From positions 1,280,001-1,344,000 of the forward strand of contig OY821641.1 in assembly GCA_963555995.3 (NCBI GenBank): DNA of 64,000 nucleotides. Direction: 5' to 3'. Source of the DNA: Vicinamibacteria bacterium (GTDB lineage: Bacteria > Acidobacteriota > Vicinamibacteria > Marinacidobacterales > Marinacidobacteraceae). The position numbers and the translations under genes were made by a program. The notes under the pieces were generated by a model, which was given only the letters and a program-made list of their open reading frames with translations, did no database searches and was not told the DNA's origin. Positions 1 through 64,000 of this stretch are shown one piece after another (positions within the stretch are counted from its first letter, which is position 1; every line of letters starts with the position of its first letter).

Positions 1-949
<949 letters not shown>

Positions 950-1237
950 CTACTCGACGATGCCCAGGATCTCGTCCTCGCGGACGATGATGTAGTCCTC
1001 GTTGTCGAGCTTGACCTCGGACCCGGAGTACTTTCCGATCAGCACGTGCTGCCCGGGCTTGACCTCGGGAGCCTGACGGCCGCCGTCCTTCAGGACCTTG
1101 CCGGCGCCCACCTCGATCACTTCGGCGGTCATCGGTTTTTCCTTGGCGGTATCGGGGACGATGATGGAGCCGATCTTCTCCTCGGCCGCCTCGAGCCGGC
1201 GGAGCAGAACGTTCTCCCTCAGAGGCTTGAACTTCAT
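950..1237 (-). CDS. groS: Co-chaperonin GroES
   Basis: MKFKPLRENVLLRR...IIVPDTAKEKP...GKYSGSEVK...IVREDEILGIVE; start moved to the ATG at 1237. Confidence 0.98.
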   Translation of the reverse strand: MKFKPLRENVLLRRLEAAEEKIGSIIVPDTAKEKPMTAEVIEVGAGKVLKDGGRQAPEVKPGQHVLIGKYSGSEVKLDNEDYIIVREDEILGIVE

Positions 1238-1393
1238 CGGAATGGGTCTCCTCTTTCTGGATGGACGCCACGCGGCATCCATGACTGGGTTGCGATGCGT
1301 CCGGTCGGCCGGGCTTCGAGGGCTCGGGCCGATTTCCGCCGGCCCGCTCGATGGCTGGCCGGCGGCGCCGATCAGCAGCGCCGGACAGCGGGA

Positions 1394-1422
1394 ACGATAC
1401 GCGCGGGCGCTGTTTCTGTCAA
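1394..1422 (-). promoter_or_regulatory. Sigma70-type promoter for groES-groEL
   Basis: Minus strand TTGACA (1422-1417), 17 bp spacer, TATCGT (1399-1394). Confidence 0.75.
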
Positions 1423-1451
1423 GTCGTTTGTTAGCCGCAGCTTGCCATATA

Positions 1452-1476
1452 AATCTTAGTCGGTTTGACTACGATT
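1452..1476. promoter_or_regulatory. Imperfect palindrome, candidate operator upstream of the groE promoter
   Basis: AATC-t-TAGTC-ggttt-GACTA-c-GATT in an AT-rich patch. Confidence 0.5.
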
Positions 1477-1480
1477 CTGA

Positions 1481-2260
1481 TTAGCGGCCGTTCGAGGCGC
1501 GGAGCAGGATTTCGAAGCCGGTCACCGAGGCGGGGACCCGCAGCTCGTCCGCGTCCGTCGCGGGTTCGGTCGGGGTCCCGGCGGCTTCGAGGGCGCGCCG
1601 GTCGGCTGCGAGGTCCGGGGTCTCCAGCACCAGCGCCCGGAGGCCGGGGGGGCCGGGCGCGAAGCGGAGCCGGCAGCCGTTCGGGAAGGGGACGATCACC
1701 CCGCCGCCGTTCGCGGGCTCGAACTCCACGTCGAAGAGCTCCCGGAACCGCCTGCCCGCGGCTTCGGGGTCGCCGCTCCCCGCGACCACCTCGGCGAGCC
1801 GGGTCACGGAGAGCAGGGGACTGACCCGCGCGGGCGGCGGGTCGGGCCAGTTCCAGCTCGACGCGTGCGGCTGGATCAGCTCCACGGTGAAGCCGCAGGC
1901 GTCCTCCGGATAGACGAACGCCTCGAACCCGTCCGCCGCGGGGAAGATGCGGTCCTCGAAGATGGGGGCGGACTCCTTCACGCGGGCCACCGCGCCCTCG
2001 ATGTCGTCGGTCTCGATGGCGATGTGTTCGAGCCCCTCGCCGACGGTGCGGAGGTACTGGCAGACCCGCGCCTCCGGGTTCCAGTTGTGGACCACGTGCA
2101 GCCAGCACTCGTTGCCGAGGAGCTTCCGGGAGTCGAGCTGGAAGCCGCGCCCCTGGTCGGTGCGCAGCTCGGCGGGTTCGAGCCCGACCTGGCGGAGCCG
2201 CTCGGCGGCGGAGGCGTGGCCCGCGTGGGCGGTGCCGATGTGCTGGAGACGGAGGATCAT
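1481..2260 (-). CDS. VOC/glyoxalase-family protein (methylmalonyl-CoA epimerase-like N-terminal domain)
   Basis: LQHIGTA...GEGLEHIAIETDDIE...FVYPEDACGFTVELIQ VOC motifs; second degenerate VOC-like half. Confidence 0.75.
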   Translation of the reverse strand: MILRLQHIGTAHAGHASAAERLRQVGLEPAELRTDQGRGFQLDSRKLLGNECWLHVVHNWNPEARVCQYLRTVGEGLEHIAIETDDIEGAVARVKESAPIFEDRIFPAADGFEAFVYPEDACGFTVELIQPHASSWNWPDPPPARVSPLLSVTRLAEVVAGSGDPEAAGRRFRELFDVEFEPANGGGVIVPFPNGCRLRFAPGPPGLRALVLETPDLAADRRALEAAGTPTEPATDADELRVPASVTGFEILLRASNGR

Positions 2261-2295
2261 GGTGTCTTGTGGGGGTGGAACGGCTGGGAGAGAGC

Positions 2296-2484
2296 GGGAG
2301 CGCCGGTCTTCAGACCGGCATCGCGGCCGAAGGCCGCCAAACTCCCGTGGCCAGCGGGCCGGATGGCGTACCGCCATCCCGTGTGGCGCAACGCCACACG
2401 GATTGGCGCAACGTCATGCGGCAACGCAACACCGGGAGTTTCGCCCGCTGCGCGGGCGGTGCCGGTCTGAAGACCGGCGCTCCC
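2296..2484. repeat. REPIN-like element with 25-bp perfect terminal inverted repeats
   Basis: GGGAGCGCCGGTCTTCAGACCGGCA (2296-2320) and its exact reverse complement (2460-2484); internal hairpins GCGGCCGAAGGCCGC and GTGGCGCAACGCCAC. Confidence 0.85.
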
Positions 2485-2516
2485 GGCTGGCGGCACCTGT
2501 TTGGTCACGGGGTTCT

Positions 2517-2600
2517 TCAATCCACCCCGAGGTGGTGGAGGACGAAGGCCCAGCGGTCGGCTTCGAGTTCGACCCGCATGGAGAGCGGCATCCCGCCGCC
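2517..2600 (-). pseudogene. Stranded duplicate of the last 28 codons of the prolyl oligopeptidase gene
   Basis: 76/84 nt identical to 3719-3802; encodes GGGMPLSMRVELEADRWAFVLHHLGVD*. Confidence 0.9.
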
Positions 2601-2613
2601 GCGAAGCTGAGCG

Positions 2614-3240
2614 CTACGCACGCTTCCGCTGGGCAAGGTCAAGATCGTGCTGCTTTCTCGGCAAGGCGAACTCGTAGCCCTCCCGCGACGGGGTCAGGTA
2701 GGTGATCGCCCAGTAGAAGTCATCAAGCGGCACAAAGACTCCGTTCTGCTCGGCCCATGCCCGCATCCGGGGGTTGCACGCGTGCGCCCAGGAGAGGATT
2801 TCGACCCGCCAGCCGCGGCGATGCATTCGTTCGAGCGTGCTGTGAAAGCCGTATCCCTCCCGGTACCCGGCGCCGTCGCCGGTGAGCAGGACGACGGTTC
2901 CCGGATCGCCGTTGTGGTCCAGCGCATCCTCCAGCATTCTCAACTGCAGAAAGCGGTCGGGAACCTCCTGTTCCCCTCGGGTCGGGTCGCCCCGGTCGAA
3001 GAGCTGGACCTCCACCCCCAGACCCTCCATTCGATTCCACAACTGCCGCAGCTCGGGTGGGACCGAGCCGGCGGCGACGGCCCGGGCGACCTTCCGATCC
3101 GCGTGCGCCAGGCGGAGCAGGTTTTCGAAGTGAACGCGAACCCGGTAGCGCGCGTCGGGTCCGGCTTCCCGTTCTTCGGCGTGGCGCCGCGCCTCGATGA
3201 AGATGTTCGAGTTGTCCCAATAGACAAAAACCGAGTTCAT
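2614..3240 (-). CDS. NYN-domain (LabA/DUF88, PIN-like) predicted nuclease
   Basis: VFVYWDNSN...EQEVPDRFL...VVLLTGDG...GWRVEILSW...FVPLDD motifs typical of NYN domains. Confidence 0.85.
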   Translation of the reverse strand: MNSVFVYWDNSNIFIEARRHAEEREAGPDARYRVRVHFENLLRLAHADRKVARAVAAGSVPPELRQLWNRMEGLGVEVQLFDRGDPTRGEQEVPDRFLQLRMLEDALDHNGDPGTVVLLTGDGAGYREGYGFHSTLERMHRRGWRVEILSWAHACNPRMRAWAEQNGVFVPLDDFYWAITYLTPSREGYEFALPRKQHDLDLAQRKRA

Positions 3241-3444
3241 CGTCGCGGGTGGCCTCCTGGCTGTTCTGGCTGGAAAATCCTAGCCCACGGATCGCGCCGC
3301 ACCCCGGCTCCGGCCGGACCGTCGGAGCGAGTAGCGCTGCGTGCGCGGCCTGCGGCCGCGGTGCCGGTCGGAAGGCCCCCACCGGGATTAATCCTCATGT
3401 GCGAATTCTCCGGCGCCTCCGGTCCGTCATGAAGATGGCGGAAA

Positions 3445-3693
3445 CGGCTTGGAGCGCCGGCTTCAGCCGGCACAGCCCGCCGCAGGCGGGCGGGCGACGT
3501 TTCGCTGTTCGCGGTGATGGACCTGGGGCCGACGCCATCGCGCGGGGCAGCGTCGTGCCGTGCGCGGCGCGGAGCGCCGCGGTGCCGGTCTGGAGACCGG
3601 CGTTCCAAGCCGGTGCGTCGTGCGGCGGAACAGCTCCACGCACCTCGCGGCCCTGCGGGCCGCGGTGCCGGCTGAAGCCGGCGTTCCAAGCCG
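3445..3693. repeat. REPIN-like element (three REP copies)
   Basis: CGGCTTGGAGCGCCGGCTTCAGCCGGCAC (3445-3473) matches the inverted copy at 3665-3693 at 28/29; third copy at 3582-3612. Confidence 0.85.
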
Positions 3694-3718
3694 GCTGCGT
3701 GGTTTGGCCCATCGGTGC

Positions 3719-5872
3719 TCAGCCGACCCCGAGGTGGTGGAGGAGGAAGGCCCAGCGGTCGGCTTCGAGTTCGACGCGCATGGAGACGGGCATGCCGCCG
3801 CCGTGGCCGGCGCTCTTCTGGATGCGGATGAAGACGGGGTTGGGGCCGTCGCCGTGGACCTCCTGGATGCGGGCGGCGTACTTGAAGGAGTGGCCGGGGG
3901 CGACCCGGTCGTCGTGGTCGGCGGTGGTGACGAGCGTGGGCGGGAAGTCCTCGCTCGGCGCGACGTTGTGGTACGGCGAGTAGGCGCGCAGCACCTCGAA
4001 CATCTCGGGGTCGTCGGGGCTGCCGTAGTCGGAGGTCCAGGCCCAGCCGATGGTGAACTTGTGGAAGCGGAGCATGTCCATGACCCCGACCGCGGGGAGC
4101 GCCGCGCCGAAGAGTTCGGGGCGCTGGTTCAGGACCGCCCCGACGAGGAGGCCGCCGTTCGAGCCGCCGGCGATGGCGAGGCGGGACGGCTGGGTGACCG
4201 AGTCGTGGATCAGGAACTCGGCGGCGGCGATGAAGTCGTCGAAGACGTTCTGCTTGTTCTCCAGCATCCCGGCGCGGTGCCAGCTCTCGCCGTACTCGCC
4301 GCCGCCGCGCAGGTTCGCCTGCGCGTACACCCCGCCGCGTTCGAGGAAGACGAGGTTCGAGGGGTTGAAGCTCGGCCGCAGGCTGATGTTGAACCCGCCG
4401 TAGCCGTAGAGCAGGGTCGGGTTGTCGCCGTCCCGCGACATGTCCTTCCGGTGGGTGAGGAACATGGGGATCTGGGTGCCGTCCTCCGAGGCGAAGAACA
4501 CCTGGTTGGTCTCGTAGTCGTCGAAGTCGAAGGGGACCTCGGGGGCCCAGTGCGGCTCGGTTTCGCCCGAGGCGAGGTCGTAGCGATAGACCGAGGGCGG
4601 GAAGAGGAAGGAGGAGAAGGTGAAGTGGAGGACGTCGTCCTTGCGGGTCCCGCTCAACTGTCCGACCGAGCCGATGCCGGGTAGCGGCACGTCCCGTTCG
4701 AAGGCGCCGTCCATGGCGTGGACGGCGAGGCGGCTCTTCGCGTCGTCGAGGTAGCCGAGGACGAAGCGGTCCCCGACGATGCGCGCGGTGAGCAGGGTGT
4801 CCCCGGTCTCCGGGACGATCTCCAGCCAGTTGTCGGGATCGGGCCGCCGGATGTTGATCGCCACCACCCGGTAGCGCGGCGCGTCGTGGTCGGTCAGGAA
4901 GTAGAAGCGCTCGCCGTCGTTGCCGAGGAAGCCGTAGGAGGCGTCGAGCACGTCGAGGACGGGCACGATCTCGCCGTCGAAGCTCGGTGATGCCGGCCGC
5001 CCCAGATCCAGGACCTGGATGCCGTTCCGCTGGTCGGTGCCTTCCTGGATGTTGAAGACCGCGTAGCGGCCGTCGTCGGAAACCTGTGCGCCGACCAGCC
5101 GATTCGGGAACTCGGGGTTGGAATAGATCAGGGTGTCATTGTCCTGGGCGGTGCCGAGCGCGTGGTACCAGACGGTCTGGTTCACGTTGATGCCGCCCTG
5201 GGCGGCGTCGGGGTCCGGCTCGGGGTAGCGGCTGTAGAAGAAACCGCCGTTGTCGTGGGTCCAGGAAGCCCCGGAGAATTTGATCCAGCGGAGGTGGTCG
5301 TCGAGCTTTTCGCCGCTCGCGACCTCCATCACGTGGAACTCCCGCCAGTCGGAGCCGGCCTCACCGAGTCCGTAGGCGAGCAGCGCCCCGTCCTCGGTGA
5401 ACGCCGTCATGCCGACGCTCGTGGTGCCGTCCTCCGAGAGCTCGTTCGGGTCGAGGAGCACCTCCCAGCCGGTCGGGTCCTCGCCCGGCGACTCGATCCG
5501 GTAGAGGACGTCCTGGTCCTGGAGCCCGTCGTTCGCCCGCACGAACCACTGCTCGCCGAAGCGGAACGGGGCGCTCTGCCGCGCGTGGTCCTGGAGTTCG
5601 AGCAGGCGGGTGCGGATCGCCTCGCGCCCCGGCAGCGACCGCAGGTGGTCGAAGGTGACCTCGTTCTGGGCGTCCACCCATTCGAGGACCTCGGGGGCCT
5701 GGTCGTCCTCCAGCCAGCGGTAGGGATCTTCCACCGTGACCCCGTGGAGTTCCTCGGAGACGTCGTCCTTCCGGGTCTCCGGGTAGTCGTAGCCGCCACA
5801 GGCCGCGAGGGCCGCCGCCAGCGCGATCGCAGATCCTCGGAAGCAGATGGTGTGGAGTTCGGGTTGGCTCAT
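3719..5872 (-). CDS. Prolyl oligopeptidase (S9A), predicted lipoprotein
   Basis: DPYRWLED, LLYGYGGF, GGSNGG (catalytic Ser), DDRV, GHG; lipobox-like ALAAC; start at ATG 5872. Confidence 0.95.
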   Translation of the reverse strand: MSQPELHTICFRGSAIALAAALAACGGYDYPETRKDDVSEELHGVTVEDPYRWLEDDQAPEVLEWVDAQNEVTFDHLRSLPGREAIRTRLLELQDHARQSAPFRFGEQWFVRANDGLQDQDVLYRIESPGEDPTGWEVLLDPNELSEDGTTSVGMTAFTEDGALLAYGLGEAGSDWREFHVMEVASGEKLDDHLRWIKFSGASWTHDNGGFFYSRYPEPDPDAAQGGINVNQTVWYHALGTAQDNDTLIYSNPEFPNRLVGAQVSDDGRYAVFNIQEGTDQRNGIQVLDLGRPASPSFDGEIVPVLDVLDASYGFLGNDGERFYFLTDHDAPRYRVVAINIRRPDPDNWLEIVPETGDTLLTARIVGDRFVLGYLDDAKSRLAVHAMDGAFERDVPLPGIGSVGQLSGTRKDDVLHFTFSSFLFPPSVYRYDLASGETEPHWAPEVPFDFDDYETNQVFFASEDGTQIPMFLTHRKDMSRDGDNPTLLYGYGGFNISLRPSFNPSNLVFLERGGVYAQANLRGGGEYGESWHRAGMLENKQNVFDDFIAAAEFLIHDSVTQPSRLAIAGGSNGGLLVGAVLNQRPELFGAALPAVGVMDMLRFHKFTIGWAWTSDYGSPDDPEMFEVLRAYSPYHNVAPSEDFPPTLVTTADHDDRVAPGHSFKYAARIQEVHGDGPNPVFIRIQKSAGHGGGMPVSMRVELEADRWAFLLHHLGVG

Positions 5873-5934
5873 CGGTCTTGTTCCAAATCCTCCGTCGGCG
5901 GCAAGGGTACCCCTGGAGCGCCGGTCGGTCCTCC

Positions 5935-5963
5935 GGGAGCGCCGGTCTTCAGACCGGCATCGC
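5935..5963 (+). repeat. REP-like palindrome copy
   Basis: GGGAGCGCCGGTCTTCAGACCGGCATCGC, identical to the copy at 2296; GGCGCAACGCC hairpin nearby at about 6006. Confidence 0.8.
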
Positions 5964-6086
5964 TCCCCGACGGGGAGCGAACGTCCCATCGCCGATTTGC
6001 CGCATGGCGCAACGCCACGGCGTATGGCGCCCCTCGCGGAACGCTTGCGGCGAGCCTCGGGTCTGTTCCATCCTGTGCCCCTGACC

Positions 6087-6536
6087 ATGAGACGGACGGG
6101 ACTCGTGCTGCGAATCGGCTCCCGCGTCGCAATCGCGTCCGTCCTCCTCTGCCTTCCGGGATGCGGCGAGGATGCCGGTGTCCCGCGGTTGGCGCCTTCA
6201 CCCGCCGCTCCGAACCGCGCACCGGAAGCAACGAACCGGCGTCCCATTGCGGATGCCGGACCCACGCAGCGCGCCCGCGAAGGCGACACCGTTGTCCTGA
6301 ACGGCGCCGGGAGCCGGGACCCCGACGGGACGATCGTGAGTTACCGGTGGACACCGAGAGTCGGGAACGCGGTCACCGTGGTCCTCCAGAATCCCGAAAC
6401 CGCGACCCCCAGTTTCACCGTGCCGGATCTCGAGGAGGACACGACCTTCGTGTTCGACCTGGTGGTGACCGATGACCGCGGCGCTTCGTCGTCGGACGCG
6501 GCCGAGGTCTTCGTCACCACCTACGACGACATGTGA
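6087..6536 (+). CDS. Putative lipoprotein with a single PKD-like domain
   Basis: LPGC lipobox; RPIADAGPTQ...VVLNGAGSRDPDGTIVSYRW...FDLVVTDDRGASS. Confidence 0.8.
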   Translation: MRRTGLVLRIGSRVAIASVLLCLPGCGEDAGVPRLAPSPAAPNRAPEATNRRPIADAGPTQRAREGDTVVLNGAGSRDPDGTIVSYRWTPRVGNAVTVVLQNPETATPSFTVPDLEEDTTFVFDLVVTDDRGASSSDAAEVFVTTYDDM

Positions 6537-6597
6537 CCCGCCGGACTCCTCGTTCAATGGGCAGTTCAATACACGATCAGCGCCTAGACTGGTACGG

Positions 6598-6921
6598 ATG
6601 CCTACCCGCGGGCCCGAACGGGTCAATGCCCGCAATTCGTGTGACTTCGCCGCTCCGGTAGAGGTGTGGACCGTCGCCGCAGCGAAGTCACGGCTCTCCG
6701 AGGTGCTGCGGCGAGCCAGCGAGGTGGGGCCGCAGCAGATCGGGGTGCAGCGGCCACACGTCGTCGTGCCGCTCGATCAGTGGCTCGCCCGCGTGGAGCC
6801 CGAACGCGACTTCGGGCCGTGGCTGGTCGAGAACGCCCCGCGCGGTTGTGAGATCGAGCTCCCGAGCCGCGAGGACGGCGACCGGGAGATTCCTTTCGCG
6901 GATTCGGCTGGCGGGGGATGA
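6598..6921 (+). CDS. Phd/YefM-family antitoxin (orphan; start uncertain, GTG 6664 possible)
   Basis: WTVAAAKSRLSEVLRRASEVGPQQI matches the Phd N-terminal motif. Confidence 0.75.
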   Translation: MPTRGPERVNARNSCDFAAPVEVWTVAAAKSRLSEVLRRASEVGPQQIGVQRPHVVVPLDQWLARVEPERDFGPWLVENAPRGCEIELPSREDGDREIPFADSAGGG

Positions 6922-6949
6922 CGCCGTCGCCGGGTAAGCCGGTGCTGAT

Positions 6950-7204
6950 TCACCGGTACGCCCGACTCCGGTGTAGGACCGACTCGATACGAATCGTCTC
7001 GGCGTCGCGGTCGAACTGAAACAGGACGCGCCAATCGCCTACCCGAAGGCGCCAGCGGCGCTCCTGGCCCTTCAGCCGCAGAACGTCGCCAAAGCCGGTC
7101 TGGGCAAGCGCATCAATCGCGGTCAGTGCTCTCTTCCGAGCGGCCCCGTCGAGCCGCCGCAGATCTCGTTGCGCCCGGCCCGAAAACTCGACCGCCCAGA
7201 TCAG
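6950..7204 (-). CDS. relE: RelE/ParE-family toxin, CTG start (absent from the ORF track)
   Basis: Manual translation: (M)IWAVEFSGRAQRDLRRLDGAARKRALTAIDALAQTGFGDVLRLKGQERRWRLRVGDWRVLFQFDRDAETIRIESVLHRSRAYR*; CTGA overlap with the upstream stop. Confidence 0.88.
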   Translation of the reverse strand: MIWAVEFSGRAQRDLRRLDGAARKRALTAIDALAQTGFGDVLRLKGQERRWRLRVGDWRVLFQFDRDAETIRIESVLHRSRAYR

Positions 7205-7446
7205 GCTCCGAACTCCCGCTTGATTTCTTCCCGAGTAAAGGTGTGTCCGGTCCTGAAGTCCTCAATCCCTTCCTGAAGTGCCTGAAATCCTTCCTCGCTC
7301 AGTTCTTCCGTCTCCTCCGGAAGGTTGAGCAGGCGTTCGTAAGCGGCCCGCTGCGCCGCGGCGCGCCGGCTCTCCGGGGACCGCGCGTCGCCGACGTCCG
7401 TCCCTTCGGTGACCGGCAGTTCCGGAAGGGCAGTCTTTACGGCCAT
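7201..7446 (-). CDS. Cognate antitoxin of the RelE-like toxin
   Basis: 81 aa acidic protein ending EELSEEGFQALQEGIEDFRTGHTFTREEIKREFGA; overlaps the toxin start by 4 nt. Confidence 0.75.
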   Translation of the reverse strand: MAVKTALPELPVTEGTDVGDARSPESRRAAAQRAAYERLLNLPEETEELSEEGFQALQEGIEDFRTGHTFTREEIKREFGA

Positions 7447-7474
7447 GTCTGGATGGTAGCAGTGCCCGGATAAA

Positions 7475-10400
7475 TCAGCGCCGCCCGCCCGGTGGGTTGT
7501 CGGCCACCCAGAAGCGGTCGGGGGCCGAGCGTTCCACGGGCCAGAGCTGGGCCATGGTGTTGGCGTCGAAGAGCTCGCCGTTCCGCATCACGAAGCGGAC
7601 CGAGTTCGTGTTGCGGATGTCCGCGAGCGGGTCGGCGTCGAGGATCTGGATGTCGGCCAGCTTGCCGGCTTCGAGCGTGCCCAGGTCCTCGGGGAACCCG
7701 ATGGCCTCCGCGCCGAAGAAGGTGGAAGCGATCAGGGTCTCGTGCTCGGTGAGTCCGCCGGACTGCATTGCCCAGATCTCCCAGTGGGCGCCGAGGCCCT
7801 GGAGCTGGCCGTGGCTGCCGAGGGCGCAGCGTCCGCCCGCCCGCATGACCTTGGTGCAGCCGTCGGCGATCCCTTCGTGCACGTATTCCTCGGGGAGGAA
7901 CCACTGGCCGCGGCGGCGGACCATGTTGTCGAGGATGGCGGCCGGGATGAAGCGGGCCAGCTTCTCGTCGCCGACCACGTCGGTGTTCTGGAAGTAGTAG
8001 TTCTCGCTCCACGGTCCGCCGTAGGCGACGAGGATCGTCGGCGTGTAGTAGGTGTCGGTGCGCGCCACGTACTGCGCCACGTCGTCGTAGATCGGGACGA
8101 TGGGCAGGCTGTGCTCGTGGCCGGAGTAGCCGTCGGCCATCTGGGTCAGGTTGAGCTTGAGATCGAGGGCGCCCTCGGTGGTGGGGATGAGCCGGTGCTT
8201 CAGGGAAGCCATCGCGACCCACTGGCGGACGATGCGGTCGCCGACGACGTACTGTTTGATGGTGACGGCGTCGTACGCCTCGGCGTAGCGCTTCAGGAAG
8301 TCGTCGGCGGCGTCCGCGTCGTACACCCCGGAGCGCGAGAAGATGCCGGGGCCGGTGGCGTAGATCCGGGGGGCGAGGATGCGGCCGATCTCCTGGAGGT
8401 CGCGGTAGGCGAACACGTCGGCGGTGGAGGTCTGGGGGTCGCGGGTGGTGGTGACCCCGTAGGCCAGGTTCGCGAGGTGCTGGAATACCTGGCGCTGGTG
8501 GACGCCGCGCGGCGCCCACATGTGGGCGTGGGCGTCCACGTAGCCCGGCATCACGGTCTTCCCGGAGACGTCGAAGACGCGGGCGCCCTCGGGGGCGTCG
8601 AGGTCCGCGCCCACGGCGGCGATCCGGTTGTCCTCGACGAGCACGTCGCCGCCCTCGATGATCTCCTCGCCGTTCATGGTGAGGACCCGCGCGGCGTCCT
8701 TGAGGAGGATGGTTCCGCTCGGACGGGCGCGCGGCTCGGTCACCACCGCGTCGAAGGTGTCCGGCGCGAGATCGTCGTCACCGCCGATGGCAGCGGCGTC
8801 CTGCCGGTAGATGCGGTTCCCGAGCGACCAGACCACCGCGTCGCCCGCGGCGGACCACGCGAGGTGGTCGCCGCCCTCGGGCGCGACTTCCCGCACCGGG
8901 GTCGGGGTGTCCCCGCCGCCCACCTTGATCTCGAGGGTGTTTTTCCCGAAGGCCGGGACCTCGACAAGGTAGTGGCGGTTCTGGAGTTCGAAGAAGGCGC
9001 GGTCGCCGTTCGGGGAGAGCATGATCTGGCCGGCGGGCGGCGGGTTCGCTCCCGCGCCGCGGCCGGTGACCTTGAGGTGCGTCTTCCGGTCGCTGCCGTC
9101 GAGTTGCAGCGAGTAGAGCCCCGCGCTCGACCCGGTGAGGTACACCCGCTCCGGGTCGTTCGTGAAGTGGGGGAAGCGTCCCCCCTCCGCGGGGCCGATG
9201 ACGGTCAGGTCGCCGCCCGTGGCCGGGACCAGCAGCAGCTCGCTGAGTTCGGCCGGCCGCATCCCGCCGATCTCGTCCTCGTCGGCGTAGAGATCGGTCT
9301 TTCCCCAGCTTTCCCGGAGGAAGGAGTAGAGGTGCTCCTTGACCGGGGCGCGCCGGATCACGATGGCGTCGCCGGCGGGGTTCCAGGCCGGCTCGGCGTA
9401 GAACGCCGGGTCCGTGGTCAGCGCCGTGCCCGAGCCGCCGGCGGCCGGGACCGTCTTGAGGTGCCCGCCGGTGCTCGACCAGGTCACGTAGGCGATGGAG
9501 TTCCCGTCCGGCGACCAGGCGGGCATGAACTCGTCCTCGTCGGAATCGGTCAGGCGGGCCGGGGTTCCGCCCGGGAGGTCCATCCGGTAGAGGCGGCTGA
9601 ACGCCGAGAAGACGACGGCGCTTCCGTCCGGGGCGATCCGGGGCCAGCGGATGATCCGGGCGGTGACCGTCGGCCCGTCGTCCACGCGGCGGGGGAAGTA
9701 GAGGCGGGGCGCGACAGCGGCCTCCACCTGCGCCTCGAAGGGGATCGGGGTCATGGCGCCGGTCTCGAAATCAATCCGGCGGAAGCCGCCGTCCACCGTG
9801 GCGATCAGCGCCGCGCCGTCCGGGGTGAAGGCGTAGCCGGGCATGGTGTCCCGGCTGGCGCGGGACTCCTGGTCGTCGCGGGTGACCCCGTTCGCCAGCC
9901 AGCGCTCTGCGCCGGTGGTGAGGTCGCGGACCCGGAGCGCCGTCCGGGTGCGGTGGCGGGTGGCGTACACCAGGTGGCGGCCGTCCGGGTGGAGCAGCGG
10001 GCGCATCGCGCTGCCGGGGGCGCTCGTGATGGTGGTCTCCTCGCCGGTCTCCCGGTCGAAGCGGACCACCTGCCAGATCGGGAACTGCGCGTTGTAGTTG
10101 AAGGTGCCGCGCCGCTCGGAGACATAGACGTAGCGGCCGTCCGCCGAGGCGACCGCGCCCAGCCGGTTCGGCGGCTGCGAGCCGGGCACGCCGGGGGTCG
10201 GCTCGGGCGGCTTGTCGCCGAGGCGGACGCCGGTCCCGCCGTCCCGGTGGATCAGGAAGACGGCGGCGGTGCGCTCCGGTGGGCGGGACTTCGAGACGAG
10301 GAGGTAGTTCCCGTCGGCGGTCCAGCTCGGCGAGACCATGAGCTGCGGACGGTCGCGGGTCGGGCCGTCCTTGGTCACCGCTCGGGGCCCGCTGCCGTCG

Positions 10401-10786
10401 GCGTTCGCGATCCAGAGGTTCTCGACCCCGGTACGGTCGCTCAGGAAGGCGATCTCGCTCCCGTCCGGGGAGAAGACCGGCTGGCTCTCGAACGAGATGT
10501 CTCCCATGATCCGGGTGGCCGTCCCGCCGGCGATCGGCAGCGTGTAGAGGTCGCCGAGCAGCTCGAAGACGATCGTCTGCCCGTCCGGCGAGACGTCGAG
10601 GGACATCCAGGTGCCTTCGGTGACGGTGAAGGACAGGGTGTCGGTGGCGGCCAGCGGCAGCCCCTCGTCCTTCGCTTCGGCTTCGTCGGCGTCCTGGAAG
10701 GCCCATCCGGACGGCGGCGGGACGAGGCCCGCGGCAAACAACAAGGGCAACAAACGGAATCGCACGCGCTCTACCTCCGGCTGCAA
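7475..10786 (-). CDS. Secreted amidohydrolase with TolB/PD40 beta-propeller repeats (start uncertain)
   Basis: Signal peptide; EGTWMSLDVSPDG and WSPDG repeats; MPGYVDAHAH; GTLEAGKLAD. Confidence 0.9.
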   Translation of the reverse strand: MQPEVERVRFRLLPLLFAAGLVPPPSGWAFQDADEAEAKDEGLPLAATDTLSFTVTEGTWMSLDVSPDGQTIVFELLGDLYTLPIAGGTATRIMGDISFESQPVFSPDGSEIAFLSDRTGVENLWIANADGSGPRAVTKDGPTRDRPQLMVSPSWTADGNYLLVSKSRPPERTAAVFLIHRDGGTGVRLGDKPPEPTPGVPGSQPPNRLGAVASADGRYVYVSERRGTFNYNAQFPIWQVVRFDRETGEETTITSAPGSAMRPLLHPDGRHLVYATRHRTRTALRVRDLTTGAERWLANGVTRDDQESRASRDTMPGYAFTPDGAALIATVDGGFRRIDFETGAMTPIPFEAQVEAAVAPRLYFPRRVDDGPTVTARIIRWPRIAPDGSAVVFSAFSRLYRMDLPGGTPARLTDSDEDEFMPAWSPDGNSIAYVTWSSTGGHLKTVPAAGGSGTALTTDPAFYAEPAWNPAGDAIVIRRAPVKEHLYSFLRESWGKTDLYADEDEIGGMRPAELSELLLVPATGGDLTVIGPAEGGRFPHFTNDPERVYLTGSSAGLYSLQLDGSDRKTHLKVTGRGAGANPPPAGQIMLSPNGDRAFFELQNRHYLVEVPAFGKNTLEIKVGGGDTPTPVREVAPEGGDHLAWSAAGDAVVWSLGNRIYRQDAAAIGGDDDLAPDTFDAVVTEPRARPSGTILLKDAARVLTMNGEEIIEGGDVLVEDNRIAAVGADLDAPEGARVFDVSGKTVMPGYVDAHAHMWAPRGVHQRQVFQHLANLAYGVTTTRDPQTSTADVFAYRDLQEIGRILAPRIYATGPGIFSRSGVYDADAADDFLKRYAEAYDAVTIKQYVVGDRIVRQWVAMASLKHRLIPTTEGALDLKLNLTQMADGYSGHEHSLPIVPIYDDVAQYVARTDTYYTPTILVAYGGPWSENYYFQNTDVVGDEKLARFIPAAILDNMVRRRGQWFLPEEYVHEGIADGCTKVMRAGGRCALGSHGQLQGLGAHWEIWAMQSGGLTEHETLIASTFFGAEAIGFPEDLGTLEAGKLADIQILDADPLADIRNTNSVRFVMRNGELFDANTMAQLWPVERSAPDRFWVADNPPGGRR

Positions 10787-10889
10787 CGCAGCCCGCCGAT
10801 TCTACGGGCGGGGCGCGGGGGCCCAGGAAGGGCCGGTGGGAGGCGCCCCGATCCGGGCCACGGTGGCGCGGCGCTCTGCCGGCCAGCGT

Positions 10890-11180
10890 TCAGGAATCCG
10901 GGGGCGAGCCGGCTCCGCCGGAGTTCGCCGGACGGCCGGACGCGGGCTGGGCGTCGTCGCGCTCCGCGAGCCCCAGGAACCCCTCGATCCGGGCGACGCG
11001 GCGGTCGAGGTCGTCGAGCCGCTCTTCGATCCGGTCCATGCGGGCCTCGATCCGGTCCATGCGGGCGTTTGCCGTGGAAATGTGTTGCCGGCGAGACGTC
11101 AGCCAGCGCCCATGGCGCCGGTGTTCCTGGCCGGCGCGTCGCCGGCTCTGCTGAGCTCGACGCCGAGGTGGGAGACGCAT
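10890..11180 (-). CDS. Small coiled-coil protein or remnant with a 21-bp tandem repeat
   Basis: ARMDRIE-ARMDRIE-ERLDDLDRRVARIEGFLG heptads; 20-nt unit repeated at 11026 and 11047; N-terminus unconvincing. Confidence 0.35.
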   Translation of the reverse strand: MRLPPRRRAQQSRRRAGQEHRRHGRWLTSRRQHISTANARMDRIEARMDRIEERLDDLDRRVARIEGFLGLAERDDAQPASGRPANSGGAGSPPDS

Positions 11181-11200
11181 TTGCCGGGTGGCGTTGCGCC

Positions 11201-11250
11201 GTGCGCAGCGCGGAGCGCTGCGCGTGCCGGTCTGGAGACCGGCGTTCCAG
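11201..11250. repeat. REP-like copy with extended flank
   Basis: GTGCGCAGCGCGGAGCGCTGCGCGTGCCGGTCTGGAGACCGGCGTTCCAG resembles 3559-3610 and the inverted copy at 46053-46100. Confidence 0.8.
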
Positions 11251-11302
11251 GGCGGTGCGGCAGGGGGCGGAACGTCGTTGCCCCCTGGAGGCTGGGGTTT
11301 CC

Positions 11303-12946
11303 TTATGCCGTGGTTACCGCGCCGCGGCTTGCGGAGGAGACGGTGCGGGCGTACTTGGCGAGCGCGCCGACCCGGAACTCGGACTCCGGTGGGGTCGCCA
11401 CGCGCGATTCCGCATCGGTCATGTCCACGTCGAGTCTGCGTGATTCCAGGTCGATGGTGATGGCGTCGCCGTCGCGGACCAGCCCGATGGGGCCGCCGGC
11501 GGCGGCCTCGGGGGCGATGTGACCGATCATGAAGCCGTAGGTGGCGCCGCTGAAGCGGCCGTCGGTGATGAGCGCCACGCTGTCGCCCAGGCCGCGCCCG
11601 ATGACCGCGGCGGTGACGCCGAGCATCTCCCGCATGCCGGGTCCTCCCTGCGGACCCTCGTAGCGGATCACGATGACGTCTCCCGGCCGGATGCGGCCCT
11701 CCTGGACGGCGGCGAACGCCGTCTCCTCCGAATCGAAGACCCGCGCCGGCCCCTCGTGCCGCGTCTTGCTGTGTCCGGCCAGCTTCAGGACGCAGCCTTC
11801 CGGAGCGAGGCTGCCGGTGAGGATGGCGAGACCTCCGCGCGCCTTGACCGGCCGGGCCGCCGGGCGGATGACCTCCTGTCCCGTGCGCTCCGTGGCCGCG
11901 TCGGCCAGATCGTGGAGCGAGGCGCCCGAGACGGTGGGGGTGTCCGCGACCAGCCCGAGCTCGCGGAGCCGGCTGGCGAGGAGGCGCATGCCCCCGGCGG
12001 CCTCCATGTCGGGCGCGGTGAACCGGCCCCCGGGTTTCAGGTCGGTGAGGACGGGCGTGCCGGCCCCGATCTCGTCGAGGTCCGCGAGGGTCAGTTCGCT
12101 TCCCGCTTCGTGGGCGATGGCGAGCAGGTGGAGCACCGCGTTCGTGGAGCCGGCGGTGGCCGACACCGACACGTAGGCGTTCCGGAGGGCTTCCCGCGAG
12201 AGGAAGTGCCGCGCCGTCCGCCCTTCGCGCAGCAGTTCCATGACGCGCTTCCCCACCCGCCGCGCCACCTGCGGCTTCCGCGGGTCGGTGGCGGGAATCT
12301 CGTTGCCCACCATGGGGGAGATCCCGAGGAACGCGGTGGCCACCGACATGGTGTTGGCGGTGAACTGGCCGCCGCAGGCCCCGGCGCCGGGGCAGGCGAC
12401 GCCCTCGAGTTCGTGTAGCTCTTCGTCGCTCATCCGGCCGGCGGCGTGGGCGCCCACCGCCTCGAAGACGTCCTGGATCGTCACGTCCTGTCCGCGAAAG
12501 CGCCCCGGCGCGATGGAGCCGCCGTAGAGCATGAGCGAGGGCAGGTCCAGCCGGGCGAGCGCCATGACCGTTCCCGGGATGGTCTTGTCGCAGCCGGAGA
12601 TCGCCACCACGCCGTCGAGCAGGTGGCCGCGCGCCACGAGCTCGATGGAGTCCGCCACCACCTCGCGGGAGACGAGCGATGCGCGCATCCCGGACGACCC
12701 CATCGCGATCCCGTCCGTGACCACGATGGTGTTGAACTCGAGCGGGGTGCCTCCGGCTTCGCGGACCCCGATCTTGACCTGCTCCGCCAGTTCCCGGAGG
12801 TGGGCGTTGCAGGGGGTGATCTCGGTCCAGGTGTTGGCGATGCCGATCAGCGGCCGGGAAAGCGCCTCGTCGGTGAGGCCGACCGCCTTCCACATGGCGC
12901 GGGCGGGGGCGCGGCTCGGGCCGCTCTTGATCTCGTCGCTTCGCAT
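11303..12946 (-). CDS. ilvD: Dihydroxy-acid dehydratase
   Basis: PCNAHL, GCDKT, GACGGQFTANTM, GPGMREM, LITDGRFSG. Confidence 0.97.
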   Translation of the reverse strand: MRSDEIKSGPSRAPARAMWKAVGLTDEALSRPLIGIANTWTEITPCNAHLRELAEQVKIGVREAGGTPLEFNTIVVTDGIAMGSSGMRASLVSREVVADSIELVARGHLLDGVVAISGCDKTIPGTVMALARLDLPSLMLYGGSIAPGRFRGQDVTIQDVFEAVGAHAAGRMSDEELHELEGVACPGAGACGGQFTANTMSVATAFLGISPMVGNEIPATDPRKPQVARRVGKRVMELLREGRTARHFLSREALRNAYVSVSATAGSTNAVLHLLAIAHEAGSELTLADLDEIGAGTPVLTDLKPGGRFTAPDMEAAGGMRLLASRLRELGLVADTPTVSGASLHDLADAATERTGQEVIRPAARPVKARGGLAILTGSLAPEGCVLKLAGHSKTRHEGPARVFDSEETAFAAVQEGRIRPGDVIVIRYEGPQGGPGMREMLGVTAAVIGRGLGDSVALITDGRFSGATYGFMIGHIAPEAAAGGPIGLVRDGDAITIDLESRRLDVDMTDAESRVATPPESEFRVGALAKYARTVSSASRGAVTTA

Positions 12947-13008
12947 GGGGCGCTCCTGACGCCGGAGGACGGTGGGGCTCCGGCGGGCGGCTACTCTCTC
13001 ACGAACCG

Positions 13009-13932
13009 GTGCCGAAACAGCCGCCCGAACCTTCCCGCTTCCTCATCTTCGGCGCGGGCGCGGTCGGCAGCGTCTTCGCCGCCCGCCTGGCGGTGCGCCA
13101 CCCGGTGGCGGTGGTGGCGCGCGGCGCGCGGCTGGCGCAGATCGCGCGCGACGGAATCCGGGTGGAGGGAGAGACCGAAGCGGCGATCCGCCCGCCCGCC
13201 GCGCCCCTGGCCCGGGAGCTTGCGGATTTCCGGCCCGACTACGTGCTGGTCACCGTGAAGGCGCATGCCACCCGGAGGGCGGCCCCCTCGCTCGAACCGC
13301 TGGGCCGCCGGCCGGTGCGGGTCTCGCTGCAGAACGGGCTGGGGAACGAGGAGGCGCTGGCGGCCGGGGGGTACCCGGTGATCGCCGCCGTCTCCAACAA
13401 CGGGGCGACGCTGCGGGAGTCCGGGCGGGTGTTCCACGCCGGGCTCGGCGAGGTCATCCTGAGCGGGTTCGAGGCCGTCTCCGATCCACAGGTGGGCCGG
13501 CTCGCCCGGCGCCTGTCGGACGCCGGTTTTCCGGTGGAGCGGGTTCCGGACATCCGGAAGCCGCTGTGGGACAAGACGATCCTGAACGCCGCGGTCAATC
13601 CCGTGACCGCGCTGCTGGGTCTCCGCACCGGCCAGTTGCTCCGGGACCCCGGCACCGAACGCCTCCTCCGGATGCTGGTCCGGGAGGCGGTCGCCGTGGC
13701 GAGCGCCGAAGGCGTCACCACCTCGGAGAGCGAAGTCTGGGACCTGATCCGGCGGATCGTGGCCCGGACCGCGGGAAACAAGACGAGCATGTTGCAGGAC
13801 CTCGAGCGCGGGGCGCCCACGGAGGTCGAGGCGATGAACGGCGCGATCGTCGCCCGCGGCGCGAAACACGGCATCGAGACCCCCTGGAACCGGCTCATGT
13901 TCCGCCTCGTCCGCGCCCGCGAGCGGGGGTGA
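13009..13932 (+). CDS. panE: 2-dehydropantoate 2-reductase
   Basis: GAGAVG, VTVKA, SLQNGLG, W.K...NAAVNP, TSMLQD, TEVEAMNG. Confidence 0.92.
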   Translation: MPKQPPEPSRFLIFGAGAVGSVFAARLAVRHPVAVVARGARLAQIARDGIRVEGETEAAIRPPAAPLARELADFRPDYVLVTVKAHATRRAAPSLEPLGRRPVRVSLQNGLGNEEALAAGGYPVIAAVSNNGATLRESGRVFHAGLGEVILSGFEAVSDPQVGRLARRLSDAGFPVERVPDIRKPLWDKTILNAAVNPVTALLGLRTGQLLRDPGTERLLRMLVREAVAVASAEGVTTSESEVWDLIRRIVARTAGNKTSMLQDLERGAPTEVEAMNGAIVARGAKHGIETPWNRLMFRLVRARERG

Positions 13933-14128
13933 CGGACGGGCGTGACCTGGTGGGCCTGCTCTGCTGACCAGATCGGATGTCCATCAGAGTGGAACAACGC
14001 CACGGGTCGTCTCCTGGGCGGACACGGTCACGATCACGGTCCAGGCCAGCACCGATCCGACCGGCTATCCTCACGGAGCCGTCCCTGCGTCGTCCGGGTT
14101 GCCCCGAGACCCGGGGAACGGAACTGCC

Positions 14129-14830
14129 ATGAGGATCTCGCCGGCCGCTCTTCCCGTCGCGCTGGGGGTCCTGCTCGCGGCGTCGCCGGGCGGCTCGGCG
14201 ACGAACGAGGCGTCCGGCCAGCAGCACGGACGACCCGCGCCGACCGCGGGCGGCGGCGAGGAAGCCGCGCCGCAGTACGGTCTGACGGACACCTGCGACG
14301 TCGCGCGCGCCGGCGTCCGCTGGGTCCTGTCCTACGACGCGGCGGCGAACGCCTTTGTCGGGACGGTGGAAAACACCACCCGGCGAACGTTGCGCCGCGT
14401 CCGCACGGAAGTCCGTCTCTCGAACGGCATCGGACTCGACCCCACGACGCTGGAGGGCCTCTTTCCCGGACAGACGGCGGACCTGAGACTGCCTGCCTCA
14501 CCGGAGCCGTTCGAGACCTGGAGCGCCCACCTGGAGGTCGAGGACGGCGCCAAGGAAGAGGACGGGACCGCGCCCGCCGGGGTCGAGGCCGCCGCGCGGC
14601 GACTGCTGGCGGAGGCGACGGCGGGCGCGGAGGAGGATGCGTTCACGCTCGTCAGCGCCGAGAGAGTGGATTGGGGCGACGCCAGCCTGGGCTGCGCGCG
14701 GGAGGGCATGGCGTACGCGGCGGTCGTGACTCCGGGTTACGAGCTGGTCTTCGCGCTGGGAGACGCGTCCTACGCGGTCCACACCAACATGTCCGGCTCC
14801 AGCGTCGTACTCTGCGGCCGGGGCGAATGA
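14129..14830 (+). CDS. Secreted two-domain hypothetical protein (FxLYD-like Ig domain plus a 'WxDxSLGC...VxTPGY' domain)
   Basis: Signal peptide; AFVGTVENTT..TL..VR.EV.LSNG; VDWGDASLGC...VVTPGYELVF. Confidence 0.6.
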   Translation: MRISPAALPVALGVLLAASPGGSATNEASGQQHGRPAPTAGGGEEAAPQYGLTDTCDVARAGVRWVLSYDAAANAFVGTVENTTRRTLRRVRTEVRLSNGIGLDPTTLEGLFPGQTADLRLPASPEPFETWSAHLEVEDGAKEEDGTAPAGVEAAARRLLAEATAGAEEDAFTLVSAERVDWGDASLGCAREGMAYAAVVTPGYELVFALGDASYAVHTNMSGSSVVLCGRGE

Positions 14831-14981
14831 GCCCCTCCGCCGCCCGGCGTGCCGCGATGGCGACGCCGATCGGCGACGGTCCGACCCGCGCGAAGCGCAA
14901 CGCGTTCGTGACCCCTGGCCACGGGGCGCGATCCGGGGGATGGGACCCGGTTCCGGCGCGCGGGCGCCGGAGTGCGACGGT

Positions 14982-15851
14982 CTATCCCGGTCCCCGCTCC
15001 ACCGGCCGGGCCGGGTCGCTGGACCACTCGGACCAGGAGCCCGTATAGACGGCCACGTCGCGGACCGCGGCGAGTTCGAGCGCCAGCGCGTTGTGGGCGG
15101 CGGTGAGACCGGAGCCGCAGTAGCAGACGATCCGGCGGCCCTCCCGGGCGGCCGCCAGCGGCTCGAACCGGCGGCGCAGTTCCTCCGGCGCGTGGAAGCG
15201 CCCGTCCGGGGCCACATTCCGCTTCCAGAGGTGGTTCCTCGCCCCCGGGATGCGCCCCGCCACCGGATCAATGGGCTCCTTTTCGCCGCGCCAGCGGACC
15301 GGTTCGCGGGCGTCCAGCAGCAGGTGGGCGCGCTGCGCGAGGCCCGCCTCCACCTCGGCCACGCCGACCGCCATGCCGCCCATGGGGTTGGCGAGGAAGC
15401 GCCGGGCGGGCCGCGTCTCCTCCCCGTGGCGGACGGCGCCCCCCGCTTGGGTCCAGGCGGGGAGCCCTCCGTCGAGGACGGCCACCCGGGCGTGGCCCAG
15501 GTAGCGCAGCATCCACCAGAGCCGCGCCGCGAACATCCCCGAGACGTCGTCGTAGGCGACCACCACGCTCTCGGGGCCGATGCCGAGCCGCCCGAAGACC
15601 TCCGCCATCCGCGCGGCGTCGGGCAGGGGGTGGCGTCCGTTGGTCCCGGTCTTCCCGCCGGAGAGATCGCGGTCGGTGTCGGCGAAGACCGCGCCGGGGA
15701 CATGCCCCTCGAGATAGCGGGCCCGCCCCCAGGCCGGGTCCATGAGGTTGGCCCGCACGTCCACCACGACCAGGGCGGGGTCCCCGGCGTCGAGCCGCTC
15801 GCGGAGCCAGCCGGCGGAGACGATCGGTGGCGGGACGCCGTTCACGGACAA
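14982..15851 (-). CDS. Tandem-rhodanese sulfurtransferase (SseA-like)
   Basis: GHVPGA, GRHPLP, AARLWW, YCGSG, YTGSWSEW. Confidence 0.92.
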   Translation of the reverse strand: MSVNGVPPPIVSAGWLRERLDAGDPALVVVDVRANLMDPAWGRARYLEGHVPGAVFADTDRDLSGGKTGTNGRHPLPDAARMAEVFGRLGIGPESVVVAYDDVSGMFAARLWWMLRYLGHARVAVLDGGLPAWTQAGGAVRHGEETRPARRFLANPMGGMAVGVAEVEAGLAQRAHLLLDAREPVRWRGEKEPIDPVAGRIPGARNHLWKRNVAPDGRFHAPEELRRRFEPLAAAREGRRIVCYCGSGLTAAHNALALELAAVRDVAVYTGSWSEWSSDPARPVERGPG

Positions 15852-15866
15852 GAGCCTACCGGCCCG

Positions 15867-17585
15867 TCACCGGCTCGTTGCCGCCGGATGGGTGCGGGCG
15901 CCCGCGACCCAGGTCGCGTGGACTTCCAGGTCGAGGATCGAGCGGTCGGGTGGATGCGGGACCGGGCCGCTCAGGATCACGAAATCAGCCCACTTGCCGA
16001 CCTCGATCGAGCCGATCTCGTCGTCCCAGCCGGCCGCCGCCGCCGGCGCCAGGGTATAGGCGGCGAGCGCCTCTTCCCAGGTCACCCGCTGCTCCGGATG
16101 CCAGCCTCCCGGAGGTCCGCCGGAGGGTTTCTCGCGAACCGTCGCCGCGTAGAGCTGGCGGAGGGGATCGAGCGGCGCGGTCGCCCAGTCGCTCCCGAAG
16201 ACGAGGGTGGCGCCGGCGTCGCGGGCCGCGCCCCAGGCGAAGGACCAGGCGGCCCGGGCTTCTCCCAGACGGTCGGTGTTGTAGATGTCGATCCCCGTGA
16301 TGCAGTGGTGTGGATTGAAGGACGCGAGTACCCCGAGTTCCGTGAATCGCGGGGCGTCGTCCGGGTCCAGCACCTCGATGTGCTCGATGCGGTCCGGGAG
16401 TTCCGGAGACGGCCCGCGCTCCGCGGCGGTCTTGAAGGCGTCGAGGGAGCCGCGCACCGCGCGGTCCCCGATCGCGTGGATCGCCACCGGGAAACCCGAA
16501 GCGTGGAGCCGCGCCACGGCGTCGGTGAGGTCCTCGACCTCCGTCACCAGGAAACCAGACTCCTCCGGCGCGTCGGCGTAGGGGGCGAGGAGCGCGGCGG
16601 TGCGGGCGGAGAGCACCCCGTCCGCCATCAGCTTCGCGTATCCCACCTCGAAGGTCGGTCCGCGCTCCGCGGTGACCGGGGCCAGGGTTTCACGCGCCTC
16701 GTCCTTCGCCGCCGCCAGTTCCTCCACGCGGTCGGCCGCGCCGGTGGCGCCGTACCAGACCCGGAGGGGGAGTTCGCCGGCAGCGGCGAACGCAACGTAG
16801 CGGGGGATCTGCCGGAGCCCGGCCATGTTGTGGACCCCGGTCAGGCCGAGCCGGGCCGCCGCCGCAAAGGTCTGGCGCATGGCGTCCCGTTCGTCTTCCG
16901 CGCTGAGCGGCGGGACGTGGTCCCGCACCAGCGCGCCTGCCGTTTCGAGGAGGACGCCGGTGGGGTCGCCCGAGGCATAGCGAACGATCCGGCCGCCGGG
17001 CGGATCGGGAGTCGCGGCGTCCACCCCGGCGATCTCGAGCGCCAGGCTGTTGACCCAGGTGGTATGGCCGTCAATGTCGGAGAGGGCCACGGGGTTCTCG
17101 GGGGTTATCGGATCGAGATCCTCCACCGACGGGAACGCGCCTCCGGACAGGGTGTGGTCCCACCGGCCGCCCACGATCCAGGCGCCGGGGCCGAGTTCGG
17201 CCGCGCGCGTGGCGATCCGGCGGCTCCATTCCCCGCGGTCGGCAATCCCCGTGAGGTCCACTCCCCGGACCAGGGAGAGTCCCGACTCCAGGTGGACGTG
17301 TCCGTCCATCAACCCCGGAAGGACCGCCTGGCCGTCGAGTTCGATCACTTCCGTCGTTTCGCCGACCCAGCGCTCCGTCTGGCGCGCGTCTCCCACGAAG
17401 ACGAACCGCCCGTCCCGCACCGCCAGGGCCCCCGCGGTCGGGTTCCGGGCGTCCGAGGTGTGGATCACGCCGCCCCGCACGACCAAGTCCGCCGGCCCCC
17501 CTTCGGGCGCCCCCCGGCAGCCGGCGGCGACGAGAAGTACGCCGATGGCGACGGTCCGGTGCAGGGTGCCGCGCGCTGGTTCCAT
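15867..17585 (-). CDS. Amidohydrolase 3 family (YtcJ-like) lipoprotein
   Basis: PGLMDGHVH, IHAIGDRA, RIEHIE, FGSDW, GSIEVGKWADF; AAGC lipobox. Confidence 0.9.
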   Translation of the reverse strand: MEPARGTLHRTVAIGVLLVAAGCRGAPEGGPADLVVRGGVIHTSDARNPTAGALAVRDGRFVFVGDARQTERWVGETTEVIELDGQAVLPGLMDGHVHLESGLSLVRGVDLTGIADRGEWSRRIATRAAELGPGAWIVGGRWDHTLSGGAFPSVEDLDPITPENPVALSDIDGHTTWVNSLALEIAGVDAATPDPPGGRIVRYASGDPTGVLLETAGALVRDHVPPLSAEDERDAMRQTFAAAARLGLTGVHNMAGLRQIPRYVAFAAAGELPLRVWYGATGAADRVEELAAAKDEARETLAPVTAERGPTFEVGYAKLMADGVLSARTAALLAPYADAPEESGFLVTEVEDLTDAVARLHASGFPVAIHAIGDRAVRGSLDAFKTAAERGPSPELPDRIEHIEVLDPDDAPRFTELGVLASFNPHHCITGIDIYNTDRLGEARAAWSFAWGAARDAGATLVFGSDWATAPLDPLRQLYAATVREKPSGGPPGGWHPEQRVTWEEALAAYTLAPAAAAGWDDEIGSIEVGKWADFVILSGPVPHPPDRSILDLEVHATWVAGARTHPAATSR

Positions 17586-17646
17586 GGCCCTATTCTCGCC
17601 CCCGAACGTTCCCGGGGGCATCGCGCTTTCCGCGCCCGGCCGGCGA

Positions 17647-18306
17647 TCAGACCCCGGCGCCCAGCGAGCGCCGCAGCTCGGGGGAGTTGGCGATCAGTTC
17701 GCCGAGCTCGGTCATGGAGTTCTCGATCGCGACCTCGATCGCCGCTCCGAGCGCCGCCGCGCCGGTGTCGCAGGTGAAGCCCCGCAGCGTCTGCACGCCG
17801 TTGCCGAACACCGTGTCGCGGACCTGCAGCCCCTCGTGGGTGAACGCGGAGACGGAGACGATCAGTTCGGCGCCGGCCTCGAAGTCGAGCATGCCGCCGC
17901 TGCTGAGGCCGACGTTGAAGGTGTCCACCCGCACCACGATGACGGAGTCGAGACCGCGCGCTTCCATCGCCGCCCGGTCGAGCGGCGCGGCGGTGGGCTC
18001 CACCTGGCGCACCAGCCGCTCCATGGTGCCGATGACCGAAATCTTGAAGGGTTCGCGGGCGTCCACCGGATAGCGGGAACCGCCGCAGTGTTCGTCGCCG
18101 GACGGATCGGGCATCAGGGGGACGTCGCGAAAGAGCTGGTCGGCGTCCACGAAGACCGCGGCGGCCGCCGGCAGCGGAGCGTCGAACGCGAACGCCTCGT
18201 AGGAGGGCGCCGGCCGCACCACCACCGCGTGCGAGCAGGCTGTCGAACCAAGCAGCAAAACGCCGCCCAGCAGGGCGGCGCGGCCGCCGGCACCGAGAGT
18301 TGTCAC
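17647..18306 (-). CDS. Hypothetical lipoprotein
   Basis: Hydrophobic N-terminus ending STAC; starts 1 bp after the ddl stop. Confidence 0.7.
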   Translation of the reverse strand: MTTLGAGGRAALLGGVLLLGSTACSHAVVVRPAPSYEAFAFDAPLPAAAAVFVDADQLFRDVPLMPDPSGDEHCGGSRYPVDAREPFKISVIGTMERLVRQVEPTAAPLDRAAMEARGLDSVIVVRVDTFNVGLSSGGMLDFEAGAELIVSVSAFTHEGLQVRDTVFGNGVQTLRGFTCDTGAAALGAAIEVAIENSMTELGELIANSPELRRSLGAGV

Positions 18307-18307
18307 T

Positions 18308-19369
18308 TCAGCTCCTCCTCGTGGCGGCGAGTCGGGCGATCCGGTCGCAGAGCGCCGGAAAGCTGATCCCCATCACCGCCGCCGACTGCGGCAGCAGGCT
18401 GCGCGTCGTCATGCCGGGAAGGGTATTGGCCTCCAGCACGAAGGGATCGCCGTTCGCGTCGAGGCGGAAGTCCACCCGGGAAAAATCCCTCAGACCGAGC
18501 GCCCGGTGGGTCTCCACGGTGAGGTCGCGCAGTTCCCGCGCCAGCGACTCGGGGATGTCCGCGGGGAAGATCTCTTCGGCGATCCCCGGGGTGTACTTGG
18601 CGTGGTAGTCGAAGAGCCCCGACCCCGTCACGATCTCGCCCACGCCGAGCGGTTCGAGACCGGCGCCGCCGGACGCGCCGACCACCCCGACGGTGAACTC
18701 GCGTCCGGGAAGCATTTCCTCCACGAGCACGCAACGGTCATGCGTCCGGGCCTCGGCGACGGCGGAGCGCACGTCGTCGAAGCCGTCCGCGGTCCGCAGC
18801 CCCACCGAGGAACCCACCCGCGACGGCTTGACGACCACCGGGGCGCCGAGCGCCTCGATCTCGTCCCGCCGGTCCTCCGGGGTCTCGGACTCCATCATCG
18901 CGAAGCGGGGGGTGGGAATCCCGGCGCCCTGCAGGACGCGCTTGGCCGAAGCCTTCTCCATGGCGAGGGCGCTCGCCAGCACGCCGCTGCCGGTGTAGGG
19001 CAGTCCGCCGAGTTCGAGGACGGCCTGGAGCAGACCGCCCTCGCCGTCGAGCCCGTGGAGCACCAGGAAGGCGAGATCGGCCCCGCTGACCGCCTTCAGG
19101 CGCAGGAGTCCCGGCACGTCCTCGCGGTCGCGCGCCAGGGCCAGTTCCTGATCCGCCGGCGGTTTGCGGCCCACCCGGAGCGCGAGGAACTGGCCTTCCT
19201 GCTCGGGCCCCAGGGCGCCGTGCACGGTATCCACCGCGGTGACTTCGTGCCCCGCCACCCGGAGGGCACGCAGCACCTCGCCGGCGCCGGCCAGCGCCAC
19301 GTCGCGCTCCGGAGTGGAGCCGCCGGTGATCAGCGCGATGCGCAGATGCCCGCCCGATCCGTCGCTCAC
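18308..19369 (-). CDS. ddl: D-alanine--D-alanine ligase family protein
   Basis: GGSTPERDVA, LHGLDGEGG, KPSRVGSSVG, FDYHAKY, RVDF, EANTLPGMT. Confidence 0.93.
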   Translation of the reverse strand: MSDGSGGHLRIALITGGSTPERDVALAGAGEVLRALRVAGHEVTAVDTVHGALGPEQEGQFLALRVGRKPPADQELALARDREDVPGLLRLKAVSGADLAFLVLHGLDGEGGLLQAVLELGGLPYTGSGVLASALAMEKASAKRVLQGAGIPTPRFAMMESETPEDRRDEIEALGAPVVVKPSRVGSSVGLRTADGFDDVRSAVAEARTHDRCVLVEEMLPGREFTVGVVGASGGAGLEPLGVGEIVTGSGLFDYHAKYTPGIAEEIFPADIPESLARELRDLTVETHRALGLRDFSRVDFRLDANGDPFVLEANTLPGMTTRSLLPQSAAVMGISFPALCDRIARLAATRRS

Positions 19370-20799
19370 AGCGTCATCGCGAGCCGCACGGGCTCCGGTA
19401 CCGGCTCCGGCCGGGAGAAGAGACCGGCGGCGAGCAGCACGAGAAAGCCCGCCGCCATGGCGAGCAGCGCGGACGGGACCGGAAGCCCCGGCAGCAGGCT
19501 CTCCATCGCGATCAGCGACCCGAGGCCCGCGGCCATGGAGAGGGTCGCGGCCCGCGCGGTGATCCGCTCCCAGCCCAGCCCGAGCAGGAGCGTGGGTGCG
19601 AGCGCCGCCGCGAACGCGCCGAACCCGAGCGTCCCGAGCCGCGCGATGAGGTCCCCTTCCGCGAGGTGCCAGGCGGCGATCCCCAGCGCCGCCAGCCCGA
19701 CGGCCAGGGCCGCGAGCCGGGCGGCGGCCAGGCTCGGGAACGCCTTCCGGTCGAGCGCCCGCGGCAGGTCCCGGCAGAGGGCGGCCGCCCCCAGGTTCAG
19801 GAAGGCGTCGCTCGTGGACATGATGGCGGCGAGCACGGCGGCGGCGACGAGCCCGGCCAGGAGTTCGGGAGTTCCGGGCAGGCCGAGGACCGCGAGCGCC
19901 GCTTCGTCGGGGTGTGTCGAAGCGCTGTCGAGCAGCAGCAGGGCGCCGGTCCCGAGGCCGATCCAGACCAGGATGCTGAGCCCCTGGGCGCCGCCGATCA
20001 CCGCCGGCAGATAGCGGAGCGCCTCCGGGCTCTTCAGCATCAGGAACTTGTGGAGCATATGGGGTTGCCCGAGGGTGCCGATCGAGAAGAGCAGCAGGAA
20101 ACCGAGCCCGGTCGCAGGGTCCAGCACCCCCAGCGGTTCGAGGAATCCGGGGGCGCCGAGTCCCCCGGCGGCGGCGCTCCCGGCGATGCCGACCGGCCCC
20201 CCGACCTGGGTCATGACCCAGACGAAGGCCGCCACCGCGGCGGCCACCATCACGATCCCCTGGAGCACGTCGGTGTTCACCGAGGCCACCATCCCGCCGG
20301 CGAGCGAATAGGCGAGCACCACCGCCAGCCCGAGTGCGAGACAGGTCATCAGGCTCACGTCGGGGAAGGCGAAGCGGGCGGCCCGGGCGAGCGCCGCGAG
20401 CTGGACGCCCAGATAGATGACGCTCCCGGCCAGGATGGCGACCGCCGCCAGAGCGGCCGGCGCCCGGCCGCCGAAGCGGAAGGCGATGGATTCCGGCAGG
20501 GTCTGGGCGCCGCTCGCCTCGGCGATCAGCACCAGCCGCCGGCCCACGGTGCGGCAGAGGAGCGCCGCGGTGAAACCGGCGGGGACCACGATGAACAGCG
20601 AACCGAAGCCGACCTCGGCGGTCAGCCCCGGCCCGCCGAGGAACACGAAACCGCTGAAGGCGGAGGCGGCGACCGCGAGCCCGGCGCGGAAAGCGCCGAG
20701 TCGGCGCCCCGCGACGAAGAAGTCCGACGAATCCCGGGTCTTCCGGACCGCGGCGATCCCGATCGCCAGGGTCAGGAGGAGCAGGAGCCCTGGGATCAA
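19366..20799 (-). CDS. Sodium:solute symporter (PutP-like)
   Basis: DFFVAGRRLG, FSGFVFLGGPG, TDVLQG, GQPH, AAIMSTSD; TTG start overlapping the upstream stop. Confidence 0.88.
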   Translation of the reverse strand: MIPGLLLLLTLAIGIAAVRKTRDSSDFFVAGRRLGAFRAGLAVAASAFSGFVFLGGPGLTAEVGFGSLFIVVPAGFTAALLCRTVGRRLVLIAEASGAQTLPESIAFRFGGRAPAALAAVAILAGSVIYLGVQLAALARAARFAFPDVSLMTCLALGLAVVLAYSLAGGMVASVNTDVLQGIVMVAAAVAAFVWVMTQVGGPVGIAGSAAAGGLGAPGFLEPLGVLDPATGLGFLLLFSIGTLGQPHMLHKFLMLKSPEALRYLPAVIGGAQGLSILVWIGLGTGALLLLDSASTHPDEAALAVLGLPGTPELLAGLVAAAVLAAIMSTSDAFLNLGAAALCRDLPRALDRKAFPSLAAARLAALAVGLAALGIAAWHLAEGDLIARLGTLGFGAFAAALAPTLLLGLGWERITARAATLSMAAGLGSLIAMESLLPGLPVPSALLAMAAGFLVLLAAGLFSRPEPVPEPVRLAMTL

Positions 20800-21224
20800 G
20801 GGCCTTCCTGCGACTGGGCGCGGAGCCGTTCCAGCTCCGCCGCGGTCGGCGGGGTGAACGAGACCGCGAAGCCGAGGCTCGTTATCACCAGGGGAATCAG
20901 CCAGACCCCGAGCAGAAGTCCCCACAGCGACCGGGGCAGGCCGAAAATGCCCGGGCCGTCCGCGAGGCCCGCGGCCAGCAGCGTCCCGGCGGTGAGCGAC
21001 AGCCCGAATCCGACCGTGAGCGCCCGATGGAGAAGGTGTCGCCGCTTCGCCGTACCGGGTTTCGGGCGGCCGGCGGCGCCGACGCTCCATGCCGCCACGA
21101 CCGCGGCGCTCACTGCGGCGGCAGCAAGGGCGCCGGAGGGTTCGCCGGGGACAAGGAGCGCCACCGCGGCGACGACCATGAGGAAGGCCGCGAGAACTCG
21201 GGAGATCCGGTTCACCGTTAGCAT
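20796..21224 (-). CDS. Small membrane protein coupled to the SSS transporter
   Basis: About four hydrophobic segments; TTGA overlap with the symporter start. Confidence 0.65.
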   Translation of the reverse strand: MLTVNRISRVLAAFLMVVAAVALLVPGEPSGALAAAAVSAAVVAAWSVGAAGRPKPGTAKRRHLLHRALTVGFGLSLTAGTLLAAGLADGPGIFGLPRSLWGLLLGVWLIPLVITSLGFAVSFTPPTAAELERLRAQSQEGP

Positions 21225-21242
21225 TGCCCGCGCAGGCAGGTC

Positions 21243-22070
21243 TTGTTGATGGTAGCCCGATTCCTCTTTGTTGCCGTTGTGGTGGCGGCCTCGGTCGCCG
21301 TGTCGTGCGAGGCTCCCTCCGACCCGCCGTCCCCGCCCGGTCCCGAGGCCGTCGCCGGCTGGACGATGGTGGACCTGAGTCACGAATACGGCGAGAACAC
21401 GCTCTACTGGCCCACCGACCAGAAGGGGTTTCAACTCGACACGCTGGCGGAGGGAATGACCCCGGCGGGGTTCTTCTACGCCATGAAGGAGTTCGCCACC
21501 GCCGAGCACGGCGGAACGCATCTCGACGCGCCGTACCACTTCTACGAGGGGGCCGCTCTCGTCGGCGAGATTCCGCTCCGCCGGCTGATCGCTCCCGGCG
21601 TGGTGGTGGACGTGAGCGCGCAGGCGGAGGCGGACGCGGACTACCGGGCGAGTGCGGCAGACGTCCGGAACTGGGAGGCGGAACACGGGGTCATCCCGCC
21701 GGGCGCGGCCGTCCTCTTCCGGACCGGTTGGGCTGCGCGTTGGCCGGATGCGCTGTCCTATCTCGGTGACGACGAGCCGGGGAGCGCCGACAACCTGCAC
21801 TTCCCGGGACTGGCGGAGGATGCGATGCGGCTCCTGGTCGAGCGGGACGTGGGGCTTGTGGGCATTGACACTGCGAGCGTGGACTACGGCCCTTCCACCG
21901 ACTTCATCGTGCACCAGGTCGGAGGCGAGGCCGGGATTCCCAACCTGGAGAACGTCGGGGACCTCTCCGACGTGCCGGCGACCGGGTTCCTGCTGATCGC
22001 GCTGCCCATGAAGATCGAGGCCGGCACCGGAGCCCCGGTACGGATCGTCGCGCTCATTCCGCCCGGCTGA
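21243..22070 (+). CDS. Cyclase-family (kynurenine formamidase-like) metal hydrolase, lipoprotein
   Basis: VDLSH, EHGGTHLDAP, GIDTASVD, ENV, PMKIEAGTGAPVR. Confidence 0.92.
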   Translation: MLMVARFLFVAVVVAASVAVSCEAPSDPPSPPGPEAVAGWTMVDLSHEYGENTLYWPTDQKGFQLDTLAEGMTPAGFFYAMKEFATAEHGGTHLDAPYHFYEGAALVGEIPLRRLIAPGVVVDVSAQAEADADYRASAADVRNWEAEHGVIPPGAAVLFRTGWAARWPDALSYLGDDEPGSADNLHFPGLAEDAMRLLVERDVGLVGIDTASVDYGPSTDFIVHQVGGEAGIPNLENVGDLSDVPATGFLLIALPMKIEAGTGAPVRIVALIPPG

Positions 22071-22155
22071 TCCGCGAAATCCCCATGCGCCCCTCCCGCG
22101 GTCCGACCGGCTGTACGGACGGCGGTAGCTGACCACCCCGCCTCCGGACGTCTCC

Positions 22156-23553
22156 ATGCCCCTGGGATCGAGGACGCGGCGCGTGCTCGCGCTCGTCGTG
22201 GAATCGCTGCGGGGTTCGGACCGCGACCTGACCTCGGGACCACTCACCCCGGCGGTGTTCGTGCTGGCGGTGCCGATGGCGCTGGAGATGGTCGGCGAGT
22301 CCATCTTCGCGGTGGTGGACGCCTTCTTCATCGCCCGGCTCGGGCCGTCGGCGCTCGCCTCCGCGGGGATCACGGAGACCGCGCTCGACCTGGTGTACGC
22401 CATCGCCATCGGCTTCTCGTTCGCGGTGACCGCGGTGGTGTCGCGCCGCGTCGGGGAGGGCGACCGCCGCGCGGCGGCGCGGACCGGCGTGCAGGCGATC
22501 GGACTCGGGCTCGTGGTGTCGGTCGCGCTCGGAGTGCTCGGGGTGATCTTCGCGCCCCGGGTGCTGGGCCTCATGGGGGCCGACGCCGAGACGGTGGCGG
22601 TCGGCACCACCCACGCCCGGATCATGTACGCCGGGATGGCCACGATCATCCTGCTGTTCCTGAACAACGCGATCCTGCGCGGCGCGGGCGACGCCCAGGC
22701 GGCGATGCGGGTGCTGTGGCTCTCGAACGGGATCAACATCGTGCTGGACCCCTGCCTGATCTTCGGGCTGGGGCCGTTCCCCGAGTTGGGCCTGCCGGGC
22801 GCGGCGGTCGCCACCACCATCGGCCGGGGGACCGGCGTCCTCTACCAGTTCTGGATCCTCACCCACGGGGCGCGGCTCCGCATCCGGCGCGCGGACATCC
22901 GGACCCAGTGGGGGGTGCTGAAGAACCTCTGCCGGGTGTCGGTGGGCGGGATCGCGCAGATGCTCGCCGACATGCTGCCCTGGATCCTGCTGATCCGCAT
23001 CATCGCGAGCTTCGGCACCCTCGCGGTCGCCGGCTGGGTGATCGCCATCCGGGTGGCGCTCTTCGTCATCCTCCCGTGCTGGGGGCTCTCGAACGCCGCC
23101 TCGACGCTCGTGGGCCAGAACCTCGGGGCCGGAAAGCCCGAGCGGGCCGAGCGGGCGGTGTGGATCACCAGCGTCTGGAACATGGGCTTCATGGGCCTCG
23201 TCACCGGCGCGTTCGTGTTCTTCGCCCCGGAGATCGCCGGAATCTTCACCGACGATGCGGAGGTGCTCGGGATCGCCGCCACCGCCCTCCGGGTGGTCAG
23301 CTACGGCTACGTCTTCTACGCCCTGGGGATGGTCACCCGGCAGGCGTTCAACGGGGCGGGGGACACCCGCACCCCCACCTGGATTGACCTCGTCTGCTTC
23401 TGGCTCTTCGAGATCCCGCTCGCCTGGATGCTCTCCCGCACCGCCCTCGGCGTGGACGGGGTGTTCTGGGCGGTGGCCGTCGCCTACTCGCTGTCGGCGG
23501 TGGTCAGCACGCTCGTCTTCCGCCGGGGCGGCTGGAAGAAGATGAGGGTCTGA
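22156..23553 (+). CDS. MATE-family efflux transporter
   Basis: About 12 TM; LRGAGDA, NIVLDPCLIFG, GAAVAT, VGQNLGAG, FNGAGDT. Confidence 0.93.
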   Translation: MPLGSRTRRVLALVVESLRGSDRDLTSGPLTPAVFVLAVPMALEMVGESIFAVVDAFFIARLGPSALASAGITETALDLVYAIAIGFSFAVTAVVSRRVGEGDRRAAARTGVQAIGLGLVVSVALGVLGVIFAPRVLGLMGADAETVAVGTTHARIMYAGMATIILLFLNNAILRGAGDAQAAMRVLWLSNGINIVLDPCLIFGLGPFPELGLPGAAVATTIGRGTGVLYQFWILTHGARLRIRRADIRTQWGVLKNLCRVSVGGIAQMLADMLPWILLIRIIASFGTLAVAGWVIAIRVALFVILPCWGLSNAASTLVGQNLGAGKPERAERAVWITSVWNMGFMGLVTGAFVFFAPEIAGIFTDDAEVLGIAATALRVVSYGYVFYALGMVTRQAFNGAGDTRTPTWIDLVCFWLFEIPLAWMLSRTALGVDGVFWAVAVAYSLSAVVSTLVFRRGGWKKMRV

Positions 23554-23670
23554 GGCGGCTGCCGGGCGGGAATCCCGCCCCGGAAGCCGGTTCCGAAGTT
23601 CCCTTTGCTGGAGAGAACTGCCGCCGTCTGGGCAAGGGCGACGGAGTCGGAAACAGGTTCTTGCAGCGGA

Positions 23671-23836
23671 AACGAATTGCTATTGGATGACGAGAGGCAA
23701 ATGGAATCGAAATTCCATTCAAGAAATCGTTTTTGGATGAAACCGGGTTTTTTCGTCAAGAACTAATTGCTATTGGACAAAAAGAGGCTAATCTAATCGG
23801 GATTTCATCCGGGAAATCGTTTTTCCACGAAACCGG
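23671..23836. repeat. AT-rich 90-bp-period tandem duplication
   Basis: 23671-23746 aligns ungapped with 23761-23836 (59/76 identical by manual count). Confidence 0.85.
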
Positions 23837-23846
23837 AGATCCTCCG

Positions 23847-25466
23847 GTGAATGCAACCGACTCGGTTACTCCCCGGATCGAGCCTTCCATGCCCCGCTCC
23901 GCGACATCTGGCGAACATCTCCTCGGCCACGCCTGGCTACACGTGGAGCTTGGCCTCCGCGTGCCGCCAGCGGCCACGGAAAGCTTCCTCGTCGCGGGCG
24001 CTCGCCGCACCGAGACCGACGGCGGGAGGACGTTCGAGTCCTATCCCCGGCCCTACGCCACCGACGGATCGGTTGTTTCGCACCTCCGCTTCGCGCTCCG
24101 TCACGAGCCTCTCGACCTCGGGGTCCTGACGGCCGCATTTCGCGAGATCGGGCCGGAAACCCTCGAGGATTGGGTGCGGGCGGAACCGTCAGGCGCCTTC
24201 AGTCGCCGCGCCTGGTTCCTCTATGAAACCCTGCTGGGACGGACGCTCGACGTTGAGAACGCACGGCTCGGCAACTATGTGGACGCTCTCGATCCCGGGA
24301 AGCACTTCGTAGCCGCGTCGCGCCGGTCGCGCCGGCACCGAGTCCACGACAATCTCCTCGGAGGCCCCGGTCTCTGTCCGACCGTCCGGCGGACCCGTCG
24401 ACTGGTCGAAGCGATGGAACAGGGGTTGGACGAAGAGGCCCGAACGCTCGTCGGGCGCTACGACCCGTCGGTCCTCGTCCGCGCCGTCAACTATCTCTAC
24501 ACGAAGGAAACGCGCTCGTCCTTCGCCATCGAGGGGGAGACGCCGAACGCGACCCGCACCGAGCGATTCGTCGCCGCCCTGCGGACGGCGCGCGACCGCG
24601 ACCCGACCGACAAGACGGCGCTCCTCGATCTGCAGGCGGGCATCGTGGACCCTCGCTACGCTGCGGCCGACTGGCGCGGCGTGCAGATCTTCGTCGGCTC
24701 GACCGTGAGCGGCTATCGCGATGAGGTGCACTTCATCGGCCCGCGTCCCGAGGACGTGCCGGACCTCATGGACGGATGGACGGAGCTCGCCGGTCGGCTG
24801 ACCGACGGCGAAGTGGACCCGGTGGTGGCGGCGGCCGCCTCGGCGTTCTCGTTCGTCTTCGTCCACCCGTTCGAGGACGGAAACGGCCGCATCCACCGCT
24901 GGCTTCTCCACCACACGCTGGCGAGCCGGGGTTACAGCCCGGACGGCGCCATCTTCCCGGTTTCCGCCGCGATCCTGCGCGACCGACGGGGTTACGACGC
25001 GGTGTTTGAGGGCTTCTCCCGGCCCCGTCTAGCACGCATCCAGTGGAGCTGGACGCCGGATCGGGAAATCCGGGTGGAGAGCGACACCGCCGACCTCTAC
25101 CGCTTCTTCGACGCGACTCCTTTCGCGGAATACCTGTACGACCGCATCGCCGACACGATCCGCCAGGATCTGCGCGATGAACTTGGCTTCGTGGCGGTAT
25201 TCACTCGCGCCACCGAGGCGGTGCGCGAGATCGTGGACATGCCGGATCAGCGTCTCTCACTGTTCGTCCGCCTGGTGATGCAGAACCAGGGGCGACTGGC
25301 GGCAGGGAAGCGCCGCCTCTTCGACGAACTCACCGACGCGGAGGTCGCGGCGATGGAGCGCGCCGTCGCCGCCGCGCGGGACAAGGAGGCCGGGGTGGAC
25401 GCGCCCTTCCCGTCGGTGGAGGGGCGCTGGCTCAACGGGAGCCCCCCGCCCCGCTCAGCCCGATGA
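23847..25466 (+). CDS. Fic-domain protein (start GTG 23847 or ATG 23889)
   Basis: HPFEDGNGRIHR Fic motif; YLYTKETRSSFAIEGE. Confidence 0.92.
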   Translation: MNATDSVTPRIEPSMPRSATSGEHLLGHAWLHVELGLRVPPAATESFLVAGARRTETDGGRTFESYPRPYATDGSVVSHLRFALRHEPLDLGVLTAAFREIGPETLEDWVRAEPSGAFSRRAWFLYETLLGRTLDVENARLGNYVDALDPGKHFVAASRRSRRHRVHDNLLGGPGLCPTVRRTRRLVEAMEQGLDEEARTLVGRYDPSVLVRAVNYLYTKETRSSFAIEGETPNATRTERFVAALRTARDRDPTDKTALLDLQAGIVDPRYAAADWRGVQIFVGSTVSGYRDEVHFIGPRPEDVPDLMDGWTELAGRLTDGEVDPVVAAAASAFSFVFVHPFEDGNGRIHRWLLHHTLASRGYSPDGAIFPVSAAILRDRRGYDAVFEGFSRPRLARIQWSWTPDREIRVESDTADLYRFFDATPFAEYLYDRIADTIRQDLRDELGFVAVFTRATEAVREIVDMPDQRLSLFVRLVMQNQGRLAAGKRRLFDELTDAEVAAMERAVAAARDKEAGVDAPFPSVEGRWLNGSPPPRSAR

Positions 25467-27537
25467 GGAAGGCGTAGATCTCGGCGGTCTCCTCGAGGCC
25501 CCGGTAGCGCCCCGAGCGGCCGCCGTGGCCGGCGTCGAGGTTGGTGCGCAGCAGGATCCGCGCGTCCGGATCGGTGTTCCGTTTGCGGAGGCGCTGGACC
25601 CACTTGGTGGGCTCCCAGAACTGGACCTGCGAGTCGTGGAGTCCGCTGGTGACGAGGACGTTGGGCAGGGGAGCTCTCGGGATGTTCTCGTAAGGGGCGT
25701 AGCCGGCGAGCAGTTCGAAGAACTCCTTCCGGTTGGGGTCGCCCCACTCGTCGTACTCGGCGGTGGTGAGGGGAATGTCCGGGTCGAGCATGGTGTTCAG
25801 CACGTCCACGAAGGGAACGATCGCCACCATGCCGGCGAAGAGTTCCGGCTCCTCGTTGAGGACCGCGCCCATCAGGAGCCCCCCGGCGCTCCCGCCCATG
25901 GCGAACATCCGGTGCGGATCGCACGTCCGGCGGTCTCGAAGATGGCGGGCGCAGGCGATGAAGTCGTGGAAGGTGTTGGTCTTCCGCTCCTGCCGGCCCG
26001 CCTCGTACCAGGCCCGGCCGAGTTCCTGGCCCCCGCGGATGTGGGCGACCGCGAAGCTGAAGCCCCGGTCGAGCAGGCTGGGACGCGCCCGGGAGAACGC
26101 GGGGTCCATCGAGATCCCGTAGGCGCCGTAGCCGTAGAGCAGGAGCGGCGACTCCGGCCCGGGCGGATGGTCGCGGTGGTGCACGAGCGAGATCGGGATC
26201 CGGGTCCCGTCCTCCGCCCGCGCCGCGAGGCGGCGCACCCGGTAGTCCGCCGAACGGAATCCGGGCACCCGCTCCCGCTTCAGCGTGCGGCGGCGACTGG
26301 TCGCGAGCGAGACCGCGAGGGTGGTGGGCGGCGTCTTCGGGGTGCTCACCACCACGCGCACTTCCTCTGCTCCGGGTTCCGGGTTGTCCTCCTCGTCGAG
26401 CGCCCGGATCGGCCCGGGCAGCGGCACGCGCCGGGTCTCGCCGCCGGTCCACTCCATCAGGCAAAGTTCCTGGCGCCCGGCGCGCCGCTCGAAGAGGGCC
26501 AGGTGGGTCTCGAAGAGTTCGAAGCCTTCGAGCTGGACGCCTTCGCGCGCCGGGACGAGATCCTCCCAGGAGGTCTCGTCGGCGGGCTCATCTTCGGGGG
26601 CGGTTACGAGCCGGAAGTCGGGAGCGCCGCGATTCGTGCGGATCAGGAAGCGGCCCCGGAAGTGATCGAGCTCGAACTCGTGGGGACCGCCGCGGGGAAC
26701 GATCCGGCGCGGCCCGGCCGTGGGGTCGTCGCTCGGAATCGCCCACGCCTCGGCGCGGTCCGTCTGCTCGCAGTGGAGCAGCACGAACTCGCGCGAACGG
26801 CTCTCGTGGGCGGCCACCCAGAAGGTCTCGTCGGTCTCCTCGTACACCAGGGCGTCCTGCTCGACGGGTTGTCCCAGGCGGTGCAGCATCACTTTCGACC
26901 AGCGCAGGGTCTCGGGATCGGGGCGGGTATAGAACACCGCGTCCCCGGCGGCGGCCCAGACGATGTTCGGCGCGGCGCCCGGGATCCGGTCCTTCAGGAC
27001 GTTTCCGGAGCGCGTGTCGAGAAAGCGGAGTTCGTAGAGGCGCCGCCCCACCGTGTCGGTCGCGAAGGCGAGGATCTCGTGGGCGGGCGAGATCTCGAGG
27101 GCGCCCATCGAGAAATAACCGTCGGCGGCGTCGCCGTGCGCCTCGCGGGCCAGTTGGTTCCCGTCCAGCAGGATTTCTTCCCGCCCGGCGCGACGGCGGC
27201 CCGTCGCGGCCCGCCGGCGGCAGAACACCGGGTACTCCTCGCCGCGGCGATAGCGCGAAAAATAGAGGAAGGGGCCGTGCCGGACCGGCGGCGAGGCGGT
27301 GTCCGGGACGATGCGGGACTTCATCTCTCCGAGCACCGCATCGCGGATGCCGGACCAGGGGGCGAGAGACCGCTCGGTCCAGGCGTTCTCGGCCTCCAGG
27401 TGGCGGAGCACTTCCGGGTCCTCGCGGTCCCGGATCCAGGCCCAGGGATCGGTCCAGCGCCGCCCGAACTTCTCGTAGGAGGCTGGACGGCGGGGCGCGC
27501 GCGGCGGCCCGGGAAGGGGAGCCCGGCTGGCGGTCAT
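25432..27537 (-). CDS. ptrB: Oligopeptidase B (S9A)
   Basis: LLYGYGAYG, GGSAGG, PFVDVLNTMLD..PLT..EYDEWG, HDSQVQFWEPTKW, AGHGG. Confidence 0.93.
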   Translation of the reverse strand: MTASRAPLPGPPRAPRRPASYEKFGRRWTDPWAWIRDREDPEVLRHLEAENAWTERSLAPWSGIRDAVLGEMKSRIVPDTASPPVRHGPFLYFSRYRRGEEYPVFCRRRAATGRRRAGREEILLDGNQLAREAHGDAADGYFSMGALEISPAHEILAFATDTVGRRLYELRFLDTRSGNVLKDRIPGAAPNIVWAAAGDAVFYTRPDPETLRWSKVMLHRLGQPVEQDALVYEETDETFWVAAHESRSREFVLLHCEQTDRAEAWAIPSDDPTAGPRRIVPRGGPHEFELDHFRGRFLIRTNRGAPDFRLVTAPEDEPADETSWEDLVPAREGVQLEGFELFETHLALFERRAGRQELCLMEWTGGETRRVPLPGPIRALDEEDNPEPGAEEVRVVVSTPKTPPTTLAVSLATSRRRTLKRERVPGFRSADYRVRRLAARAEDGTRIPISLVHHRDHPPGPESPLLLYGYGAYGISMDPAFSRARPSLLDRGFSFAVAHIRGGQELGRAWYEAGRQERKTNTFHDFIACARHLRDRRTCDPHRMFAMGGSAGGLLMGAVLNEEPELFAGMVAIVPFVDVLNTMLDPDIPLTTAEYDEWGDPNRKEFFELLAGYAPYENIPRAPLPNVLVTSGLHDSQVQFWEPTKWVQRLRKRNTDPDARILLRTNLDAGHGGRSGRYRGLEETAEIYAFLIGLSGAGGSR

Positions 27538-27581
27538 GCGGTGCGAAGGCTAGCCGGAACCTCCGCCGCCGCCGTCCCCGA

Positions 27582-29999
27582 CTACGGATTCAGCAGCAGG
27601 CGGTGTTCCGTTACCGACTCCACCTTGGCGCGGGTGTAGGCGAGCGGGAAGTACTGGTTGCGGACCCAGAGTTCGAAGAGGTCGCGGTAGTGCGGGCTCA
27701 TCGGGTCGCCGGACTGGCCGGGGGTGCTGGTCGCGATCGAGTTGTCCCAGTTCGACGGGTCCAGGATGACGCGGAAGCTGCCCCCGGAGCGCTGGTTGTC
27801 GCCGCCCCCCGTGTTGTTCACCGTGGACTCGTAGCCGCCCCGCGGGTAGGGACCGACCTCGAGGAGCTGGCGGGTCTCCTCGTTCACCGCCTGCGCCATG
27901 TAGTGGGTGATGTGGACGTGTTTCATGGCCTCCTGTCCGTAGCGCCAGTTCGCCATGTCCGCGCCGAGACGGTCGGTGACGTCCTGAACTCCGTCGGCGA
28001 ACGCCTGCACCAGCAACGCGTCCCGCGCCGTGATCGGGTCGTCCCCGAACTGGCCGAGGGGCGCCATCAGGTGGTCGAGCATGCGCTTCTTGTTCACCCC
28101 CCGGACCAGTCCGCGGGCGGCCTCGGGAATGAAGAGCTCGCGCATCGCCTCGGAGACCCGCCGCTCGAAGTGGAGATAGATGGTGGCCGCGACCGAGTCC
28201 TTGTCCATGACGAAGTCCCAGTCGGCGAGGGCGGCCTTCGCCGCGCTCTGGGGCGGCTCCGCCTGCATCAGCAGCGGCACCAGGTTCCGGGCGACCACGC
28301 TGAGTTCGTCGTGCTGGTAGTCCATCATGTCCTGGACGGTGTGGCGCCGGCCGTTGCGCATCAGTTCGTCCACCCGGAGACCGCGCATCTCGTCGCCCCA
28401 GGTGAAGTGGAGCGCCTCGGGGTGGGGGTAATGGGATGCCACGGCGGGCGCCATCAGGTTGTTCGCGGTGCCCCAGAAGCCCTTTTCGGGGTTCTTGACG
28501 GCGGGCAGCGCCTTGATCGGCAGGTATCCCTGCCACTCGTAGCGGCCGTCGCCGGGGACGGGGACGAGTCCGCTCCAGTTCGCGTTCCGGATCGGGGAGA
28601 CGCCGACCGCCTGGTAGCCGATGTTCCCGTCCACGTCGCCCCAGATCATGTTCTCGGCGGGGATGCCGCTGTAGTTGCAGGCCTCCACGAACTCCTCCCA
28701 GGTCTGGGCCTGGTCCATCCGCAGGCTGGCGAGGTAGGGAGAGTTCCCGATCTCGAGCCAGGCGGCGCGGAGCGCGTAGGCCTTGTTGTTTTCGGTGTCC
28801 TCGTAGACCACCGGGCCGTGGCGCGTGTACTTGAGCGTCGCCTCGTGGTCCGCCGCCCCCTTGACCTCGATGGTCTCGGTGCGGACGGTCATGGACTCCC
28901 ACTCGCCGAGGTAGCGGTACTGGTTCGGGTTGGCGGGATTCGTGTCATAGACCATCAGGTCCTCGTTGTCCTGCCCGAAGACGGTCAGGCCCCAGCCGCC
29001 CTTCTCGTTGTGGCCGATGGAGAGGCCGGGGAGGACCGGCTCGCCGCCGCCGATGACGTCCCAGCCCGGCGCCTTCAGGTGCACGAAGTAGCGGAGCGAG
29101 GGCGCCACGATGGTGCGGTGCGGGTCGTTCACGATGAGCGGCAGCCCGGTCCAGGTCCGCTCGCCGTGCGCCACCCAGTTGTTCGAGCCGATGTGTTCCC
29201 CGAGATCCACCATCGTCAGTTCGGAGGGGATTTCCCGGAGGAGCGCCAGCCGTTCGGCGTCCCGGTTCCGGTATTCGGCGGCGATCTGTTCGGGCTGGAA
29301 CACCACCGGACCGCGGAACGCGCGGTAGATGTCGAGGATCTCGGGCTTGAGCAGCGATCCGTCGATCGCCGGATCGAGTTCGAGCTGGGGCACGCCCGGC
29401 CGGAACCAGTCGATCTCCATGAGCGTTTCGGCGCCCACGGCGGCGACCGCCATCCCGTAGTTGAGTTCCTGGTTCACGTTGGAGAGGAGCCCCTGGTGGC
29501 GGGAGATCACCACCTCCTCGGTCCAGGGCTCGGGAAGGATGCCGAGCAGGCGGAACTCGAGGGGCAGGGAGTCCGGGTCCTGCCGGCCGCGTTCCACGGC
29601 GGCGTTGATGCCGCGCACGAAGGCCGGGATGATCTGGTCCCCGCGCGGGTGGTACCACCGCATCTCCTCGCCCATGTCCTTGCGGAACATGTGGAGGCGG
29701 GTGCCGATGTCGCGCTGGAGCTCGGACGGGCCGAGGATGGCCGCCACGGTCCCGGTGGCCTGCCGCCGCCACATCTCGAACTGGAACAGGCGGCTCTCGG
29801 CGGCGCGGTAGCCCTGGACGAAGAAGAGGTCGTCCTCGTTCCCGGCGTAGATGTGGTCGAGTCCCCAGCGGTCGGTGAGGACCTCGACCGGGGCGCTCAG
29901 GCCGTCCACCTGGCGGGTTTCGTCCTGGGCCGCGGCCAGGGAGGCGAGAAGCGCGCCGGCGATCAGCAGCCGGAAAACGCGGACGGCGGGAAGACGCAT
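27582..29999 (-). CDS. Penicillin acylase family Ntn-hydrolase (S45)
   Basis: Signal peptide; DRWGLDHIYA, GSNNW, NDPH, PGQSGDPMSPHY. Confidence 0.93.
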   Translation of the reverse strand: MRLPAVRVFRLLIAGALLASLAAAQDETRQVDGLSAPVEVLTDRWGLDHIYAGNEDDLFFVQGYRAAESRLFQFEMWRRQATGTVAAILGPSELQRDIGTRLHMFRKDMGEEMRWYHPRGDQIIPAFVRGINAAVERGRQDPDSLPLEFRLLGILPEPWTEEVVISRHQGLLSNVNQELNYGMAVAAVGAETLMEIDWFRPGVPQLELDPAIDGSLLKPEILDIYRAFRGPVVFQPEQIAAEYRNRDAERLALLREIPSELTMVDLGEHIGSNNWVAHGERTWTGLPLIVNDPHRTIVAPSLRYFVHLKAPGWDVIGGGEPVLPGLSIGHNEKGGWGLTVFGQDNEDLMVYDTNPANPNQYRYLGEWESMTVRTETIEVKGAADHEATLKYTRHGPVVYEDTENNKAYALRAAWLEIGNSPYLASLRMDQAQTWEEFVEACNYSGIPAENMIWGDVDGNIGYQAVGVSPIRNANWSGLVPVPGDGRYEWQGYLPIKALPAVKNPEKGFWGTANNLMAPAVASHYPHPEALHFTWGDEMRGLRVDELMRNGRRHTVQDMMDYQHDELSVVARNLVPLLMQAEPPQSAAKAALADWDFVMDKDSVAATIYLHFERRVSEAMRELFIPEAARGLVRGVNKKRMLDHLMAPLGQFGDDPITARDALLVQAFADGVQDVTDRLGADMANWRYGQEAMKHVHITHYMAQAVNEETRQLLEVGPYPRGGYESTVNNTGGGDNQRSGGSFRVILDPSNWDNSIATSTPGQSGDPMSPHYRDLFELWVRNQYFPLAYTRAKVESVTEHRLLLNP

Positions 30000-30098
30000 G
30001 GCGTGACTCCTTGGGGTGGGTTTCGAGTGGAGCCGATGATACGGGAGAGCGCCATTTTTCCTGCCGGAACGGCCATCGTCGCTGATACCGTGCGGTCC

Positions 30099-31310
30099 AT
30101 GCCGGGGCGTTTCCGCCGTCTCCCCTCGCTCGGCAACCTCATGCTGCTCGGGATGGGCGTGGGCGTCGTCCTGGGCCTCGTCTTCGGGGAGGACGCGGCC
30201 CGCGCGGCCTTCCTCGGAGACATCTTCATCCGGCTGCTGACCCTGGTCGCGGTGCCGCTCGTCTTCTTCAACCTGATCTCGGCGCTTGCCTCCTCGGGCG
30301 CGTCCGGCGGGGTGAGCCGGCTGATGGTCCGCATCGGGACGTTCTTCCTGGTCACGACGGTGGCGGCGCAGGTGATTTCCCTCGTCGTGATCGGCCTCAT
30401 GCAGCCGGGCGCCGGGCTCGCGTCCGCCGCCGGGGCCGGCGGCGAGGGCCCGACCGCCACCCCCGGCTTCCAGGACTTCCTGTTCACCCTGGTGCCGGAC
30501 AACGCGCTCGGGATCTTCGTGGACGGCCGGGTCACGGCGGTGGTCGTGCTCGGGCTGATGGTCGGGTTCGCCGCCTGGGGTCTCGACGGGGAACGCCGGG
30601 CCGACGTGGTCCGGTTCTTTGCCTCCGGGACCGCGCTCCTCCGGCAGTTGGTCGCGGGCGTCCTCTGGTTCGGGCCGGTCGGCGTGGCGGCGCTCGCCGC
30701 CGCCAGCGTCGGTGAATACGGAAGCTCGGTCTTCGGCCCGCTGGGTGTGTATATTGCGGCCGTCTGGGTCGCGGACGCCGCGATCTTCGGCCTGTATTTC
30801 GCCGCCCTGCACTTCCTGGCGGCGACTTCCCCGCTGTCGTTCGTCCGGCGAACGGCGACCGTGTGGACGACCACGGTCTCCACCTGCAGCAGTCTCGCGA
30901 GCCTCGGCGCCTCGCTGAACGCCGCCGAGAAGATGGGGTTGCCCCGCTCGACCTATGCCCTCACCCTGCCGCTCGGCGCCCAGTTCAACAAGGACGGCAG
31001 CGCCGTCCTGCTGGCCGGGATCGTCCTGTTCACCGCCCAGGCGACCGGGGTGTCGTTCGGAGCGGGGGAACTGCTGCTGGTGATCGCCATGGGCGCCCTG
31101 TTTTCGGCCGCCGCTCCCGGAGTTCCGAACGGTGGACTCGTGAACCAGTTCCTGCTGCTCCGCGCCTTCGGCCTGCCGGTCGAGATCGGGGTGCTGGTGG
31201 CCGGCATCTATCGGCTCGTGGACATGCCCACCACGACGGCCAACATCATGGGTGACCTCGTGGGGACGATGGTCGTCACTGATCGGGAGGAATCTGTTGA
31301 CCCAGCCTGA
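30099..31310 (+). CDS. Dicarboxylate/amino acid:cation symporter (DAACS)
   Basis: FLGDIFIRLL, STCSSLASL, LPLGAQFNKDG, YRLVDM..T.ANIMGD. Confidence 0.9.
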   Translation: MPGRFRRLPSLGNLMLLGMGVGVVLGLVFGEDAARAAFLGDIFIRLLTLVAVPLVFFNLISALASSGASGGVSRLMVRIGTFFLVTTVAAQVISLVVIGLMQPGAGLASAAGAGGEGPTATPGFQDFLFTLVPDNALGIFVDGRVTAVVVLGLMVGFAAWGLDGERRADVVRFFASGTALLRQLVAGVLWFGPVGVAALAAASVGEYGSSVFGPLGVYIAAVWVADAAIFGLYFAALHFLAATSPLSFVRRTATVWTTTVSTCSSLASLGASLNAAEKMGLPRSTYALTLPLGAQFNKDGSAVLLAGIVLFTAQATGVSFGAGELLLVIAMGALFSAAAPGVPNGGLVNQFLLLRAFGLPVEIGVLVAGIYRLVDMPTTTANIMGDLVGTMVVTDREESVDPA

Positions 31311-32514
31311 AACCGAATCCATCCGGGCGGCCCGCGCGCTCTTTCCGGGAGCGGCGCGGCGTCCCTATCTGAACGTCTCGGTGCGCAGCCTGCTTGCCCA
31401 GCCCGTCCGGGAGGCGTGCGACGTGTATCTCGACGGCGCCATGGAGGGAGGGCCCGCCAAGGAGACGCTCTTCCAGACCGTGGAACGGGGCCGCGGCCGT
31501 TTCGCCCGCTGGATCGGCGCGGAGCCCGACGAGGTGGCCTGGACCCGGAACGTGACCGACGGGATGAACCTCTTCCTGGGGTCGCTGGATTGGCGGCCCG
31601 GCGACGAGGTGGTCTATTGCCCGGACCTGGAGCATCCGGCGAACGTGCTGCCCTGGAGGAACCTCGCCCTGCGCCGGGGGGTGGGTCTGCGCGCGGTGCC
31701 CTCGACCGGCGGCCGGCTGCCCGCCGTGCGCATGGCGGAAGCGGTGGGTCCGCGCACCCGCGTCATCGCCGCCGCCACGGTGACCTATTCCCCGGGACTG
31801 ATCGCGGACCTGACGCCGCTCCGGGAGGCGCGGGACGCGCACGGCGCCGTGCTGGTCGTGGACGGTGCGCAGTCCGTGGGGGTGCTCCCGACCGACGTGG
31901 AGGCGATGGGGGCCGACGTGCTGGCGGTGGCCACCCAGAAGGCGCTCTGCGCGTTCTACGGCGCGGGGTTCCTCTACTGCCGGCGGGGGCTCGCCGAGGC
32001 GCTCGCCCCGGCCGCGCTCGGCCGGGAGGGCGTCGTCGCGCCCGACCCCCGCGCCTCCGAGACCTCGCTCCCCGGCGCCGACCTGGTGTACGCGCCGGGC
32101 GCCCGCCGCTTCGATCTCGGCAACTACAACTACCTCGGCTCGGTCGCGGCGGAGCGCGCGCTCGCCATGCTGGAGAGGTTCGGGGCGGCGGCGATCGAGG
32201 CGCACAGCCGGGGGCTCGCGCGGCGCCTCGCCGAGGGGCTGGACGCCTTGGGGCTGCCGCTGAGCGGCGGGGCGCCGGGCAACGATCTCGGGCACATCGT
32301 GAGCGTCGGGAGGCTCGGCCGGCAGGGCGTGCGCACCGCCGGGGACCCCGCGCTCGCCGCCCTCTCCGACCGCCTGACGGCCGCCGGCGTCGTGCATTCG
32401 GTGCGGCGCGCGGCGCTCCGGCTGTCGTGTTTCCTCTACAACGACGAGGCGGACGTGGACCGGGTCATCGAGGTCGCGCGGGCGTGGCGCCGGGACTTTC
32501 CCCGCGCGGCCTGA
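31297..32514 (+). CDS. Class V PLP-dependent aminotransferase (cysteine desulfurase/lyase-like)
   Basis: EHPAN, VDGAQSVG, ATQKAL (PLP Lys), RLS..LYN; TTG start after GGAGG. Confidence 0.88.
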   Translation: MTQPETESIRAARALFPGAARRPYLNVSVRSLLAQPVREACDVYLDGAMEGGPAKETLFQTVERGRGRFARWIGAEPDEVAWTRNVTDGMNLFLGSLDWRPGDEVVYCPDLEHPANVLPWRNLALRRGVGLRAVPSTGGRLPAVRMAEAVGPRTRVIAAATVTYSPGLIADLTPLREARDAHGAVLVVDGAQSVGVLPTDVEAMGADVLAVATQKALCAFYGAGFLYCRRGLAEALAPAALGREGVVAPDPRASETSLPGADLVYAPGARRFDLGNYNYLGSVAAERALAMLERFGAAAIEAHSRGLARRLAEGLDALGLPLSGGAPGNDLGHIVSVGRLGRQGVRTAGDPALAALSDRLTAAGVVHSVRRAALRLSCFLYNDEADVDRVIEVARAWRRDFPRAA

Positions 32515-32543
32515 ACCGGCGTACCATTCCCGCAGGATTCACC

Positions 32544-32565
32544 GGGGACGCCGCGCGGCGTCCCC
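32544..32565. terminator. GC-rich hairpin, possible terminator
   Basis: GGGGACGCCG-cg-CGGCGTCCCC; no U-tract. Confidence 0.35.
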
Positions 32566-32589
32566 CTCGTCAAGAACGGAGAACGACCC

Positions 32590-33087
32590 ATGACCCGTAT
32601 CGCTTCCTTCACCCTCGCCGCCCTTGCGGTCGCGGCGCTGGCCTTCGCGCACCCCCACTTCAACAAGACCGTCTCGACCACGATCGGCGAGACGGAGGTC
32701 TCGGTGTCCTACAACTCCACCGACGCCAACATGGAGCGGGTGGCCGCCGTCGAGGCCGGGACCTTCGTGAGCCCGCGCGGCCCGCGCCTGAACCTGTCCG
32801 CCGACGTCATGGCGGGCGACACGACCATCGCCGCCGGGGAGTACACCATCGGGGTCGTCAAGGGCGACGACGGTTCCTGGACCATGGCGCTCCACGAGGG
32901 CCGGATCCCGCGCGGCGAGATGCCCGACATGGGGAAGGTCACGAAGCTGGACTCGCGCTACTCGGACCAGATGGGCACCGCCGACCACATGCTGATTGAC
33001 ATCACGGCGGGCTCCGGCGACTTCGCCGGGAAGCCGGTGCTGACCATCCACTTCGGCAACATGCACCTCCAGGCGGCCATCGGGTAA
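32590..33087 (+). CDS. Secreted protein, DUF2911-like
   Basis: Signal peptide; VSVSY..., IAAGEYTI...WTM, LTIHFG. Confidence 0.6.
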   Translation: MTRIASFTLAALAVAALAFAHPHFNKTVSTTIGETEVSVSYNSTDANMERVAAVEAGTFVSPRGPRLNLSADVMAGDTTIAAGEYTIGVVKGDDGSWTMALHEGRIPRGEMPDMGKVTKLDSRYSDQMGTADHMLIDITAGSGDFAGKPVLTIHFGNMHLQAAIG

Positions 33088-33115
33088 CGGCGACCGCTCC
33101 ACGGCAGATCTCGCC

Positions 33116-33685
33116 GTGCTCCGCGTCGTCACGGAAGCCGACGCCAGTCGCCGCGCCTGGCAAGCTTTCCGCGAATCTCTCGTGGTGGATGCTGTGTCCA
33201 TTCCCGATTGTGAAATCGGCTGGCAAGGAGGAGGCGTTCGCCTTGACGTCCACTGGAATGCACGGACGGGAATATGGAGTGGTTTCCGCGAGTCACCTCC
33301 GAGGGAAGGAGGCCGCTTCTGGAACTGCTTCGGCGTCTCCAAGCCACATCCAAGCGTGTCGCCGAACATCACGGTCGAACTCAATCCTCCACATTTCGGT
33401 GTCAACGGTCGGACTGCGGGAGTATTCCTCCAAGACCGGACAGACACGCTCTACGTTGGTCATTCGGGCAGGATCGGAGGAGGCCGCGCCGGCATCGGCC
33501 TCAAGGCGTTCCGGGCGTGGAGCCCTCAATTAGGGTGGGAGCAGGTTCGGACCCCGACTGGCCACAGGGAGGTCGTAGTGTTAGGCCCTCTCGCACATGC
33601 CGGATTCCCCGAGAGGTTCGGCTTGTTTGTGCATGCTGTGGACGCTTTCAAGGCCGAAGTCGTGCGCGATCGTGGAATCTGGTAG
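33116..33685 (+). CDS. Hypothetical protein in the lower-GC islet
   Basis: 189 aa; atypical codon usage; FWNCFG, ITVELNPP, VGHSGRIGGG motifs. Confidence 0.6.
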   Translation: MLRVVTEADASRRAWQAFRESLVVDAVSIPDCEIGWQGGGVRLDVHWNARTGIWSGFRESPPREGGRFWNCFGVSKPHPSVSPNITVELNPPHFGVNGRTAGVFLQDRTDTLYVGHSGRIGGGRAGIGLKAFRAWSPQLGWEQVRTPTGHREVVVLGPLAHAGFPERFGLFVHAVDAFKAEVVRDRGIW

Positions 33686-33822
33686 CGCTGTCTTGGAGCA
33701 CCGCTCGCACTCGACCAGTGGCTGCGCGGGCGCGGAGCGGTGCTCGTGCGCACCCGGCGGCGAGCGGTTGAGTCACGGCGGATCGCCGGCAGCGTCCTTA
33801 CTTCCAGATCGCACGCGTCCCG

Positions 33823-34170
33823 CTACGCACGGGATCGGTGACTTGCGGTTTCCCGGCGCTGGGCAGCCTCTAGCGCGCGTTCGAAACTGACCAGCCGGCG
33901 GATCAGGGCGTTGTACTGCGAGTACGCGTCGGCCCCACCACGGGAACGCAGGGCGGCGTAGAGAGCCAACTCCGGCGCCTCGGTTTCGCCGGCTGCATCC
34001 GGGATATCCAGCCCGGCGAGGCGCAAACGCGGCGCGCCGACGGCGACGAGGAGCGCGTCGACGGTGAAATCGCGGCGCCGCAGCGCGGCGATGCCGGCGG
34101 CTACCAGATCCGCCCCCGGCAGGTTCGGCGGGACCACCGCCGCCGGTGTGCTCCCCTCGGCGCGGATCAT
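33823..34170 (-). CDS. Small helical partner of the DUF6036-like nucleotidyltransferase
   Basis: LPGADLV..GI..L...ALLVAVGAPRL...AYSQYNALIRRLVSFERALE; ATGA overlap with the upstream gene. Confidence 0.7.
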   Translation of the reverse strand: MIRAEGSTPAAVVPPNLPGADLVAAGIAALRRRDFTVDALLVAVGAPRLRLAGLDIPDAAGETEAPELALYAALRSRGGADAYSQYNALIRRLVSFERALEAAQRRETASHRSRA

Positions 34171-34712
34171 GGACTCGCGGCCTCCAGGGCCTTGAGCGCC
34201 TTGGCCACCCGATCTCGGAAGGAAGCGGGGTCAATGGCCGGATAGCGCGAGAAACCGGGCTCCAGAGCGTCGAACAGTTGCGACAGTCGGCCGGCTTCGA
34301 TCAGCTTCAGTCGCCGCATCGCCTCAACGTCCTGCAAGTCCTGAGTGTGACCCCGCTCGATCTTGGCGAGCGCTTGAGCATGAAAGTCGTAGTGCAGGAA
34401 AGCGACCGGACCGTGCCGGACGATGAAGACGCTGCGTCTCCGCCATTCGGGCAGAGCGGGAATAAAGTCGTCGGGGGCGGCTAACTCGACGTTCATGTCC
34501 AACGCTTCCTTCGCGTGCGCAATGGCTTCGAACGCTCCGGGCGGTTCCGGATCGAGCTTGATGTCCACATCCACCGTCGTGCTTCGCCACCCGACAAGCA
34601 CCGCCGAAGCGCCGCCGGTGAGGTAGACGCGCCCGGTGCCTTTCGCTTCGGTGCCCAAGAACCGCATGAACTCTCGCACTTTGGCGGCGTTGCTGGTGCT
34701 TCGAGACATCAT
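34167..34712 (-). CDS. DUF6036-like (AbiEii-related) nucleotidyltransferase
   Basis: VYLTGGASAVLVGWRSTTVDVD (GG...DxD), ALAKIERGH..DL.D. Confidence 0.8.
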   Translation of the reverse strand: MMSRSTSNAAKVREFMRFLGTEAKGTGRVYLTGGASAVLVGWRSTTVDVDIKLDPEPPGAFEAIAHAKEALDMNVELAAPDDFIPALPEWRRRSVFIVRHGPVAFLHYDFHAQALAKIERGHTQDLQDVEAMRRLKLIEAGRLSQLFDALEPGFSRYPAIDPASFRDRVAKALKALEAASP

Positions 34713-34803
34713 CGCTAGTGAGCCTGCCTTGCCCACGAGTATGGCACGGCGACCCAGGGGCGGTGGCGGGCTCGACCGGAGCGGGATAGCATGGGACTCT
34801 GAG

Positions 34804-36342
34804 ATGGCGAGCGGGCGCCCCAATCTGTTCTCTTACGCCACCAAGGAACTCTCGCAGGACGCGATGATCTGTTGGCTCATCGCGTGGTCCGCCGTGGATG
34901 CGTGCGATGAGGAAGAACGGCGACTGCGCGATTGCGGGTGCGAGTTCGTGAAAGCGCTACTTGGCAAACACGGACGGCAGCTCGCCGGGCCAATCCGAAG
35001 CGCCTGCCTCCACCAGCAGGATCACAACATTGATGTCCTCGCGCTGGTCGAGGACCGGAAACGCCAGCATGTCCTGCTCATCGAAGACAAGACCCACACC
35101 GGTGAGCGTAGCGACGCGAAGTTGAAGGGTTATCTCGCAGACGTGCAGGAGGGGCACACCAAGGTTGGTGACATGGCGGGAAAGGACCTGTGCCCGATCT
35201 ATCTGAAGACGGGTAACCAGTCTCGCGCCGCGGACCGGCGAATCGAGGACTCAGGGTACGGGGTTTTTCGGCGCGCTGATTTCCTTGAGGTGCTGGAGAC
35301 GTATCGGGGCAATCATCCGCTCCTGTGCGATTTCAGAGCGCACCTCCGTCACTGGGAGGCGGATTTCCTGTCGTTTCGTGATTGGGAGCGCGGCGGCAAA
35401 GCGGAGTGGAGTTGGGCTGCCTGGGAAGGGTTCTTCGTGGAATGCGAAAAGACTGACCACTTGCGCCGACCGGAGTGGAGTTATGTCGCTCAGAAGGACG
35501 GTGGATTCCTAGCATTCACTTGGGGTTCATCTCGCCTGACAGACGGCGAGGAGGCGTACCTCCAACTTGAAACGGTTCCGCGCCGGCCGAAGCGGACACG
35601 TCTCTGTTTCAGAATCGGGAACTGGCACGTCTCCGGGGCCGATGCGAGAAACGACCGCCTGCACTTCTGGAATCGTTATCTTCTCCGCCGGAGCCGGACA
35701 CTTCGACGTCCCGGGCGCCTCAGGACCGGAGAGTCCATGACGGTCGCGTGGTACGACCCGGAGTGGATGGCTTTCGACAAGAACGGGGCTGTTGATGTCA
35801 CGAGGACAGCCTCCAACTTGAAGATGGCGCAAGAAATCCTCGATGAAGCTGTCGCGCTGAAGGACATTCTGGAGGGTCTCCGCCGGAAGGAGTGGTGGGC
35901 GCGTGCCGAAAGAAGACTCGATTGCGATTACGGCCGTCTCGGTTTCCACGTTCGGGGGACGTGGACCACCGAGGGCTGGAATCCCGGCGTCTTCGTCGGC
36001 GTGCTGCTTGACGGCGAGGATCACGGCATCGAACTGCGTGATCCGGAACGGGGAGACGCCTGCGTGTTGCTCTGCCTCGACGAGAGCCTCCACGGGTCGG
36101 CGAGCGCTGAGGGGGCTTGCGAGGCGCTGGTGGAACACTTGCGACACGCCGACTTGCCCGAGCCCTGGAGAGTCTGCGAAGGGAAGAACCGGTGGCATCC
36201 GGTCCACGTTCTGTGCCCCCTGGGAGAGATGTTCGTGGACAACGCCCCGATCGAGGACAAGGCACAGCGGTTCTATACGGACGCTCACCAAGTGGTGAAG
36301 GCCGTCTTGGCGCATCTGGACCAGCGGACGCCTTGGGGGTGA
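34804..36342 (+). CDS. PD-(D/E)XK nuclease family protein with a long C-terminal extension
   Basis: NLFSYATKELSQDA..CWL, IDVL...LLIEDK catalytic motif, IYLKTG. Confidence 0.8.
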   Translation: MASGRPNLFSYATKELSQDAMICWLIAWSAVDACDEEERRLRDCGCEFVKALLGKHGRQLAGPIRSACLHQQDHNIDVLALVEDRKRQHVLLIEDKTHTGERSDAKLKGYLADVQEGHTKVGDMAGKDLCPIYLKTGNQSRAADRRIEDSGYGVFRRADFLEVLETYRGNHPLLCDFRAHLRHWEADFLSFRDWERGGKAEWSWAAWEGFFVECEKTDHLRRPEWSYVAQKDGGFLAFTWGSSRLTDGEEAYLQLETVPRRPKRTRLCFRIGNWHVSGADARNDRLHFWNRYLLRRSRTLRRPGRLRTGESMTVAWYDPEWMAFDKNGAVDVTRTASNLKMAQEILDEAVALKDILEGLRRKEWWARAERRLDCDYGRLGFHVRGTWTTEGWNPGVFVGVLLDGEDHGIELRDPERGDACVLLCLDESLHGSASAEGACEALVEHLRHADLPEPWRVCEGKNRWHPVHVLCPLGEMFVDNAPIEDKAQRFYTDAHQVVKAVLAHLDQRTPWG

Positions 36343-36377
36343 CAGCGCCGCCGCGGGGTCCTTCCGCCCGCCCGTGC

Positions 36378-38468
36378 TCAGGGTTCGAGCTGGCGGAGGA
36401 GGTTCTGCGCTTCCTGGGCGAACGGGTCCCCGGCGGGGACCGCGCGCAGCAGTTCGCGGGCCTCCGGGATGCGCTGCTGGGAGAGCCGGGTCACGCCCAT
36501 GAAGAAGCGGATGCCGGGCTGCTCGGGGTCGAGGTGGTAGCTCTGCTCGAACGCCCGACCGGCGGCGGCGGGGTCTCCGTCGAGGACGTGGAGCCGCCCG
36601 AGGTTGAGCTGCTGCGGCGCGTCGTCGGCGAAGAAGTTCCCCCGGATCGCGTGGAGGCGCTTCGCCAGCTCGAAGTCATCCCCCGCCGCGTCCGGCAGGT
36701 CGCGGACGCCCAGGTTCAGGAGGGAGATCGCCGCGTTCATCCGCACCGAGCGCCGTTCGTCCTGGATGCGCGCGACGAGTGCTTCGCGGATCTCCGGCGC
36801 TTCCCGTTCGGCCGTCTCGCCGAGCTTCAGCGCGGCCACCGCCCGCACCAGCGGGTGGGCGTCGCCGGCGGCGGCGAGCAGCGCCCGGCTCGCGGGCTCG
36901 CGGGTCTCCGCGTCCGCCAGGTAGCGGCCGAGGTGTCCCGCCGCGTTCGCCCGGTTGATGGGGCCCTCGCCTGCGTCGGCGGAGATGGCGAGCAGCAGGT
37001 CCAGCGCCTCCCGGCTCCGTTCCCGCGCGCCGGTGTAGGCGTCGGCGCGGCGCTCGATCTTCTTCCGGCGCGGCGTTTCTCCCCACCACTCGTCCATGCG
37101 GGCCGACGCCCATGCGGGGCTCTCGGAAGCGTGGCACTCGTTGCAGGCGTTCGGGACCCCGTAGCGCGCGGTATTGCGCGGCGAGGGGATCGAGATGCTG
37201 TGGTCGCGCATCTTCGCCCGGATGCTGGTGACGCTGCGGGGCATGTGGCACTCGACGCACGAGCTTCCCTCGCTCGCGGCCGGGTGGAAGGTGTGGGCGG
37301 TGAGGTCGTTCCCGATGGCTTCGTGGCAGCCGGTGCAGAGCGCGTTGTTCGTGGGAAGCAACTGTTCGTTCCGCTCGATGTCCGGCCGGTGGGGGTCGAG
37401 GTGGCACCCGGTGCAGGTGGCGCCGCCCTCGACGAAGCACTCGCTCTGCCAGATGCCGAGGGTGTTGGTGGAGAAGCGCCGGGTCTTCCCGTCGGGATAC
37501 CAGGTGGGGTCCTCGGAGGGTTCCTGGGTGTATTCGAGGATCGGGAAGAAGAAGTCGAAGTAGTTGTCGCCGGCGGCGAACCCGAACGCCATCTGGTCGC
37601 GGAACGAGTGGCACTGGGCGCAGACCATCGAGTTCGTCCGGTGGTCCAGACGGGTCTGGAGGACGATATGGAGGTCGGGATCGTCGCCGTAGGTGTCGAG
37701 GTTCTGGTACTTGTCCACGTGCCGGCTGCCCGGGCCGTGGCAGCGCTCGCAGGTGGTCCCGAAGTCGAGCCAGGTGGTGTCGTAGCGGTCTTCGCCGGGA
37801 CGGAAGCCCTTCATCTGGTCGCTGACGTGGCAGCCGAAACAGTTCTTGTTCCAGAGCTGCACCGGGATGATCCCCTCCGCCTGGTCGGGGGCCGCGATCT
37901 CCAGGTTGTGGAACCACTCCCGGCGGAGCACGTCCCAGGTCGGCGGCAGGACGATCACCCGGCCGTCGTCGAGGGTCGTGAGGTAGTGCTGAATGCGGCG
38001 GTTGCCGAGGGTGTAGTCCACCTGGTGCTCGACCGGCTCACCGGTGAAGAAGGACTCGGTGATGAAGTACTTCGAGCCGACCTGCCGGATCCGGTACTCC
38101 TCTCCGCGTAGGGTGAGCCGTTCCTGGGAGAAGTCGCCGCTGACCTGGCCCGGGACCGCGGGCTGCACCATCTTCGAGTGGCGGGATGAAGTCCAGGCGT
38201 CGTGGGCGCTCTCGTGACACAGGACGCATTCGCCGGACCCCACCATCATCGCGGGCTGCTCGGGGAGGGGCGGCGGGACCGGCTGCGCCGCCTGAGCGGC
38301 GACCGCTTCTGCGGTGCCGGTCTGAAGACCGGCGTTCCCGGGGGCTGGCGGAACCGGCTGCGCCGGCTGGATCGAGGCCGAGGCGATGGGAGGCGACCAG
38401 GCGTTGGTGGCGAACAACCCGAGCACAGCGAGGCTGGCGGCGCCGGCCAAGGCGAGCGTGAACCTCAC
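36378..38468 (-). CDS. Secreted octaheme cytochrome c with HEAT/TPR C-terminus
   Basis: 8 CxxCH (CVLCH, CFGCH, CERCH, CAQCH, CTGCH x2, CVECH, CNECH); helical repeats; GTGA overlap with the upstream gene. Confidence 0.88.
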   Translation of the reverse strand: MRFTLALAGAASLAVLGLFATNAWSPPIASASIQPAQPVPPAPGNAGLQTGTAEAVAAQAAQPVPPPLPEQPAMMVGSGECVLCHESAHDAWTSSRHSKMVQPAVPGQVSGDFSQERLTLRGEEYRIRQVGSKYFITESFFTGEPVEHQVDYTLGNRRIQHYLTTLDDGRVIVLPPTWDVLRREWFHNLEIAAPDQAEGIIPVQLWNKNCFGCHVSDQMKGFRPGEDRYDTTWLDFGTTCERCHGPGSRHVDKYQNLDTYGDDPDLHIVLQTRLDHRTNSMVCAQCHSFRDQMAFGFAAGDNYFDFFFPILEYTQEPSEDPTWYPDGKTRRFSTNTLGIWQSECFVEGGATCTGCHLDPHRPDIERNEQLLPTNNALCTGCHEAIGNDLTAHTFHPAASEGSSCVECHMPRSVTSIRAKMRDHSISIPSPRNTARYGVPNACNECHASESPAWASARMDEWWGETPRRKKIERRADAYTGARERSREALDLLLAISADAGEGPINRANAAGHLGRYLADAETREPASRALLAAAGDAHPLVRAVAALKLGETAEREAPEIREALVARIQDERRSVRMNAAISLLNLGVRDLPDAAGDDFELAKRLHAIRGNFFADDAPQQLNLGRLHVLDGDPAAAGRAFEQSYHLDPEQPGIRFFMGVTRLSQQRIPEARELLRAVPAGDPFAQEAQNLLRQLEP
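38314..38339. repeat. REP-like palindrome inside the cytochrome coding region
   Basis: GTGCCGGTCTGAAGACCGGCGTTCCC, read in frame as GNAGLQTGT. Confidence 0.8.
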
Positions 38469-40144
38469 GACGGCGGCTCCTCCACGACGTGAATCCGGTG
38501 CGCCGCCGGGGCCTCGACCTCGCTCCGGGTTCCCGAAGGCCAGCGCACTTCGGCGGAGACCGCCCGTCCGCCGGGGCCGAGGCCGAAGATCACCTCGAGC
38601 TGGTTCTGGGACGCGTAGCCGGTGGCGCTCTTCACGACGCGGGTCTCGTTGCGGGTCATCCCGTCCTCTTCGATGGCGACGGTGATCTTCGCACCGATTC
38701 CGTCCCGGTTCGAATTTCCTCCCCGGAGCCGGAAACCCACCCAGCCGTTCCGCTCGCCGCCGTCGTTCCGGAAGAGGCGCGCCGGGCCGCCGTTCTCGCT
38801 GACCGCGAGGTCCGGGTCGCCGTCGCCGTCCAGGTCGCCGAAGGCCGCTCCCCGGGCCACCATGGGTCGGGCGAGATCCGGGGAGGCGGCGGTCACCTCC
38901 GCGAAGCCGCCGTCGCCCCGGTTGCGGAAGAGATGGGGGGCCTGGCGGTAGCTGACCCGCTGCTGGACGGCGGCGATGTCGTTCTCGACGTGCCCGTTCG
39001 CGACGAAGATGTCCTGGCGGCCGTCGAGGTCGTAGTCGAAGAAGAAGGCCCCGAAGGCCAAGGTCAGCAGACTGTTGCGGCCGATCTCGGAGACGGGCGC
39101 CTGGTCAATGAAGAAGCCCACGCCTTCGTTGTGGTAGAGCGAGACCATCTCGTTCGAGAAGTTCCCGATCACGAGGTCGGGCAGGCCGTCGCCGTCGTAG
39201 TCCGAGGCGTCAATCCCCATGGCGCCGCGGGCGGCGCCGTTCTCCGCGAAGGCGATTCCGGAAAGCACGCCGGCGTCCTCGAACCGCCCGCCGCCGAGGT
39301 TCCGGTAGAGGTAGTTGGGCTGGGTGTCGTTCGCCACCGCCAGATCGGAGAGCCCGTCGCCGTCGAAGTCGAGGACCGCGACGCCGAGTCCCTTCCCGCG
39401 GGGGTTGAAGAGTCCCGCCTCCTCGGTGACGTCGGTGAACCCCTCCGCGCCGTCGTTCCGGTAGAGGACGGCGCTTGCTCCGCCATACGACTCCGGGGTG
39501 CAGTAGCTCTTGTTCACCCCGTCGAGGGCGCAGAAGATGTCCTCCTCGATGGACCACTCCACGTAGTTCAGCAAGAAGAGATCGAGGTCCCCGTCGCCGT
39601 CGGCGTCGAGCCAGGTGGCGACGCTCGAAAAGCCGGGGTCCGCGACCGAGGCGGCGTGCGGCGCCTCCCGGAACACCCCGCCGCCGGCGTTCTCGAGCAG
39701 GCGGTTCGGTCCGAGGACGGTGAGGTAGAGGTCCTGGTCCCCGTCGGCGTCGTAGTCGGCGATGGCGACGCCCATTCCGTAAAGGGGAACGTCCAGCCCC
39801 GAACCGGCGGTCCGGTCCTCGAAGGTCCCGTCGCCCCGGTTCAGGTATAGGGCGGCGGTGGGCTCCGGCTCGGTTCGGTGTCCCGGCCACCGCCGGCTGT
39901 TGACGAAGAGCAGGTCCTGGTCGCCGTCGCCGTCGGCGTCGAAAAAAGCCACCCCCGAGCCCATCGTCTCGGGCAGGTACTTCTCGCCGAAGGCCCCGTT
40001 CTCGTGGACGAAACCGATCCCCGCGGCTTCGGTCACGTCCACGAAGCTGGGCTCCTGGGCGGGGGCAGACGCTGCCAGCAGGGCCGCGGCGAAGGTGGCG
40101 CCGGCCGCTGTCCGGAACCGCAGCAGTGTGCTCACGGCCCCCAT
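38465..40144 (-). CDS. CRTAC1-family FG-GAP/VCBS repeat protein with ASPIC/UnbV C-terminus
   Basis: Multiple DxDGDGDxD repeats; NRDGIGAKI...GYASQN...FGLG...VRWPSG. Confidence 0.92.
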   Translation of the reverse strand: MGAVSTLLRFRTAAGATFAAALLAASAPAQEPSFVDVTEAAGIGFVHENGAFGEKYLPETMGSGVAFFDADGDGDQDLLFVNSRRWPGHRTEPEPTAALYLNRGDGTFEDRTAGSGLDVPLYGMGVAIADYDADGDQDLYLTVLGPNRLLENAGGGVFREAPHAASVADPGFSSVATWLDADGDGDLDLFLLNYVEWSIEEDIFCALDGVNKSYCTPESYGGASAVLYRNDGAEGFTDVTEEAGLFNPRGKGLGVAVLDFDGDGLSDLAVANDTQPNYLYRNLGGGRFEDAGVLSGIAFAENGAARGAMGIDASDYDGDGLPDLVIGNFSNEMVSLYHNEGVGFFIDQAPVSEIGRNSLLTLAFGAFFFDYDLDGRQDIFVANGHVENDIAAVQQRVSYRQAPHLFRNRGDGGFAEVTAASPDLARPMVARGAAFGDLDGDGDPDLAVSENGGPARLFRNDGGERNGWVGFRLRGGNSNRDGIGAKITVAIEEDGMTRNETRVVKSATGYASQNQLEVIFGLGPGGRAVSAEVRWPSGTRSEVEAPAAHRIHVVEEPPS

Positions 40145-40148
40145 GGAA

Positions 40149-40379
40149 TCAGAGGTCACGCCAGGCGGTCTCGTCTTCCTTCGAGTTCCACTCGTCCATC
40201 GCTTTTCCGACGGCCTCCACGTATGGATCCGACGGGGCTTCCGGGACCCGGCGGCCCCGCGGCTCGTCTTCTCTCTCCTTGTTCGGTCCTGAAGAGCGCT
40301 GCGGACGGGCGCCACCGCCCCGCTGGGTGCTGTCGCCAGCTAGAGATGTCGATCTGCCGCGCTTCCCGGCCCGATTCAT
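40149..40379 (-). CDS. Orphan or degenerate antitoxin-like peptide
   Basis: C-terminus YVEAVGKAMDEWNSKEDETAWRDL resembles the tails of antitoxins that precede PemK/MazF toxins. Confidence 0.45.
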   Translation of the reverse strand: MNRAGKRGRSTSLAGDSTQRGGGARPQRSSGPNKEREDEPRGRRVPEAPSDPYVEAVGKAMDEWNSKEDETAWRDL

Positions 40380-40446
40380 CCGAAGACTGTACCGCTCAGT
40401 TATCCGTGAACCGAGGGCGGGAAAACGCGATGGACACCTGCCGGCT

Positions 40447-43191
40447 TCACCTGTCCGGCACGGTGGACTGGCCCTCGAGCCCGTTGCGGTGCTCGTGGAT
40501 GGGGAGCCGTTCGTTGTTGTCGTCGGGGTGGCTGCGCCGGTAGTCGCCGGTGACGAACTGGGCGGCCTCGTCGGCCTTGAAGCGGAGGTAGAGCTCGCGG
40601 TGGCGGGCGGCGCGCTCGGGATCGCGGAGCCCCTGGGAGGCGAGCATCAGGTTGTAGTGGGCTTCGAGGTCCTCCGGGTCGATGGCGAGCGTCTCTTCCA
40701 GCACCGCCACCGCCTCGGCGTACTCGCGCTTCAGGAAGAGCAGCCGTCCGACCTGGTTGTTCACCACCCGGTCGCGGGGATACGTCTCCTGGACCGCCCG
40801 GAGATCGCGGAGCGCCTCGTCGTAGCGGCCGAGCGCCTTGAGCGCCATAGCCCGGAAGAAGAGGGCGCGGGGCAGCCCCGGGGCGAGCGCCAGCGCGGAA
40901 TCCGCAGCCGCGCGTGCGCCTTCCGGATCCCCCTCCCGGATCCGCACCCGGGCGAGGTTCACCGGGGCGTCGGCGTACTCCGGCGCCAGCCGGCCGACGG
41001 TGGCGAAGGCCGCTTCGGCGGCGCGGAGGTCGCCCGCGAGCAGCATCCCGATGCCGTAGTCGTTGAAGCGGAGCGCGCGGGCGAGATCGCCGGCCGCGGG
41101 CGCGGGGGCCGGGGCCGTCTCCGCCGCGACGGGAAGCCGGACCGACGCGGCGGCCATCTCCACGATGGGCACGTCGGGGACGGGGACACCGTCGTCAAAG
41201 CGCACCGCCCGGTCGTCGTAGCCCGCGGTGACCGCGCCTTCCCCGAGTTCTCCCCGGAAGGTCCACTGGGTGTGCCACCAGTCGAACTTGCGGTAGTTCA
41301 GCCGGGCGGTGAGCGTCACCGGCCCCTCCACCGCCTCAGGTACCCGCAGCCGGTAGCGCACCGTGTGGGCGGCCCCGGGCGGGATCGGGGAGACGTAGAG
41401 GAGGCTGCGCGCGGCCCAGGCGTTCCGCTTGTTGATCGGGTTGCCGCGTTCGTCGAGGAGCAGCGAGCGGAAGAAGTGCGCCGAGGGGTCCACCGGGGCG
41501 TCCGCCGCCTCGCCGGCCTCGCCAGTGAACCCGCTCCAGAAGAACGGCCGGCCGGCGGCGTCCTCGGCCTGGAACTCGAGCCAGACCTCCTGCGCGTCAA
41601 TGGTGCCGCTCGGGAAGAAGTGGCCCACGTTGCGGGTGCGCACCACGACGTCCACCCGCACCGTCTCGCCCGGGACCAGCGCCGGCAGCGCCTCGTCCAG
41701 CGGCGCGGTCAGTTCGCCGAGCGGACCCGTCCCGGCGTAGCGGGCCGTGGGTGCGGCCGCCTCTTCGCCGACCGCGAAGGTGGAGGCCAGCGCCAGCGGA
41801 TCCGGACCGCCGGCCGCCGGCCCCTCGTCCGGGCCTTCGCCGGCATCGTCACGGACGAGGCCGAAGATGTCCACGGTCACCTGTCCGGCGCGGAGGAAAT
41901 CGCGGACCGCCTGGAGCTGTTCGTCGAGCCCGAAGTGGGTCGGCAGCGCGGTGTTCGCGGTGGCGAAGCGGTGGGAGCGGATCAGGCCGCCCACGGCGGC
42001 CGGATCCTCCCCGGCCACCGGCGGCATGTGGCAGTCGGCGCAGGTCTTCGGCGACTCCGGGTAGTAGAACGAGCGGGCGCCCTCCCCGGACACGCCGCTC
42101 GCCTGCCAGTTGTCGTAGCTGTTGAAACCCCGCAGCCAGCGGTAATCGTTGACCGGCTGGTCGAGGTGCACCTTGTGGCAGGTGGAACAGAACGCCGAGC
42201 TGTCGCCGGTGTGGAGCGGCTTCAGGAACGCCTGGCGGTGGGGTTCGGGGTCGAGGTGGATGACGAGGTCGTGCAGCGTCCGGAGCAGCGGATCCTCCGA
42301 GGTGGCGAGGTCGTGCATCTCCGGGTACTCGATGACGAACCCGGCATTCCCCATCGTGTCCTTCACCCGGGTGATGGCGTGGCAGGAAACGCAGCCGAGT
42401 CCGGCGCTCGCTGAAGGACGGTCCACGATCTCGGCGAGCGGCCGGTCCATGAGCCCGCTGAAGAGGACCGCGTGGTCGTGGCAGCCAGCGCACCACTTCG
42501 AGGGGGTGACGCCGACGACGTCCTGCATGTATTCGATGGAGCGGCGGTACCAGGGGTTGTTGAAGGAGGCGAAACGGTGCGCCGACTCGCTCCACTGGTG
42601 GGTGATGTCGGCGTGGCAGCGGCCGCACGCGTCGCTGCCCAGGAAGAACTCCTCGGGGATGAGCCCACCGTGGAGCGTCTCGGCCGCCGACGGGAAGAAG
42701 GGGCCGTCCGCCCCGCCCATCGCCTCGTCGGACATGGTGGCGGGCGGCAGCCCCGCGTTCAGGAGCGGTACGGACACCGGAAGCAACGGTCGGAGGAGCG
42801 CCCCCGCCGGGATGGCGGCGGCCAGCAGCAGCGGCGCGAGCAGCATCCGCCGCCGGGCCAGGAGCCCCGCGAACCCGGCGGCGGCGGCGAGGTGGACGTA
42901 GAGGAGCGGCCGGCTGGCCGCCGTCGAGCCGACGACGGCGAGCCCCAGCCCGCTGAGCGCCAGCAGGGTTCCCGAGGCCCAGAACCAGCGCCGCAGCGGG
43001 TCGGTTCCGAGCGCCGGGCCGACCTTCTTCCATCCCCAGAGCAGCAGCTTCAGCGCCGCGATGCCGAGGACCGGGTGCAGGAGGATCTGCGCGGAGTGGA
43101 AGAGGTTCGCGCCCCGCGCGGCCAGTAGGTATCCGGAGTTGACCAGCAGCAGGGCCGCGGCGGCGACCAGGAACCGGTGGCGGAGGGTCAG
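40447..43191 (-). CDS. Membrane-anchored pentaheme cytochrome c (c554-like) with TPR C-terminus; probable CTG start
   Basis: About five N-terminal TM; CGRCH, CAGCH, CVSCH, CSTCH, CADCH; TPRs; GGAGG then CTGA overlap with the upstream stop. Confidence 0.85.
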   Translation of the reverse strand: MTLRHRFLVAAAALLLVNSGYLLAARGANLFHSAQILLHPVLGIAALKLLLWGWKKVGPALGTDPLRRWFWASGTLLALSGLGLAVVGSTAASRPLLYVHLAAAAGFAGLLARRRMLLAPLLLAAAIPAGALLRPLLPVSVPLLNAGLPPATMSDEAMGGADGPFFPSAAETLHGGLIPEEFFLGSDACGRCHADITHQWSESAHRFASFNNPWYRRSIEYMQDVVGVTPSKWCAGCHDHAVLFSGLMDRPLAEIVDRPSASAGLGCVSCHAITRVKDTMGNAGFVIEYPEMHDLATSEDPLLRTLHDLVIHLDPEPHRQAFLKPLHTGDSSAFCSTCHKVHLDQPVNDYRWLRGFNSYDNWQASGVSGEGARSFYYPESPKTCADCHMPPVAGEDPAAVGGLIRSHRFATANTALPTHFGLDEQLQAVRDFLRAGQVTVDIFGLVRDDAGEGPDEGPAAGGPDPLALASTFAVGEEAAAPTARYAGTGPLGELTAPLDEALPALVPGETVRVDVVVRTRNVGHFFPSGTIDAQEVWLEFQAEDAAGRPFFWSGFTGEAGEAADAPVDPSAHFFRSLLLDERGNPINKRNAWAARSLLYVSPIPPGAAHTVRYRLRVPEAVEGPVTLTARLNYRKFDWWHTQWTFRGELGEGAVTAGYDDRAVRFDDGVPVPDVPIVEMAAASVRLPVAAETAPAPAPAAGDLARALRFNDYGIGMLLAGDLRAAEAAFATVGRLAPEYADAPVNLARVRIREGDPEGARAAADSALALAPGLPRALFFRAMALKALGRYDEALRDLRAVQETYPRDRVVNNQVGRLLFLKREYAEAVAVLEETLAIDPEDLEAHYNLMLASQGLRDPERAARHRELYLRFKADEAAQFVTGDYRRSHPDDNNERLPIHEHRNGLEGQSTVPDR

Positions 43192-43868
43192 GACGAACCT
43201 CCGGACTCCACGCCGGCCTCGCGGAGCGCCTTCCTGGCGATCCGGGTGATGAGGATCGTGACCAGCACGAACGCGGCGAGCCCGACGATCCGCAGCCCGG
43301 CTTCGAGCGGATCCGATTCGCCGGAGACGGCGCGGGCGACGCTGCTCCCGAGATAGATGTAGAGGAGCGTTCCCGGGAGGATCCCGGTGGCCGAGGCCGC
43401 CAGGTAGCCGAGGAAGGAGACCCCGGTGAGGCCGTAGGCGTAGTTCAGCACCGTGAACGGGAAGACGGGCGTCAGCCGGGTGAGGAAGACGATCTTCCAG
43501 CCCTCGGCGGCCACCGCGCGGTCCACCGCGGCGAAGGAGGGTTTCCCGGCGAGCCAGCCGGTCACCCGTTCGCGGGCGAGCCGCCGGGCGGCGAGGAAGG
43601 CGAGCGCCAGCCCGGCGGTCGCTCCGAGCCAGACCGCGGCGGTCCCGGCGCCGAATCCGAAGGCGCCGCCCGCGATCAGGGTGAGCGCCGACCCCGGGAC
43701 CGCGAACACGGTGGCGACGGCGTAGAGCGCCGCGAAGACCAGGAGTCCCGCGGTTCCCTGACCCCGCGCCCACTCGGCGCCCGCCTCGATCCAGTCCCCG
43801 ATGGGGAAGATCACCACGAGGGCGACGATCAGGACGAGAACGGCGCCCAGCTTCAGGGTCTTGTTCAC
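43188..43868 (-). CDS. TVP38/TMEM64 (VTT, DedA-superfamily) membrane protein
   Basis: VPGSALTLIAGGAFG, RLTPVFPFTVLNYAYGLT, GILPGT; GTGA overlap. Confidence 0.92.
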   Translation of the reverse strand: MNKTLKLGAVLVLIVALVVIFPIGDWIEAGAEWARGQGTAGLLVFAALYAVATVFAVPGSALTLIAGGAFGFGAGTAAVWLGATAGLALAFLAARRLARERVTGWLAGKPSFAAVDRAVAAEGWKIVFLTRLTPVFPFTVLNYAYGLTGVSFLGYLAASATGILPGTLLYIYLGSSVARAVSGESDPLEAGLRIVGLAAFVLVTILITRIARKALREAGVESGGSS

Positions 43869-45325
43869 CGCCGCCTCCGGTAGAGCCACTCGAAGATCGC
43901 CTTCGCCCGCGGGGTGAGCCGGGTGCGCTGGTAGGCGTCCGCCACCCGCTGCGCCGCCTGCGCCCAGGTGGGGTAGCCGTGGATCGTCGAGGAGAGCGAC
44001 GCCAGTCCGACCCCGTGCTTCGCGGCGACCATGATCTCGTGGAGGATCTCTCCCGCCCGCGGCGCCACCACGGTGGCCCCGAGGATCGTGTCCTTCCCTT
44101 TCCGGGTGAGGACCTTCACGAAGCCCCGGGTACTGGCCTCGGTGATCGCGCGGTCAAGGTCGTCGTTCGCGTGCCGGTGGACATCCACCGGGATGTTCTG
44201 CGCCTCCGCGTCCTCCTCCCGGAGCCCGAAGTGGGCGACCTCGGGGTCCACGTAGGTGACCCAGGGCACGTACCGGTAGTCCGCCTTCGCGCGGGGCAGG
44301 GGGGGCGGCAGCAGGATGTTCCGCACCACCAGCCGCGCCTGGTAGTCGGCGGTGTGGGTGAACCGGTAGGGTCCGGCCACGTCGCCGCACGCGTAGATGT
44401 GGCCGACGTTCGTGCGGAGCGCGCCGTCCACCGGCACGCCGCCGCGCGCGTCGTACTCCACGCCGGCCGCTTCGAGGCCGAGATCCTCGACGTTCGGGGA
44501 CCTTCCGGTGGCCACCAGGAGTCGCGAGGCGGTCACCGCGTGCGCCCCGCCGTCACCGCCGATCCGGGCGGTGATCCCGCCGTTCGGCTCCGGGCGGAAG
44601 GCTTCGACGCGGCAGTCGGTGACGACCTCGATCCCCTCGGCCGCGAAAGCTTCGTGGACCACCGCCGAGGCCTCGGCATCGTCCCGGGGAAGGAGCCGGC
44701 TCACGTCGGTGAGGATCGTCACCCGAACCCCGAGCCGGCTCATGACCTGGCCGAGCTCGCACCCGATGGGGCCGCCTCCGAGCACGATCAGCGACTCGGG
44801 AGGCGTCTCCTGCTCGTCGAAGAACGTCTCGTTCGTGAAGTAGGGCGCCTCGGCGATGCCCGGAATGGGAGGGACGAGCGGCCGGGTTCCGGTGGCGATC
44901 ACGAAGTGGGCGCCCTCGAGCCGCGTTCCGTCGTCGAGTTCCACCGCGTGCGGGCTGACGAACCGGGCGCGGGCCTTGAAGACGTCCACCCCGAGCCCCG
45001 TGAACCGCTCCACGGAATCGTTGGGGGCGATCCGGGCGCGCCGCTCGCGCATGTGCTCGAAGACCCGCTGGAACCGGAAACGCGGCTCCGTCGCATCGAG
45101 TCCGTGGGCTTCGGCGTCGCGGATGCTCTGGATCAGTTTCGAGGTGGAAACGAGCGCCTTGGAGGGCACGCACCCGGTATTGAGACAATCGCCCCCCATT
45201 TTGGCGGCCTCCACCAACGCGACCCGACCCCCGAGCCCCGCGGTGCCCGCCGCCGTCACGAGGCCCGCGGTCCCCGCCCCGATGACGACCACGTTGTAGC
45301 GGCCCTCGCCGCGCGCACTCCCCAT
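43865..45325 (-). CDS. FAD-dependent pyridine nucleotide-disulfide oxidoreductase (MerA/Lpd-like)
   Basis: GAGTAG, GGDCLNTGCVPSK, GGGPIGCE, ATGR.PN, YACGDV, IHGYPT; no C-terminal Cys pair. Confidence 0.9.
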   Translation of the reverse strand: MGSARGEGRYNVVVIGAGTAGLVTAAGTAGLGGRVALVEAAKMGGDCLNTGCVPSKALVSTSKLIQSIRDAEAHGLDATEPRFRFQRVFEHMRERRARIAPNDSVERFTGLGVDVFKARARFVSPHAVELDDGTRLEGAHFVIATGTRPLVPPIPGIAEAPYFTNETFFDEQETPPESLIVLGGGPIGCELGQVMSRLGVRVTILTDVSRLLPRDDAEASAVVHEAFAAEGIEVVTDCRVEAFRPEPNGGITARIGGDGGAHAVTASRLLVATGRSPNVEDLGLEAAGVEYDARGGVPVDGALRTNVGHIYACGDVAGPYRFTHTADYQARLVVRNILLPPPLPRAKADYRYVPWVTYVDPEVAHFGLREEDAEAQNIPVDVHRHANDDLDRAITEASTRGFVKVLTRKGKDTILGATVVAPRAGEILHEIMVAAKHGVGLASLSSTIHGYPTWAQAAQRVADAYQRTRLTPRAKAIFEWLYRRRR

Positions 45326-45998
45326 GGCTCGAACGGAACTCTATTCCGGTCGCCGGGTGCTCGGCCTCGACGAGGCGGGACGCGGCGCCGCGCTCGGGCC
45401 GATGGTGGTCGCCGGGGTGGTGCTGGACCCCCTGAAGGCAGGCGCCCTCACCCGGCTGGGCGTGCGCGACTCCAAGCAGTTCGGCGCGGGGGAGGCCGCG
45501 CGTACCCACCGCCGGGCGCTCACCGCGCACATCGAGCGGCTCGCGGAGGAGATCGTGACCCGGGTGCTGGACGCCGCCGAGGTGGACCGCTACGCCGAAG
45601 CCGGCGACCTCAACGTGCTCGAACGCCGCGCCGCCGACGAGATCCTGCGCGAAGCCGGCCCGGTCCGCCGGGTGGTGGCCGATGGCCATCGCCTGTTCGC
45701 GGCTCTCCGCCAGCGCTATCCCCACCTGGAGGCGGTGGACGACGGCGAGTCGCACCACGTCGCCGTCGCCGCCGCCAGCGTGATCGCGAAGGATCGCCGC
45801 GACGCGCTCCTCGAAACCCTCATGGCCCCCTACGCGCCCGACTACGGCGCAGTGAAGGGCGGCGGCTACGTCAACGCGGCCACCGAGCACTTCCTCCGCG
45901 CCCACCACGAACGCACCGGGAAGCTCCCCCCCGAGACCCGCCTGAGCTGGAACTGGGACGTCATCCGCGAACTCCGCGGCGCCCCGAAGCTGTTCTGA
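45324..45998 (+). CDS. rnhB: Ribonuclease HII
   Basis: GLDEAGRG..LGPMV, VRDSK, VADG, VAAASVIAK..RD. Confidence 0.9.
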   Translation: MARTELYSGRRVLGLDEAGRGAALGPMVVAGVVLDPLKAGALTRLGVRDSKQFGAGEAARTHRRALTAHIERLAEEIVTRVLDAAEVDRYAEAGDLNVLERRAADEILREAGPVRRVVADGHRLFAALRQRYPHLEAVDDGESHHVAVAAASVIAKDRRDALLETLMAPYAPDYGAVKGGGYVNAATEHFLRAHHERTGKLPPETRLSWNWDVIRELRGAPKLF

Positions 45999-46047
45999 GG
46001 CGACCCTGTCCCGGGACGCGCCGCGTCACTCCCGCTCGTTGCGCCGC

Positions 46048-46266
46048 CGGCTTGGAACGCCGGTCTCCGACCGGCACGCGCGGTGCTCCGCACCGCGCAC
46101 GTCGCAACCCCATTCGGAAAGGTCGGTTCCCGCCTCGGCGCGCCGTTGATCCACGGAGATGGCGTCGCCGGCCTGGAACGCCGACCTCCGGTCGGCATCG
46201 CGGGCCGGAGCCCCGCAGACGACGTGCCGCTATCCGCCTTGAGCGACAGACCGGCGTTCCAAACCG
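46048..46266. repeat. REP cluster between the convergent rnhB and UDG genes
   Basis: Copies at 46048-46077, 46173-46198 (GCCGACC-TCC-GGTCGGC variant) and an inverted half copy at 46248-46266. Confidence 0.8.
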
Positions 46267-46275
46267 GCGGCGCCA

Positions 46276-46881
46276 TCACGGCTGTCTGCCGACGCGCGCC
46301 GCCAGCGCGCGGATGTGCTCCCGCGCGGCGGGTTCCAGCGTGCGGTTGTAGAGGATCGCGGCCGGGTGGTAAAGGGTCACGAACTCGTGCTCGGGCCACG
46401 CCGGGAGGCGGAAGAAGCGGCCCACCCGGGCGCCGAGCGGGCCCTTCGCCCGTTCCGGAGCGAAGCGCCGGAGCGCGGTCGCCCCCATCAGGGCGATCAC
46501 GCGGGCGGGGGAGAGGGCGAGTTGGCGTTCGAGGAACGGCCGGCAGGCCGCCGCTTCCTCCGCACGGGGAGCGCGGTTGTCCGGCGGCCGGCACTTGACC
46601 ACGTTCACGATCAGCAGGTGCTCGTCGGTCGAGAGTCCGGCGGCGGCGAAGAGCGCGTCCAGCATCTTGCCGGCGCGTCCGCAGAACGCTACCCCCGCCT
46701 TGTCCTCCTCCGCCCCCGGTGCTTCCCCGATCGCGAGGATCGCGGCGTCCGGATTCCCGCGGTCCACCACGATGTGTGTCCGGTGCTCCGCCAGTGCGCA
46801 GCGCGTGCAGGCGCTCTCGCGGAGCCGCTTGCGGAACTCCGGATACCGTTCGGCCGCCATCACCGCGCGGAGCGGGTCCAT
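46276..46881 (-). CDS. Family-4 uracil-DNA glycosylase (4Fe-4S)
   Basis: CTRC.L, GEAPGAEED, NVVKCRPPDNR.P...C, YHPAAIL. Confidence 0.93.
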   Translation of the reverse strand: MDPLRAVMAAERYPEFRKRLRESACTRCALAEHRTHIVVDRGNPDAAILAIGEAPGAEEDKAGVAFCGRAGKMLDALFAAAGLSTDEHLLIVNVVKCRPPDNRAPRAEEAAACRPFLERQLALSPARVIALMGATALRRFAPERAKGPLGARVGRFFRLPAWPEHEFVTLYHPAAILYNRTLEPAAREHIRALAARVGRQP

Positions 46882-46900
46882 CCCCGGCCCGGGCACCGGG

Positions 46901-48472
46901 TCAGCCGCCCCGGTGCTCGCCGAAGACCGCCCGCAGCGCGTCGCTGATCTCGCCCACGGTGGCCAGCGCGGAGACGGCGCCCAGGATCGCCGGCATCAGG
47001 TTGCCGCCGCCCGACGCCACCCGGCCCACCTCGGCCAGCGCGGCGGCGGCCCGCGCTCCATCGCGCCGGGCGCGCAGCGCGCGGACGCGCTCCACCTGGG
47101 CGGCCTCCGTTTCCGCGTCCAGTTCGAACGGTTCGACGCGGCTTCGGTCTCCCTCCCGCCGGAACCGGTTCACCCCGACGACGACCTCGTCGCCGGCCTC
47201 CACGTCCTGCTGGTAGGCGTAGGCCGCCTCCTGGATGCGGGCCTGCACGAAGCCCGCCCGGATGGCCTCCACGGCGCCGCCGAGCCGGTCCACCCGCTCG
47301 ATCCACTCCACGGCTTCGGTTTCGATCCGGTCGGTGAGCGCCTCGATGGCCCAAGAGCCGCCGAGCGGATCCACGGTAGCCGCCACCCCGCTCTCGAAGG
47401 CGATCACCTGCTGTGTGCGCAGCGCCAGTTCGGCCGTCTCCTCGGTCGGGAGCCCGAGCGCCTCGTCGAGCGCGTTGGTGTGGAGCGACTGGGTCCCGCC
47501 GAGCACCGCCGCGAGCGCCTCCAGCGTGGTGCGCACCACGTTCACCTGCGGTTCGAGGGCGGTGAGGGTGGATCCCGCGGTCTGGGTGTGGAACCGGAGC
47601 ATCTGCGCCCTCGGGCTCTCGGAGCCGAACCGGTCCCGCAGCAGCTTCGCCCACAGGCGGCGGGCGGCGCGGAACTTGGCCACCTCCTCGAGGAAATCCC
47701 GATGGGCGTTGAAGAAGAACGACACCCGGGTCGCCACCTCGTCCACCGGCAGCCCCCGCGCGACCGTCCACTCGACGTAGGCGAGGCCGTTCGCGAGGGT
47801 GAACCCCACCTCCTGGGCCGCGGTGCAGCCCGCCTCGCGCATGTGGTAGCCGCTGACGCTTACCGGCTGGAACCGCGGCAGCTCGCGCCGGCACCACTCG
47901 ATGAGGTCGGTGGCGAGCCGCATGGACGGCTCGGGCGGGTAGATCCACGTCCCGCGCGCCGCGTACTCCTTGAGGATGTCGTTCTGGACCGTTCCCGCGA
48001 TCTTCTCCGGCGCGGCCCCCTGACCCCGCGCCGCCGCCACGTAGAGCGCCACCAGGATCGGCGCCGTGGCGTTGATCGTCATGGAGGTCGAAACGCTGTC
48101 GAGGGTGATCCCGCGGAACAGCGTTTCCATGTCCTCGAGGGAATCAATGGCGACCCCGACCCGGCCCACTTCGCCGGCGGCCAGCGCGTGGTCGGAGTCG
48201 TAGCCGATCTGGGTCGGAAGGTCGAAGGCGACCGAAAGACCCGTCTGTCCGCTCTCCAGCAAGCGCCGGTAGCGGCGGTTGGACTCGGCGGCGGTGGCGT
48301 AGCCCGCGTACTGCCGCATGGTCCAGAGCCGTTCCCGATAGCCGGCGGCCCGGATGCCGCGGGTGAAGGGCGCTTCGCCCGGCCTGCCGGCCTTCGTCCC
48401 CGCGTCCGGCGCGTCGTCCGGGCCGTAGAGCGGCCGCAGGGGGCGGCGGGACCGGTCGGGCCGCGAAGTCAC
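46901..48472 (-). CDS. Methylmalonyl-CoA mutase family, substrate-binding subunit (no B12-binding domain)
   Basis: [50 protein letters not shown]; GTG start overlapping the upstream stop. Confidence 0.93.
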
Positions 48473-48915
48473 CGAGCCGGGTCTGACTCCGGGGCGCAGG
48501 CGAATTCGCAGACCAGTACCTGGTTGCCCCAGATTTCCGAACGCGACTGGTCGAGGGGACAGAGCTGGGTGAGCTCCTCCTCGAAGAAGAGCGGGCACTC
48601 CTCGGTCAGCGTCGGACGAAGGTCCTCCGGCCGGGCGATGGTCATTTCCAGCCGGCGGTTCACCGGTGTCCAGCCTTCCGCCTCGCCCACCGCCTTCAGG
48701 TCGCGGAGGAGCTGCTCGATCTGGCGGCGGGCGGTGGACAGCGGAACCTCGCGCTCCTGGACCCCGGCGAGGATGTCCCGGGCCCGTTCGCGCAGTTCGC
48801 TCACGGACGCCGCGGCCGAAGCGGGCCCGGCCTGGTCTTCGGCGGTCGGGCCGGCCGCAGCGAGCCCGAGCGCCGAACCGAGCGCGATGGCGGTCAGGAC
48901 GCGCAGGCGGCTCAT
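48469..48915 (-). CDS. Secreted hypothetical protein with four C-terminal Cys
   Basis: Signal peptide [13 protein letters not shown]; 4-nt overlaps with both neighbours. Confidence 0.65.
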
Positions 48916-49877
48916 GTCTTGCGGCCCAGTTGCTGCTGAGGCTGCGAGGACGGGGGGTTCCACAGACCCTCGTCCCCGATCCGCGCGGCGAGCCAGGAGC
49001 GAAGCGGGACGTCTTCCGGTTGCGGCTGATACCAGCCGACCTCCGTCGAGCCATCCCCGAGGAGTTGCCGGAGCACCGGATCGCAGCGCTCGAGCAGCGC
49101 CGCCGGCATGGCCGTGTAGTCGAGCGGGCGCAGCCAGCGGTAGCTGTAGCCGAAGAAGAGCGCCTTGCGCACCACGCCGGAGGTGTTCTTGCCGTGCCGG
49201 TGCCAGAGCCGGCGGTCGAAGATCACCGCGTCGCCGGGGGAGGCTTCGAGGAGCAGCCTGCCGTCCCAGTCCGGGTCGTCGCACTCGGGAGGGGGGGCGT
49301 CGAGCCGGTGGCTCCCGGGGATCACTTCCATGGCGCCGCGGTCCGGGCCGCGGGTGTCGGTGAGCCAGTAGCCGACCTTCACCGACAGCCGGGGGGCCGG
49401 CCGCTCCAGCTCGAGGACCGGGCGGCCGCTGTCCTGGTGCCAGACGGGCGCCCGGCACTGCTGGCCGCCCCAGGTCTCCGGCGGGTACACCACCAGATGC
49501 GAGATGTAGAGCTGGATGTTCCAGCCCAGGATGTCCCAGACCTTGGGGAAGGTCCGGGCCCACGCCACCAGCTCGAGGAACGCCGGGTCGAAGCGGATGA
49601 CCGAGAAGCGGGACATCATGTCGCCGGGAGCAAGGTCCAGGCGCCGCCGCTCGCGTTCGTCGAGGCGGTCCACCGCTTCGAGGAGACGGGTCAGGGCGTC
49701 CGGGTCGAGCGCTCCGGGAACGACGAGATAGCCGTCGCGCTGGAAGGCCGCCAGTTCGCGCGGCGTGATGGCGTGGCGCAGATGCGCCTCGGTGAGGGCC
49801 TCGAAGGACGACCCGTCCACCGGAAAACGGATCGTGGACTCGGCCGTTTCGACCGGCGGAGCGACGAGTTTTCCCAC
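48912..49877 (-). CDS. Phytanoyl-CoA dioxygenase (PhyH) family 2OG-Fe(II) oxygenase (start uncertain)
   Basis: [29 protein letters not shown]. Confidence 0.88.
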
Positions 49878-49940
49878 AGTTTCCGAGGGACTCGGGGTAC
49901 GAAGGAACCCCGGTGATTCCCGGCCGTTAGTATTGTCCAA

Positions 49941-50576
49941 GTGAGTCGCGGGCGTCTTTATCTGGTTTTCGTCTTCGCCTGGGCGGCGTTCCTGGCGCTG
50001 GGCGCCAGCATCTATCTCGGCCCCTACTTCGCGGCGTGGCAGATCCGCGAGGCGGTGGGCGCCGGGGACGCGGACACCCTCCACGACTTCGTGGATTTCG
50101 AAGCGGTTCGCGAAAACCTGAAGAGCGAACTGCGCCGCACGGTGGGTGCGTCCCGGCGGGCCCGGGATCGGCAGGACGCCGCGTCGGGAGACGGGGGATC
50201 CAGTGCCTCCGACGCCGAGTCCGACCTCGGCGCCGAACTCGCGGTCGCGGTCGGCGAGGCGATGATTGACCGTTTCGCGACGCCGGAGGGCGTGGACCGG
50301 GCTCTCCGGGACGGCCCGACGGTCGCCAAGGGTTGGTCCGCCTTCCTGGACCTCGGCGGAGAGTCGGGCGAGGCGGTCGAAGGGGCGGGCGGGGTGTCGG
50401 TGAGCGCCGAGTACGAGGGATGGAACGATTTCGTCGTCCGGCTGGGCGTCGAGCGGGACCCGCCCGAAGAGGATCCGCTCTGGGCCGACATCCTGTTCGA
50501 GCGCCGGGGCATCTGGGCCTGGCGCGTCACCGGCGCCCGGGTGAGCCCGGACGCGATCCCGTTGCTCACGCGTTAG
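49941..50576 (+). CDS. DUF2939-like membrane-anchored protein
   Basis: GPYFAAWQIREAV..GDA..L..FVDF..VRENLK; FERRGIWAWRVT. Confidence 0.75.
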   Translation: MSRGRLYLVFVFAWAAFLALGASIYLGPYFAAWQIREAVGAGDADTLHDFVDFEAVRENLKSELRRTVGASRRARDRQDAASGDGGSSASDAESDLGAELAVAVGEAMIDRFATPEGVDRALRDGPTVAKGWSAFLDLGGESGEAVEGAGGVSVSAEYEGWNDFVVRLGVERDPPEEDPLWADILFERRGIWAWRVTGARVSPDAIPLLTR

Positions 50577-51400
50577 GCGATCACCCGGGCGTTCGCCTCC
50601 TCGAGCGTCGGGATTCCCTCCGTTCCCGGGGATTCGACGCTGATCGCCGCCGCCGCGGCGGCGAGCCGGGCGGCGTCTTCGGCCGGTGCACCGTTCCATA
50701 GCCCCATGAAGAGGGCGGCGGCAAATACGTCCCCCGCGCCGGTGGGGTCCACTTCGGCGCCCGGCACGGCGGGAATCCCGGTAGCCGGGAAACCCGAACG
50801 GCGGAGCACCGCGCCGTGGCGGCCGCGGGTCACCGCGACGAGGGGAACGGGGAACTCCGCACCTTCCGGGAATTCGGCCTCGGACAGCGACAGGAAGTCG
50901 AGGCCGGCGAGTCTTTCGAGCGCCGCGGCCGACCAATGGATCGAAACCCGCCCCGCGGCGTCCCAGCGCCGGATCAGGCCCTGGGGCGCCGCGCCCGCGA
51001 GACCGCCCCGGCCCCGCGGCCGGGGCAGCGCGCCACTGCCTCCGAGTTCATCGGCGACCGGGGCGTAGAGCACCGCGGATCCGCGAGGAAGCTCGGCCAC
51101 GGTCCGGTGGATTTCCGACTCCGGAATCGTCGCGGCGCGACTCAGGACGGTCTGCTCCCGCGACCCGTCCGTCCGGTAGCGGTTTCGGAACCGGGTGCGA
51201 TTCCGCGAGCGCACCTGGCGCACCGGGATCCCGGCCAGCGCCTCGAGATACGGAAACGCGCCGTCCACCGCGGTGAGGATGGTGACCGGCGCACCGAACC
51301 GGGAGACCAGCAGGCCCGCGTAGGCGGCGGCGCCTCCGAGGCGCGGGCCTTCGGGCGTCACATCTTCGGTCAGGTGTCCGACGACCAGGACCCGGGGCCG
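50573..51400 (-). CDS. PfkB-family carbohydrate kinase (start codon not evident)
   Basis: VLVVGHLTED...GGAAAY, VTRGRHGA, VDPTGAGDVFAA. Confidence 0.85.
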   Translation of the reverse strand, partial: RPRVLVVGHLTEDVTPEGPRLGGAAAYAGLLVSRFGAPVTILTAVDGAFPYLEALAGIPVRQVRSRNRTRFRNRYRTDGSREQTVLSRAATIPESEIHRTVAELPRGSAVLYAPVADELGGSGALPRPRGRGGLAGAAPQGLIRRWDAAGRVSIHWSAAALERLAGLDFLSLSEAEFPEGAEFPVPLVAVTRGRHGAVLRRSGFPATGIPAVPGAEVDPTGAGDVFAAALFMGLWNGAPAEDAARLAAAAAAISVESPGTEGIPTLEEANARVIA

Positions 51401-51481
51401 GCCCCGCCTAGAATCCGGGTCCGGTCCGTCCCTCCCGCGCGCCGGCGCCCATCCGGTCTTCCCGGCGGCGGGCCGTTCCCC

Positions 51482-52057
51482 ATGCTCGTCTGGACTTCGC
51501 TCATCGCTCGCGACAAGCGGCGTTCGCTGCTCTCGCTCTCCGGCACCGTCCTGGGTGCGCTGTTCTTCGTCCACCTCGGGAATTTCTACGGGTGGACGCT
51601 GCCGTGGCTGATCGGTGGCGTCGTGGTGGCCCTGTTCCTCATTCGCTCGGCGGGCGCGACCGCCTGGTTCCTCAGCCGGCACCCCTTCTCGGTCTGTGAT
51701 CTTGGTCTCAGCGAGGCCGCGGTGCCGGGAGGAGTGATCCACTGCGCCGTCCGCATCGTGACAAGGCGGCCGGTCGAGATCAAGGAGGCCCGGATCACGT
51801 TGACCGCCGAGCGGCGTGACGCCGACGGGACGAGCCGAAAGGTGTTCTCGCAGGATCACGAACTCTGCCGGAGCGAGTCCGTTCCGGGCGAGGGCCGCTG
51901 GGAGACAGCGTCGCAAATCCCGGTTCCCGAGGACGCCCGGTTCTCCTATCGCTCCTTCGAGGGTCGCTTCCGCTGGTTGGTGCGCGCCCGGATCGAAACG
52001 CGCGACGACACCCTCGCCGAGGAGGAAATCGAGGTTCTCATCGCTCCGGCGGACTGA
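51482..52057 (+). CDS. Hypothetical membrane protein with an arrestin/SpoOM-like beta-sandwich C-terminus
   Basis: Two N-terminal TM; IPVPEDARFSY....FRWLVRARI; TAGAAT -10-like site at 51409. Confidence 0.6.
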   Translation: MLVWTSLIARDKRRSLLSLSGTVLGALFFVHLGNFYGWTLPWLIGGVVVALFLIRSAGATAWFLSRHPFSVCDLGLSEAAVPGGVIHCAVRIVTRRPVEIKEARITLTAERRDADGTSRKVFSQDHELCRSESVPGEGRWETASQIPVPEDARFSYRSFEGRFRWLVRARIETRDDTLAEEEIEVLIAPAD

Positions 52058-52084
52058 CGGCGTCCGCAGAGCGCCGGCGTCGGA

Positions 52085-52735
52085 TCAGAACCGCGCCTCC
52101 ATCACGAGGGCCTGGTAGCCGCGGCCCTTCAGCGCCCGGGCGGTCCGTTCGGCGTCCGCGCGCCGCTGGAAACGCCCGACCCGGACCCGGTGCACCCCGT
52201 CGCCACGCGTGATCTCGACCCCGGAGTAGCCGCCGGCGCGGAGTTCGCGGGAGAGTTCCTCGGCCGCGCCGCGCCGGCCGAAGGCAGCGACCTGGACGGT
52301 GAACGGAGTTCGAGTCGGGACGCGCTCCACCGTGAGCCGGACCCGCGCCACTCCCTGCCGGACGATGCCGAGTCGCCGCGCGGCCTCGTGGGACAGGTCA
52401 ATCACCCGCGCGCCGACGAAAGGGCCCCGGTCGTTGATGCGTACCCGGACCGCGGCGCCGGTCGCCAGGTTCGTGACCTCCACGATCGTGCCGAACGGCA
52501 GGGTGCGGTGGGCGGCGGTCAGCGCACCGGGGTCCATGGGTTCCCCGTTCGCCGTCGGGCGGCCCCGTTCCTCGATGCCGTACCAGGACGCCTCGCCGAC
52601 CGTGGTGAGGTCGGGAGGAGTCGCCGCCGGCCGGGTGGCGCCGGCGCAGCCGCCCGCGAGCAGCGCGAGGACCGCCAGGGATCGCGCGGGCGAGCGGCGG
52701 GGCCGTGACGGCAGGATCGAATCCGAAAGCCTCAT
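52085..52735 (-). CDS. rlpA: Septal ring lytic transglycosylase RlpA with SPOR domain
   Basis: AGGC lipobox; [28 protein letters not shown]; VQVAAF...VRVG. Confidence 0.93.
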
Positions 52736-53295
52736 TGCTTGTACCTCCGGGAGTCGGGACTCGCACCCCTCGGGATGGACAGCGACCGCCACGCGGGGGC
52801 GAAGGCCTTGGCCAGCAGGACGATCTGGCCGGTGTGGTAGGCAAGATGGACGACCTGCCGTTCGATGGCCTCCTGGACCAGGAACTCCTCTCCCCGGATC
52901 CGGACCGCGCGTCCGAGGTCGGCGGGGACGAGTGCGGCGAGGTTCGCTTCGAGCAGCGCGAACGCTTCCCGCCACTCGGCCAGCAACTCCTCCCGCGAGA
53001 GGTGGTCGCAGGGGTCGAACTCCGCTTCGCGGTTCCGGTCCGGCTTCTCCCCGTCCGTGGTGAGGAGCTCCGTCCAGCGCGACCGGATGTTCCCGGCCAG
53101 GTGCCGCATCAGGATCGCGATCGAGTTGGCGCCTTCCGACAAACGGTGGTGGAGCGCCGCCTGATCGGGCGCCTGCGCGATGGCCGCTTCGGCCAGGCGC
53201 CGCAGCCGTCCGAACTCGAAGCGGGCGGTCTCCAGGTACACCCGTCCCGCCGGCGGGCGACCTTCCGGGGCGAGGGCGGACAGTCGGGCGTTCAT
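52732..53295 (-). CDS. DUF1572 / DinB-like protein
   Basis: [32 protein letters not shown]; [10 protein letters not shown]. Confidence 0.9.
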
Positions 53296-53447
53296 GGGGA
53301 CGGGCCGGCGCCGGGTCCATGGTCACGAACCTTCATGCGATACTTGAAGCGCAATGTAGCAAATCCGGTTGATCGTTGCCATTCAAGGCCACGGCAGCCA
53401 TCGCCGGAGAGCCGGGCCGAGCGGAGCGTTCGGGTAGCATTTCCCTC

Positions 53448-54647
53448 ATGGAACCTGTTCCCCCGCTGTCGCGACGGCGGTTTCTCGGCGCCGTTCCCGT
53501 TGCCGCCGGCGCGAGCGCGCTGGCTCTCGAGCGCGCCGCCGGGCAGGGCGGGGGCGCCGTCTTCGGGAAGAGCGGCCTGCGGATCCTGAGCGAGCGGCCG
53601 GTGAACGCCGAGACCCTGGTCGCCGACCTCGATCCCCGCCACACGCCCAACGACAAGCACTTCGTTCGAAACAACGGCGGCGTGCCGGAGCGGGCGCTCT
53701 CCGGAAGCCTCGACGGCTGGTCCCTCCGCATCGACGGCGAGGTGGGCAATGTCCTGAATCTCTCGCTTGACGATCTCAAGTCGCGCTTCGAGAACGTGAG
53801 CCGGGCTCTCGTGCTCGAATGCGCGGGAAACGGCAGGGCGGCCTTCCAGCCGGGGGCGTCGGGCAACCAGTGGTGGCTCGGCGCGGTCGGCTGCGCGCGC
53901 TACACGGGCGTCCGCCTTGGCGACGTGCTGGATGCGGCCGGTGTGCTCGACACCGCCGTCTACGTCGCCTACTACGGCGAGGATCCCCACCTGAGCGGGA
54001 ATCCCGAAGAAGTCCCGATCTCCCGGGGCGTCCCGCTCTCCAAGGCCATGGACGAGTCCACCCTGCTCGCCTGGGAAATGAACGGCGAACCCCTGCCTCC
54101 GCACCACGGCTTCCCGCTCCGGGTGGTCGCCCCGGGCTTTCCCGCCTCGGCGAGCGGGAAGTGGCTGCGCCGCCTCTGGGTCCGGGACCGGGTCCACGAC
54201 GGCGCCAAGATGATGGGCTACTCCTACCGGGTGCCGCGGTACCCGGTCGCGCCCGGAACCGACGTGCCCGAGGAGGACATGGAGATCATCGGTCCCATGC
54301 CGGTGAAGTCCATCATCACCCGTCCCGAGACGGGCGTCCGCCACGCCGGCGGCGGGCCGCTCGCGATCCGGGGTTGGGCGTGGGCCGGTGACGGGCCGGT
54401 GAGCGCGGTGCACCTGAGCGCCGACTTCGGGACCACCTGGCTCCCGTGTCAGCTCGAGGAACCCGAGAACCCGTTCGCGTGGCAGCGGTTCGAGGGAACC
54501 ATCGCCTTCGACATTCCCGGCCACTACGAACTCTGGGCGCGCGCGACGGACCACCAGGGACGCCAGCAGCCCATGGTCGTGCCCGGCTGGAACCCGCGCG
54601 GCTACCTGAACAACGCGATGCACCGGATCGCGGTCACGGTGCTGTGA
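53448..54647 (+). CDS. Tat-exported sulfite oxidase-family molybdoenzyme (SorA/SorT-like)
   Basis: SRRRFL Tat motif; HFVRNN, LECAGNGR, MNGEPLP..HGFPLR, WNPRGYLNN. Confidence 0.93.
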   Translation: MEPVPPLSRRRFLGAVPVAAGASALALERAAGQGGGAVFGKSGLRILSERPVNAETLVADLDPRHTPNDKHFVRNNGGVPERALSGSLDGWSLRIDGEVGNVLNLSLDDLKSRFENVSRALVLECAGNGRAAFQPGASGNQWWLGAVGCARYTGVRLGDVLDAAGVLDTAVYVAYYGEDPHLSGNPEEVPISRGVPLSKAMDESTLLAWEMNGEPLPPHHGFPLRVVAPGFPASASGKWLRRLWVRDRVHDGAKMMGYSYRVPRYPVAPGTDVPEEDMEIIGPMPVKSIITRPETGVRHAGGGPLAIRGWAWAGDGPVSAVHLSADFGTTWLPCQLEEPENPFAWQRFEGTIAFDIPGHYELWARATDHQGRQQPMVVPGWNPRGYLNNAMHRIAVTVL

Positions 54648-54648
54648 G

Positions 54649-55053
54649 ATGAAACCTCTGCACCTCTTCCTTGTTGTCGCGCTGCTCCCGGCGGCCGCAT
54701 CCGCGGGCTCGGAGGAACGCCGCGTCCCGGCGCTTGCCTCCGGGCAGGAGAGCGACGGCCGGGCTCTCATTGACGAGAACTGCCTCTACTGCCACGACGA
54801 CAGCTACATCAGGGCGCTGAACCTCCCCCGTGAAGAGTGGGAAGGGGTGCTCGACATGATGATCGGGATGGGCATGCCGCCGCTCGATCCGGAAGTGCAG
54901 GAGCAGATCCTCGACTACCTCGAGGAAGAGCACGGCCCCCGGGAGAGCTCCCCGTCGCCCGGAGCCGGGGCGTCCGCGGACGCGGAGACGGAGGTCCTCC
55001 CCTGGGCGTTTCCACGCTACCGCCCCAACCCGCTCTACTGGCGGGAGCGTTAG
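54649..55053 (+). CDS. Monoheme cytochrome c (SorB-like partner)
   Basis: Signal peptide; CLYCH; W..VLDMM..MGM; starts 1 bp after the sorA-like gene. Confidence 0.85.
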   Translation: MKPLHLFLVVALLPAAASAGSEERRVPALASGQESDGRALIDENCLYCHDDSYIRALNLPREEWEGVLDMMIGMGMPPLDPEVQEQILDYLEEEHGPRESSPSPGAGASADAETEVLPWAFPRYRPNPLYWRER

Positions 55054-55054
55054 C

Positions 55055-55080
55055 GGAGCGCCGGCCTCCGGCCGGCATCG
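55055..55080 (+). repeat. REP-like palindrome variant
   Basis: GGAGCGCCGGCCTCCGGCCGGCATCG. Confidence 0.7.
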
Positions 55081-55150
55081 CCGACCGCAGGGAGGCGAAA
55101 CCGCAACCCTCGGGTGGGACCAGCGAGCCTTCGGGCTCCCCGCGGTCCCG

Positions 55151-55729
55151 CTACCTCAGCGGGATGTCCGTGAACTCGTGCTCGTAGATCGCCTCGCGGA
55201 TCTCTTCGGGACTCGCGCCGTCGTCGTGCATTTCCTTGGCCAGGAGGACCTCCTGGAGACAGGTGCTTCAAGTGGCGGCGTGGTTGTCCACGTAGCAGTC
55301 GAGCAGGCTCCCGTGATCTTCGGACGCGCCGTGACAGCCGCACAGACACGGCAACTGGACGAGCACCTCGGGGATTTCCTTGGCGATGGCGTAGGTCGTC
55401 TGCAGCGTCTCGTTCTCGTAGGTGTTCGGCGGAAGCGTCACCGGGAAGGGACGCGCCTCCTCCACCGAGTCGTAGTAGGGGAACGGCTTGGCCGCCTGGT
55501 TTCCCAGGTCGTACGCGGCGGCGGACAGGTCCGAAGCCGGCTGCAGGCCGCTCTCCACCGTCGAGTCCTCGAAGGCGGCGACGAAGAAGACGGCGGCGCC
55601 CGCCACCAACAGGCCGATCGCGAGGACCGGTGCGGCGCCCCACCCCTTCCGGGTGGCGGCGGGCTTGGCGGTGGTCGCTGGAGCCGCGGGTTTCCCGGCT
55701 CGGGAAGGTGGTGTTCGGCGCTTCTTCAT
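55151..55729 (-). CDS. PCYCGC/CYCXC-family putative selenoprotein (192 aa, in-frame UGA at 55268-55270)
   Basis: LPCLCGC...HGSLLDCY..NHAAT-UGA-STCLQEVLLAKEMHDDGASPEEIREAIYEHEFTDIPLR-TAG; the UGA sits at the first Cys of the family's HxxxCxxC motif. Confidence 0.85.
55240..55256 (-). other. Candidate bacterial SECIS hairpin
   Basis: CCAGGAG-GUC-CUCCUGG perfect 7-bp stem starting 11 nt after the UGA. Confidence 0.7.
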
Positions 55730-55939
55730 AACGAGGCCATATCTTAACGGCCGGTGGCAAAACCCACGCGGCGTTCGACGGGCGATGCATCCCGCCGGAA
55801 CCGCGCCTCTGCGAGGCGCTCATCGTTGCGTTTCGGTCGGAATACACTCGGTATTCCGCCCTCACGCGCCTTGTCAGCCGGGCGCCTCACCCGTCTCGGC
55901 GCTCACGTGGGTTTCACCACCGGCCGTTAACCCCTCCCC

Positions 55940-58024
55940 ATGCCCCGCCGACTCTGGCTCTCCGGCGCCGCGGTCTTCCTCGCGGCGATGCTCCTGTTCG
56001 TGGTGCAGCCGCTCGCCGCGCGCAGCCTGCTCCCTTGGTACGGCGGGGCTCCGATGGTGTGGGCGGTCGCGCTCTTCTTCTTCCAGGCGGTGCTGCTCGG
56101 GGGATACCTCTACGCGCACCTGCTGGTGACGCGTCTTGCCCCGCGGGTCCAGTTGGCGGTCCACGGCGCTCTCCTCGCCCTCGCCGCGCTGGCCAGCCTG
56201 CCGCCGCTCCCCGCCTCCGGCTGGGCGCCGCGGGGCGGGGAAGCGCCCGCCGGGTGGATCCTCCTCACGCTCCTGGTCACGCTGGGACCCGCCTTCTTCG
56301 CGCTGGCGGCCACCACGCCGTTGGTGTCGGCCTGGGTGGCCCGCGCGCGACCTTCGGCGGCCGGCGACCCGGGAGCGACCGGCGTCTATCGGCTCTATGC
56401 CCTCTCGAACGCCGGTTCGCTGATCGGCCTCGCGCTCTATCCGCTGCTGCTCGAGCCCCTCCTCGGGCTGGGCGGCCAGGGACGGCTATGGGCGGCCGGG
56501 TTCGTGGCGTTCGCCGTGCTCACTTTCCTGGCGGGCGCCCTTTCCGTGCGGGTCTCCGCCGGGGGTGCGGACCGCGCCGCGCCGCCCGTCCGCGCCGGAC
56601 TCGGTGACTTCCACGGTTCGGCGTTCCTGCTGGCCGCGGTCGGCTCGCTGGCGCTGGTGGCGGTCACGACCCATCTCACCCGCGACGTGGCGGCGGTTCC
56701 GTTCCTGTGGATCGCGCCCCTCGCCCTCTACCTGCTCACGTTCATCCTCGCGTTCCGGGGCGGCGATCCGTATCCGAGGCGGCTCCTCGCGCCGCTGCTG
56801 CTCGTTTCGGTGGCGGCGTGCTTCTACGTCTGGTTCCAGGACATCACCTACGGCCTCGACCGCGCCCTGCTCGCCCACGCGGTGGCCGCGCTCGGGTTCC
56901 TGTTCACCGGCTGCTGGGTGATCCATGGGGAGATCGCCCGGCGGAAGCCCGCCCCGTCCCGTCTCACCGGCTTCTACCTGTCCATGACGGCGGGAGGCGC
57001 GCTCGGGGGGCTCCTCGCGTCCATCGGCAGTCCGCTGCTCTTTCCGAACGTCTGGGAGTACCCGCTCGCGCTGGTGCTCGCCGTGATGGTCGCCTTTCGC
57101 GTCGCCACGCCGCCCCGGGACGCCTTCCGGTCGCTCGCCCGGAAGGCCGTCCCCGCGGCCACCCTCGGGGTCGCCATCGCCATCAGTGCGCTCGAACACC
57201 GGCGCCCGCTGATCGCGACCCGGAACTTCTTCGGCGTCGTGCGCGTCATGGAGGCCTACCCGGGCACCCCGGACTGGCGTCGCGACATGTGGCACGGCGG
57301 GATCGCGCATGGCTCGCAGTGGTTCGCTCCCGGACGCCGCCGCGAGCCCACCCTCTACTACTACGAGGGGACGGGCATCGAGGCGGTGCTGAACCGCCAC
57401 CCCAACCGGCGGCTGGTACGGCCCCTCCGGGTCGCCGTCGTCGGGCTCGGGACCGGGTCCATCGTCGTCCACGGGCGGCGGGGGGACCTGTTCCGGTTCT
57501 ACGAGCTCGACCCCCAGGTGGCGCAGGCGGCGCGCGACTACTTCACCTTCCTCGCCGACGCGCCGGCGGAGGTGGAGGTCGTGCTCGGTGACGGCCGGCT
57601 GAGCCTGCTCCGGGAGGAAAGCGCCGGGGAGGAGAGCTTCGACGTGATCGTGCTCGACGCCTTCGCCGGCGACGCGATCCCGGTCCACCTGCTCACCGCC
57701 GAGGCGTTCGATCTCTACCGGAAGCGGCTGGCCCCGGGCGGCACGATCGCGGTCCACATCTCGAATCGCCACGTGGACCTCGCCCCGGTGATCCGCGCCC
57801 AGGGCCTCCGCCTCGACCTGCTGTCGCTGCTCACGGTGAGCGATCCGGACCCCGACCGCTTCCACTACACGGCGACCTGGGTGGTGCTCAGCCTGAACAC
57901 CGACCTCATCACCGACCCGAGCCTGCTTGGGAGGGCGGAGCCGTGGACGGGAGAAGCCGCCGATCCCGGCGACCGGTTCCTGTGGACCGACGACCACTCC
58001 AACCTGCTGGACGTGCTGCGCTGA
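55940..58024 (+). CDS. Fused membrane domain / spermidine synthase-like methyltransferase
   Basis: LLFVVQP, YALSNAGS, GLGTG, YELDP, GDGR, VLDAF..DAIPVHLLT, WTDDHSNL. Confidence 0.9.
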   Translation: MPRRLWLSGAAVFLAAMLLFVVQPLAARSLLPWYGGAPMVWAVALFFFQAVLLGGYLYAHLLVTRLAPRVQLAVHGALLALAALASLPPLPASGWAPRGGEAPAGWILLTLLVTLGPAFFALAATTPLVSAWVARARPSAAGDPGATGVYRLYALSNAGSLIGLALYPLLLEPLLGLGGQGRLWAAGFVAFAVLTFLAGALSVRVSAGGADRAAPPVRAGLGDFHGSAFLLAAVGSLALVAVTTHLTRDVAAVPFLWIAPLALYLLTFILAFRGGDPYPRRLLAPLLLVSVAACFYVWFQDITYGLDRALLAHAVAALGFLFTGCWVIHGEIARRKPAPSRLTGFYLSMTAGGALGGLLASIGSPLLFPNVWEYPLALVLAVMVAFRVATPPRDAFRSLARKAVPAATLGVAIAISALEHRRPLIATRNFFGVVRVMEAYPGTPDWRRDMWHGGIAHGSQWFAPGRRREPTLYYYEGTGIEAVLNRHPNRRLVRPLRVAVVGLGTGSIVVHGRRGDLFRFYELDPQVAQAARDYFTFLADAPAEVEVVLGDGRLSLLREESAGEESFDVIVLDAFAGDAIPVHLLTAEAFDLYRKRLAPGGTIAVHISNRHVDLAPVIRAQGLRLDLLSLLTVSDPDPDRFHYTATWVVLSLNTDLITDPSLLGRAEPWTGEAADPGDRFLWTDDHSNLLDVLR

Positions 58025-58104
58025 CCGACGGAACCCTCGACCTGCCGACAACGTTGGCCAAAACGCTTACGATTCCCGGTTCTCAAGATCATGGGAGGTT
58101 CCCG

Positions 58105-60177
58105 ATGACCCGAATGAGCCCTCGTTGCGCGCGCGCGAAACGCCCGTTCCGGATCGCCGGAATTCTGGCGGCCGCGTTGCTGTTCACCGTGCCGCTCGCG
58201 GCCCAGAACCGCGACATGCCGGAAGGCGAATGGCGCTACCAGAGCGGGGACGCCTGGGGCACCCGCTCCTCGCCGCTCAACGACGTCAACGCGGACAACT
58301 TCGGCGACCTGGAGGTCGCCTGGATGTGGCGGGGCGACAACTACGGGCCGAAACCGAGCTACCTCTCGAAGTCCACCCCGAGCTACATCAACGGCAGGCT
58401 CTACACGGTAGTGGGTTACCGCCGGTCGGTGGTGTCCATGGACCCCGCCACGGGGGAGACGCTTTGGACCTACGCGGAGCCGGACACGCGGCGTTTCGAG
58501 GAATCCATGCGCTCGAGCTACGGCAAGGGCGTCGCCTACGCCGAGATTGACGGACGGCTGGTCATCTACGTGGTCTCCCCGGCGTTCTTCCTGCACGCGT
58601 TCGACGGCGAGACCGGGGAGCACATCGAGGGCTTCGGCGCGCCGGTGGACATCCCCGGTTTCCCGAAGACCGGCGTCGTGGACCTCCTCGCCCACTTCGG
58701 CTACAACTACGACCCCTACGAGGGGCTGGCTCCCACCGTGGGGTACATCACGAACTCCTCGCCCCCGATCGTGGTGAACGGGACCATCGTGGTGGGGAAC
58801 TCCGCCGCGCAGGGATACCACCAGACCCGCATCGAGAACGTTCCCGGCGACATCCTGGCGTTCGACGCGCGCACCGGCGACTTCAAGTGGAAGTTCAACG
58901 TGACCCCGCGCTCCGAGGACGACTTCGCCGCCAGCACCTGGGAGAACGACGCCTGGAAGTGGACCGGCGACGTCTCCTCGTGGGCGCCGCTGTCGGCCGA
59001 CCTCGAGCGGGACATCGTGTACATCCCCACCAACGCGCCGACGATTGACTTCTACGGCGGGTTCCGGCCGGGAGACAACCTGTTCGGGACCAGCGTGATC
59101 GCGCTCAACGCCCAGACCGGCGAGCGGGTCTGGCACTTCCAGACCACCCACCACCCGATCTGGAACCACGACCTCCCGAACGTCCCGATCCTGGTGGACG
59201 TGGAGGTGGACGGCGAGAAGGTGCCGATGGCCATCCAGACCACCAAGCAGGGCTACACCTTCGCGTTCAACCGGGAGACCGGCGAGCCGGTGTGGCCCAT
59301 CGAGGAGGTCGAGGTCCCGCAGTCCATCGTCCCCGGCGAGAAGCTGTCGCCCACCCAGCCGGTCCCGACGAGGCCCGCGCCGGTCGAGATGCTCGACCTC
59401 AGCGAGGACAACCTGATTGATTACACCCCGGAACTCAGGCAGAAGGCCATCGAGATCGTCTCCGAATACACGGTGGGCGGCCCCTACATGCCTCCGATCC
59501 CCAGGGGATACGACGAGAACAAGGGGTGGATCGCCTGCGGCGTCCACTCCGCGGTCAACATCACCCACCCGGCGGCCCTCGACCCCGGGACCGGGATCCT
59601 CTACCAGTCTTCGGGTCCGAACTGCTCGGGCCGCATCGTGCAGCCGGGGGTGGACGCCGACCAGCCCGAGCACGACTGCACCTCGCCGCGCGGCAAGTGC
59701 GTCACCATCGGCGAGACCGTCGCCGACTGGGTCAACTACCGGGCGATCGGAATCCCCGGCCCGGACGGGCTGCCCATCTACAAGCCGCCCTACAGCCGGG
59801 TGACCGCGATCGACATGAACACCGGGGAGCACCTGTGGTGGGTTCCCATCGGCGAGCCTAACGACCGGATCAAGAACCATCCGGCCCTCGAGGGCGTGGA
59901 CCTGTCGAACGTCGGCGGCCAGGGACGGGCGATCCTGATGGTGAGCGGCGACCTCCTCCTCACCACCGAGGGGATGGCCGGTCCGCCGGTCCTGAACGCC
60001 CACGACAAGCTGACCGGCGAGAAGGTCGGCAGCATCCCGCTTCCGGCGATCGGGATGTACGGCATGATGACCTACCGGCACGAGGGACGGCAGTACATCC
60101 TGGTCCAGACGGGCCAGCGGGGCCGGGTGCCGGAGTCCTACGTGGCGCTCGCGCTGCCGGAGGCGGACGGAAACTGA
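58105..60177 (+). CDS. PQQ-binding beta-propeller dehydrogenase-like secreted protein
   Basis: Signal peptide; repeated TGE.LW motifs; GDNLF..SVIAL, WHFQ..HH..W..DLP, KPPYSRVTAIDMNTGE. Confidence 0.88.
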   Translation: MTRMSPRCARAKRPFRIAGILAAALLFTVPLAAQNRDMPEGEWRYQSGDAWGTRSSPLNDVNADNFGDLEVAWMWRGDNYGPKPSYLSKSTPSYINGRLYTVVGYRRSVVSMDPATGETLWTYAEPDTRRFEESMRSSYGKGVAYAEIDGRLVIYVVSPAFFLHAFDGETGEHIEGFGAPVDIPGFPKTGVVDLLAHFGYNYDPYEGLAPTVGYITNSSPPIVVNGTIVVGNSAAQGYHQTRIENVPGDILAFDARTGDFKWKFNVTPRSEDDFAASTWENDAWKWTGDVSSWAPLSADLERDIVYIPTNAPTIDFYGGFRPGDNLFGTSVIALNAQTGERVWHFQTTHHPIWNHDLPNVPILVDVEVDGEKVPMAIQTTKQGYTFAFNRETGEPVWPIEEVEVPQSIVPGEKLSPTQPVPTRPAPVEMLDLSEDNLIDYTPELRQKAIEIVSEYTVGGPYMPPIPRGYDENKGWIACGVHSAVNITHPAALDPGTGILYQSSGPNCSGRIVQPGVDADQPEHDCTSPRGKCVTIGETVADWVNYRAIGIPGPDGLPIYKPPYSRVTAIDMNTGEHLWWVPIGEPNDRIKNHPALEGVDLSNVGGQGRAILMVSGDLLLTTEGMAGPPVLNAHDKLTGEKVGSIPLPAIGMYGMMTYRHEGRQYILVQTGQRGRVPESYVALALPEADGN

Positions 60178-60191
60178 CCCTTCGCGGCGAA

Positions 60192-60220
60192 CCGGGAGCG
60201 GACGCGCCTGCCGCTCCCGG
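60192..60220 (+). terminator. Hairpin after the PQQ gene
   Basis: CCGGGAGCGG-N9-CCGCTCCCGG; no U-tract. Confidence 0.4.
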
Positions 60221-60238
60221 GACCACCCTCGCCGGAAC

Positions 60239-61159
60239 GTGAAGTCCGCGACGGATTCCCGCCACGCCGGGGCTCCGCCGCCTCCGGCCGCCGTCATCAA
60301 GGCCCGGCTGGACGACGAGGTCGTGGTCCCGGTGCGCCGCTACGGCAATCCGCACGGCCCGCGCCTGATGATCAGCCACGGCAACGGGCTCGCGGTGGAC
60401 CTCTACTCCCCGTTCTGGTCGCTGCTGCTCGACGACTTCGATCTCGTCCTCTTCGATCTCCGGAATCACGGGGCGAACCCGCCGGGAACGCTGGCGCGGC
60501 ACACCGTCCCCAACTTCGTCCGGGACCTGGAAGCGGTGGGCCGTGCGGTGGACCGGGAGTTCGGGGTGCGTCCCCGCGCGGGGGTGTACCACTCCGCGTC
60601 GAGCCTCGCCTGCCTCCTCTCGCCATCGGTCAGCGCTTCCTACGCCGCCCTGATCCTCTTCGACCCACCGCTGTTCCCGCCCGGCGCCCGCCAGCGCGCC
60701 TTCGAAGCGGCCTGCCGGCAGGCGGCGCAGCGGACCCGCATCCGCGCGTTCCGGTTCCGCAGCGAGGCCGAATTCGCCGAACTGATGGAGGCCCAGCCCG
60801 CCTTCGATCGCACCGTCCCGGGGGCGGTGCGCCGGATGGCCCGGACCACGCTGCGCCGCGCCCCGCACGGCGGGTTCGAGCTCCGCTGTCCCCGCGAGTA
60901 CGAAGCGAAGATCATGGCCTCGCTGGCCGGCTTCGCCCGGATGGTGGACCTCGATTCCCTCGGGCTGCCGATCAAGGTGATCGGGGCCGACCCGGCGCTC
61001 CGGCATTACTTCCTGCCTCCCTGCGACCTGAGCCACGCCGCCGCGGTGGACTACGAGGTGCTGCCCGGGACGACGCACCTGGCGCAGCTCGAACAGCCGC
61101 AGCGGTGCGCGGCGCTGACCGTGGACTTCCTGCGGAAGAACGGGCTCAGTTCACGCTGA
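60239..61159 (+). CDS. Alpha/beta hydrolase with atypical nucleophile elbow
   Basis: SHGNG, FDLRNHG, YHSAS in place of GxSxG, LILFDPP, GTTHLAQLEQP. Confidence 0.82.
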   Translation: MKSATDSRHAGAPPPPAAVIKARLDDEVVVPVRRYGNPHGPRLMISHGNGLAVDLYSPFWSLLLDDFDLVLFDLRNHGANPPGTLARHTVPNFVRDLEAVGRAVDREFGVRPRAGVYHSASSLACLLSPSVSASYAALILFDPPLFPPGARQRAFEAACRQAAQRTRIRAFRFRSEAEFAELMEAQPAFDRTVPGAVRRMARTTLRRAPHGGFELRCPREYEAKIMASLAGFARMVDLDSLGLPIKVIGADPALRHYFLPPCDLSHAAAVDYEVLPGTTHLAQLEQPQRCAALTVDFLRKNGLSSR

Positions 61160-61886
61160 CCGCGCCGCCGGCGGCGGATTCGTCCGCCTCCAGCCGGAAG
61201 GCGAGCGCGGCGGCGAACCGCGGTTCGCCGAGGTCCTCCAGCCAGTAGCGCTCGGCGGGCAGGTGCGGAAAGCGGAAGACCGCGGCGGGCTCGCCGCCGA
61301 GCATCGCCGGCGGAATCTCGAACCGCGACGGATTCAGGGTGAACCCGGTGCCGAGCGCCTTGATGAGGGCTTCCTTCAGGCTCCAGAGGCGGTAGAAGAG
61401 GTCCGCCTTGCCCGGCCCGGCGGCGGCGCTCAGGGCGCGCCGCTCCGCCGGACCGTACACGTTGCTGCCGATGCCGTCGAAGTCCCGCTCGGGCGCGCGT
61501 TCCTCCAGATCCACCCCCAGCCCATCGTGCGTCGAGAACGCGATCAGGCCGTGGCTGCCGCTGTGGCTGATGTTGAAGCTCACCGGGGAGCGGGCGCCGT
61601 TCACCCGCGCGAAGGGCTTGCCGTGTTCGAGATACCCGAACGAGAGCTCCTCGTTGGAGCAGCCGAGTCGCTCGCAGAGGTTGATCCGCAGCGCGGCCCG
61701 GCAGAGCGCGAACTGCCGCAGCGCCCGTCGCACCAGGAAGCGGTCGGCGCGCCGGCGCTCCTCGTCGTCGAGGAGCGCGAGCGCCCGCGCTTCGGCGTCG
61801 GCGTTGGGCCGGATGTCGACCCGCAGGATGCGCGTGTCCCCGGCGTCGCGCCAAGGGCCCCACCACGGGTCCCCGCCGGTGGTCAT
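61146..61886 (-). CDS. Sfp-type 4'-phosphopantetheinyl transferase
   Basis: HGKP, FNISHSG, LGVDLE, WSLKEALIKALGTG; ATGA overlap with the upstream gene. Confidence 0.93.
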   Translation of the reverse strand: MTTGGDPWWGPWRDAGDTRILRVDIRPNADAEARALALLDDEERRRADRFLVRRALRQFALCRAALRINLCERLGCSNEELSFGYLEHGKPFARVNGARSPVSFNISHSGSHGLIAFSTHDGLGVDLEERAPERDFDGIGSNVYGPAERRALSAAAGPGKADLFYRLWSLKEALIKALGTGFTLNPSRFEIPPAMLGGEPAAVFRFPHLPAERYWLEDLGEPRFAAALAFRLEADESAAGGAVSVN

Positions 61887-62707
61887 CGCCGGGGCGCCAG
61901 CGCCACCTCGCGCAGGTAGGCGCCGATTCCGCGCGACCGGTCCCACTGGCGCGGATACCCCAGGGAAACCTCCTGGAAGGGCACCCCGTCGAGGAACTCG
62001 GTCTTGCGGATGTGCAGGTGCCCGTACACCACCGCGGCGGCGTTGAAGCGCCGGTGCCAGCCGCGCGTCCGCCGGGTGCCGCACCACGGCGTGAAGCGCG
62101 GCGCCAGCGGCAGCACCGCGTGTTCCTCCTCGAGCGGGAAGTGGTTGATGAGGACCTTGGGGATGTCCGGCGGGCACGACGCGAGCCGGGCGGCGGCGTC
62201 TTCGCAGCGCGCCGCGCACCAGGATTCCCGGTCCGGGAACGGGTCCGGGTGCAGCACGAACTCGTCGGTGCAGACGTGGCCCGTCTCGCGGGCCCAGCGG
62301 ACCACCTCGTGGCGCCCGACGTGGGCGGGCCGGAAGCTGTAGTCGTAGAGCAGGAACAGCGGCGCAAGGAGGATCCGGCCCTGGTCGTGATCCACCACCG
62401 GGTAGGGATCCTCCGGGGTCAGGACGCCGTGCTCCCGGGCGATGGCGACCAGGCGCCGGTAGAGCGCGGCGCCCCGCAGCGGCGGCTCCTGGTCCGGGAT
62501 CGTCCAGAGTTCGTGGTTCCCGGGGGTCCACACCACCTGGCGGAACTTCGGGGTCAACTGCCGGAAGACCCAGTCGAGCCGCCGGGCGCCGTCGGTGATG
62601 TCCCCCGCCAGGATCAGCCAGTCGTCGGGACGTGACGGGAAGTCCGCCAACGCTTCCCGGTTCGCGGCATGGGCGACATGCACGTCCGCCAACGCCCACA
62701 AACGCAC
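61883..62707 (-). CDS. Calcineurin-like metallophosphoesterase resembling mycobacterial PptH
   Basis: LWALADVH, DDWLILAGD, PGNHELWT, TPEDPYP, FLLYDYSF, NHFPL, WCGT, VYGHLHI, EVSLGYPRQW. Confidence 0.88.
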   Translation of the reverse strand: MRLWALADVHVAHAANREALADFPSRPDDWLILAGDITDGARRLDWVFRQLTPKFRQVVWTPGNHELWTIPDQEPPLRGAALYRRLVAIAREHGVLTPEDPYPVVDHDQGRILLAPLFLLYDYSFRPAHVGRHEVVRWARETGHVCTDEFVLHPDPFPDRESWCAARCEDAAARLASCPPDIPKVLINHFPLEEEHAVLPLAPRFTPWCGTRRTRGWHRRFNAAAVVYGHLHIRKTEFLDGVPFQEVSLGYPRQWDRSRGIGAYLREVALAPRR

Positions 62708-62906
62708 TGCCAGCTACCTTCCGGGACAGGGCGGGGAACAGATGGGCACGGGGCGCGGGGATTCTAGGCCGCGCCGGTCCGAGCGACCCGTTCCGCCCGC
62801 GCGCCGGCGTGAAGGCGGCACCGCTTCGCCGTACACTCCGTCCCACGATGTGGGGATACTTGGCAGCCGCCGACTCGCCGGCGCGACGGGAGGGATCCCG
62901 CCGGTG

Positions 62907-64000
62907 ATGCGGCGTTTCCTGTTCGTTCCCATCCTGTTGGCGGGGTTCGCCGTTGTCGCGCTCCTGGTGGCCCTGGGCCCGGAACCCGAGGCCGAGGAGG
63001 CCGTGGTGTCGCTTCCGGAGGTTCGGGTGGAGACGGTGCGCCTGGGGACGGAGCGGGTCGTGATCTCCGCCGACGGGACGGCCAGGCCCACCCGGCGAAC
63101 CACCGTCGCCGCGCGGACCGCCGGGGAGGTGATCTGGGTGGCGGACGGGCTGGAGGCGGGAGACCGGGTGGCGGAAGACGCACCCCTCTTCCGCCTGCGG
63201 CCCGGCGCCTACGAAGAGGCGTTGGCCGCGGCGCGGAGCCGCCTGGCCGAAGCCGAACTCCGGGTGCTCACGGAAGAAGCCGCCGCCGAACTGGCCCGCG
63301 CCGAATGGGAGCAGGCCGAGGCCGAGCCCGATCGGCTGGCGCTGCGGGCACCGCAACTGGCGGCGGCGGTTGAGGCCGCGGCGGCCGCGCGCGCCGCCGT
63401 GCAGCGTGCGGAGGAGGACCGGTCCAACACCGAGATCCGGGCGCCGCACGCGGGCCTGATCGCCTCCCGGAGCGCCGAGACCGGCGAATGGGTCACGCCG
63501 GGAACTCCGCTCCTGGAACTGCTTTCCGTGGACGTCGCGGAGGTGCGCGTCTCGCTGCCCGACGCGGCGCTGGCGCTCGTGGATCTGCCGTTCGGGGGGA
63601 GGGCCGAGCGGGGACCGGCGGCCCGCGTGACCGCGACCCTGGGGCCCCCAACCGCAGCCGTCCGTTGGACCTGGGAGGGACGGCTCACACGGATGGAGGG
63701 GGAAATGGACCCGGCGACCCGGTTCTTTCCGGCGGTGATCGAGGTGCCCGATCCGTACCGGAAAACCGCCGACGGCCGGCCGCCGCTGGTGTCCGGCATG
63801 TTCGTGCGGGCGGAAATCGAGGGAAGGGAATTCCCGGACATCGCGGTGGTCCCGCGGAGCGCCTTCCGCGCCGACGGGACAGTGCTCCTCGTGGACGGGG
63901 ACGACCGGGTCCACGTCCGGGAGGTGGATGCGTTCTGGCCGGCCGGGGAAGGAGCGCTCCTCGTCCGGTCGGGGCTCCGGGACGGGGACCGGCTCGTTAC
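62907..64000 (+). CDS. RND efflux periplasmic adaptor subunit (runs off the window end)
   Basis: Manual translation MRRFLFVPILL...VAARTAGEV...EIRAPHAGLI...GMFVRAEI...VVPRSA. Confidence 0.85.
   Translation, partial: MRRFLFVPILLAGFAVVALLVALGPEPEAEEAVVSLPEVRVETVRLGTERVVISADGTARPTRRTTVAARTAGEVIWVADGLEAGDRVAEDAPLFRLRPGAYEEALAAARSRLAEAELRVLTEEAAAELARAEWEQAEAEPDRLALRAPQLAAAVEAAAAARAAVQRAEEDRSNTEIRAPHAGLIASRSAETGEWVTPGTPLLELLSVDVAEVRVSLPDAALALVDLPFGGRAERGPAARVTATLGPPTAAVRWTWEGRLTRMEGEMDPATRFFPAVIEVPDPYRKTADGRPPLVSGMFVRAEIEGREFPDIAVVPRSAFRADGTVLLVDGDDRVHVREVDAFWPAGEGALLVRSGLRDGDRLV

Follow-up and report, generated by a model that had tools for sequence, protein, structure and literature searches.

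How did a lone gene for a predicted RNase come to lie between two copies of the 3' end of its neighbor? This question is raised by a locus of Vicinamibacteria bacterium GCA_963555995.3 (contig OY821641.1, 1,280,001-1,344,000, forward strand), a stretch of 64,000 nt called the window, on which all positions given here are based. The host is likely a sponge-dwelling bacterium, from an uncultured, probably sponge-associated family of acidobacteria. An earlier note on this DNA had described an islet devoid of integrase, in which a nuclease cassette from a related strain replaced the 3' end of a prolyl oligopeptidase gene and left the old end behind as an att-like duplicate. The features of the locus are collected in Table 1, where the start codon of the peptidase is that set by a rough gene caller.

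Table 1. Features of the peptidase-glyoxalase region (window positions)
Feature	Position	Strand	Details
Glyoxalase/VOC-family gene, downstream neighbor of the peptidase in 19 relatives	1481..2260	-	profile match, synteny
REPIN-like inverted doublet	2295..2485	.	REPs 2298-2320, 2460-2482; arms 2295-2347, 2433-2485
Leftover peptidase tail, 27 codons + stop, ends GVD	2517..2601	-	in frame, undamaged
Non-homologous joint	2601..2613	-	12-nt NYN trailer abutting peptidase codon 690/691; no REP there
NYN-domain (PIN-like) gene, 208 aa, predicted RNase	2614..3240	-	PF01936 E 1e-8, 36.2 bits (cut-off 24.2)
NYN leader, ~95 nt	3241..3335	-	unique in genome
REP cluster, genome-wide family	3362..3686	.	REPs 3666-3686 (-), 3583-3605 (-), 3452-3472 (+), degenerate ~3362-3380
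Peptidase functional 3' end, codons 691-717 + stop, ends GVG	3719..3803	-	
Prolyl oligopeptidase (S9), host gene, intact, 717 aa	3719..5872	-	PF02897 E 2.6e-117, PF00326 E 1.1e-59, gene call

The two tails form a direct repeat of 84-85 nt (2517-2601 and 3719-3803), 90-91% identical and 1202 nt apart, and blastn detects no further copy of the remnant in the whole 3.8-Mb genome. They differ at 8 positions (2520, 2521, 2523, 2543, 2574, 2585, 2586 and 2592), of which four are silent changes at third codon positions, two cause V/L swaps and two lie in the final codon (G vs D). The repeat search and the codon comparison agree in this respect with the earlier description of a terminal 84 bp recurring with 8 differences; likewise, gene calling and profile search confirm that the copies bracket nothing but an NYN-domain gene and REPs, the intervening 1.1 kb consisting of this single called gene, the REPs and the leader. 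The gapped likeness of the two tails extends through the spacer into the first REP, at 82% over ~146 nt. The remnant has suffered neither frameshift nor premature stop. When compared with 14 congeners, the full tail is found 1 nt in 84 away from G012, 2 from G014 and 3 from G005, and the remnant differs by at least 7 of 84 nt from each congener and from the full copy. Among the 84 tail columns, 28 vary between congeners and 7 of the 8 differences fall in these columns (binomial P 0.003, kin not being independent); at all seven, the base of the remnant is present in some congener. Because of this distribution, the remnant can be traced, on the strength of the sequence comparison, to a working, diverged allele, and the two tails to different lineages, as the earlier note had proposed. 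The direction of entry proposed there is consistent with the ancestral linkage to the glyoxalase gene retained by the remnant, but it is the full tail, not the remnant, that is nearest to the sampled congeners. The full tail may for this reason have been replaced later, and the order of events is unproven. In windowed distances to the congeners, the peptidase side and the 5' half of the glyoxalase gene could not be told apart, and the distances were uninformative on the direction of transfer.

The slot between the two genes is not specific to NYN. In 19 relatives with adjacent peptidase and glyoxalase genes, the gap is ~5-20 nt in nine, contains only REPs in five and carries cargo in five: HEPN-like genes in G003, G017 and G022, a tyrosine integrase element in G011 and an unrelated ORF in G019. 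The search for alternative cargo was in this way positive, and the presence of the same arrangement in all relatives, which would have pointed to a decayed tandem paralog, was contradicted by the absence of NYN from this slot in all 19. A single tail, as expected for an empty allele, was observed in 14 of the 19, all from other species; the exact allele anticipated earlier, combining the GVD ending with the doublet, was found in no genome. The donor allele (peptidase-REP-NYN with no remnant) was found in none of the 26 other family genomes having this peptidase, and a metagenome pattern scan returned three loci, each with the peptidase beside the glyoxalase gene and no duplicate. Partial peptidase duplicates exist in four genomes, with lengths of 85, 238, 477 and 476 bp. 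Besides the case under study, G022 carries a frameshifted 3' duplicate (238 bp, 91%) behind one HEPN-like gene, and 5' duplicates precede a two-gene block in G013 (477 bp, 90%) and two large genes in G021 (476 bp, 94%). The block of G013 is present with no duplicate in G004 and G001, and its joint shares 8 nt exactly, within a weaker similarity that is possibly an older remnant. Since these duplicates break at four places and in both polarities, the att-like, site-specific reading of the earlier note loses its support.

The nature and the history of the cargo were investigated next to those of the slot. In the NYN motif, a second Asp is usually found two residues after the Asp equivalent to D122; at this position, 56 of 58 aligned homologs have Ala. 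D9, D95 and D122 themselves are conserved in 58, 55 and 57 of these 58 homologs, and they match the three near-invariant acidic positions described for the NYN family in PMC5499597. As the NYN/PIN-like criterion applied was at least four conserved acidic active-site residues, it may be added that E128, D173 and D174, each of them conserved as an acidic residue, are candidates for the fourth. The structural model (mean pLDDT 88.5) gave as best matches in one Foldseek search 2qip (VPA0982) and the NYN domain of MARF1 (5yaa, 6fdl), with E values from 2.7e-6 to 2.5e-4; by sequence, no solved structure was matched at E up to 1. The protein is accordingly close to the LabA-like group of PF01936 as described in PMC5499597 by its Pfam match, its fold and its three core acidic residues, and differs by a fourth acidic ligand out of the usual place, by an identity of 15-19% to solved structures and by an activity, that of an endoribonuclease, which is predicted. 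The gene lies in the 6th percentile of the genome for GC3. Its 12-nt trailer and the last 20-45 nt of its leader resemble those of the NYN genes of G006 and G020. The leader contains a purine-rich, ribosome-site-like hexamer (3253-3258) and a -10-like hexamer (3277-3282); as promoter and terminator scans of 2200-3900 returned neither element and no full sigma-70 promoter, a promoter in the leader is only putative. A defence function was rejected at the level of profiles, as none of the 5027 PADLOC models was matched even at an E value of 1 and NCBIfam gave no match; by analogy with the other cargo at the slot, a defence-type role might be guessed. Carriage on mobile DNA was rejected as well: none of 33 pattern matches in viral contigs was confirmed as an NYN relative, and plasmids yielded three records at 36% identity and none above 37%.

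NYN is present in 8 of 28 family genomes. The seven other loci were searched for flanking direct repeats over 1.5 kb per side, and over ~6 kb for four of them (the G010 locus ends ~160 nt past the gene), and none was found. As these relatives occupy other sites with no flanking repeats, the idea of a mobility route proper to the nuclease gene is not supported. The sites corresponding here to those of G006, G017, G018 and G021 are devoid of NYN. The NYN protein is 85% identical to that of G020, a member of another genus, vs 78% for the peptidase; with the congener G006, these values are 81% and 92%. Such figures show that NYN has been exchanged across genera. The locus was also compared with contigs from four runs (X1-X4), which represent at most three samples of one study, one of them possibly the source of the assembly. 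In all four, a second NYN allele matches G020 at 6 of the 6 listed sites, so a carrier of a related allele is likely present in the same samples.

The scar would probably result from the recombination of a relative's DNA by means of one homologous arm and one illegitimate joint, and not from a self-moving element. We infer this route from the observed architecture, the tail alleles and the empty or alternatively filled slots of the relatives. The homology-anchored recombination put forward in the earlier note is therefore retained as the best mechanism, since one side matches a diverged allele of the tail, the spacer and the REP. In a first version, a linear donor would cross over within the peptidase and would join, 12 nt beyond the NYN stop, to the resident peptidase at codon 690/691. 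In a second version, the donor fragment would circularise at this same joint and integrate by a single crossover in the 84-nt homology. Both versions would yield an identical product, which would survive selection because the peptidase is whole and the old tail is still attached to the glyoxalase gene. The repeats would then permit the loop-out or the amplification of the block through ordinary recombination. Among the points against this explanation are the failure to find the donor allele and the exact empty allele, the closeness of the full tail to the congeners and the small REP-anchored duplications described below. In addition, a clear microhomology of 3-10 nt, as expected at an illegitimate joint, could not be read at the NYN joint, which would require the donor sequence; and, according to PMC3240628, the usual outcome of textbook homology-facilitated illegitimate recombination is a deletion in the recipient, not a duplication.

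This same study (Amarir-Bouhram et al. 2011, PMC3240628) also offers a precedent. It reports such duplications in 56 of 60 selected E. coli clones, of 109-950 bp in the 14 sequenced ones, and attributes them to a single crossover of the re-circularised donor. The likeness resides in the combination of one homologous arm with one non-homologous joint, no integrase being involved, and in the partial duplications that the circle version leaves around foreign DNA; the differences are that these were laboratory plasmid crosses in E. coli, that the linear version normally deletes, and that the route is inferred here. A second precedent is provided by the T6SS effector-immunity arrays of Vibrio cholerae, attributed in PMC5361080 to homology-facilitated illegitimate recombination, where new cargo is inserted beside an anchor that is conserved, and the previous 3' end is displaced downstream together with older cargo. 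The HEPN-like array behind the peptidase of G022, with its own duplicate, is comparable. In V. cholerae, however, the displaced part belongs to a toxin gene and the function of the array is known, whereas the present locus has a peptidase as its anchor and gained a single gene.

Gene-end duplicates are not restricted to this locus. A scan of the genome for orphan gene-end copies within 20 kb of the parent gene detected eight 3' ends downstream and one upstream, six 5' ends upstream and three downstream, and six internal copies. Five of the eight downstream 3' duplicates bracket genes, namely the NYN case and four others, whose joints are 444-4508 nt from the nearest REP. An 11-kb cargo block is bracketed by such a duplicate elsewhere in the genome, and the citrate synthase gene has a duplicate in 2 of 13 genomes, with different start points. 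Some other scars involve genes resembling, as judged from their sequences, restriction-modification genes. Five cargo-free gene-end duplications of 34-61 bp were also observed, in which the inner joint is 5-16 nt from a REP, on its 5' end in all five. In favor of recombination with relatives, the genome is a mosaic in gene-by-gene distances to its congeners, and it has ComEC and DprA matches, as do 10-11 of 14 control genomes.

The REPs suggest another actor, already invoked in the earlier note as a possible aid to recombination. The REP-associated tyrosine transposase (RAYT) of the genome could cut single-stranded DNA around a REP, circularise the gene tip with the REPs and NYN, and reintegrate the circle with duplication of the tip, a rather unlikely origin for the NYN block. 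The genome contains ~890-920 REP copies and one RAYT above the NF047646 cut-off, located at C1:751009-751821 amid REP arrays, and a REP begins 32-34 nt beyond both stop codons. The earlier note had placed a REPIN-like doublet after each 3' end; this is correct behind the remnant, and a three-REP cluster is found instead behind the full gene. The internal sequence of the doublet belongs to a family unlike that of the cluster, with copies at 82-83% identity elsewhere in the genome, and the spacer from the full-gene stop to the first REP resembles that of five congeners. The five cargo-free duplications also favor a role of RAYT: at two of the three loci tested, the REP and the duplicate are both absent from the congeners (14/14 and 13/13), and at the third the duplicate is absent in 15/15 and the REP present in 6. 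In addition, according to PMC3333891, the enzyme of E. coli cleaves at over 400 nt from its REP and transfers strands; the capture of flanking genes is also proposed there. The NYN joint, however, is ~740 nt from the nearest enclosed REP, whose 3' side faces NYN; no REP is found at the joint in any of the other four 3' duplicates that bracket cargo; in the five small cases, the joint may simply reflect microhomology with the GC-rich REP flank; and, the two tails being alleles of different lineages, an exchange between cells is needed anyway. The likeness to the REP/BIME amplification by TnpA-REP (RAYT) of PMC3333891 is thus that of a REP-rich genome with one RAYT; the differences are that the word duplication is absent from the main text of that paper and that the joint here is not beside a REP. 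With its five small duplications that start from the 5' end of a REP, this genome may possess a second route linked to REPs, and these duplications keep the RAYT route open, although the NYN joint is not beside a REP. It is rather unlikely that, in these REP-rich acidobacteria, RAYT circles of REP, flank and gene tip reinsert at tips, and that the five cargo-free duplications are their minimal products and the NYN block a version in which a more distant cut captured an entire gene and carried it across species.

The block could alternatively be the stump of an element whose integrase targeted and restored the peptidase 3' end, and which lost this integrase and nearly all cargo but NYN. Integrative elements that restore the 3' end of their target have the same geometry as the NYN block. 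A P4-like tyrosine integrase element of 2.9 kb lies in the same slot of G011, and the 11-kb duplicate-bracketed block shows that larger cargo exists in the genome. This origin is unlikely. In G011, the boundaries of the element consist of REP sequence rather than of a peptidase duplicate, and the breakpoints vary among the four genomes with duplicates, two of which are 5' duplicates; no fixed crossover site is reused, as it would be by a site-specific island. No integrase lies in or beside the block, and the five PF00589 matches of the genome are all at least 550 kb away, in line with the earlier claim on this point. The searches of viral contigs and plasmids described above also argue against a stump. 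Finally, the remnant has decayed so little that an element would have had hardly any time to disappear.

A duplication within the genome (tandem duplication and deletion, or a two-tip insertion), followed by replacement of the tail through recombination with a congener, is quite unlikely. It would be in keeping with the near identity of the full tail and spacer to G012, G014 and G005, and with a peptidase that is a mosaic along its length in the windowed distances. As no other genome examined has NYN at this slot, NYN may moreover come from another site. Two events plus a REP-to-REP exchange would be required, however, neutral decay alone cannot yield the pattern of differences, and the two tails are followed by different REP families.

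The misassembly of two strain haplotypes, one NYN-bearing and one empty, is very unlikely, since contigs of two samples bridge the NYN-remnant joint (2460-3006 with no difference in X2; 2544-3006 in X3, another sample). X2 passes through both copies separately and another of its contigs covers 3666-4246; in all four runs, contigs covering at least 3065-3455 connect NYN with the REP cluster, and even in X4 a single contig carries NYN along with the initial 16 nt of the remnant. A fusion could be suspected from one X4 contig that joins 3746 to 2543, skipping exactly 1202 nt across 30 shared letters, from X3 contigs ending at both edges of this 30-nt identical block, and from 3714-3745, which is uncovered at 99% likeness by the X3 and X4 contigs among those listed. 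The X4 joint may be an artefact of the assembly graph or a genuine allele from which the block has looped out, as its 30 shared letters are one below the word size of 31 with which we take these contigs to have been assembled. With regard to an excised circle, this empty-site joint was the one recovered; the circle joint was not among the contig joints listed.

Under recombination of a relative's DNA as the preferred reading, the NYN block likely belongs to a structural class already described, the insertion with long target duplication (ILTD; Furuta, Abe and Kobayashi 2010, PMC2853133; first report by Nobusato et al. 2000). In that study, the duplications are long and variable, extend across a start or a stop site and are accompanied by no mobile element; one of the cases concerns a lone nuclease gene (mcrA). 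The repeats here also span a stop and leave the target intact. They exceed 30 bp and are unique in the genome (85 nt, two copies only), and the insert, smaller than 20 kb and with no integrase or transposase gene, amounts to 1.1 kb with one gene and non-coding REPs. A one-copy empty site is found in relatives (14 of 19, in other species rather than strains), and the length and position of the duplication vary (85, 238, 477 and 476 bp at the peptidase). As the search criterion of 2010 was restriction-modification cargo within a species and the cargo here is a predicted RNase, the block falls in the structural class and not in this subset. It further differs by the REPs inside and by repeats that derive from two lineages and share 90% identity, compared with 96-100% in Table 2 of PMC2853133, whose supplementary tables may hold more diverged pairs. 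The cause of these duplications is not established in PMC2853133, where the hypothesis is tied to restriction enzymes and the trigger proposed is a break made in the DNA by the cargo. Such breaks would not come from an RNase, and NYN argues mildly against DNA-cutting cargo as a requirement. The large-duplication precedent of PMC3784515 concerns duplications of at least 100 kb and was set aside. Literature searches returned nothing relevant on integrase-less islets among the matches listed or on NYN in sponge symbionts, and no report on REPIN/RAYT with target site duplication that was relevant by its title or the start of its abstract.

The peptidase locus is in this family a swap site for nuclease-type cargo on either side, and the NYN block provides a clear instance of a scar already known, in which single accessory genes enter behind core genes with no mobile element. 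The finding would matter more if the REP-anchored duplications were products of RAYT, a point directly testable with one purified enzyme. If RAYT circles were indeed at work, an enzyme would be at hand for a class of scars that has awaited a cause since 2000, and REP/RAYT systems would be agents of gene transfer.

In the genome under study (3.8 Mb in two contigs, from an organism whose habitat is presumably a sponge), the end of the prolyl oligopeptidase gene is found twice: as the working 3' end of the gene (the full tail) and as a remnant behind a NYN-domain gene. Sequence comparison bears out the eight differences that the earlier note had counted between the two copies, four of them synonymous, two valine/leucine swaps and two in the last codon. 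No third copy was found in the whole genome. Upstream of the peptidase, window positions 5880-7470 form a second variable slot, which holds a REP (short repeated palindrome), a Phd/YefM-like gene and two small genes, one of them with a PKD domain, and whose contents vary among relatives.

Features of the peptidase-glyoxalase locus and of comparable loci (window positions unless prefixed, the window being C1:1280001-1344000; G000, genome under study; C1, its contig; other G numbers, other genomes of the family; L numbers, loci taken from genomes)
Feature	Position	Strand	Remarks
Prolyl oligopeptidase gene	5872-3719	minus	
REP cluster			between peptidase and NYN genes
NYN gene	3240-2614	minus	
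Spacer, NYN to remnant			12 nt
Remnant	2601-2517	minus	repeats the final 85 nt of the peptidase gene
REP doublet			between remnant and glyoxalase-family gene
Glyoxalase-family gene	2260-1481	minus	
groES then groEL		minus	past glyoxalase gene; named from translations
Slot cargo, G003	L039:3373-3927		one HEPN-like gene
Slot cargo, G017	L040:3289-6213		four HEPN-like genes
Slot cargo, G022	L036:3900-9520		HEPN-like array, about eight domains
Slot cargo, G011	L035:2137-4700		element with a tyrosine integrase, REP sequence at its borders
Slot cargo, G019			one other ORF
Peptidase 3' copy, G022			238 bp, 91%, frameshifted; behind first HEPN-like gene
Region with peptidase 5' copy, G013	L037:3214-4385		477 bp, 90%; before small gene pair
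Region with peptidase 5' copy, G021	L038:342-5116		476 bp, 94%; before two large genes
Further cargo blocks between duplicated gene ends, G000	C1:177856-182384, 356621-369064, 370496-372821, 3213513-3220120, 2552376-2556189		
Cargo-free gene-end duplications, G000	C1:2738671, 3440589, 3727240, 1053398, 2766096 (L149-L153)		34-61 bp, 3' or 5' ends
Single RAYT, G000	L099:997-1809 (C1 about 751000-751820)		NF047646 above cut-off; among tandem REP-containing units

The arrangement was compared with four public sequencing runs (X1-X4; one study, at most three samples), which hold 84-87% of the sampled words. Contigs of X2 and X3 cover 2460-3006 and 2544-3006 exactly and cross the junction between NYN and remnant (2601/2602), so that this joint is bridged intact in two samples. 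The NYN gene is linked to the REP cluster in all four runs, and X2 also covers 3666-4246. Evidence to the contrary comes from one X4 contig that connects 3746 to 2543, leaving out the 1202 nt. Such a joint is the product that would be expected from loop-out between the repeats; the 30 shared letters can also be fused by a 31-letter assembly graph, and a congener in the X4 sample could be the source of the bridging word. Two further observations speak against the arrangement: the X3 contigs end at both borders of this block of 30 identical nt, and no contig of X3 or X4 is listed for 3714-3745 when 99% likeness is required. In X1-X4 the glyoxalase and NYN genes also show a second allele, at 1471-1535, 1904-1994 and 3007-3046 and with roughly 35-45% of local depth, which indicates that related organisms share these samples.

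The remnant is an allele rather than a copy in decay. Variation among 14 congeners affects 28 of the 84 tail columns; seven of the eight differences sit in these columns, with the remnant base present in some congener at all seven (P about 0.003 under random placement, a value overstated because the kin are related). The eighth, at 2586 (V to L), is private to the remnant. From the tails of G012, G014 and G005 the full tail differs by 1, 2 and 3 nt respectively, and its 3' spacer is akin to that of five congeners; the remnant is at least 7 nt from each of the 14 and has its own spacer and a REP doublet of another family. These distinct tails, spacers and REP families show that two lineages met at this locus. 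With its ancestral place next to the glyoxalase gene, the remnant fits the direction of entry proposed earlier, a cassette arriving from a related strain, though the distances measured along the flanks gave no proof. Gene-wise distances to the congeners are mosaic, and the genome is strongly so. The 3' half of the glyoxalase gene (1481-1900) and about a quarter of the genes within 40 kb lie far from the nearest congener group, at about twice its members' mutual distance; other genes fall inside it.

The peptidase is present in 26 of the 27 other family genomes (none was found in G007, which is 89% complete) and adjoins the glyoxalase gene in 19 of them. There the slot between the two genes is a gap of about 5-20 nt in nine cases, contains only REPs in five and carries cargo in five, so that empty alleles exist as well as the alternative cargo anticipated by the earlier note; the particular empty allele that the note describes, with a GVD-ending tail beside the doublet, was found in no genome. 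NYN occupies the slot in none of the 19. The HEPN-like genes behind the peptidase are diverged, and the last one in G022 continues in frame into the glyoxalase gene. One of five scanned HEPN-like proteins matches PF18735 weakly (E 0.011); for the others the label is tentative and given from a motif. The 2.9-kb element of G011, with a P4-like tyrosine integrase, has an identical short REP-core sequence at each end, as if REP were its attachment site; a related integrase in the genome under study (C1:697162-698343) is also followed by a REP.

Partial duplicates of the peptidase were found in three relatives; the flanks searched were of uneven length (1.5-6 kb or more) and further cases may be missed. 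The 5' duplicates of G013 and G021 are the mirror image, lying before their cargo. The small gene pair of G013 also occurs in G004 and G001, there without a peptidase copy, and the G013 joint shares 8 identical nt with the G004/G001 sequence within weaker similarity. This sequence (L045:2420-2560 in G004) is about 60% similar to peptidase codons about 160-195, and is perhaps an older decayed remnant of the peptidase that was reused as a joint.

The locus and the patterns of its relatives are probably explained by an entry through recombination, in which one homologous arm would be combined with one illegitimate joint and no enzyme would be encoded by the element. Linear and circular versions of the donor fit the locus alike. 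In E. coli, PMC3240628 describes 56 of 60 selected clones with partial target-gene duplications, which arose when a re-circularised donor integrated by a single crossover, the other four being linear homology-facilitated events with deletions; the linear route is also invoked by PMC5361080 for arrays with displaced 3' ends. Matches to ComEC and DprA are present in the genome, as they commonly are in control genomes. Comparable scars were detected by a genome-wide scan for same-strand orphan fragments within 20 kb of their gene (repeats masked; 2914 genes, called roughly). Among the 24 orphan fragments, 3' ends lie downstream in eight cases and upstream in one, 5' ends upstream in six and downstream in three, and six are internal; this polarity is the one that keeps the gene intact. 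Cargo genes are bracketed by five of the eight downstream 3'-end copies, which belong to the peptidase (NYN), a large methylase-like gene, an ATPase (an 11-kb block), a citrate synthase (an HTH gene) and an ABC transporter; the last has an adjacent paralog and is the weakest case. Duplicates at the citrate synthase gene, of 56 and 88 bp, occur in 2 of 13 genomes; one of these is G001, with another breakpoint. As read from its sequence, the 11-kb block seems to carry type I restriction-modification genes and a transposase gene.

For the alternative route of the earlier note, through REPs and their associated tyrosine transposase (RAYT), the genome offers some 900 REPs, with several variants of the palindrome among them, and one RAYT. 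A REP lies within 350 nt of 875 gene ends, and 8 of these have an orphan gene-end copy no more than 700 nt away, against 6 of the 4434 gene ends that have no such REP (Fisher p 6e-4). Two of these eight rows represent one tandem-paralog region and another has its REP 515 nt away; in the remaining five, all cargo-free, the inner joint lies 5-16 nt from a REP, always on the side of the REP 5' end. Three of these loci were compared with congeners: at two, REP and copy are both missing from all of them (14/14 and 13/13), and at the third none of 15 has the copy while six have a REP. REP-linked long duplications are thus real in this genome, and these five look like REP arrivals with a long target duplication, even if microhomology with a REP flank could have made them without RAYT. 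One of the five consists of a tandemly arranged 158-bp unit at the beginning of what reads as a likely prolyl-tRNA synthetase gene. Judging from listings alone, no publication on such duplications was found. The E. coli RAYT enzyme, according to PMC3333891, cleaves at a distance and transfers strands, which is also in favor of this route; the NYN joint, however, lacks the REP-5'-end signature, and at the four other gene-bracketing cases the nearest REP lies 444-4508 nt from the joint. It is therefore unlikely that REP and RAYT made the NYN block, and it is slightly less probable still that such scars, and gene capture with them, stem from RAYT-made circles. A site-specific integrative element is unlikely. 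The NYN locus fails its tests of an integrase nearby and of a fixed att site, since the peptidase duplicates have four breakpoints and two polarities.

The NYN gene itself has relatives in 8 of 28 family genomes, and 2558 proteins match it at E 0.001 or better; two named matches with 75% identity come from Gemmatimonadetes and Chloroflexi MAGs. At the seven other family loci the neighbours differ and flanking direct repeats were found at none; the sites used in G006 and G017 (shared by both), G018 and G021 are without NYN in the genome under study. Identity to G020, of another genus, is 85% for NYN and 78% for the peptidase, versus 81% and 92% to the congener G006. The similarity to G020 is confined to 3261-2605, the gene with a short leader and trailer, and the second NYN allele of the four runs has the G020 base at all six listed sites. 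The GC3 of the gene is at the 6th percentile. The structure model (pLDDT 88.5) has the NYN domains of VPA0982 and MARF1 as first matches, and comparison with PMC5499597 finds the three core aspartates of this predicted nuclease conserved; a fourth acidic ligand may be E128, D173 or D174. No PADLOC match and no viral or close plasmid carrier were found.

Insertions with long target duplication, as presented in PMC2853133, have inserts <20 kb and repeats >30 bp with no other mobile element; their duplications often span start or stop sites, and they occur in several phyla, a lone mcrA nuclease included. The NYN locus shares this structure, although its cargo is not a restriction-modification system and its two repeats differ more from each other than the pairs in Table 2 of that paper. 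It is a real feature and a further case of an already known kind of scar, and its NYN gene, judged from these comparisons, is a wanderer.

Follow-up and report, generated by a model that had tools for sequence, protein, structure and literature searches.

An in-frame TGA in a CYCXC/PCYCGC-family gene of a Vicinamibacteria bacterium: a very likely selenoprotein and its possible role as an exported thiol/selenol reductant

The window analysed here is a 64,000-nucleotide stretch of contig OY821641.1 (assembly GCA_963555995.3, positions 1,280,001 to 1,344,000) from a Vicinamibacteria bacterium. On its minus strand lies a CYCXC/PCYCGC-family gene (55151..55729), whose frame runs from an ATG at 55729 to a TAG at 55151-55153 with a TGA at 55268-55270 as its sole internal stop. 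Standard gene calling ends here at 153 aa; the frame holds 192 codons if this TGA, codon 154, encodes selenocysteine (Sec154), in which case the peptide reads HAAT-U-STC and the inferred Sec is the first residue of U-S-T-C. The translation across the TGA is HAAT*STCLQEVLLAKEM...EEIREAI...PLR*. An earlier sequence-only reading had noticed that the frame runs on for 38 residues beyond the TGA to the TAG, and both re-translation and the coding score agree with this, the latter being 0.32 per codon in the 38 codons past the TGA and 0.17 in the 40 codons preceding it.

Two plus-strand genes converge on this frame: a sulfite-oxidase-family molybdoenzyme (53376..54647, start codon uncertain), which is SorA/SorT-like at scores below the cut-offs for those enzymes, and a small mono-haem c-type cytochrome (54649..55053) with a weak resemblance to SorB. 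On the other side, a fused MFS/spermidine-synthase-like protein (NF037959) is encoded divergently at 55940..58024 on the plus strand. Two repeats flank the gene. Firstly, a 48-nt repeat with 78 blastn hits in the genome lies between the convergent genes (55054-55101). Secondly, a MITE-like repeat of 189 nt (55744-55932), which has long terminal inverted repeats, ends 15 nt ahead of the ATG; 78 places in the genome match at least 150 nt of it, its DNA fold has a z-score of -6.6, and it is skipped in one relative's contig. A promoter and terminator scan of the gene region returned no promoter-like site and three terminator-like sites, all inside the gene, and the intergenic fold downstream of the gene is unremarkable (z -1.33). 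Contigs from RNA libraries of relatives cover the gene (four runs from two studies), a kind of record that cannot show transcription.

The read-through protein passes both NCBIfam NF041379 (OS_HP4, 'CYCXC family (seleno)protein'; 100.2 bits against a cut-off of 90) and Pfam PF13798 (PCYCGC; 45.3 bits against 25), and it carries the CYCXC skeleton C-x-C-x-C, H, C, H, U/C-x-x-C. In the available parts of PMC9312934 and PMC13188914, OS_HP4 is listed with a UxxC motif, in the latter under PF13798. The statement in the sequence-only reading that Sec-containing members had already been annotated was right, given the NF041379 match and these partly available listings. The selenoprotein family is already catalogued, and what the gene offers is a valid correction of the annotation and no new family. 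As far as the accessible descriptions go, the window protein is like the rest of the family in its single Sec within UxxC, its Cys/His skeleton and its export, and unlike it in reading PCLCGC where the family has PCYCGC. The accessible part of PMC13068155 describes a Parageobacillus member as a lipoprotein without known function, with an Fe3+ binding protein next to it; the window protein differs from it in having a transmembrane anchor that looks uncleaved. None of the literature found places Sec forms in the Acidobacteriota lineage of the window. In the same literature, which was available in part and did not extend to subscription journals, no function or CcmH link is proposed for PCYCGC, CYCXC or PF13798. 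The portion of PMC12013277 that was available makes no mention of the CYCXC family, and the name OS_HP4 is absent from the available main text of PMC1976440, its apparent origin, whose supplements may hold it.

The alternative to reading the TGA as Sec is a genuine stop codon or an error in the sequence, which would leave a product truncated at 153 residues. Comparison of homologues bears directly on this choice. The gene is present in 31 of 41 related genomes, namely in 24 of 25 of the window's own family (own genome included), in seven of eight genomes of the sister family f3 and in none of the eight of family f2. All 24 genes of the window's family have TGA at the column in question and all seven of f3 have TGC or TGT, so that the pairing of Cys with UGA sought by the sequence-only reading holds. 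In a sample of 401 genomes of the phylum, 92 had a match and TGA was found at 18 places in 15 genomes (a tally that includes the unpublished genome G064); the 17 places outside the window genome all fall at the identical column. A wide pattern scan of species genomes gave at least 119 stretches, of which 96 were in frame and 91 passed the family profile, spread over 14 named phyla. These Sec genes, at least 91 in number, belong mainly to Acidobacteriota (21), Nitrospirota (18), Binatota (9), Nitrospinota (8) and Methylomirabilota (8). One genome of the survey (G298; L054, L055) has four Sec-type copies, three of which are tandemly repeated together with a beta-propeller-like gene.

Among the 120 homologues listed out of 153, 74 are full length with CxxC, one differs at the second Cys, and 45 end exactly at the column, these last being known from protein entries and not from DNA. 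Close homologues carry names that point to Acidobacteriota. In one family member (P0185) the column holds Trp, possibly through a gene caller reading TGA as Trp. The 45 proteins that terminate at the TGA column can be taken in favour of a true stop, as can the unremarkable character of the hairpin by itself (see below). Against it stand the TGA at an identical Cys column in all 24 family genes, in 17 further Acidobacteriota genes and in 91 genes of the wide scan, the conservation of the 38 residues after the TGA together with their score on the family model, and the confinement of the hairpin to TGA genes. As for an error in the sequence, which the earlier reading had named as a way in which it could fail, no sign was found: the matched genes of the window's family all have TGA, and contigs of four runs from three studies (two of the runs possibly being the source itself) show no variant letter at 55268-55270. 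Altogether a true stop or sequencing error has a negligible probability and has already been largely refuted.

The genome also encodes the machinery by which the earlier reading proposed to judge its claim. It contains selA (490 bits), selB (297 bits) and a Cys-type selD fusion (247 bits), each above its cut-off, and a tRNA-Sec at 69.7 bits against a cut-off of 47. The SelD of this genome (G000 C1 2910735-2911673, L011) is of Cys type and, judged by eye, stands behind a long N-terminal flavin/NAD oxidoreductase-like domain. Fifteen other read-through candidates were picked by eye from 200. Five of them are similar, across the TGA, to families in which Sec forms are known, all below curated cut-offs when scanned as fragments, and the other ten are gene junctions or have no informative match. 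The five likely selenoproteins have their TGA in G000 C1 at 1619913 on the plus strand (AhpC/TSA-like, UxxC; L107), 1621024 on the plus strand (OsmC-like; L108), 1885614 on the minus strand (rhodanese; L110), 1026209 on the minus strand (MerB-like; L111) and 1183397 on the minus strand (peroxiredoxin; L117). The six candidate selenoprotein genes have no evident genome-wide SECIS sequence in common.

The hairpin claimed by the sequence-only reading is present on the minus strand at 55240..55256. It has a 7-bp stem, CCAGGAG/CUCCUGG, which begins 11 nt after the UGA (55256-55240), and its GUC loop lies 18 nt past the UGA. The bacterial SECIS consensus given in the available part of PMC13188914 (legend of Fig. 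2) has a loop of 3-9 nt with G first, a stem of 4-16 bp, a spacing of 16-37 nt and an energy below -7.5 kcal/mol. Measured against this partial source, the window's hairpin is alike in its 3-nt loop with G first, 7-bp stem and 18-nt spacing, and a 35-nt piece of the window folds at -10.4 to -11.1 kcal/mol; it is unlike the consensus in that at least two hairpin registers occur within the CYCXC family. Taken alone, the hairpin is not beyond chance and is weak evidence for Sec by itself. Its folding z-scores range from +0.38 to -1.07, a hairpin of at least 7 bp at such a spacing follows 4.6% of the 67,067 TGA triplets of this 70% GC genome, and an Rfam scan of 54900-56100 gave five matches, all far below gathering scores.

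The hairpin nevertheless rises above chance because the TGA column is conserved in 24 of 24 genes and the stem is found in TGA genes only. Across 62 fetched genes, from which the two registers were themselves derived, 31 of 32 TGA genes have 7/7 pairs in one of the two registers and one has six pairs, while 0 of 30 Cys genes have seven. Codons +4 to +9 are identical in 24/24 family genes save for one change at +8, in a comparison where a single genus supplies 15 of the 24 genes and certain individual codons elsewhere are equally fixed. Pairing is kept in 99.2% of cells of the window's register, where one pair shows a compensatory change from C-G to A-U, synonymous on the 3' side, in two sequences (4/500 shuffles); covariation is weaker for the second register, which belongs to other families of the class (44/500). 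The hairpin thus lies just 3' of the UGA and is conserved together with it. The other families of the class (L050-L061) use the second register, with a 5-nt loop and 21-nt spacing, at the same column, and their genes often precede a hybrid histidine kinase. A Cys-type gene of the sister family (L102, nt 6078, minus strand) keeps five of the seven hairpin pairs and the peptide CLKEVIL and is possibly a remnant of a lost SECIS.

With the machinery in the genome, the Cys/TGA pairing at the column and no sign of sequencing error, the hidden selenoprotein proposed by the earlier reading has held up well, and the gene very likely makes a 192-residue CYCXC-family selenoprotein. In this process SelB would almost certainly bind the hairpin, with Sec being inserted at codon 154.

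The history of the Sec codon was followed in trees of about 100 columns. The window's family (f1) and f3 group together with support of 100/98, and a quick tree, from which 16 long or near-identical rows were omitted and in which 22 of the other Sec genes were sampled, places both inside an Acidobacteriota clade whose other lineages have the same hairpin. From this nesting it follows that f3 probably reverted, that is, the sister family likely went back to Cys; it carries selA and selB in eight of eight genomes. The trees neither reject nor establish a single origin of all register-A Sec genes (AU p values of 0.054 and 0.074), and well-supported branches force at least four Sec/Cys switches.

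Regarding the protein itself, a single transmembrane anchor is predicted at residues 35-53 (55571..55627, minus strand; mean hydropathy 2.69). Nine K/R precede it, and residues 53-80 contain no K/R and five D/E. With basic residues before and acidic residues after the anchor, the C-terminal domain is therefore predicted to lie outside; the membrane anchor suggested by the earlier reading is in line with both hydropathy and charge, and the redox or metal-binding role that it proposed is putative. The NF041379 domain (residues 96-184; 55178..55444, minus strand) is predicted to be all-helical and holds C128, C130, C132, H139, C145, H150, U154 and C157. Variation at these eight positions (six Cys/Sec, two His) is rare, with the order C, C, C, H, C, H, C/U, C kept in 128 + 6 of 138 aligned members. 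An AlphaFold model of residues 78-192 (pLDDT 95.7, pTM 0.89) is likewise all-helical, and in it the Sec position immediately precedes the longest helix. Two profiles searched against the sequences of solved structures returned nothing usable (best E 4.9 and 0.9), and fold searches with the domain model gave no clear match.

The convergent sulfite oxidase and cytochrome c pair pointed out by the earlier reading is real and often syntenic across relatives. One explanation of the CYCXC protein would make it a dedicated partner of this adjacent SorAB-like sulfite dehydrogenase, maturing its cytochrome c subunit or exchanging electrons with it. Of the 29 relatives that have both genes, 20 have the SorA-like gene no more than 3.5 kb away, in Sec and Cys families alike, and a further five have it at a distance of 6-20 kb; also, CxxCH, Trp and Met line up between the SorB-like neighbours and the cytochrome that is fused to the CYCXC domain in four proteins described below (L080-L083). 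However, the CYCXC gene and the SorA/SorB-like genes are convergent and form no single operon, the two are unlinked in four of the 29 relatives, family f2 has a SorA-like gene in five of eight genomes and a CYCXC gene in none of the eight, and 0 of 40 loci outside the order have a SorA-family gene at a distance of up to about 4 kb. Linkage to the divergent MFS/spermidine-synthase gene is commoner (18 of 20 loci against 12 of 20), which points to simple ancestral synteny. In a complex prediction, a natural Cys-type homologue and its SorB-like neighbour (G036) scored 0.02 against a mark of 0.32, which speaks neither way. A dedicated SorAB partnership is given a poor chance, and we read the sulfite dehydrogenase pair near the gene as inherited gene order. 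A spermidine-synthase-like neighbour in Syntrophobacteria was considered as the counterpart of the window's protein and rejected, as the two share 26% identity over 154 residues only.

The reading that we place first, tentatively, is that of an exported, membrane-anchored, CcmH-like thiol/selenol reductant, which would keep metal- or haem-binding cysteines of exported proteins reduced. In this mechanism, the Cys/His-rich helical domain outside the membrane would act on such cysteines, with U154 at the start of the long helix as the reactive residue. It would attack a disulfide of the client, which could be the CxxCH of an apocytochrome or a site in a copper protein; the intermediate between U154 and the client would be resolved by a neighbouring Cys, and a TlpA/ResA-type thioredoxin would re-reduce the CYCXC protein. 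The same tentative standing covers attack, resolution and re-reduction jointly. Many lineages, the sister family among them, have Cys in place of Sec; Sec is therefore likely to adjust the activity rather than to be indispensable for it.

CcmH itself is, according to the available part of PMC3884852, a membrane-anchored non-thioredoxin three-helix thiol reductase. In profile comparison, the PCYCGC profile matched 27 stand-alone CcmH domains (27 of 28 rows, with L130 skipped and L150 and L154 not included) at 92% probability over 59 columns, end to end, and other alignments gave 91.6%. The controls reached at most 2.9% for 30 column shuffles, 9.7% for the reversed profile and at most 10% for 65 unrelated profiles. 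With cysteines masked the match dropped to 54% or 19%, and the four two-Cys canonical CcmH rows alone gave 57% in a different register. In the match, the PCLCGC motif (residues 127-132; 55334..55351, minus strand) is aligned with the Cys loop of CcmH. Among the phylum's stand-alone CcmH domains (L123 at G000 C1 349196-349573, and L126-L153), 22 of 27 are Cys-rich with at least four Cys, in contrast with the two-Cys textbook form.

Domain fusions and neighbouring genes are consistent with a CcmH-like role. Among 150 representatives of 1,015 clusters, a second CcmH-like domain was found in seven (four over the Pfam cut-off), a TlpA-type domain in two and a CxxCH motif in four, Pfam having been run on the 30 longer representatives and those in alignment A2. 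Fusions of 400-2000 residues were absent from 7,990 scored candidates, which is weak evidence. Four Acidobacteriota proteins (L080-L083) have the CYCXC domain fused to a mono-haem cytochrome c, followed by a degenerate second PCYCGC copy with only two to four Cys. TlpA is encoded near eight of 59 Sec-type loci from the wide pattern scan, with CcmH also near two of these eight, and at one locus (L156) the order CYCXC-CcmH-TlpA lies on one strand.

Structural comparison speaks less clearly for CcmH. Foldseek gave the domain a probability of 0.10 and an E of 6.2 against CcmH, and comparison with the CcmH fold (2hl7/2kw0) gave Z 3.4-3.5 and rmsd 3.6-3.7 with 66 residues aligned, scores that unrelated helical proteins equalled; the genome's own CcmH reached a fold-match probability of 1.00 and TM 0.66. 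The window domain has no Pfam CcmH (PF03918) match at E up to 1, and only three of 138 family members match that model, equal to the number of CcmH-like fusions in the alignment. Compared with CcmH/CycL (PF03918; PDB 2hl7, 2kw0), the CYCXC protein is alike in being a small, membrane-anchored, outward helical domain with a Cys loop past the first helix and a G-x-S-x-x-E-I-R tail, and in being found fused or adjacent to CcmH. It is unlike CcmH in the extra H...H-x-x-x-U-x-x-C insert, in carrying Sec in the second CxxC and not in that of the CcmH loop, in its N-terminal anchor, in the weak fold match, and in lying outside the genome's ccm locus: the genome's CcmH gene stands beside a CcmF-type gene about 985 kb away from the window gene, which thus has no place in a ccm operon.

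Copper binding is a close rival of the reductant reading. On this view the protein would be an extracytoplasmic binder of copper or another soft metal. Cu(I) would be coordinated by its six Cys/Sec and two His residues, Sec being among the ligands, and would either be buffered there or handed on to the machinery for export or metallation. Six Cys/Sec and two invariant His suit metal binding as well as a redox role, and the full skeleton is kept in the 128 + 6 of 138 members cited above; in addition, the available part of PMC9312934 lists Sec in metal-binding CxxC motifs for a ZntA-type ATPase. Neighbouring genes were tallied with our own crude gene calling at the 59 of 91 Sec loci with enough flank, where kin loci are not independent and the counts stand without a random-gene background. 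In this tally, ten loci have a copper-type neighbour, eight TlpA or CcmH, eight Fer4_5 and nine a CxxCH protein; at least one tallied type occurs at 28 of the 59 and none at 31. The ten copper-type loci unite P1B, CusA/B/C-like and YtkA genes: P1B ATPases lie near four (three tested, all above the Cu-type cut-off), CusA-family RND genes near three (two tested, both above cut-off), and YtkA adjoins four. The eight Fer4_5 loci, where the gene adjoins a Fer4_5 membrane protein, come in addition to these ten. At single loci, a CusA-type gene lies upstream in L048 and L084, a CopC gene at L070 and a Cu-ATPase within 4 kb at L067. On the other hand, the window has no copper gene within 6 kb, no copper gene was identified in the neighbour families that recur at the order's 20 loci (where genes found at one locus only were not annotated), and copper binding alone does not explain the CcmH-like, TlpA and cytochrome fusions. 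We regard it as quite possible, if somewhat less probable than the reductant. A reductant for metal-binding thiols would explain both the TlpA/CcmH and the copper neighbours and is therefore ranked first, narrowly.

The same residues would, in principle, fill two Cys3His sites, which would fit a structural or redox cofactor, i.e. two Zn sites or an Fe-S cluster, in an electron-transfer or sensing module without thiol exchange; Rieske, Fer4_5 and multi-haem proteins are indeed among the neighbours. Such a cofactor is improbable: the domain is predicted to lie outside, and no more than two to four Cys survive in the degenerate second copies of the cytochrome fusions, so that disulfide pairs fit better than a cluster.

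In conclusion, the finding corrects an annotation and adds a lineage to a known selenoprotein family. In the 45 of the 120 closest listed database entries that stop at the Sec column, the active-site motif and two helices are consequently missing. It also shows repeated switching between Sec and Cys in genomes that retain selA and selB. A broader and rather unlikely proposal is that CYCXC/PCYCGC could be an unrecognised Cys-rich paralogue of CcmH with Sec in its second CxxC, which would serve with TlpA as a widespread thiol-reduction module for the assembly of copper and haem-c proteins in at least 14 bacterial phyla. If either the CcmH-like or the copper reading is true, there would be a testable role for a family of at least 1,015 clusters at 50% identity that has had no assigned function, and a thiol-reduction fold other than thioredoxin would be seen to carry Sec.
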